Assembly: GCA_963777605.1 (NCBI GenBank)
Contig: CAVZRV010000024.1
Span: forward strand, 1-13,845
Length of the DNA stretch: 13,845 nt
Direction of reading: 5' to 3'
Source of the DNA: an uncultured Acidobacteriota bacterium
GTDB taxonomy: Bacteria; Acidobacteriota; UBA6911; RPQK01; JAPXNP01
Every line of letters starts with the position of its first letter. Positions within the stretch are counted from its first letter, which is position 1. Below the pieces are notes generated by a model, which ran no database searches, was not told the origin of the DNA, and was given only the letters and a program-made list of their open reading frames with translations. The translations under genes and the position numbers were made by a program. Positions 1-13,845 of this stretch are shown piece after piece.

Positions 1-283
1 GGCGGCACGGCATGACGGTTGCGCCGCCACCCAGGTAGTGCAACCAAGCACGCAGAAGGCGCCCTTGAGATGGTGGAGGCTTCCGGAAACCTCAAGGACA
101 TCGTAGTCCCGAAGGGCACCGCGGACGCTGCAGCCGGGAACTTTCAAAACGCGGTCAAGAACCTCAATCCTTCTCCGTGACCGCCGCGGAAGCAATTATC
201 GTAAGGCGGGTACTCGGCTCCCGAACTCCCGACGTGAGCGGCAGCCCGCCACTTCATTTCTGATACACCTCTGCAATTCCGGC

Positions 284-2191
284 TTACCCTCGAACGGGAA
301 ATTCCGAGGAAAGGTCACTCAGGAGGGCCGGCAACACAGGAATCGAGACGCTGGACGGGAAATCGGCAGTACCGGTATACGCGGGGGTTCGGCAGCCTGT
401 GCATGCCTCGGCGCCGGCCTCGAAGATATTCTCCACGAAAGTCTGGCAGTTTTGATTGATAATCGGAAACCAAGCGCCCTGGACCTGGACCATGATGCGG
501 TGTCCCTTTCGGAAAGAGTAGTTCTGAGTGTGCAGGCTTTAGTTGTACTCCAGGACCTTGCCGGCTTCGATCGGCTCCGGTTCCTCGAAACGTCTCCCGG
601 TATCGGCCGCGGAAGACCTCGTTGGAGACCATCAACTGGTAACCGGCCAAGTCCCAGTCTTCCTCGCGGGTAATGTTCCGGGAAGACGTCGATAAGTTTA
701 ACGACCAATTATCGATGGTGCCGGTGGTGGAGGCATAGAGGTGGGCCACGTCCTCCCCGGCGATGGTGATTTATTGTTCTAGGGGAACACTTTCCCAACT
801 CAGGACGTCGGCCCGGTCATCGACAAAGCGCTGGTCCTTACGGGCACCAGCCATGCCTGCCAGGAGGGACCGGCCGTGGAAGTAGGTTGCCTGGATCGGC
901 CGGTGGCGGTAGGGGACCGGGTGTGTCGGGTCGGAGAGATAGCTGTCGAACGCTGCTTTTTGCCCCCCTCGCAGGGGCTTATTGGTTTGAGCCCATCCGA
1001 GCTGAAGTAAAGATTCCTCACGCCGCTCGACCCTGGACCGAGGCGGCCAGGAGTCCCATCGCTGCCAGCGGTTCGACCCCGCTTCGAATGTAAGAGCTTC
1101 CGGAAGATGCAGCCGGCCCTTGTCCTTTAGAAAATACGCGAACCAAGGGGCCGGGACCTCGTCGCTTAAGTAGCGGGAGGTGGAACTGTCGAAAGGGACT
1201 GGACCCAGGCTTGAACCGTTATCCCTTTCGCCATCCTCCGTGAGCTTCAGGGACCCACAACCAGGTAGTTCATGCCCGCCCAATCGGCACTTTTCCAGCG
1301 CTTCATAAATACGCAGGGGACCGTAGAAGTCTCTCTGGTCCCACCAGCCCGCGACGTTCAGGGTAGGCACCTTCACACCGGTGACCGGGGAATCAGAGTT
1401 GATGCTTCCAAAAGGCGTCGTAGTCGGGATGGGCCACGTAGTCGTTCCAGGTTGGGATCTTCCCATGAAAGAGCGGCGGGTTGACATTGGAGAGCGGCCC
1501 CAGGGCCATGTACTGGTCTTGACGTGTCGTAGCGGTCAAAGGGAAAGCGCTGCGTCTCCTGGCCCCCGTCAACCTGGTAGGCATACTCAAAGGAATAGCT
1601 GAGGCGGAATAGGGTTGTGGTGAAAATCGTCCTCGAGCCGACATGTCGGCAGGAGAAGCCTGGGGCTAGATTGCCTTCAACGCAGGATGGGGCTCCATCA
1701 ACGCGCACCACGGTGGTCCAACCGAGATAGGACACCCCAATGATGCCGACCCGGCCGTTGTTCGGGGTCACGTTCTCAAGCATCCACTCGATCGTGTCGT
1801 AGGTGTCGGTTCCTTCATCGAGAGCAGTGGAATCTCCTGGCTCGCGAGCCGGGCGCTGCATCACAAACTCGCCTTCCGACTCGAATTTGCCGCGAATGTC
1901 CTGGAAGGCAAAGATGTAGCCTTCATCAGCCAGGGTCTTCAGCGCAGTAACGAAGTTCCCTTCTGCCCCCGCAACACCGTAAGGGCTCCGAATCAGGATG
2001 ATGGGGAGCGGCTCCGGCTGGTCGCGGGGGATGAAGATCCGAGTGTTCAGGCGGATTCCGTCCCGCATGGGGATCATCTCCTTTCGAATCTCGAAGGGAG
2101 AGACGAACTCACCCTGAGGCTGGACCAGACCGGCTGCCGCAGCAAGGATGATAGTGAGGACGATTGAAACCGTGATCGGAGCATGCTTCAC
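284..2191 (-). pseudogene. CocE/NonD-family serine hydrolase (peptidase S15 / glutaryl-7-ACA acylase-like), split by several frameshifts (decay or sequencing indels)
   Basis: Consecutive minus-strand ORF pieces give a signal-peptide-like N-terminus, 'MIPMRDGIRL', 'RSPYG', 'QDIRGKFESEG', nucleophile motif GVSYLG, 'VPTLNVAGWWDQ', 'SDPTHPVPY', 'DQRFVDDRADVL' and 'VQVQGAWFP'. GTG at 2191 is preceded by GGAGG. The end is approximate. Confidence 0.88.
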
Positions 2192-2424
2192 GTGAACCTC
2201 CCGCAACACCAGTTATAGAGAGCCCAACTTGCCGGGTCAATCGATTCGTGGGGAACTCGAGACTGAAGCTCGAGTTGTTTACTCCGACTTCAGGCTTGGT
2301 GAACGCATCCTGAAAGGAGAGAAGAAGTCCCGACCCGAAGCAATAGCAACGGCATGCTCGCGCCAGTCTTAGCCTTCATCACTTTCGACATCGGAGACTG
2401 TCCTGCCCGGGTTCTCAAGAAATC

Positions 2425-2451
2425 TGCAACCGGAACTCCGCCGCTTCCGTC
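2425..2451 (+). promoter_or_regulatory. Putative ECF-sigma (SigW-like) autoregulatory promoter TGCAAC-N17-CGTC
   Basis: TGCAAC at 2425-2430 and CGTC at 2448-2451, upstream of an operon encoding an ECF sigma factor; resembles the TGAAAC-N16/17-CGT consensus. Confidence 0.55.
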
Positions 2452-2486
2452 CAAAGGGTGTCTCGTAAGAAATGGAGGTAGGGACG

Positions 2487-2903
2487 ATGGAAGTGCTGTT
2501 GTTTCTCTTGCTGGTCGTCTTCGGATTTGTCGGCTACGGAATGCTAAAACGCTTTCTGCTCGATCAGACGCTGGTCAAACAGCGGGAAATGATTCACAAG
2601 GAAAGGATTATGGCCATGGAAAAAGGACTGCCGATCGATAATCTCCAACTCCCGGAACACACGGTGATGTCGGATGGTTCGCTGCAGGAGAAAGTCCTCG
2701 TTTGGGTTCGGCTCATCGCTCTGGGGTTCGGACTGTTCCTGATTCCGGCTGGAATCGGCATTTGCATCGCCTTTCACTTCTCCGGGAACTTAGATCTTCA
2801 GCCCGTCTGGACGGTCGGATTGATCCCAATACTCTGTGGCTTCGGCCTTCTTCTGTTCTTCCTCTTGAGCAAGGGTTTCAAGGAAGACCTAAAATCAAAA
2901 TAG
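2487..2903 (+). CDS. Small membrane protein, DUF6249-like, ECF-operon associated
   Basis: GGAGG at 2474-2478 precedes ATG 2487. N-terminal TM helix, 'REMIHKERIMAMEKGLP' motif, then two C-terminal TM helices. Confidence 0.75.
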   Translation: MEVLLFLLLVVFGFVGYGMLKRFLLDQTLVKQREMIHKERIMAMEKGLPIDNLQLPEHTVMSDGSLQEKVLVWVRLIALGFGLFLIPAGIGICIAFHFSGNLDLQPVWTVGLIPILCGFGLLLFFLLSKGFKEDLKSK

Positions 2904-3541
2904 TGTTGTCTGCGACTTACTCTCTCGACTTCTTTTGTGTTCCGCTGAAGGACACCGTTCCCCCAACTGCGGTGAGCGACAACTCCGATCTCTGGAAAGA
3001 CGAGGAACTGGTCGGGCACTATTTGAAGACGGGGAAGGATCACTTCTTTGCGATTCTCGTTCGTCGCTACAAGGAGAAAGTGTTTCGACTGGTTCTCTCG
3101 GTTCGGGGGCTCTCGTTCACGGAAGAAGCCGAAGAAGTCGTGCAGGAGGTGTTTCTGACGGTCCACCGGGACCTGAAGCAGTTTCGCTTTGACAGCCGTT
3201 TCAGCACGTGGCTTTACCGGATTGCATTTAATCGTTCGATCGACTGGCGCCGGAAACCCCGCCTTAAATTCCACCACTCGGGCGAAGGCACGCTTCGCTC
3301 GCAGGCATCCCCCCGGCGAAGTCCCCTGCGGAAGGCGAGCGACCACGAACGCGACGAGCGAATTCTGAAGTGCGTGGAGAGACTTCCCGAACCCGCTCGG
3401 TCGGTTGTCTTCCTGCACTACTGGCTTGACCAGTCGGTGGCGGAGATTGCGCAGTATCTCGATCTCAAATCCTCGACGGTGAAGTCTCACCTGTTCCGGG
3501 CAAGAAAGTTGCTGGGACGTTCACTGAGAGGCAAGGTCTGA
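2903..3541 (+). CDS. RNA polymerase sigma-70 factor, ECF subfamily
   Basis: Region 2 'EAEEVVQEVFL...FRFDSRFSTWLYRIAFN' and region 4 'SVAEIAQYLDLKSSTVKSHLFRARKLL'. Start uncertain: GTG 2903 overlapping the upstream stop, or GTG 2972. Confidence 0.93.
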   Translation: MLSATYSLDFFCVPLKDTVPPTAVSDNSDLWKDEELVGHYLKTGKDHFFAILVRRYKEKVFRLVLSVRGLSFTEEAEEVVQEVFLTVHRDLKQFRFDSRFSTWLYRIAFNRSIDWRRKPRLKFHHSGEGTLRSQASPRRSPLRKASDHERDERILKCVERLPEPARSVVFLHYWLDQSVAEIAQYLDLKSSTVKSHLFRARKLLGRSLRGKV

Positions 3542-4054
3542 AATGGTAAGTACTGCCCCAGCCTGGGCCAGATTGAGCGGTTCTTCGAAGGAGCATTCAA
3601 ATCGGGCGAAGAGCGCAGGCAATGGGAGTCCCATCTCGAGATCTGCGATCAGTGCCGGGATACTCTTTTCGGTCACCAGGAACTGGCCCGAAGCTGGCAG
3701 CGTTTCCCGCTTACCTACCTCTCTCCCCAGTTTGACCAGGAACTTGAGGCCGCCTTGGCACGTGACACGACTCCTGCGGCCTCGAGCCACTGGAAGCGCC
3801 TTCTCTTATGGGCATATTGGGTCCTGACACTTGGTGCCAGTCTAGTGATCCTCGATTCGATCCAGGGCACAATCCAGATTCCAACCGCATTCTGGATTAC
3901 TTTGCTGGTATCCGCGACCCTTCCGCTGATCGCCTTGAGCTTTGCGTTGAAGCAGCTTCGCCTGGGATTCTTTGACCTGCTCCATTTCGCGACGATCGAT
4001 CCCGAGTTTCAGGCGGGTTCCAGTGATTCCGCGCTGCGGGGATCATTCGAATAG
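3542..4054 (+). CDS. Membrane-anchored zinc-binding anti-sigma factor (zf-HC2/ZAS)
   Basis: The frame is open from 3542 to TAG 4054: NGKYCPSLGQIERFF...WESHLEICDQCRD (HxxxCxxC at 3632-3655), followed by two TM helices. There is no in-frame start before the zinc motif (ATG 3543 is out of frame), probably an indel. Confidence 0.8.
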   Translation, partial: NGKYCPSLGQIERFFEGAFKSGEERRQWESHLEICDQCRDTLFGHQELARSWQRFPLTYLSPQFDQELEAALARDTTPAASSHWKRLLLWAYWVLTLGASLVILDSIQGTIQIPTAFWITLLVSATLPLIALSFALKQLRLGFFDLLHFATIDPEFQAGSSDSALRGSFE

Positions 4055-4061
4055 TGAAGCT

Positions 4062-4357
4062 TGCCAACTCCGGCCCGGGATCGCGGTTTTCACGCATTCA
4101 GTACGCAAGTCAGCGCGCGCGTATCCAGGCCTTCATCCATCGCCCACCCCTCGGATCTTGACTCCATCCCGCGGTTCCGGCCTCCGGCAGCACTTCCGCT
4201 GACTCACCATCGCCCGGAGCCGCGCTCGCTGACACTCGCGTTCTGAAATCGGGGTATCCAGGATCCAGCCGAGAACCAGGGCTTCTGAGTTCCACCGATC
4301 GCCCGAATCTCCATCCAGACGCGTCCAAATCATCCAGGATTTCCAGTTCATCCAAAT
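4062..4357 (+). other. Cassette U0: unique non-coding 5' part (hairpin CGCGGTTCCGG...CCGGAGCCGCG) plus a 3' tail shared with type A cassettes
   Basis: Lies between the degenerate first repeat and repeat 4358. The last ~100 bp align with type A tails (CCAGGATCCAGCCGA...TCCACCGATCGCC...TCATCCAAAT). Confidence 0.7.
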
Positions 4358-4416
4358 TGAAGTTTCAGGTCAGCCCCGCCGCCGCGCCCGCCGCGGATCA
4401 TTCAGAGAGTGAAACT

Positions 4417-5134
4417 GGACCTGGCGCTGGAGGCGCCTTGGTTTCAGCCCAGGGCTTGCCCTGGGTCTGGGGTCCCGGCAAGGCGATCGCGGCCTGTAAG
4501 GTCGCGCCGATTCTTCACGTCCGAAGAGGTGTGCCGCCCTTTCAGGGCTGGATTCTTGATGGGTGGGCCGTGAACCCAGGCAAATGCCTGGGCTGGAAAC
4601 AGGCCCCCTTCAGGGGCCCGCCCGGCGCCGATCCTGTGATCCTCACTCATCCACGTCTGGCACCGGACCAGGAACCAGGTTCCAGCCGATAATCGCGTCC
4701 CTGGCTCTCCACCGATCGCCTCAATCCCGTCCAGACGCGTCCAAATCTTCCAGGATTTCCAACTCATCCAAATGAAGTTTTAAGTCAGCCGGGCCCCCGG
4801 CGCCGCGCCCCCGCGGATCATTCAGAGAGTGAAACTGGGCTGGTGCTGGCGCCTTGGTTTCAGGCCAGGGTTCCCTGGGTCTTGGTCCTGCACTTCGGCG
4901 GCCAATCGCGCCGGAATCGGAGCGGAGACGTGCCGCCCTTTCAGGGCGGATTCAGCCCGGTGGCCGTGAACCCAGCAAATGCCGGCTGGAAATCAGGCGC
5001 CCTGCGATCCTGTGATCCTCACTCATCCGCGTCTGGCAACCAGCCAGGTTCCGCCATATTCCCTGGCCTCCACCGATCGCCTCAATCCCCGTCCAGACGC
5101 GTCCAAATCATCCAGGATTTCCAACTCATCCGAA
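4417..5134 (+). repeat. Two type A non-coding REP/REPIN-like cassettes (4417-4772; deleted/degenerate copy 4837-5134)
   Basis: Same sequence family as 8495-10095, with hairpins such as GCCCTTTCAGGGC; the second copy has many short deletions. Confidence 0.88.
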
Positions 5135-5226
5135 TGAAGTTTCAAGTCAGCCCCGCCCCCGGCCGCCGCCGGACCATTCAGAGAGTGAAACTGAGCCAAG
5201 CCTGCGAGAGTCGGCTATGCTTGCGT

Positions 5227-5389
5227 TCGGCACAGGCCCGGGCAGTTCAGACCCGTTGTGCACTGGAGCATGTTGCCCCAAAGTCAGCCTGGTTTCGAGT
5301 GAGGCGATCATTCATTGGCGAGGCCGCTCAGGGCACTCCCCGAAGTCAGAATCCAAATTCACGCCACCTCGAGCCCGAGCCTGTGCCGA
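5227..5389 (+). ncRNA. Putative IS110 bridge RNA (copy in IS unit 1)
   Basis: Lies in the non-coding end upstream of the recombinase. Closed by a stem 5227-5243/5373-5389 (16 of 17 complementary). Contains AAGTCAGCC (5281-5289) and GATCATTCA (5306-5314), identical to the two halves of the array repeat. Confidence 0.75.
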
Positions 5390-5412
5390 TTCACCAGGAG
5401 GACAAAGCTAGC

Positions 5413-6789
5413 ATGAGATCGAAGCGGAAGTCGAGAAGTCGGAAGCGTCGACAGGGTTTGCGAGTGATCCGGGAGCGGGTGGCGGGAATCGATCTGGGTT
5501 CGTGCGAAAGCGCCGGGTGTTGGCCCGATCGGGAGACGGGCCAGTTGAAGGTCCTTTGTTTTGGGACGACGACACCGGAGTTGGAGTTGGTATTGGACGG
5601 ACTCGAGGCCGACAGGATCGAATCGGTGGCGATGGAAGCGACCGGGGTGTACTGGATCCCGCTGTACGAGCTGTTGGTGTCGCGGGGATTCGAAGTGGTG
5701 CTGGTCAATGCGCGGCAGTTGAAGTACGTCCCGGGCCGCAAGACCGACATCAAGGATTGCCAGTGGATCCAGTTGCTGCACAGTTGTGGTTTGCTGCGGG
5801 GATCGTTCCGACCCGCCGAAGCGATCTGTCAGTTGCGGGCGCTCGAGCGGGAGCGGGCCGGACTGGTGGGGCTGGCGGGGCAGGCGGTGCAGATGATGCA
5901 GAAGGCGCTCGACCAGATGAACGTGCAGGTGCACCGGGCGGTGACGGATCTGACGGGACAGACCGGAATGGCGATCGTGCGGGCGATGGTCGGCGGCGAA
6001 CGGGATCCGTTTCGACTGGCGGCTTTGCGGGACCGGCGCTGTCGGAAGTCGGAAGCCAAAATAGCGGAGCATCTGACGGGGACGTGGCGGGAGGAACACC
6101 TGTTCAACCTGGGCAAAGCGTTGGAGTGGTATGACTTCGTGCAGGGTCAACTGGCCGACTATGACGAGGAGATCGGACGCGTGCTCCACCGACTCGAGGC
6201 GAGCGACCGAGCCGATCAGGAGCCGGGGCCCCATCCCCAGCCCACCAAGGAGCGGGCGCTGAACAAACGGGGAGAGCAGCAGCGACGCACGATGCTGTGG
6301 CGGGTGACCGGCGTGGACCTGACCCGGATCGACGGCATCGCTGCGCCGGCGGCCCAACGCATCCTCAGCGAGATCGGCCTGGATCTGTCGGCGTTTCCGG
6401 TCGAAAAGCACTTCGTGTCCTGGCTGCGACTGAGTCCAAAGACCGCCTACTCCGCCGGCAAACCCCTGCGCAAACGTCGCCAGGGCACCGGCTCCACCCG
6501 CGTGGCCAATGTCCTGAGGATGGCCGCGCTGTCCCTGAAACATTCGCAGTCGGCGATGGGAGCCTACTTCCGCCACATCGCCCGACGCAAAGGAGGGGGC
6601 ACCGCCGTCTTCGCCACCGCCCGCAAACTGGCTCAGTACATCTACCGCATGCTCCGCTTCGGTCAGGACTATGTCGACGAAGGCGCCGAAGCCTACGAAG
6701 CACGCTACCGGCTCAAACGGTTCCAGTCCCTCACCAGCACGGCCCAAACCATGGGCTACAAACTGGTTCCGGTGGAGGTCCAAGGATGA
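5413..6789 (+). CDS. IS110-family transposase/recombinase (DEDD RuvC-like domain plus Transposase_20 domain), 458 aa
   Basis: AGGAGG at 5396-5401 and ATG 5413. Catalytic motifs GIDLG, MEATG and RKTDIKD; C-terminal 'IDGIA...SEIG.DLSAF..EKHFVSWLRL.P...YSAGK' with the putative catalytic Ser; 'ATARKLA'. Its stop TGA is the first 3 nt of the array repeat. Confidence 0.96.
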   Translation: MRSKRKSRSRKRRQGLRVIRERVAGIDLGSCESAGCWPDRETGQLKVLCFGTTTPELELVLDGLEADRIESVAMEATGVYWIPLYELLVSRGFEVVLVNARQLKYVPGRKTDIKDCQWIQLLHSCGLLRGSFRPAEAICQLRALERERAGLVGLAGQAVQMMQKALDQMNVQVHRAVTDLTGQTGMAIVRAMVGGERDPFRLAALRDRRCRKSEAKIAEHLTGTWREEHLFNLGKALEWYDFVQGQLADYDEEIGRVLHRLEASDRADQEPGPHPQPTKERALNKRGEQQRRTMLWRVTGVDLTRIDGIAAPAAQRILSEIGLDLSAFPVEKHFVSWLRLSPKTAYSAGKPLRKRRQGTGSTRVANVLRMAALSLKHSQSAMGAYFRHIARRKGGGTAVFATARKLAQYIYRMLRFGQDYVDEGAEAYEARYRLKRFQSLTSTAQTMGYKLVPVEVQG

Positions 6790-6877
6790 AGTTTCAAGTC
6801 AGCCCCGCCCCCGGCGCCGCCGGACCATTCAGAGAGTGAAACTGAGCCAAGCCTGCGAGAGTCGGCTATGCTTGCGT

Positions 6878-7040
6878 TCGGCACAGGCCCGGGCAGTTCA
6901 GACCCGTTGTGCACTGGAGCATGTTGCCCCAAAGTCAGCCTGGTTTCGAGTGAGGCGATCATTCATTGGCGAGGCCGCTCAGGGCACTCCCCGAAGTCAG
7001 AATCCAAATTCACGCCACCTCGAGCCCGAGCCTGTGCCGA
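6878..7040 (+). ncRNA. Putative IS110 bridge RNA (copy in IS unit 2)
   Basis: Same sequence as 5227-5389, offset by 1651 bp. Confidence 0.75.
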
Positions 7041-7063
7041 TTCACCAGGAGGACAAAGCTAGC

Positions 7064-8440
7064 ATGAGATCGAAGCGGAAGTCGAGAAGTCGGAAGCGTC
7101 AACAGGGTTTGCGAGTGATCCGGGAGCGGGTGGCGGGAATCGATCTGGGTTCGTGCGAAAGCGCCGGGTGTTGGCCCGATCGGGAGACGGGCCAGTTGAA
7201 GGTCCTTTGTTTTGGGACGACGACACCGGAGTTGGAGTTGGTATTGGACGGACTCGAGGCCGACAGGATCGAATCGGTGGCGATGGAAGCGACCGGGGTG
7301 TACTGGATCCCGCTGTACGAGCTGTTGGTGTCGCGGGGATTCGAAGTGGTGCTGGTCAATGCGCGGCAGTTGAAGTACGTCCCGGGCCGCAAGACCGACA
7401 TCAAGGATTGCCAGTGGATCCAGTTGCTGCACAGTTGTGGTTTGCTGCGGGGATCGTTCCGACCCGCCGAAGCGATCTGTCAGTTGCGGGCGCTCGAGCG
7501 GGAGCGGGCCGGACTGGTGGGGCTGGCGGGGCAGGCGGTGCAGATGATGCAGAAGGCGCTCGACCAGATGAACGTGCAGGTGCACCGGGCGGTGACGGAT
7601 CTGACGGGACAGACCGGAATGGCGATCGTGCGGGCGATGGTCGGCGGCGAACGGGATCCGTTTCGACTGGCGGCTTTGCGGGACCGGCGCTGTCGGAAGT
7701 CGGAAGCCAAAATAGCGGAGCATCTGACGGGGACGTGGCGGGAGGAACACCTGTTCAACCTGGGCAAAGCGTTGGAGTGGTATGACTTCGTGCAGGGTCA
7801 ACTGGCCGACTATGACGAGGAGATCGGACGCGTGCTCCACCGACTCGAGGCGAGCGACCGAGCCGATCAGGAGCCGGGGCCCCATCCCCAGCCCACCAAG
7901 GAGCGGGCGCTGAACAAACGGGGAGAGCAGCAGCGACGCACGATGCTGTGGCGGGTGACCGGCGTGGACCTGACCCGGATCGACGGCATCGCTGCGCCGG
8001 CGGCCCAACTCATCCTCAGCGAGATCGGCCTGGATCTGTCGGCGTTTCCGGTCGAAAAGCACTTCGTGTCCTGGCTGCGACTGAGTCCAAAGACCGCCTA
8101 CTCCGCCGGCAAACCCCTGCGCAAACGTCGCCAGGGCACCGGCTCCACCCGCGTGGCCAATGTCCTGAGGATGGCCGCGCTGTCCCTGAAACATTCGCAG
8201 TCGGCGATGGGAGCCTACTTCCGCCACATCGCCCGACGCAAAGGAGGGGGCACCGCCGTCTTCGCCACCGCCCGCAAACTGGCTCAGTACATCTACCGCA
8301 TGCTCCGCTTCGGTCAGGACTATGTCGACGAAGGCGCCGAAGCCTACGAAGCACGCTACCGGCTCAAACGGTTCCAGTCCCTCACCAGCACGGCCCAAAC
8401 CATGGGCTACAAACTGGTTCCGGTGGAGGTCCAAGGATGA
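7064..8440 (+). CDS. IS110-family transposase/recombinase, 458 aa (second copy)
   Basis: Same motifs as 5413-6789, with two amino-acid differences (R>Q near the N-terminus; QRI>QLI). Confidence 0.96.
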   Translation: MRSKRKSRSRKRQQGLRVIRERVAGIDLGSCESAGCWPDRETGQLKVLCFGTTTPELELVLDGLEADRIESVAMEATGVYWIPLYELLVSRGFEVVLVNARQLKYVPGRKTDIKDCQWIQLLHSCGLLRGSFRPAEAICQLRALERERAGLVGLAGQAVQMMQKALDQMNVQVHRAVTDLTGQTGMAIVRAMVGGERDPFRLAALRDRRCRKSEAKIAEHLTGTWREEHLFNLGKALEWYDFVQGQLADYDEEIGRVLHRLEASDRADQEPGPHPQPTKERALNKRGEQQRRTMLWRVTGVDLTRIDGIAAPAAQLILSEIGLDLSAFPVEKHFVSWLRLSPKTAYSAGKPLRKRRQGTGSTRVANVLRMAALSLKHSQSAMGAYFRHIARRKGGGTAVFATARKLAQYIYRMLRFGQDYVDEGAEAYEARYRLKRFQSLTSTAQTMGYKLVPVEVQG

Positions 8441-8494
8441 AGTTTCAAGTCAGCCCCGCCCCCGGCGGCGCCGGATCATTCAGAGAGTGAAACT

Positions 8495-10095
8495 GGACCT
8501 GGCGCTGGAGGCGCCTTGGTTTCAGCCAAGGGCTTGCCCTGGGTTTGTGGTCCTGCACTTCGATTGCGGCCTGTAAGGTCGCGCCGATTCTTCACGTCCG
8601 GAGAGCTGTGCCGCCCTTTCAGGGCTGGATTCTTGATGGGTGGGCCGTGAACCCAGGCAAATGCCTGGGCTGGAAACAGGCCCCCTTCAGGGGCCAGTCC
8701 GGCGCCGATCCCGTGATCATCACTCATCCACGTCTGGCACCGGACCGAGGAACCAGGATCCAGCCGATAATCACGTCCCTGGCTCTCCACCGATCGCCTC
8801 AATCCCCGTCCAGACGCATCCAATTCGTCCAGGTTCTTCAACTCATCCCAAATGAAGTTTCAGGTTAGCCCCGCCCCCGGCGCGCGCCGGATCATTCAGA
8901 GAGTGAAACTGGACCTGGCGCTGGAGGCGCCTTGGTTTCAGCCCAGGGCTTGCCCTGGGTTTGTGGTCCGGCAAATCGATTGCGGCCTGTAAGGTCGCGC
9001 CGATTCTTCACGTCCGGAGAGCTGTGCCGCCCTTTCAGGGCTGGATTCTTGATGGGTGGGCCGTGAACCCAGGCAAATGCCTGGGCTGGAAACAGGCCCC
9101 CTTCAGGGGCCAGTCCGGCGCCGATCCCGTGATCATCACTCATCCACGTCTGGCACCGGACCAGGAACCAGGATCCAGCCGATAATCACGTCCCTGGCTC
9201 TCCACCGATCGCCTCAATCCCCGTCCAGACGCATCCAATTCGTCCAGGTTCTTCAACTCATCCCAAATGAAGTTTCAAGTCAGCCCCGCCCCCGGCGGCG
9301 CCGGATCATTCAGAGAGTGAAACTGGACCTGGCGCTGGAGGCGCCTTGGTTTTCAGCCCAGGCTTGCCCTGGGTTTGTGGTCCTGCACTTCGATTGCGGC
9401 CTGTAAGGTCGCGCCGATTCTTCACGTCCGGAGAGCTGTGCCGCCCTTTCAGGGCTGGATTCTTGATGGGTGGGCCGTGAACCCAGGCAAATGCCTGGGC
9501 TGGGAACAGGCCCCCTTCAGGGGCCAGTCCGGCGCCGATCCCGTGATCATCACTCATCCACGTCTGGCACCGGACCAGGAACCAGGATCCAGCCGATAAT
9601 CACGTCCCTGGCTCTCCACCGATCGCCTCAATCCCCGTCCAGACGCATCCAATTCGTCCAGGTTCTTCAACTCATCCCAAATGAAGTTTCAAGTCAGCCC
9701 CGCCCCCGGCGGCGCCGGATCATTCAGAGAGTGAAACTGGACCTGGCGCTGGAGGCGCCTTGGTTTCAGCCCAGGGCTTGCCCTGGGTTTGTGGTCCTGC
9801 ACTTCGATTGCGGCCTGTAAGGTCGCGCCGATTCTTCACGTCCGGAGAGCTGTGCCGCCCTTTCAGGGCTGGATTCTTGATGGGTGGGCCGTGAACCCAG
9901 GCAAATGCCTGGGCTGGAAACAGGCCCCCTTCAGGGGCCAGTCCGGCGCCGATCCCGTGATCATCACTCATCCACGTCTGGCACCGGACCAGGAACCAGG
10001 ATCCAGCCGATAATCACGTCCCTGGCTCTCCACCGATCGCCTCAATCCCCGTCCAGACGCATCCAATTCGTCCAGGTTCTTCAACTCATCCCAAA
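8495..10095 (+). repeat. Four tandem type A non-coding cassettes (8495-8852, 8911-9267, 9325-9681, 9739-10095), period 414-415 bp
   Basis: Near-identical units with an inverted pair of REP-like palindrome clusters followed by a TCCA-rich tail; no conserved credible ORF. Confidence 0.92.
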
Positions 10096-10152
10096 TGAAG
10101 TTTCAAGTCAGCCCCGCCCCCGGCCGCCGCCGGACCATTCAAAGTGTGAAAC

Positions 10153-10181
10153 TTGCCGCGGCCGCATCAATCGATTAAAAT
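10153..10181 (+). promoter_or_regulatory. Sigma70-like promoter TTGCCG-N17-TAAAAT of the type B cassette (repeated at 10569-10597 and 10984-11012)
   Basis: -35 at 10153-10158, 17-bp spacer, -10 at 10176-10181, about 10 nt upstream of the RNA's terminal stem. Confidence 0.7.
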
Positions 10182-10190
10182 CCACTGCGC

Positions 10191-10353
10191 GGCATGAGCA
10201 GTGGCAGTTAAGACCCTCGAGGCACTGGCGCATTTTTGCCCCAAAGTCAGCTTGGTCCCGGGCTGTGCGATCATTCATTAGTGAGGCTCTTGGAGCACTC
10301 CTCAAGGTCAGAATAGACCATTCAGACAGCCACCCCGGGCCACCGTTCATGCC
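10191..10353 (+). ncRNA. Putative stand-alone bridge RNA, B1
   Basis: Terminal stem GGCATGAGCAGTGGC/GCCACCGTTCATGCC shows compensatory changes relative to the IS copy. Guide-like AAGTCAGC at 10244-10251 and GATCATTCA at 10269-10277. Confidence 0.72.
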
Positions 10354-10606
10354 CCTTTTGAAAAGCCTGCTCATGCGGATTCGCGGAGATTGGGCGTGGT
10401 GTCCCCATCACGCTCAAACGGCTCGATAGACGACTTTTTTCTCGCCACTCGCTGTTCTCAGCGGCAGCAGCATCTCTCACAGAATACAAGAGTTAGCGGA
10501 ATTGCCGAGATTGAAGTTTCAGGTCAGCCCCGCCCCCGGCCGCCGCCGGACCATTCAAAGTGTGAAACTTGCCGCGGCCGCATCAATCGATTAAAATCCA
10601 CTGCGC

Positions 10607-10769
10607 GGCATGAGCAGTGGCAGTTAAGACCCTCGAGGCACTGGCGCATTTTTGCCCCAAAGTCAGCTTGGTCCCGGGCTGTGCGATCATTCATTAGTGA
10701 GGCTCTTGGAGCACTCCTCAAGGTCAGAATAGACCATTCAGACAGCCACCCCGGGCCACCGTTCATGCC
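10607..10769 (+). ncRNA. Putative stand-alone bridge RNA, B2
   Basis: Copy of B1. Confidence 0.72.
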
Positions 10770-11021
10770 CCTTTTGAAAAGCTGTTCATGCGGATTCGCG
10801 GAGATTGGGCGTGGTGTCCCCATCACGCTCAAACGGCTCGATAGACGACTTTTTTCTCGCCACTCGCTGTTCTCAGCGGCAGCAGCATCTCTCACAGAAT
10901 ACAAGAGTTAGCGGAATTGCCGAGATTGAAGTTTCAGGTCAGCCCCGCCCCCGGCCGCCGCCGGACCATTCAAAGTGTGAAACTTGCCGCGGCCGCATCA
11001 ATCGATTAAAATCCACTGCGC

Positions 11022-11183
11022 GGCATGAGCAGTGGCAGTTAAGACCCTCGAGGCACTGGCGCATTTTTGCCCCAAAGTCAGCTTGGTCCCGGGCTGTGCG
11101 ATCATTCATTAGTGAGGCTCTTGGAGCACTCCTCAAGGTCAGAATAGACCATTCAGACAGCCACCCGGGCCACCGTTCATGCC
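11022..11183 (+). ncRNA. Putative stand-alone bridge RNA, B3
   Basis: Copy of B1 with a 1-nt homopolymer difference. Confidence 0.72.
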
Positions 11184-11397
11184 CCTTTTGAAAAGCCTGC
11201 TCATGCGGATTCGCGGAGATTGGCGTGGTGTCCCCATCACGCTCAAACGGCTCGATAGACGACTTTTTTCTCGCCACTCGCTGTTCTCAGCGGCAGCAGC
11301 ATCTCTCACAGAATACAAGAGTTAGCGGAATTGCCGAGATTGAAGTTTCAGGTCAGCCCCGCCCCCGGCGGCGCCGGACCATTCAGAGAGTGAAACT

Positions 11398-11670
11398 GGT
11401 GAAGCATCGCCAGATGAGCGCGCCAACGGCGCAGGGTCATTTCCAGCCCGGCGGCAACGCCCCGGGAATCGGAGCCAAGACGGCAATGCAGCACTGAAAG
11501 TGCGATTCAGTCCCGGCGGCGGACGATTTCAGAAGAACCCGGAAATCAAGAACCCTGGATTGAGAAGGTTCACTTCCGCCGGGCAAGCTGCCCGGCCGCC
11601 ATAAGGCAGGGATGCCTGGATTACTTTCCCTCCAGAAACGAGAAACCAGGAACCAGGAACTCATCCCGAT
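11398..11670 (+). other. Cassette C: unique non-coding unit with a REP-like palindrome cluster and heptamer repeats
   Basis: GCGCCAACGGCGC...CCAGCCCGGCGGCAACGCCCGGG...GCACTGAAAGTGC, hairpin CGGGCAAGCTGCCCG, tail AGAAACG-AGAAACC-AGGAACC-AGGAACT; flanked by standard array repeats. Confidence 0.75.
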
Positions 11671-11727
11671 TGAAGTTTCAAGTCAGCCCCGCCCCCGGCG
11701 GCGCCGGACCATTCAAAGAGTGAAACT

Positions 11728-12504
11728 GGACCTGGCGCTGGAGGCGCCTTGGTTTCAGCCCAGGGCTTGCCTTGGGTCTGTGGTCCCGGCAAGGCGATCG
11801 CGGCCTGTAAGGTCGCGCCGATTCTTCCGTCCGAAGAGCTGTTCAGCCCTTTCAGGGCTGGATTCTTGATGGGGGGGCCGTAAACCCAGGCAAATGCCTG
11901 AGCTGGAAACAGGCCCCCTTCGAGGGGCCCGCCCGGCGCCGATACCGTGATCATCACTCATCCACGTCTGGCACCGGACCCGGAACCAGGATCCAGCCGA
12001 TAATCACGTCCCTGGCTCTCCACCGATCGCCTCAATCCCCGTCCAGACGCATCCAATTCGTCCAGGTTCTTCAACTCATCCCAAATGAAGTTTCAAGTCA
12101 GCCCCGCCCCCGCGCCCTCCGTCGGATCATTCAGAGAGTGAAACTCGACCTGGCGCTGGAAGGCGCCTTGGTTTCAGACCAGGGCTTGCCCTGGGTTCGT
12201 GGTCCCGGCAAGGCGATCGCGGCCTGTAAGGTCGCGCCGATTCTTCACGTCCGGAGAGCTGTGCCGCCCTTTCAGGGCTGGATTCTTGATGGGTGGGCCG
12301 TGAACCCAGGCAAATGCCTGGGCTGGAAACAGGCCCCCTTCAGGGGCCAGTCCGGCGCCGATCCTGTGATCATCACTCATCCACGTCTGGCACCGGACCC
12401 GGAACCAGGATCCAGCCGATAATCACGTCCCTGGCTCTCCACCGATCGCCCGAATTCCCATCCAAACGCGTCCAAATCATCCAGTTCTTCCAGTTCATCC
12501 AAAT
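11728..12504 (+). repeat. Two more type A cassettes (11728-12085, 12146-12504)
   Basis: Same family. They share the variant 'GGTCCCGGCAAGGCGATCGC' with the 4417 copy rather than with the central four. Confidence 0.9.
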
Positions 12505-12548
12505 TGAAGTTTCAGGTCAGCGGCGCCCCTCCCGCTACGCGCGGAAGA

Positions 12549-12577
12549 TTCAAAGGGTGTGCCATGTGGGGTAGAAT
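12549..12577 (+). promoter_or_regulatory. Putative sigma70 promoter TTCAAA-N17-TAGAAT for the downstream epimerase gene, overlapping the terminal repeat
   Basis: TTCAAA at 12549-12554 and TAGAAT at 12572-12577, 35 nt before ATG 12613. Confidence 0.5.
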
Positions 12578-12612
12578 CGTGCTCAACAACTCCTGCGGAA
12601 GGAAAGATTTCC

Positions 12613-13528
12613 ATGAATAACGAATCTTCGCGTCGAGATTTTCTCAAGACTTCTGTGCCATGGTTGCGGGTGCGGGAATCATGAGTTCCCTGGCCGGTGC
12701 TCCTCCGGCGTGCGGCCGTACCAAAGAAGGCCAAGCTCACCAAGGGCGTGGTGTGGGGCACGCTGCCCGAAGAGCTCAGCTACGACGAGCGCCTGAAACT
12801 CGCCGCGGATGCGGGCTTCGAAGTGGTCGAAGGGTAACCGTAGAGGACCCGCGCGAGGCAGAAAAGATCAAGACGGCGGCGGAGAAAGCCGGAATCCACC
12901 TCAGTTCCGTGATGAACCAGGCTCATTGGCCTTACCCCCTCTCGAGCAGCGATCCCGAAGTCGTCAAGAAGAGCCTCGATGGCATGCGCACCTCGCTTCG
13001 CAACGCCTCCTTGTGGGGCGCCGACGCCGTATTACTTGTGCCTGCCGTGGTTGATGCAGGAACCCCCTACCGTACCGCGTACGAACGCTCGCAAAAACAC
13101 ATTCGGGAACTGATCCCCCTGGCCGAGGAATTGAAGGTAGCCATCGCGGTCGAGGAGGTCTGGAATAAGTTCCTGTTGAGCCCGATGGAATTTGCCAACT
13201 ACGTCGACGAGTTCAAGAGCCCCTGGGTCCGGGCCTATTTTGACGTCGGAAACGTGGTCATCTTCGGCTACCCGCAGGACTGGATCCGCACATTGGGCAG
13301 CCGGATCAAGAAGGTCCATCTGAAAGACTTCAAGGTCATGACCACGGGGTTCAGCCCCTTCAGCACCGAGTTCGTCAACCTTGGCGACGGCGACATCGAC
13401 TGGCCCGAGGTTCGCAAAGCCCTGGACGAGATCGGGTACGAAGGCACCGTGATCGCCGAACTCGACGCGGGCGACCTGCCTACCTGACCGACGTCCGCAA
13501 ACGGATCGACCGCCTGCTGATGATTTAG
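12613..13528 (+). CDS. Tat-exported sugar phosphate isomerase/epimerase (xylose isomerase-like TIM barrel / AP endonuclease 2 family), apparently frameshifted
   Basis: N-terminal MNNESSRRDFLK twin-arginine motif. Core motifs 'IAVEEVWNKFLLSP', 'YFDVGN', 'VHLKDF' and 'LGDGDIDW..V..AL..IGY.G'. Frame changes in the 5' part and near 13480; the shifted frame ends YLTDVRKRIDRLLMI-TAG 13528. Confidence 0.85.
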
Positions 13529-13845
13529 CCCCTTCCGGGGTCTGAACGTCTGCCGAGGTGTCCGAGCCTCTGCCCGGCCGGGCGCAGGACTTGGATTCTC
13601 AGGATCGATCGACGGGGGAAAGTCGCACGCCCGATATGGAAGTGCGCGAAGCGGCAGCTTCCGCTTTCTCCCGGCGTTAACGAGTTGCGATTGTCTTCGA
13701 AGGAAAGCGAACGACTGTCGCGTTGCCTCCTTTCGCGACGGCCGTAGCGCGGAAGTCTTGCCTGATCGCAGGGACGGTATTCCATCTCGCACTTTCAGTT
13801 CGCGACTGGCCATTCGGGGTTCCTGGATTCAATGATTCATCACTC

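Follow-up and report, generated by a model that had tools for sequence, protein, structure and literature searches.

Head-to-tail stacking of IS110-family units, probably by bridge-RNA programming, in an uncultured Acidobacteriota bacterium

The stretch of DNA analysed here (the window, 13,845 nucleotides) is an entire 13.8-kb contig of an uncultured Acidobacteriota bacterium, with the copy numbers of its near-identical units given as assembled. Between positions 4009 and 12559 it consists of 15 units, all on the plus strand and joined by a repeat of ~57 nt, in the order U0, A, A', IS, IS, four A, three B, C, A, A. Two of these are complete insertion sequences (IS) and 13 are units with the same ends and without a recombinase gene; ten units (A, C and U0) are non-coding and have only the ends in common. 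A repeat finder located 15 copies of the junction core, all on the plus strand, between 4345 and 12536, with start-to-start spacings of 415, 362, 1652, 1651, 415, 415, 414, 414, 416, 415, 414, 330, 415 and 419 nt. A profile built from 14 junctions recovered all 15 junctions of the window, including a degenerate last one at 12504-12559. TRF reported three tandem blocks, namely 8437-10153 (period 414, 4.1 copies, 98% matches), 10096-11397 (period 415, 3.1 copies, 98%) and 11658-12529 (period 419, 2.1 copies, 90%). On contig C25, a paralogous, diverged locus without the array matches the window as far as 4008, and its alignment resumes at 12572. The array contains the following features.

4009-4373, plus strand: U0, the decayed first unit, with an A-like right end whose GTCAG ends at 4373
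about 4027-4060, plus strand: degenerate left-end relic of U0, GGATCATTCGAATAGTGAAGCT, read from the sequence
4374-4788, plus strand: A1, non-coding and non-autonomous, 415 bp, 91-94% identical to the other A copies
4789-5150, plus strand: A2', a shorter, diverged A of 362 bp, set by the unit cut sites
5151-6802, plus strand: IS copy 1, 1652 bp (putative boundaries), with left end, bridge-RNA gene, recombinase gene and a very short right end
5229-5387, plus strand (putative): bridge-RNA core of IS copy 1, an outer 15-bp stem with two sub-domains
5280-5289, plus strand (putative): target guide AAAGUCAGCC, matching the left flank of its own IS, AAGTCAG
5306-5314, plus strand (putative): same-sense segment GAUCAUUCA within the bridge-RNA core
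5342-5349, plus strand (putative): donor guide GAAGUCAG, matching the right end of its own IS, AAGTCAG
5413-6789, plus strand: IS110-family recombinase gene, 458 aa, recognised by Pfam
6786-6844, plus strand: example junction from IS to IS, ..GAAGTTTCAAGTCAG followed by CCCCGCCCCCGGCGCCGCCGGACCATTCAGAGAGTGAAACT
4357, 4772, 5134, 8437, 8852, 9267, 9681, 10095, 10511, 10926, 11340, 11670 and 12085, plus strand: starts of the 13 other strong junctions
6803-8453, plus strand: IS copy 2, 1651 bp (putative boundaries), following copy 1 directly in tandem, with its ORF at 7064-8440
8454-8868, 8869-9283, 9284-9697 and 9698-10111, plus strand: A3 to A6, 99-100% mutual identity
10112-10527, 10528-10942 and 10943-11356, plus strand: B1 to B3, each with a complete bridge-RNA gene and no recombinase gene
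about 10191-10353, plus strand (putative): bridge-RNA gene of B1, co-aligned and co-folded with the IS lineages
11357-11686, plus strand: C1, non-coding, 330 bp, a member of a dispersed 31-copy family
11687-12101 and 12102-12520, plus strand: A7 and A8, set by unit cut sites and pairwise identity
12521-12559, plus strand: degenerate left-end-like sequence after the last right end (profile positions 1-54, 28 bits)

The kinds of unit were set by pairwise identity after trimming of the shared ends. By this measure, the A copies of the window are 88-100% identical to each other, B1-B3 are 99-100% alike and U0 resembles A at ~70%; comparisons of A with B, and of A or B with C, give 21-74%, which is the noise level of the measure. 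Small homopolymer indels tell the A copies apart, and the trimmed A2' has its best non-self match in the whole genome at 79%. The sequence at 12521-12559, a flank that is also present at a sister array on contig C8, is what remains of either an old unit or the original target. In its anatomy, the array is as the original prediction had drawn it: repeat finder and profile return the 15 same-strand units with a common ~57-nt site, degenerate copies lie at both array ends (~4027-4060 and 12504-12559), and the C25 alignment breaks and resumes at the proposed limits. Likewise, the trimmed identities support unrelated kinds that have only the junction in common, whose interleaving tandem duplication alone is insufficient to produce; the boundaries of multi-copy relatives agree with a junction made of IS110 end sequences; and the recombinase gene is itself part of a unit, with an intact ORF in each IS copy.

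Each 57-nt repeat consists of two abutting ends, the right one of an IS110-type unit and the left one of its successor, without a separate att site, and its sequence is therefore the same as the junction of an excised circle. The right end reads ..GAAGTTTCArGTCAG, and the left end is composed of a GC hairpin and GGAyCATTCAGAGAGTGAAACT. Families A, B and C have a left end of ~41-45 nt and a right end of ~15 nt in common. As single-stranded DNA, the junction forms a 7-bp outer stem (AGTTTCA/TGAAACT) and the GC hairpin, with z of about -1.8 to -2.5. Scanned for sigma-70-like junction promoters, the repeat gave none.

Both recombinase ORFs of the window are intact, encode 458 aa each and differ at two residues. 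Pfam assigns them the domains DEDD_Tnp_IS110 (PF01548, E 9.4e-20, residues 24-169) and Transposase_20 (PF02371, E 8.7e-11), and there is a weak match to the IS621 transposase 8wt6 (E 4.3e-5). The D/E/D/D-like motifs GIDLG, EATG and KTD..D, which we take to hold the catalytic residues, are conserved with the homologue from a relative (G029), which also has the SAGK motif in common with the recombinase; aligned with IS621, the putative catalytic serine falls one position off. The genome contains four IS110 recombinase genes, all intact, two of them here and two in the C8 array, with whose IS pair IS copy 1 has 99.6% identity. Because all four IS copies lie within arrays, the IS boundaries in this genome are putative and placed by analogy with relatives.

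The relatives in question are G029, with 14 copies, and two MAGs, one of Bryobacterales and one of Planctomycetota, in each of which 10 copies were read. In the multi-copy relatives, identity between copies begins right after ..CAG/..TAG and ends at ..CAG/..TAG; the left ends comprise a GC hairpin, a GGATCATTC-like motif and GAAAC, and the right ends read GTTTCA-N5-AG. The IS copies of the Bryobacterales MAG sit in unique coding DNA, and the head-to-tail arrangement recurs at Bryobacterales loci L050 and L056. In G029, all 14 IS copies are preceded by right-end-like sequence, and another left end follows five of the 13 readable copies.

Six left ends from six lineages (IS, B and relatives) share one RNAalifold structure with 48 pairs, 22 of which are compensatory. 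In this alignment 92% of cells are paired, as compared to 27-48% with the partners slid, and none of 500 shuffles reached the observed values; an Rfam scan of the window gave no match. The strand of the bridge RNA is putative, being assigned by analogy and from a promoter-like site in B (TTGCCG-17-TAAAAT at 10153, 10569 and 10984), and the counts of G-U versus A-C in the alignment do not discriminate between strands. B resembles the IS left end over its first 223 nt (75% identity) and has its own right end, ..TTTCAGGTCAG.

Both left guides lie on the 3' side of their loops. In the IS, the target guide AAGUCAG (plus CC) is identical both to the donor guide AAGUCAG and to the final 7 nt of the units, and every internal junction, AAGTCAG followed by CC, matches the target guide at 9/9 positions. 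An extra loop segment is a same-sense copy of the left-end motif 22-30 nt inside the element, past the GC hairpin. Guides match flanks and ends, and vary together with them, in the window's own IS, B, G029, G025/G410, Bryobacterales and Planctomycetota. B carries AAGUCAG in loop 1 and AGGUCAG in loop 2, the latter matching its right end AGGTCAG. In G029, the left flank A(T/G)CTTAG goes with loop 1 AUCUUAGCC and the right end AGCTTAG with loop 2 AGCUUAG; the corresponding sequences are AAGCCAG with AAGCCAGUC and ACACCAG with ACACCAG in Bryobacterales, and GAGCCAG with GAGCCAGUC and AGGTCAG with AGGUCAG in Planctomycetota. By eye, the right-end rule holds in 11/11 further lineages of the same phylum and the left-flank rule in 9/11, the exceptions being G298 (misfit) and G249 (left end unclear). 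Among the 12 bridge-RNA-bearing units of the genome, nine are preceded by AAGTCAG and three by AGGTCAG, all of the latter being B behind another B.

Throughout the genome, a profile search detected 152 left ends at 90 loci, mostly as singles or in groups of 2-3. Full-length copies of family A number 47 (13 contigs, 77-100% identity) and those of family C 31 (14 contigs), and family B has seven copies on four contigs. An ORF of at least 80 aa occurs in 10 of the 47 A copies, none of them conserved; rather than gene cassettes, A and C represent MITE-like families, non-coding and dispersed. The exact motif A[AG]GTCAG precedes 68 of the 152 left ends (2 of 2000 random 85-mers in the control), a version with at most one mismatch precedes 115 (control 47/2000), and a full right-end-like 14-mer precedes 63 (control 0/2000).

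In overall order, the C8 array agrees with the window array (contig C24), an IS pair included, and the two U0 units are 99% identical. It holds one A-type unit in place of four, as well as a different unit ahead of the IS, at the position of A2'. The near-left flank of C24 is 100% identical to C8, and the outer flanks have diverged to 75-94%. At another locus, haplotype C15 contains one unit and haplotype C21 three different units, with one flank 99.45% identical. In line with the original prediction, unit content differs between the haplotypes compared (C8 with C24, C15 with C21). One unit of C8 includes a run of ~175 nt of C, then A, so that the assembly of these arrays must be regarded as imperfect, and Logan contigs from four public runs break at the repeat.

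Taken together, the array is probably a head-to-tail stack of IS110-family units (two autonomous IS, three B and ten non-coding) that grew via bridge-RNA programming. According to the accessible part of PMC11208158, IS110 elements are excised as circles and then integrated under bridge-RNA guidance; for copy-out, recognition by the donor arm alone suffices, as stated in the available portion of 10.64898/2026.08.31.748434. An integrated unit would offer a fresh target at its own right end: since both guides equal the unit's final 7 nt, insertion would recreate the target, which would explain the stacking. Units that lack a recombinase gene would depend on the IS to copy them out and insert them in trans, for which the different units that C15 and C21 have at one locus are indirect evidence. 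We infer that these ends are still substrates of the recombinase, also in trans, and that excision and reordering depend on it. Each run of identical neighbours (four A, three B, two IS) may have arisen by repeated insertion or by unequal recombination. Some observations run against this explanation. The 7-mer preceding 37 of the 152 left ends has at least two mismatches to the guide, and about half of the targets are AGGTCAG, an imperfect match to the present IS guide; either other or past guides must have acted or mismatches are tolerated. Moreover, unequal homologous recombination accounts equally well for the near-identical neighbours A3-A6 and B1-B3.

It is conceivable, if rather unlikely, that a few seeding insertions were followed by growth mainly through unequal homologous recombination or replication slippage between repeats and identical units, such that most of the present length owes nothing to the recombinase. 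This would fit the 99-100% identity within A3-A6 and within B1-B3, the IS pair only two amino acids apart, the clean TRF periods of 414-415 bp, the C8 array with its same order and one A-type unit versus four in C24, and the position of B behind B after AGGTCAG, which mismatches B's own target guide. However, the interleaving of unrelated kinds and the substitution of one unit for another at a given position (A2' versus the C8 unit, C15 versus C21) both need insertion or exchange, and the junction logic is identical at 90 loci. Such growth can nevertheless be partly true alongside bridge-RNA-programmed stacking.

Distinctly less probable is an artefact of metagenome assembly, in which a dispersed repeat family would have been joined into this array, or into its present order and copy numbers. 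The window as a whole contig of 13.8 kb whose near-left flank equals that of C8, the homopolymer run inside the C8 array, the small homopolymer indels that separate A copies and the public-run contigs breaking at the repeat could all point this way. Yet colinear arrays with an IS pair occur on two contigs with outer flanks of 75-94% identity, arrays of 2-3 units lie within long contigs at many loci, and independent assemblies (G029; Bryobacterales L050 and L056) contain the same head-to-tail order.

Integrons comprise the tyrosine recombinase IntI, an attI site and a Pc promoter, and each of their cassettes is a gene, mostly without a promoter, with its own attC. The array resembles theirs in its oriented, putatively circularisable units of unrelated sequence with one recombination site each, an imperfect palindrome. 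The original prediction had seen here an integron-like locus at which an RNA-guided recombinase accumulates, excises and reorders cassettes. A dedicated platform of this sort, which would collect, reorder and express diverse cassettes via such a recombinase to the benefit of the host, we rate as slightly less probable again than an assembly artefact. In its favour are the regeneration of the site between unrelated units, the palindromic single-stranded junction, the variation in unit content between haplotypes and the location of the recombinase inside the array, with the genome's only such genes in this and the sister array. Unlike in integrons, however, there is no IntI, attI or Pc: the 10 window ORFs scanned gave no match to a tyrosine recombinase or integrase, the sole recombinase being of the IS110 type, and neither a separate attI-like site nor a cassette promoter is present. 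The claim of a platform does not stand against the same ends at 90 loci, mostly with 1-3 units and without a recombinase; that of gene cassettes gives way to the dispersed non-coding families A and C with their 47 and 31 copies, ORFs of at least 80 aa being confined to 10/47 in A; and the supposedly independent att site is merely the element's own right end and left end, i.e. the donor junction. Two observations that would refute a platform, namely units devoid of genes in all strains and like behaviour of arrays at other loci, both appear to hold here.

Least credible of all is a REP/BIME-type host palindrome that is spread by a RAYT (Y1) transposase and merely targeted by the IS, since a 57-nt repeat with a hairpin in about 150 copies, nine Pfam Y1_Tnp matches in the genome and the insertion of IS110 members into REPs, on record in the literature as partly available, are outweighed by a right half that is the conserved IS left end even where copies lie in unique coding DNA (Bryobacterales), a left half that is the IS right end, within-array copies that are all direct where BIMEs alternate, and a comparison of coordinates in which 0/9 Y1 genes adjoin a repeat, the nearest being 2.3 kb off.

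The array belongs among IS110 elements, for which expanded loci and modular transposition have already been published (2025-2026); the original prediction knew of no description of such a system, which no longer holds in general, given a 2025 paper and a 2026 preprint on kindred loci, as far as their accessible parts extend. With IS621 and other IS110 bridge-RNA elements, the units share the DEDD and Tnp domains, a short, conserved, dinucleotide-like core (..AG) and, ahead of the recombinase gene, a structured non-coding RNA whose same-sense loops match target-left and donor-left according to the loop-matching rule given for both left sides in the available part of PMC11208158. In contrast to IS621, the recombinase is only a distant sequence relative (E 4.3e-5), the two loops of the RNA lie within one outer 15-bp stem with the left guides 3', target guide and donor guide are the same in the window IS, and the extra loop segment is same-sense where IS621 has an antisense right guide.

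Closer still in layout are the loci of Hu et al. (10.64898/2026.08.14.744561), whose accessible text reports tandem non-coding repeat units beside IS110 recombinases (n = 468), tandem whole IS110 modules (n = 437) and unit boundaries that are almost solely one-sided (left-donor) matches. Both arrangements recur here, and stepwise in-place growth and partial circles would be further likenesses. As far as that text extends, the window differs in having both complete donor arms at every junction, several unrelated dispersed families as units and no cargo genes; insertion here would also regenerate the target because its left side equals that of the donor. The ssr9 module of ISPpu9 (Pares-Guillen et al., NAR 2025, PMC12288879), in the portion of the paper available, lacks a recombinase and forms recombinase-dependent circles; such modules are likewise bounded by IS end boxes, solitary or beside the IS, with crossover at AG. 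They are of one type with few copies, whereas here at least six unit families with about 150-180 ends occur, arrays reach 15 units and family B has its own bridge RNA.

The families of the window, with termini shared with an autonomous IS of the same genome that they far outnumber, also resemble MITEs. The latter are short, non-coding, multi-copy elements with termini in common with an autonomous element. In contrast to MITEs, the units lack terminal inverted repeats and target duplications as usually understood, they stack head-to-tail, and their mobilisation would proceed by RNA-guided conservative recombination.

The array consists of 15 units at 4009–12559, all on the + strand, with a repeat of 57–59 nt between units. 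Repeat search, TRF-type tandem blocks and a junction profile bear out the array and joining repeat reported in the original prediction, whose unit order (U0, A, A', IS, IS, A, A, A, A, B, B, B, C, A, A) is likewise right; A' denotes a shortened, diverged A and U0 a decayed first unit. The unit kinds are also unrelated apart from their ends, as had been proposed: after trimming of the shared ends, the likeness among A, B, C and IS equals the noise of the measure, while copies of A are 88–100% and copies of B 99–100% alike. The window is one entire contig, C24 (13,845 bp), of the source genome (6.73 Mb, 53 contigs, completeness 96.7%, contamination 5.7%), and the array is flanked by the following genes.

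771–2209, − strand: peptidase S15 gene (Pfam)
2702–3541: ECF-type sigma-70 factor, followed by small ORFs (left flank)
12660–13487: xylose-isomerase-like TIM-barrel gene (right flank)

The peptidase S15-like gene is split into two overlapping ORFs (771–1487 and 1373–2209, − strand) with a Pfam match in the upstream ORF only, probably due to a frameshift or sequencing error. The small ORFs behind the sigma factor (3543–3827 and 3755–4054) overlap in a similar manner.

The IS unit of 1651 bp harbors a 458-aa ORF that hits Pfam DEDD_Tnp_IS110 and Transposase_20, weakly matches the solved IS621 transposase, and ends with a stop codon inside the repeat. Because all four IS copies of the genome (4/4) sit within arrays, the limits of the element were taken from multi-copy relatives, namely those of G029 (a genome of the same order; 55% aa identity, 14 copies), a Bryobacterales MAG (58%) and a Planctomycetota MAG (51%). 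In all three, inter-copy identity sets in right behind ..CAG/..TAG and stops at ..GTTTCA-N5-AG, and at the left end a GC-rich hairpin precedes a GGATCATTC-like motif and GAAAC. The ten copies read in the Bryobacterales MAG occupy unique, often coding DNA behind ..GCCAG (AAGCCAG in 7/10), and the hairpin and GGATCATTC motif hence form part of the element rather than of a host repeat. By analogy with these relatives, the window repeat reads as the right end of unit n (..GAAGTTTCArGTCAG) joined to the left end of unit n+1 (CCCCGCCCCCGG..CCGGAyCATTCArAGwGTGAAACT); any unit excised as a circle would bear the same sequence at its junction. Compared by eye, variants in the left half of the repeat go with the unit to the left and variants in the hairpin and right half with the unit to the right, as expected from this anatomy. 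A sigma-70 scan of the junction found no promoter.

A relative at E up to 1e-60 is present in 19 of the 401 genomes searched. An alignment of the left ends of six lineages, namely own IS, own B, G029, the further lineage G025, Bryobacterales and Planctomycetota, folds into one structure of 48 pairs, 22 of them with compensatory changes. Paired cells amount to 92%, compared with 27–48% if the partners are slid by 1–3 columns, and none of 500 shuffles reached the observed covariation. Only this comparative fold is informative; when the left ends of IS and B were folded singly by minimum free energy, they did not separate from shuffles (z −1.7 and −0.3). Rfam gave zero matches to any part of the window at E ≤ 1. 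An outer 15-bp stem encloses two sub-domains. In each lineage, the 7 nt left of the insertions plus the first 1–2 nt of the left end recur in the same sense in domain 1, on its unpaired 3' side; the 3' side of domain 2 copies, lineage by lineage, the last 7–8 nt of the right end.

Element boundaries and bridge-RNA loop segments by lineage
Own IS: left flank AAGTCAG; domain 1 loop AAAGUCAGCC; right end AAGTCAG; domain 2 loop GAAGUCAG
Own B: follows AAGTCAG; domain 1 loop AAGUCAG; right end AGGTCAG; domain 2 loop AGGUCAG
G029: left flank A(T/G)CTTAG; domain 1 loop AUCUUAGCC; right end AGCTTAG; domain 2 loop AGCUUAG
Bryobacterales: left flank AAGCCAG; domain 1 loop AAGCCAGUC; right end ACACCAG; domain 2 loop ACACCAG
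Planctomycetota: left flank GAGCCAG; domain 1 loop GAGCCAGUC; right end AGGTCAG; domain 2 loop AGGUCAG

In 11 further lineages of the same phylum, inspected by eye, the right-end rule holds in 11/11 and the left-flank rule in 9/11, the exceptions being the lineages G298, whose left flank does not fit, and G249, whose left end is unclear. Left target and left donor guides of bridge RNAs are described to pair with the bottom strand and thus to read like the top strand (PMC11208158). Judged by sequence, the loop matches are the relations expected of a left target guide and a left donor guide, respectively. A search by eye for antisense right guides gave just 3-nt GGC/GCC stretches, and no right target or donor guide of the IS621 type is claimed.

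The key to the stacking of units may lie in the two guides themselves. The target guide of the IS (5280–5289 in the first copy) is identical to its donor guide (AAGUCAG), and the IS, A and C units all have these 7 nt at their very end. An insertion directed by this RNA would create a right junction that again reads ..AAGTCAG, followed by whatever stood there before. Stacking would thus result from the identity of target and donor guide, with each insertion remaking the target. All internal junctions read AAGTCAG-CC, with the boundary after CAG, and match the target guide at 9/9 positions. A genome-wide census of the flanks of 152 left ends fits such self-end targeting: exact A[AG]GTCAG precedes 68 of them (2 of 2000 random control windows), the same motif with up to one mismatch 115 (control 47/2000), and a full right-end-like 14-mer 63 (control 0/2000). 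Conversely, 181 right-end-like sequences were counted versus 23 in a reversed-genome control, followed by a left end in 67 cases and by other DNA in 114. Nine of the 12 bridge-RNA-bearing units lie behind AAGTCAG as specified by their own target guides; the remaining three, each a B unit that follows another B, lie behind AGGTCAG and look more like products of local duplication.

Target and donor guides also coincide in the distant lineage G255 and, apart from one nucleotide, in G029, where 14/14 IS copies lie behind a right-end-like sequence; they do not in the Bryobacterales and Planctomycetota elements. In G255 (loci L141 and L142), the element ends on the right in ..CCATGCAAG, which its target guide AUGCAAGU equals, and each of the two copies lies behind a right-end-like sequence; G255 represents a second, independent case of self-end targeting. 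The guides of the Bryobacterales MAG are two nucleotides apart and most copies reside in unique DNA; this MAG also has tandem IS-unit-IS arrangements and right-end-only repeats of ~75 nt. At its loci L051, L052, L054 and L058, this right-end tail is present in tandem just 3' of the recombinase gene, each repeat ending in ..GTTTCACACCAG; the expansion resembles the repeat units that Hu et al. (10.64898/2026.08.14.744561) report as matching the left donor only. The Planctomycetota insertions (L102–L113) are located at the center of a perfect palindrome, GTACGGAGC-CAG-GCTCCGTAC, with longer similar hairpins in some flanks, and the target is REP-like.

Unit content per site is not fixed between haplotypes, something for which unequal crossing-over alone does not account. 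The same locus is present as a second haplotype on contig C8 (329338–336263), with mosaic flanks of 75–100% identity in 250-nt bins: 100% at window positions 1751–3000, 75–89% at window positions 251–1750 and 88–96% in the right flank. Its array (U0, A, X, IS, IS, (B fragment + A), B', B, C, A, A) is colinear with that in the window, has a single A-type unit in the place of four in the window, and carries a different unit ahead of IS. The first A of the C8 array is 99% identical to the last A of the window and 94% to its positional partner. Dating of units by flank divergence between C24 and C8 was dropped, as the mosaic flanks provide no calibration. At a second locus, one unit on contig C15 corresponds to three different units, including a B, on C21, with one flank 99.45% identical. 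A diverged paralog without array on C25 was rejected as a clean empty site because 1.2 kb of other DNA replaces the array. Neither A units nor the IS are present in any of 15 genomes of the same family, among which no orthologous empty site was found; the unpublished genome G018 is counted in the tallies of 15 and 401 genomes and supports no claim. Short contigs also duplicate long ones (C4 equals C11 at 100%, C44 matches C31, and C21 matches C15), which together with the C24 and C8 haplotypes indicates that the bin contains more than one strain.

Copy numbers of identical neighboring units rest on one assembly. Among 20 public runs listed, the best contains 0.24 of the sampled words. Logan contigs from four of the 20 runs (four studies: soil, rhizosphere, wetland) contain the IS at ~98% identity and the junction with many differing neighbors, and end at the repeat. 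A B-type unit of the C8 array (~331790–331970) displays, right behind the target-guide loop, ~16 C followed by ~160 A, a run of ~175 nt that most likely arose in assembly or consensus calling and marks these arrays as difficult to assemble. All in all, an IS110-family element and non-autonomous relatives have probably stacked up head to tail here, under the guidance of a bridge RNA that targets the right end of their own family.

The non-autonomous units fall into distinct types. B has kept the entire bridge-RNA gene, its first 223 nt being 75% identical to the IS left end, and has lost the recombinase gene; B and IS also differ in the donor guide and the right end, which is AGGTCAG in B. Just upstream of the bridge-RNA core, every B carries a sigma-70-like TTGCCG-17-TAAAAT (10153–10181, 10569–10597 and 10984–11012), and guide-only units may hence be expressed on their own. 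In A and C, neither a bridge-RNA homologue nor a conserved ORF was found, and A was accordingly rejected as a protein-coding unit. The original prediction is supported in part: its unrelated units with shared ends and their IS110 basis stand, and an integron-like platform of gene cassettes is not borne out. Each A unit contains a hairpin GGCGCTGGAGGCGCC followed by TTGGTTTCAGCCCAG (4423–4446 in the first copy and equivalent places elsewhere), the tail of which, ~75 nt from the unit's start, resembles a further right-end motif (GTTTCA-N5-AG); A may thus be made up of older units nested in one another. Genome-wide, the A family comprises 47 full-length copies on 13 contigs (77–100% identity) and the C family 31 copies on 14 contigs, and at least four further families occur in clusters of downstream sequence (cluster sizes 33, 27, 19, 16, 12 and 12). 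The genome encodes just four IS110-type recombinases, i. e. the pair here and the pair in the C8 sister array, so that ~150–180 ends would depend on possibly a single locus. This amounts to a three-tier parasitic system around one recombinase locus, made up of the autonomous IS, bridge-RNA-only units and ends-only units.

The bridge RNA harbors an additional segment of potential relevance. The 5' side of domain 2 (GAUCAUUCA, 5306–5314) repeats in the same sense the left-end motif GGATCATTCA, which lies 22–30 nt into the element, on the far side of the GC hairpin. Local scores between loop and left-end segments, taken within each of 13 lineages and summed, come to 79 (permuted mean 59.3, sd 3.8; 0 of 20000 permutations reach 79), and the antisense control in these lineages gave no signal. 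The IS loop matches an A-type left end (e. g. 8472–8480) at 9/9 positions and its own left end GGACCATTCA at 8/9. In contrast to the right donor guide of the IS621 rule, which is antisense and adjoins the core (PMC11208158), this segment is same-sense and lies past the hairpin. Together with the left donor guide, it would pair with the bottom strand on both sides of the hairpin. Folded as a single DNA strand, the junction is predicted to form a 7-bp outer stem and the GC hairpin; 104/135 left ends versus 495/1350 mononucleotide shuffles have a perfect stem of 5 bp or more, which is only suggestive given the very GC-rich segment. One tentative reading, supported by the covarying same-sense segment, is that the donor is recognized in a folded or extruded form. 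This segment suggests that donor recognition involves an element beyond the known 14-nt site and, if real, would bear on bridge-recombinase design and on predicting natural substrates.

Expanded IS110 loci have been described by Hu et al. (10.64898/2026.08.14.744561), including tandem non-coding units (n=468), tandem whole modules (n=437) and partial circles, with circles called from reads across the head-to-tail junction. For such circle-calling, genuine tandem IS-IS junctions represent a trap. Boundaries there mostly match one donor arm, whereas the window has complete donor arms at every boundary. Related work portrays a recombinase-less ISPpu9 module that forms recombinase-dependent circles (Pares-Guillen et al., NAR 2025, PMC12288879), donor-arm recognition as sufficient for copy-out (Xie et al., 10.64898/2026.08.31.748434), and the target stem-loop as a second specificity layer (Na et al.). 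New here are full donor arms throughout, non-autonomous families of several unrelated kinds, one family that is guide-only, and a target guide identical to the donor guide, although the supplements of Hu et al. and of Durrant/Hiraizumi may already contain such arrays or same-sense covariation.

Speculatively, an IS110 clade might exist whose bridge RNAs are tuned to their own ends, with arrays as self-extending landing pads where autonomous, guide-only (B) and guide-less (A, C) units pile up and turn over, and with a donor that acts as folded single strand or cruciform, somewhat like attC. For RNA-guided IS110 elements, a testable rule of array-building emerges: where target guide and donor guide are the same, insertion would recreate its target. 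Such a self-regenerating target contrasts with the printed statement of Hu et al. (10.64898/2026.08.14.744561) that IS110 insertion regenerates no target.

Follow-up and report, generated by a model that had tools for sequence, protein, structure and literature searches.

A predicted bridge RNA with equal target and donor guides in an IS110-family element of an acidobacterial array with gene-less units

The leader of an IS110-family element in an Acidobacteriota assembly (GCA_963777605.1) probably encodes a bridge RNA in which the word that reads the target and the word that reads the donor are the same, AAGUCAG, and equal the right-end terminus of the element itself. The window analysed here is an entire contig of 13.8 kb (C24), and all positions refer to it. 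In the mechanism proposed, the element would insert behind right ends of its own family, with strand exchange directly after ...AAGTCAG. The AAGUCAG of the first arm of the RNA would recognise the target, the AAGUCAG of the second arm would pair with the last 7 nt of the right end, and a further segment of the second arm, GAUCAUUCA (seg2), would recognise the element's own left-end motif about 20 bp inside the crossover and in the same sense. Because target guide and donor guide are equal, every insertion would recreate its own target, the identical terminus of the newcomer being the next site, and an array of IS copies and gene-less units would result. Gene-less units of types A, B and C, which have the same ends, would be moved in trans by the IS recombinase, and the B units would carry an RNA whose donor guide, AGGUCAG, fits the B right end. 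To this reading as a whole, that is a bridge RNA with the guides as assigned and array growth by self-targeting, a probability of about three in four is given. Sequence comparison shows the fold, the place of the segments in loops, their covariation with DNA, the ends of the elements and a target logo restricted to the left side; that the RNA is transcribed and pairs with DNA, that recombination takes place, that units move in trans and what seg2 does, we infer.

The array is flanked by an ECF sigma-factor gene and a gene coding for a xylose-isomerase-like TIM-barrel protein (Table 1). Its units follow each other in the order X, A, A', IS, IS, A (four times), B (three times), C, A, A, and degenerate half-sites are found at both outer ends. 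The left end of a unit consists of a GC-rich spacer, the motif GAYCATTCA and TGAAACT, and at the right end AGTTTCA is followed by a terminal 7-mer, ARGTCAG. AAGTCAG occurs 17 times in the window and GAYCATTCA 22 times, all on the plus strand, while 1.55 and 0.30 occurrences are expected, and neither count was reached in any of 200 shuffles. These sites are the unit junctions and the leaders of the two IS copies and the three B units. ORFs of 83 aa and 116 aa in the A units were without any Pfam family. Folding of the junction repeat as DNA gave an outer stem and a small GC hairpin (z -0.75 to -2.15), a structure that is suggestive only; the GC hairpin is missing from distant homologues.

Table 1 Features of the IS110-family element, its predicted bridge RNA and the surrounding array
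Feature	Position	Strand	Remarks
ECF sigma-factor gene	2702-3538		array flank
Head-to-tail array	~4040-12560	+	~15 units
Right-end terminus of upstream unit A'	5138-5150	+	AGTTTCA 5138-5144; AAGTCAG 5144-5150, left target (LT) of IS copy 1
IS110-family element, copy 1	5151-6802	+	1652 bp
Left-end terminus, copy 1	5151-5192	+	spacer with small hairpin 5151-5171; GACCATTCA 5172-5180; TGAAACT 5186-5192
Predicted bridge RNA	5227-5389	+	alignment-based fold; covariance-model match 5224-5390
P1 helix	5229-5243/5373-5387	+	closes the RNA
P2 helix	5250-5253/5291-5294	+	arm 1
P2b helix	5265,5266,5268,5269/5278-5275	+	arm 1
Putative left target guide (LTG), AAGUCAG	5281-5287	+	unpaired, 3' side of arm 1 internal loop
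P3 helix	5295-5299/5368-5372	+	arm 2
seg2, GAUCAUUCA (DNA GATCATTCA)	5306-5314	+	unpaired between P3 and P4, donor loop
P4 helix	5317-5327/5330-5340	+	arm 2
Putative left donor guide (LDG), AAGUCAG	5343-5349	+	unpaired, 3' side of arm 2 loop, between P4 and P3
Recombinase gene, copy 1	5413-6789	+	458 aa; AGGAGG at 5396-5401
Terminal 7-mer AAGTCAG, copy 1 (left donor, LD)	6796-6802	+	also left target of IS copy 2
IS110-family element, copy 2	6803-8453	+	1651 bp; gene 7064-8440; predicted bridge RNA 6875-7041
Putative guides of IS copy 2	6932-6938, 6957-6965, 6994-7000	+	
Four A units	8454-10111	+	414-415 bp; 98% alike; non-coding by Pfam
Three B units	10112-11356	+	414-416 bp; predicted bridge RNA each, without recombinase gene
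RNA matches in B units	10186-10356, 10602-10772, 11017-11186	+	covariance model
Putative guides of first B unit	10244-10250, 10269-10277, 10305-10311	+	LTG AAGTCAG; seg2; LDG AGGTCAG
Extra GACCATTCAGA in first B unit	10316-10326	+	added 11-letter copy of the left-end word
C unit	11357-11686	+	330 bp
Xylose-isomerase-like TIM-barrel gene	12660-13484		other flank of array

The recombinase matches the Pfam families DEDD_Tnp_IS110 (PF01548, E 9.4e-20) and Transposase_20 (PF02371, E 8.7e-11), and scores 218.2 bits against the NCBIfam model NF033542 (IS110 family RNA-guided transposase), of which the cut-off is 140. Its sole solved relative is the IS621 transposase, which is remote (E 4e-5). The element is a deep-branching member of the IS110 family, present in two tandem copies. 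It has a left end of ~262 nt before the gene, a right end of 13 nt after the stop codon and a subterminal inverted repeat, AGTTTCA/TGAAACT, of 7-8 bp. Homologues were taken from genomes of the same order (16 of the 76 have a match, the source genome counted), from one Bryobacterales genome with ~60 copies, from one Planctomycetota genome with ~20 copies and from metagenome contigs; none of the conclusions depends on the unpublished genome G070. In the multi-copy homologues the left end begins with the spacer and the right end closes directly after the terminal 7-mer. The boundaries of the Bryobacterales element rest on copies with 48 different left and 59 different right flanks, and are concordant with those of the Planctomycetota copies and of three copies with different flanks in a further genome (G004). 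The rule taken from these homologues, with the right-end terminus 6 nt after GTTTC[AT], was applied to the window, where a unit runs from the first letter after ...ARGTCAG up to the next ...ARGTCAG. Spacer variants, visible as local polymorphisms, move together with the downstream unit, and in the version of the locus on a second contig (C8) the sequence past the IS pair diverges from the first letter after AAGTCAG. These comparisons place the crossover directly after ...AAGTCAG, and not at the TCAG of CATTCAG, as a first-pass annotation of this DNA had it; the circle junction should then have the right-end terminus fused to the GC-rich beginning of the left end, where that annotation had expected a junction to AGAG.

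The fold of the predicted RNA was derived with RNAalifold from an alignment of 13 leaders, belonging to recombinases 42-100% identical to that of the window, and was completed manually to five helices. It is a three-way junction of one closing stem and two arms, with an internal loop in each arm. Among the 13 leaders 95.2% of the cells pair and 22 of the 37 pairs show compensatory changes, while slid-partner controls pair in 26-52% of the cells. Four of five measures of the fold were matched by none of 500 shuffles, and the fifth by 3 of 500. With a covariance model built from the alignment, the RNA was detected in 35 of 80 metagenome loci, each time directly ahead of the gene and at protein identities as low as ~35%, and in all five related genomes searched; a search of the whole window with all Rfam families gave no match at E up to 1. 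Single-sequence folding gave a z of -2.06 and a minimum-energy fold that pairs part of the LTG. This fold was set aside in favour of the alignment-based one, in which the three guide segments lie outside every helix. The first-pass annotation had taken the leader for a bridge RNA enclosed by a stem, and both points agree with the covariation-supported fold (5227/5229-5243 with 5373-5387/5389), as does its expectation that the segments matching the repeat, CACTC excepted, lie in loops and not in stems. A scan for sigma-70-like promoters and terminators around the IS leader found none. At least part of the IS is contained in 20 of the 21 runs listed, one of which, with a small share, is on record as RNA; this sole RNA run yielded one contig of 151 nt at 5875-6025, inside the gene, which is uninformative either way on the bridge RNA.

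The arm from 5250 to 5294 is assigned to the target and the arm from 5295 to 5372 to the donor, on the basis of their agreement with the DNA at the ends of the respective elements. The LDG (alignment columns 154-160) equals the terminal 7-mer of the right end at 90 of 91 positions in 13 elements, which have nine different words, with a non-cognate mean of 4.08 out of 7. For the LTG (columns 73-79), 87 of 91 positions agree with the 7 nt that immediately precede the left end (non-cognate mean 4.76 out of 7). The right-end terminus was set independently of the guides by the GTTTC[AT] rule; for the left flank the best match in a fixed window was used, cognate and non-cognate pairs being treated alike. 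Permutation tests on the 13 elements gave 0 of 20000 for each of LTG, LDG and seg2, counts that overstate independence because the homologues are related, and the signal was absent from reverse-complement controls (6443 and 18243 of 20000). In an independent metagenome set the LDG equals the right-end terminus at 7 of 7 letters in 21 of the 33 testable loci and at 6 of 7 in a further 11, and permutation tests with 20-25 non-redundant elements again gave 0 of 20000 for LDG, LTG and seg2 each. In the Bryobacterales genome, where the LT is host DNA, LTG and LT covary. The left flanks of the copies in this genome (n=48) contain 0.73-2.0 bits at positions -8 to -1, and the right flanks (n=59) at most 0.23 bits per position from +1 to +12. 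These data uphold the earlier view that the array's own repeat is what the RNA is programmed against, together with the prediction that its loop letters covary with DNA sites in homologues, although the guide portion of the 9-mer AAGTCAGCC is confined to its first 7 letters; both the B RNA and a metagenome variant of ~98% identity have a T as letter 9. Both LTG and LDG end in AG in all 13 aligned leaders, and this common AG is therefore probably the core; in a distant group the guides end in AT. Target guide and donor guide differ in the nearest relative found (L142, 82% identity), so that the coincidence of LTG and LDG is a state of the element in the window. Family-wide, target guides resemble right-end termini above chance (67 of 91 positions; 8 of 20000).

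The seg2 segment matches the left-end motif in the same sense, exactly for the A units and with a U-G wobble for the IS's own GACCATTCA. The word that it matches is located 16-22 nt from the crossover, inside the element. Over 8 letters, seg2 agrees with the left-end window at 88 of 104 positions, with a non-cognate mean of 5.47 out of 8, a signal that is below that of the LDG (the cognate mean for seg2 is 6.6-6.8 of 8). In one closely related metagenome group seg2 and the left-end word co-vary at several positions. Moreover, seg2 follows the element's own left end even where the targets are without the motif (Bryobacterales, Planctomycetota OZ245006 and G004), and for this reason it is read as a putative distal donor guide. 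Alternatively, it could be a protein-recognition motif common to RNA and DNA. Since the sense of seg2 is that of the DNA motif, the strand bound by seg2 would be the one that the LDG also binds, a type of distal donor pairing that is not described in the portions of the IS110 literature consulted. A 5-mer scan of all RNA columns against the 30 nt to the right of the crossover, for target and donor and on both strands, gave no diagonal for right-hand guides of the IS621 type (RTG and RDG, complementary to the top strand beside the core); the best difference was below 1.0 versus 2.6-2.9 for the left guides. Together with the low information content of the right flanks, this suggests that the bridge RNAs of this family read only the left half of the target.

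The covariance model also matches each of the three B units, which have no recombinase gene. In their RNA the target guide and seg2 are kept, and the LDG, AGGUCAG, equals the B unit's own right-end terminus. The first-pass annotation had described AAGTCAGC, GATCATTCA and CACTC as unchanged in the diverged RNA of these units, which is correct. The whole genome has leader-like RNAs that lack a gene, six of them intact and two decayed, while in five related genomes almost no such RNA is present away from a gene. Five B RNAs on four contigs have an identical covariance-model score of 143.6 bits. Right ends in the genome carry AGGTCAG 32 times and AAGTCAG 22 times, and each of two sets of units may be served by an RNA with a donor specificity of its own. 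The B-to-B junctions have one mismatch to the LTG. A sigma-70-like site (TTGCCG-17-TAAAAT, 10153-10181), which is only a weak match to the consensus, is located just before the first B RNA.

The pattern of the array extends to the rest of the genome. A match of at least 6 of 7 letters to ARGTCAG is present 20-28 nt upstream of 94 of 156 left-end motifs, versus 413 of 20000 random positions (2.1%). Of these 94 left ends 64 abut the right end of another unit and 30 do not. The genome has only four recombinase genes but at least 150 left ends, and most units are thus non-autonomous. Both large arrays of the genome contain an IS pair. The 7-nt target word occurs 670 times in the genome, yet the IS is present at only one kind of locus; the word alone cannot explain why the IS is placed only in arrays, and the model lacks some other determinant. 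The locus of C24 recurs on contig C8, with flanks that are 92-93% identical, IS copies that are 99% alike and a different unit content. Either two related populations have been binned together (contamination 5.7%) or the locus has been duplicated; under both explanations the comparison indicates that the mobile units are younger than the locus.

Other explanations of the matches between leader and repeat can be weighed against these data. The four strings on which the first-pass annotation was built are all present at the places given (AAGTCAGCC at 5281-5289, GATCATTCA at 5306-5314, CACTC at 5334-5338 and AAGTCAGA at 5343-5350). Its model took the two 9-mers for the left and right guides of one target, with crossovers at the TCAG of AAGTCAG and of CATTCAG, and predicted a junction AAGTCAG-AGAG, which AAGTCAGA would fit over 8 nt, and a left end guided by CACTC. 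The target in the own genome, a junction of two units, does contain GATCATTCA exactly. However, only the AAGTCAG at 5281 behaves as a left target guide, whereas GATCATTCA is part of the donor loop and follows the left end of the element itself, including in elements whose targets are free of the motif. The multi-copy homologues have their boundaries after the terminal 7-mer and their left start at the GC-rich spacer, spacer polymorphisms go with the downstream unit, 11 of 13 leaders have an A directly behind the LDG regardless of the letter that follows in the DNA, and the empty target predicted by that model, GATCATTCAGCC, was found once in 6.7 Mb. CACTC is complementary to GAGTG as letters, but a role as guide does not follow from this: it belongs to the 3' strand of P4, where 3 of its 5 letters are paired, it shows no covariation and it is retained in homologues whose left ends are without GAGTG. 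It was rejected as a left-end guide, and the match is ascribed to chance. The two-halves model is accordingly considered very improbable. We think equally little of the idea that the identities go back to a former copy of the junction repeat within the left end, or are shared protein-binding motifs, instead of guides. Every match does have the same sense as the DNA, and a protein could recognise the seg2 word in RNA and DNA alike. Against this, the segments lie in loops of a fold that is kept by compensatory changes among recombinases down to ~35% identity, they follow each other in the RNA as target word, motif and donor word, which is not the order of the repeat, and they change position by position with the DNA, over nine right-end types in 13 elements and in close metagenome elements; the covariation of LTG and LT where the LT is host DNA points the same way.

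A different objection accepts the guides as described and concerns the growth of the array, which might be due mainly to homologous or unequal crossing-over, or to one-sided half-match duplication, between junction repeats of ~58 bp, guided insertion of circles being minor. The junction repeats offer that much homology, and the four tandem A units, at 98% identity, could have arisen by unequal crossing-over instead of insertion. Partial duplications of the right end are found in the Bryobacterales genome. In the portion consulted of a study of expanded IS110 loci, the tandem units there are credited to LD-side half-matches resolved in place (bioRxiv 10.64898/2026.08.14.744561). Crossing-over would have difficulty in accounting for arrays that mix unrelated types of units (A, B, C, D and IS), for two versions of the locus that are unlike in content, for identical B units in four arrays on four contigs with a different upstream unit in each, and for the 30 left ends that stand behind an ARGTCAG word in non-family DNA. 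These four observations call for insertion, and crossing-over as the main process is regarded as unlikely, though the two can operate side by side.

That bridge RNAs exist, with their loops and their diversity, is already established in the literature, as far as consulted (PMC11208160; bioRxiv 10.64898/2026.10.21.760802). The element of the window shares with IS621 and the IS110 group, as described in the portions of Durrant et al. 2024 (PMC11208160) used here, a recombinase with DEDD and Tnp domains, a structured RNA encoded ahead of the gene in a long left end, a short right end, one target loop and one donor loop, left guides that have the sense of the top strand and include the terminal (core) letters, and a preference for repeated intergenic sequences. 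It differs from IS621 in its protein of 458 aa, versus 328 aa in the solved IS621 chain, in the three-way junction formed by its RNA, and in the left guides, which are on the 3' sides of the loops and on the 5' sides in IS621 (PMC11208160). In addition, right guides beside the core were not found in the RNA family of the window, LTG and LDG are equal, and the donor appears to be read also, in the same sense, at a site ~20 bp into the left end. The subterminal inverted repeats of 7-8 bp, longer than the 2-3 bp of the IS110 group, resemble those of the IS1111 group (7-17 bp), some members of which insert into the ends or sites of other mobile elements; in contrast, the RNA of IS1111 elements is located in a long right end (PMC11208160). 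The element thus combines an RNA location as in the IS110 group with inverted repeats like those of IS1111.

Expanded IS110 loci have been described in which non-coding units and whole IS110 modules stand in tandem beside the recombinase gene and LD-type matches are retained at the boundaries of repeat units, as is the case here (bioRxiv 10.64898/2026.08.14.744561, main text as consulted). According to that study insertion splits the target without regeneration, whereas in the window LT equals LD and insertion would yield a full left target again; gene-less units carrying a bridge RNA are not mentioned in the text consulted. ISPpu9 and ISPpu10 of Pseudomonas putida are also IS110 elements that insert into repeated palindromic sequences (PMC12288879; bioRxiv 10.64898/2026.03.19.712850; portions consulted of both). 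The small-RNA module ssr9 of ISPpu9 forms circles of its own and was called a selfish rider on the transposase (PMC12288879), and a GC-rich stem-loop adds specificity to the targets of ISPpu10 (bioRxiv 10.64898/2026.03.19.712850). Unlike ssr9, the riding B module of the present array is predicted to carry a bridge RNA with its own donor guide, and the GC-rich hairpin is here in the left end of the element, on the donor side, and not conserved in distant homologues. The arrays are also much longer than those of ISPpu9 and ISPpu10, as far as the consulted sources describe these. In the portions of the literature on IS110 bridge systems that were consulted, no element with equal target and donor guides, no gene-less unit with a bridge RNA, no left-only reading of a target and no distal same-sense donor word was found.

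Bridge recombinases are under development as programmable tools for genome writing, and their mechanism is known from IS621 and a few relatives. If the reading proposed here is true, the family of the window has a different guide logic, with a single target guide of 7-8 nt and a donor that is partly read away from the crossover. It would also provide a natural self-regenerating target, a possible reason for the long arrays of mixed units next to these IS110 genes. In the B unit, which has kept the guide RNA and lost the enzyme gene, a new type of non-autonomous element would be at hand. Should the RNA not be made, a well-supported comparative annotation of an unusual IS110 subfamily remains.

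In integron cassette arrays, short units are separated by an imperfect palindromic attC site that is used for both excision and insertion. The array of the window has short units separated by an imperfect palindromic site as well, a likeness that is an analogy only: its units are non-coding by Pfam and its recombinase is an RNA-guided DEDD/serine enzyme of the IS110 family. It may be speculated that the locus is a cassette array run by bridge RNA, in which every junction is both donor and target. One recombinase and two RNAs with an equal target specificity and different donor specificities (AAGUCAG and AGGUCAG) could then excise, reinsert and shuffle units as in an integron, with the B unit as a hitchhiker equipped with a guide of its own. 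Only the left half of the target (7-8 nt) would be read by the RNA, and the donor would be read in two pieces on one strand, first at the terminus and again at a word that lies some two helical turns into the left end. This extension is tentative and, in our judgement, somewhat more likely wrong than right.

Elements ~98% identical to the IS are present on metagenome contigs from soil, wetland and salt marsh. Variants from two metagenome runs (X1 and X5) share 11 substitutions and 2 indels in the leader, and all of these changes lie outside the three guide segments. Metagenome sequences also include joints of 5193 to 6778 and of 5193 to 6780, with short sides of 30-35 letters.

The RNA of the B unit, which lacks a recombinase gene, is preceded immediately upstream by a sigma-70-like site, and no site of this kind was found in the leader of the IS110-family element (IS) in the array. 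Four letters past the donor guide of the B RNA, the 7-mer equal to the right-end terminus of the B unit itself, begins the segment GACCATTCAGA, an 11-letter copy, in the same sense, of the word that lies ~20 bp inside the left end. It occurs at the equivalent place in the other B units as well. Donor guide and GACCATTCAGA together are colinear with the donor, provided that the GC-rich spacer at the start of the left end is looped out.

Features of the window and of contig C8 of the same genome
Feature	Location	Remark
Sigma-70-like site	window 10153-10181	TTGCCG-17-TAAAAT
GACCATTCAGA in B RNA	window 10316-10326	
AAGTCAG	window 4107-4113	within unit X
Peptidase S15-like gene	window 774-2209, minus strand	overlapping frames 774-1487 and 1376-2209
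Second version of array locus	G000:C8:329250-336450, minus strand	flanks 92-93% identical to those of the window
B-like unit	G000:C8:331384-332128	

The array locus is present in a second version on contig C8, where the units follow in the order X, A, D, IS, IS, B*, B', B, C, A, A and differ in content from those in the window. Either the bin combines two related populations, or the locus has been duplicated and the copies have diverged. One B-like unit on C8 is broken by ~16 consecutive C and then a run of A well over 100 letters long; this has the look of masked sequence or of an artefact of the assembly. In the window, the IS terminal 7-mer and target word AAGTCAG also occurs at a place that is not used as insertion site. 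The peptidase S15-like gene of the window appears to be split over two frames and may contain a frameshift or be a pseudogene.

Relatives of the element were found in other genomes. In a Bryobacterales MAG (CBDCOC01; loci L051-L129) partial repeats of the element's own right-end region lie behind many of its copies. These begin at an internal ...CTACCAG word similar to the terminus, and look like products of one-sided recombination. Of the relative in Planctomycetota MAG OZ245006 (L108-L128), three copies were inspected (L108, L109 and L111), and these are located within the loop of, or adjoining, a GGTACGGAGC-type word; in two of them the word forms a palindrome spanning the insertion, and the site resembles a REP-type target. 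On metagenome contig Ga0302285_10007980 (L155) the insertion site is the heptamer TAGGTAG, present in at least four tandem copies and differing by one letter from the target guide of that element. A more distant group (L166 and relatives, ~36-38% protein identity) has guides ending in AAT and inverted repeats CGTTAG/CTAACG. A CGTTA-type word also precedes the targets of this group, as if these were the right ends of relatives.

Follow-up and report, generated by a model that had tools for sequence, protein, structure and literature searches.

A transposase-free cassette with its own bridge-RNA gene as a candidate non-autonomous element of the IS110 lineage in an Acidobacteriota genome

The window analyzed here is a whole contig of 13,845 nt from an uncultured Acidobacteriota bacterium. 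Positions ~4014-12520 (the left limit is approximate) are occupied by an array of 15 head-to-tail mobile units on the + strand. Typed by BLAST, these units follow each other in the order X, A, A', IS, IS, A (four copies), B (three copies), C, A, A. At every junction in the array, a right-end motif of 15 nt, GAAGTTTCARGTCAG, adjoins the left end (~40 nt) of the following unit. This motif has 15 matches in the window against 0.03 expected, and the tandem repeats in the array have a period of 414-419. The two IS units are tandem copies of one IS110-family element (Table 1) and share 99.8% identity. The recombinase of copy 1 matches the Pfam families PF01548 (E 9.4e-20) and PF02371 (E 8.7e-11). 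Genome-wide, there are only four IS110 genes, which are 2+2 tandem copies of this same IS. The A, C and X MITEs have ~170 BLAST matches each and carry no RNA gene. An Rfam scan of the window gave no matches at E <= 1. Integron cassette arrays are also composed of head-to-tail units, inserted successively at a site that every insertion restores. An integron reading of the present array was rejected: the junction is GTTTCA...TGAAAC rather than the attC-type AAC...GTT, no attC-type site is present, and the resident recombinase is of the IS110 type, an RNA-guided DEDD enzyme.

The three B units are tandem cassettes of 414-416 nt at 10112-11356, with no IS110 gene within or beside them. The stretch named in the original prediction, 10153-11340, opens with the first promoter-like site and stops shortly before the last right end. 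The left end of B has a GC-rich palindrome and then the box GGAYCATTCA..GTGAAAC, as in the IS. This left-end box and the right-end motif are common to B and the IS, and B is MITE-like in being short and transposase-free. The crossover point was placed from the array ends, where unique DNA begins after the right-end motif, and from solo left ends, which start after xAGTCAG. In the tail, where copies differ by 1-nt indels, no open reading frame is kept among the copies. Positions 10367-10376 of the tail perfectly complement 10192-10201; the minimum-energy fold still keeps the outer stem.

Table 1. Positions of the IS and B features within the window.
Feature	Position	Strand	Remarks
IS110-family element, copy 1	5151..6802	+	leader RNA 5229-5387, recombinase ORF 5413-6789
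IS first guide block AAAGTCAG	5280..5287	+	sense copy of left target flank plus core
IS second guide block GAAGTCAG	5342..5349	+	sense copy of the IS's own right end CAAGTCAG
IS110-family element, copy 2, tandem	6803..8453	+	leader RNA 6880-7038, ORF 7064-8440
B unit 1	10112..10527	+	left end, promoter-like site, RNA gene, 160-nt tail, right end
Sigma-70-like site TTGCCG-17-TAAAAT	10153..10181, again 10569-10597, 10984-11012	+	consensus match only
B RNA body	10191..10353, again 10607-10769, 11022-11183	+	15-bp outer stem round two stem-loops with internal loops
B first guide block AAAGTCAG	10243..10250	+	identical to IS block
B second guide block AAGGTCAG	10304..10311	+	fits B's own right end CAGGTCAG
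B tail	10354..10512	+	CCUUUU straight after outer stem, then 12-bp hairpin
B1 right-end motif GAAGTTTCAGGTCAG	10513..10527	+	crossover after CAG
B unit 2	10528..10942	+	99.3% identity to unit 1; 1-nt deletion in tail
B unit 3	10943..11356	+	99.3% identity to unit 1; two 1-nt deletions, one shortening inner-stem bulge

The RNA body of B (162-163 nt) is 68% identical to the IS leader. Model R1 scores both IS leaders at 141.1 bits and the B RNAs at 149.5-157.7 bits (B1 157.7, B3 149.5). When the 39 pairs of the fold are compared between the IS and B, 27 are the same, seven have changed on both sides and are still paired, two have changed on one side, and three are unpaired in the IS only; none is broken in B. 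The compensatory changes proposed in the original prediction were recovered, with the quoted outer stems present and inner TCGAG/CTCGA replaced by CCGGG/CCCGG. Covariation across aligned homologs had been suggested as a check. In an alignment of nine sequences, 93.9% of the cells of the 39 pairs are paired and 16 of the 39 pairs are compensatory; none of 500 shuffles was as good, and slid controls had 31-49% of cells paired, which supports the two-loop fold. Selection on the B RNA is not measurable within the genome because the B copies are nearly identical.

A sigma-70-like site precedes the leader homolog, at a gap of 9 nt, in all three transposase-free cassettes, as had been predicted. Between 4900 and 11700, the three sites in B are the only ones, and shuffles give 1.2 +/- 1.1. 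The -35 hexamer of B abuts GTGAAAC of the conserved left-end box. Other transposase-free units have TTTCCG-17-TACAAT, TTGGCA-17-TATTCT and TTGAGA-17-TACCTT at the same position. The IS and its relatives also have -10-like hexamers at this place, 3-12 nt upstream of the outer stem, and the -10 hexamer matches the consensus at five of six letters in B versus four of six in the IS. The contrast that had been drawn with the junction promoters of IS621/IS1111-type elements is blurred by these hexamers. The idea of a separate RNA gene with its own promoter keeps its promoter-like site, but B is a whole mobile cassette with IS ends, present at three or more loci. A hint of a transcript comes from one 156-nt contig of one metatranscriptome, which spans 10203-10358 only and is 95-99% alike, not identical; the ends of such a contig can result from breaks in the assembly graph or from carried-over DNA.

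The guide-like blocks of the two RNAs had been described as unchanged. This applies to the first block, in which AAAGUCAG is kept (the next two letters change from CC to CU), and fails for the second, which has changed from GAAGUCAG in the IS to AAGGUCAG in B, with 4 extra letters after the block in B. The second block of B compares with its own end CAGGTCAG as that of the IS does with its own end CAAGTCAG, and the difference between the two blocks is exactly the difference between the two right ends (AGTCAG in 4/4 IS, GGTCAG in 7/7 B). In 10/10 families, 7-8 of the 8 letters of the second block agree with the right end of the same element, with five different 7-mers involved, whereas the ends of other families are matched at a mean of 3.7-6.4 letters. 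Judged by sequence, the bridge RNA of B is retuned to B's own end. For the first block, 11 of 12 rows have an 8-mer 62-85 nt upstream of the RNA that agrees with it at 7-8 of 8 letters; here the search took the best match in a 90-nt window, and the pick for the Bryobacterales IS was not its real left flank. The twelfth row, the Bryobacterales cassette, has no first-block match upstream. Most solo left flanks have xAGTCAG at their end.

Several details of the loops complete this picture. Of the two 8-mer positions at which the second blocks of B and the IS differ, only one falls among the 7 letters paired to the right end, and the pairing might tolerate a single mismatch. Where one B follows another in tandem, the left flank is CAGGTCAG, a mismatch to the first block of B, and the tandem copies may come from ordinary unequal crossing-over. 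The 5'-side block of loop 1, which reads GUUGUG in the IS and UCGAGG in B, was compared with the flanks in both senses as a possible right-half guide and had no consistent match; blocks for the right halves of target and donor were not found. In the Bryobacterales MAG G076, this variable block changes along with the first guide and therefore probably matters. Another box, ~20 nt into the left end, is copied by the block on the 5' side of loop 2 (GAUCAUUCA), and box and block change together across families.

B is found as six full copies on four contigs (C24, C8, C21 and C51), together with one copy of 86% identity (B') and one truncated copy. The RNA bodies are 100% identical in five of the six full copies. 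C24 and C8 carry parallel arrays with flanks only 92-93% identical. All five B-type units that are not preceded by B stand after a CAAGTCAG right end, a count in which C24 and C8, as parallel loci, are not independent. B thus lies at several loci with the junctions expected from insertion. B' has an outer-stem mismatch and a deletion in the hairpin of the second loop, so B-type units do decay. On contigs of the source community, B is followed by B and also by A, and the B-to-B joint in run X3 is compatible with a tandem or a circle. C21 and C15 have differing arrays at one site, and no clean empty site was seen in this comparison.

A search for B-like units without an adjacent transposase, which had been proposed, found them in G030, G065 and G060, and a second RNA type in G076. 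The closest relative of B in the sample is the transposase-free unit of G065, a genome of a different family, with 77% identity and the same layout. This kinship and the 68% RNA identity with the IS uphold the view that B is no recent deletion derivative of its neighbor. Nor is B the leader of another full-length IS110, as the only IS110 genes in the genome belong to this IS. Among the 24 model matches examined in other genomes, 15 are followed by a recombinase match that starts ~60-90 nt downstream (it covers most of the protein in 11 cases and is partial or split in four), six have no recombinase within 1,500 nt, and three are at loci too short to tell. G076 has 17 matches of the second RNA type, and in the three regions examined, 10 of these RNAs sit in tandem cassettes spaced at 338-571 nt, with recombinase genes absent from the intervals. 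Tandem 346-nt cassettes are present, and each cassette array ends in a full IS. Compared with that IS, these cassettes have their two guide 7-mers swapped, while their RNA is otherwise almost unchanged from the IS leader. In three of three genomes examined, the transposase-free unit has a first guide block that fits a sequence of the co-resident IS: the right end in G000 and G076, the donor block in G065. G030 has 5-7 RNA matches but only one degraded IS110 gene, which shows that such units can outlive the recombinase. In JGI metagenome contigs, a 29-nt B-RNA pattern had no matches in an exact-pattern scan, which misses diverged copies, and a 21-nt pattern had one, on an AT-rich contig that model R1 does not recognize.

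How might such a cassette live? B is probably a non-autonomous, MITE-like cassette of the IS110 lineage that has lost its recombinase, kept a complete bridge-RNA gene and uses that gene. Its RNA would be transcribed from its own promoter, with a start near 10188 and a stop near 10358, where a U-run follows the outer stem, and would be loaded onto the recombinase made by the IS copies (5413-6789 and 7064-8440). We infer that it acts in trans on the neighbor's enzyme. The first loop would pair with ..AAGTCAG sites, among them the right ends that the IS and many resident MITEs carry, and the second with right ends of the CAGGTCAG type, as present in B itself and in many of the A, C and X MITEs. 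Given such pairing, B would have moved under its own guide, and B, perhaps with the A, C and X MITEs, would be excised and re-inserted in this way. The right end is nearly equal to the left half of the target in the IS/B lineage, so each insertion would recreate the target at its right edge, and units would pile up head to tail for this reason. Taken together, this suggests a small parasite that borrows the enzyme of its neighbor and brings its own guide.

A different account, which we regard as unlikely but as the main competitor, is that B is a passive deletion relic of a lost, diverged IS, moved by the RNA of the resident IS or by homologous recombination, with its own RNA inert. Plain truncated copies are known (a unit in G046 is 99% identical to the IS of G056 up to its break), B' is decaying, and G030 retains units without an intact recombinase. 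The tree does not unite the transposase-free units either: they require 4 changes, 198 of 500 shuffles are as low, and one clade is neither shown nor excluded in a tree in which 1/13 inner branches is well supported and G047_IS was omitted for a long insertion. Similarly, the tails of B and the G065 unit have weak homology (z = 2.4; 7/500 shuffles as high). A relic explains less well why B keeps every fold pair, as the far commoner A, C and X MITEs carry no RNA gene, which means that none is needed in cis. Its -10 hexamer is also nearer to the consensus than that of the IS, and its donor block fits B's own end. In G076, the guide 7-mers have been exchanged in an otherwise nearly unchanged RNA, an outcome that decay would hardly give.

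It is improbable that the B RNA is a regulator rather than a guide, damping IS transposition as a decoy that titrates the recombinase or by steering it to occupied sites. The first guide block is equal in B and the IS, B stands in three tandem copies with better promoter-like sites, and the Ssr9 RNA of ISPpu9 has been proposed as regulatory (PMC12288879). However, a decoy needs neither a donor block matched to the right end of B nor complete element ends, and B occurs at several loci, like a mobile unit. Even further from our expectation is an assembly artefact of a repeat-rich metagenome bin as the source of the tandem copies. The window is an entire 13.8-kb contig, bin contamination is 5.68%, the parallel C8 locus is 92-93% identical, and a long homopolymer run lies inside the truncated B on C8. 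Against this, the three B copies differ by point changes and 1-nt indels, the run X3 contig joins a B end to a B start, and C8 independently holds B' beside B.

A broader proposal, that of B as one example of a class, is put forward more tentatively than the trans-acting cassette itself. Stand-alone bridge-RNA cassettes may be distinct mobile elements: guide-only parasites of bridge recombinases, with their own promoter and reprogrammed target and donor loops, aimed at the right end of the autonomous IS, forming integron-like arrays with guide-less MITEs via the recreated target, and having arisen in at least two phyla. Bridge RNAs have so far been known as part of an IS that encodes their recombinase. 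If the proposal is true, a spreading RNA-only cassette with retuned loops would show that guide and enzyme can evolve as separate mobile units. It would also explain the origin of hundreds of guide-less MITEs and of long head-to-tail arrays. Finally, it would provide natural scaffold pairs for one recombinase (68% identity in G000; near-identical with swapped loops in G076), and these could help to probe which positions of the RNA are read by the recombinase.

In the accessible text of the bridge-RNA, IS110 and MITE literature beyond the papers discussed below (including 10.1101/2024.06.21.599552, 10.64898/2026.03.19.712850, 10.1101/2025.10.25.684509 and 10.64898/2026.10.21.760802), no bridge-RNA-only element is described. 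A close parallel is the bridge RNA of IS621, described as a ~160-nt structured RNA in the left end, upstream of the DEDD/Transposase_20 recombinase gene (PMC11208160; PMC11208158). It likewise has two stem-loops with internal loops, whose blocks reproduce the flanks of target and donor together with the core, although for IS621 the blocks are described on the 5' side. The IS621 RNA supplied in trans has been reported to work experimentally (PMC11208160), and by this analogy trans action of the B RNA would be possible in principle. Unlike its homologs, most of which have a recombinase gene beside the RNA (15 of the 24 matches examined), B has none. In Pseudomonas putida, MITEPpu9 likewise has a small-RNA gene, ssr9, between IS end boxes, beside the IS or alone and sometimes in tandem (PMC12288879). 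According to the same paper, MITEPpu9 makes its own circles using the ISPpu9 recombinase, and ISPpu9, an IS110 element, is driven by a native promoter and not by one formed at the junction (PMC12288879). Ssr9, as described there, is not a bridge RNA and is dispensable for transposition, whereas B carries a bridge-RNA homolog fitted to its own end. Expanded IS110 loci resemble the present array in that tandem full IS copies and tandem non-coding units adjoin IS110 genes (10.64898/2026.08.14.744561). That work states that unit boundaries retain left-donor matches and that bridge RNA may act in trans for elements without a 5' UTR (10.64898/2026.08.14.744561). Units with their own bridge-RNA gene and changed guides are not described in the sections considered here; the supplements may list some. 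Insertion is said there not to regenerate the target (10.64898/2026.08.14.744561), whereas in the array described here the right end would recreate it.

The order and a Bryobacterales genome repeatedly show guide-carrying cassettes that lack a recombinase and whose loops fit the ends of the cassette itself; this result, wider than B, is the most interesting one, and the target-recreating ends of the IS lineage build arrays. The source bin (G000) comprises 6.73 Mb in 53 contigs (96.7% complete, 5.68% contaminated), with the window being its entire contig C24. One head-to-tail array is marked by 15 matches to the 16-nt motif GAAGTTTCARGTYAGC on the + strand of the window (0.03 expected) and by periods of 414-419 (Tandem Repeats Finder). 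Its neighbours are ordinary genes, one for an ECF sigma factor and one for a xylose-isomerase-like protein. Units A (~415 nt), C (~330 nt) and X (~300 nt) are guide-less and MITE-like, with the ends of the IS, and are dispersed genome-wide with ~170 BLAST matches each. Given these matches and 166 left-end boxes, units of the IS lineage are a major repeat family of G000.

Features of the window
Feature	Position	Description
Array	~4014-12520	15 units between motifs, in order: X, A, A', IS, IS, A, A, A, A, B, B, B, C, A, A
IS units	5151-6802, 6803-8453	each a 458-aa protein with both IS110 domains, PF01548 (E 9.4e-20) and PF02371 (E 8.7e-11)
Recombinase frames, open upstream	4843-6789, 6671-8440	648 and 589 aa
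Recombinase ATG	5413	preceded by AGGAGG
B units	10112-10527, 10528-10942, 10943-11356	limits follow from the reading of unit ends
B outer stem, part of 5' strand	10192-10201	
B tail complement	10367-10376	perfect 10-nt complement of the outer-stem 5' strand
S15 peptidase ORFs	771-1487, 1373-2209	overlapping
Twin-arginine-like start	12594-12700	MNNESSRRDFLK
Xylose-isomerase-like ORF	12660-13487	

Elsewhere in the genome, unique DNA starts directly after an array-terminal ...GAAGTTTCAGGTCAG, whose last letters vary somewhat. The right-end motif lies 12-26 nt upstream of 88 of the 166 left-end boxes (GGAYCATTCARAGWGTGAAAC), most commonly at a spacing of 19; the remaining 78 mostly have unique DNA before them, and readable boundaries usually end in xAGTCAG. 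From these array ends and left-end flanks, a unit is taken to extend from a GC-rich palindrome and left-end box through to the right-end motif, with a predicted crossover point at or after CAG. The inter-unit "55-nt repeat" would be the right end of one unit plus the left end of the next. Pairs of junction motifs ~150 nt apart in G000 (e.g., C8:141836/141989 and C27:52458/52610) may be small units like a ~60-nt mini-element in another genome of the order (locus L169 of G065), which lies ~60 nt upstream of a transposase-free unit and has its left-end box almost directly joined to its right-end motif. Outside the array, the S15 peptidase upstream is split and the twin-arginine-like start is out of frame with the downstream ORF, both of which could be frameshifts or sequencing errors. 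The recombinase frame is open far 5' of its ATG, across leader and junction, which is taken as an effect of high G+C and not as a longer protein.

The three TTGCCG-17-TAAAAT sites of the original prediction are present and are the sole promoter-like sites found in 4900-11700 (3 vs 1.2 +/- 1.1 in shuffles). A 162-163-nt homolog of the leader (the RNA upstream of the IS recombinase ORF) starts 9 nt downstream of each, and the stems quoted for it were found in the sequence. The guide-like blocks had been described as unchanged, which is wrong: the second block is GAAGUCAG in the IS and AAGGUCAG in B, with extra letters after it in B. Leaders of related elements came from G029 and G030, both of the same order, and from a Bryobacterales MAG (recombinase 58% identical) and a Planctomycetota MAG (recombinase 51% identical). 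The consensus fold of nine sequences is a 15-bp outer stem around two stem-loops with internal loops; it has 39 pairs, with 93.9% of cells paired and both-side changes in 16 pairs. None of 500 column shuffles was as good on any of four measures, and one of 500 was on a fifth, while sliding partners by 1-3 columns as a control lowered pairing to 31-49%. Between IS and B, 27 of the 39 pairs are identical, 7 are changed on both sides yet paired, 2 have one-sided changes to a wobble or pair and 3 lack pairing in the IS alone; B breaks none. Folded individually, the IS leader and B RNA adopt similar folds (z = -3.9 and -2.5). Rfam gave no match for this structure. In copy 2 of B, one letter of the tail complement is changed, giving a G-U pair; the minimum-energy fold favours the outer stem over the tail-complement helix.

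Guide blocks were compared with element ends that many copies per element allowed to be read directly. Both blocks occupy the 3' side of a loop, the first in loop 1 and the second in loop 2. In all 10 families tabulated, 7-8 of 8 letters of the second block agree with the right end of the same element, against means of 3.7-6.4 for the ends of other families. No block was found for the right halves of target and donor. A 7-8/8 match to the first block lies 62-85 nt upstream of the RNA in 11 of 12 rows, as the best match per 90-nt window (chance estimated at ~0.03 per family); the Bryobacterales cassette row had none within that window, and on the Bryobacterales IS the search missed the real left flank, which copies show directly. 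The one or two letters that follow the first block are often those with which the left end starts. Loop 2 also has a block on its 5' side, GAUCAUUCA, which is a copy of the left-end box ~20 nt inside the element and covaries with it (AUGAUUC and ATGATTC in G029; CCUUCA and CCTTCA in the Planctomycetota element). This guide layout differs from the published description of IS621, which puts the blocks on the 5' side.

Element ends and guide blocks in related families
Element	Left flank	First block	Right end	Second block
Bryobacterales IS (48 copies)	..CaAGCCAG	AAAGCCAG	..CACACCAG	AACACCAG
Planctomycetota IS (12 copies)	GGAGCCAG	AGAGCCAG	CAGGTCAG	CAGGUCAG
G029 variant a	CATCTTAG	AAUCUUAG	CAGCTTAG	CAGCUUAG
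G029 variant b	CAGGTTAG	AAGGUUAG	CAGCTTAG	CAGCUUAG

The first block AAAGUCAG is common to B and the IS and agrees with the flanks of solo insertions. B-type units not preceded by another B have the CAAGTCAG right end upstream in 5 of 5 cases, which represent fewer than five independent insertion events since C24 and C8 are parallel loci. Three units preceded by B or B' (an 86% identical copy) have CAGGTCAG upstream. Of these two forms, CAAGTCAG is the rarer at the remaining junctions (14 vs 23). The difference between B and IS in the second block parallels that between their right ends, ..GGTCAG in 7 of 7 B and ..AGTCAG in 4 of 4 IS; among guide-less MITEs both forms are common (A, 13 vs 11; C, 3 vs 6). 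The IS right end is almost identical to its own target, so that each insertion would place a new target at its right edge, leading to arrays generally and to the tandem IS pairs of C24 and C8.

Could B be a fresh deletion of the neighbouring IS, or the leader of another IS110 element? The view that it is no such deletion is supported: B RNA shares 68% identity with the IS leader and is no closer to any other sampled leader that precedes a recombinase (55-69%), and its closest sampled relative is a transposase-free unit of G065, at 77%. Nor does G000 hold another candidate parent, since its IS110 genes (four matches each to PF01548, PF02371 and the IS's own protein) all belong to the C24 and C8 tandem pairs of the IS. 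Across 75 other genomes of the order, no recombinase was found to be preceded by a B-like leader. BLAST and R1, an RNA model of the leader, identified B only as six full copies (three of them on C24, the others on C8, C21 and C51), B' and one truncated copy. The three B copies in the window differ by 1-nt indels and thus keep no reading frame. Between C24 and C8, IS copies are 99.6-99.8% and B RNA bodies 100% identical, whereas flanks are 92-93% identical; this fits recent movement or conversion. A units are ~95% identical. The C8 copy of the locus (328060-340592) has an array that resembles the one on C24 without matching it exactly (X, A, ?, IS, IS, truncated B+A, B', B, C, A, A), and a third copy on C25 (flanks ~85% identical) is without the array; given the 5.68% bin contamination, these copies may be strains rather than paralogs. 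A long C run followed by a very long A run inside the truncated B (C8 ~331800-332000) is probably an assembly artefact.

Of 76 genomes from the order, 14 contain R1 matches, including an unpublished genome (G018) whose weakest match has E = 2e-4. Among the 24 matches examined outside G000, 15 have a recombinase match starting ~60-90 nt downstream (11 near-full, 4 partial or split), 6 have no recombinase within 1,500 nt and 3 are in loci too short to judge. Units without an adjacent transposase, a search for which had been proposed, thus occur in other genomes of the order, as in the Bryobacterales MAG G076. In G046 the unit is simply an IS cut short, sharing 99% identity with the G056 IS until the break, and the G047 unit (L188) is half an RNA. 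G030 carries at least four near-identical transposase-free units and one degraded IS110 gene; it has 5-7 RNA matches, and its sole IS110 locus (C1:137830-138488) is broken: its open frame spans 178 aa, and the second domain contains a stop. The G060 unit sits directly after the right end of an IS. The G065 unit (449 nt; its locus ends early) has a B-like layout of left end, TTGGCA-17-TATTCT, RNA, ~190-nt tail and right end, and its first block (AAGGUCAG) is the second block of the G065 IS. A -10-like hexamer lies 3-12 nt upstream of the outer stem in both IS leaders (TATGCT, TAGGCT, TAGAAT) and transposase-free units (TAAAAT, TACAAT, TATTCT, TACCTT), the latter overall slightly nearer consensus. 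An internal promoter therefore appears to be a lineage trait, for which ISPpu9 is a published parallel (PMC12288879).

G076 has 99 R1 matches, 17 of them of a second type (120.4 bits). Ten of these are tandem cassettes spaced 338-571 nt apart in three fetched regions, where no recombinase match lies between cassettes and a full IS terminates each array. The cassette RNA and the IS leader are almost the same. They differ at four places: an outer stem with compensated changes, the block 5' in loop 1, and both guide blocks, which are exchanged (ACACCAG then AAGCCAG in the cassette; AAGCCAG then ACACCAG in the IS). The cassette would thus aim at the IS right end and the IS at the cassette right end. 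The cassette adjoining the IS upstream ends in CAAGCCAG in all three arrays; within arrays, cassette right ends are mixed, with both 7-mers present. At some junctions (L197 positions 262 and 1108; L198 positions 1364 and 1439), a right end (..CACACCAG) is fused to the letters following a guide block in the RNA gene or to an inner CCAG of the IS 3' end. Guide-encoding DNA is itself a half-site and so is seemingly used for recombination, which seems to yield truncated cassettes and 75-nt mini-repeats.

A search of sequencing runs listed 20, the best matching among those being four soil DNA runs from one study, possibly the source. DNA contigs joined B to B (X3) and B to A (X1, X2). One 156-nt contig from a wetland metatranscriptome (X17) aligned to 10203-10358 (95-99% alike) and to no other part of 9690-10520. 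It covers the RNA body up to the U-run, leaving the tail and left end outside, and its listed changes, as placed here on the fold, are in loops or bulges. This is a weak hint of B RNA expression, from a single contig whose ends are possibly graph breaks.

From sequence comparison, we infer that B RNA would act as a bridge RNA; action in trans is the best explanation and a reasonably probable one. A remark that bridge RNA may act in trans has been made in bioRxiv 10.64898/2026.08.14.744561, which also describes IS110 loci with tandem non-coding units and tandem IS copies; in the parts consulted, no unit with its own retuned guide was seen. No description of a bridge-RNA-only element was found in the literature searched. 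B is a homolog of the leaders that precede IS110 recombinases, but it differs from IS110-family bridge RNA in position, as no recombinase adjoins it. Among mobile units, the nearest counterpart of B is MITEPpu9, in which ISPpu9 end boxes flank a small-RNA gene and which forms its own circles (PMC12288879). Both are small mobile units carrying an RNA gene; according to the same source, the small RNA of MITEPpu9 is not the guide, whereas B RNA is a homolog of bridge RNA.
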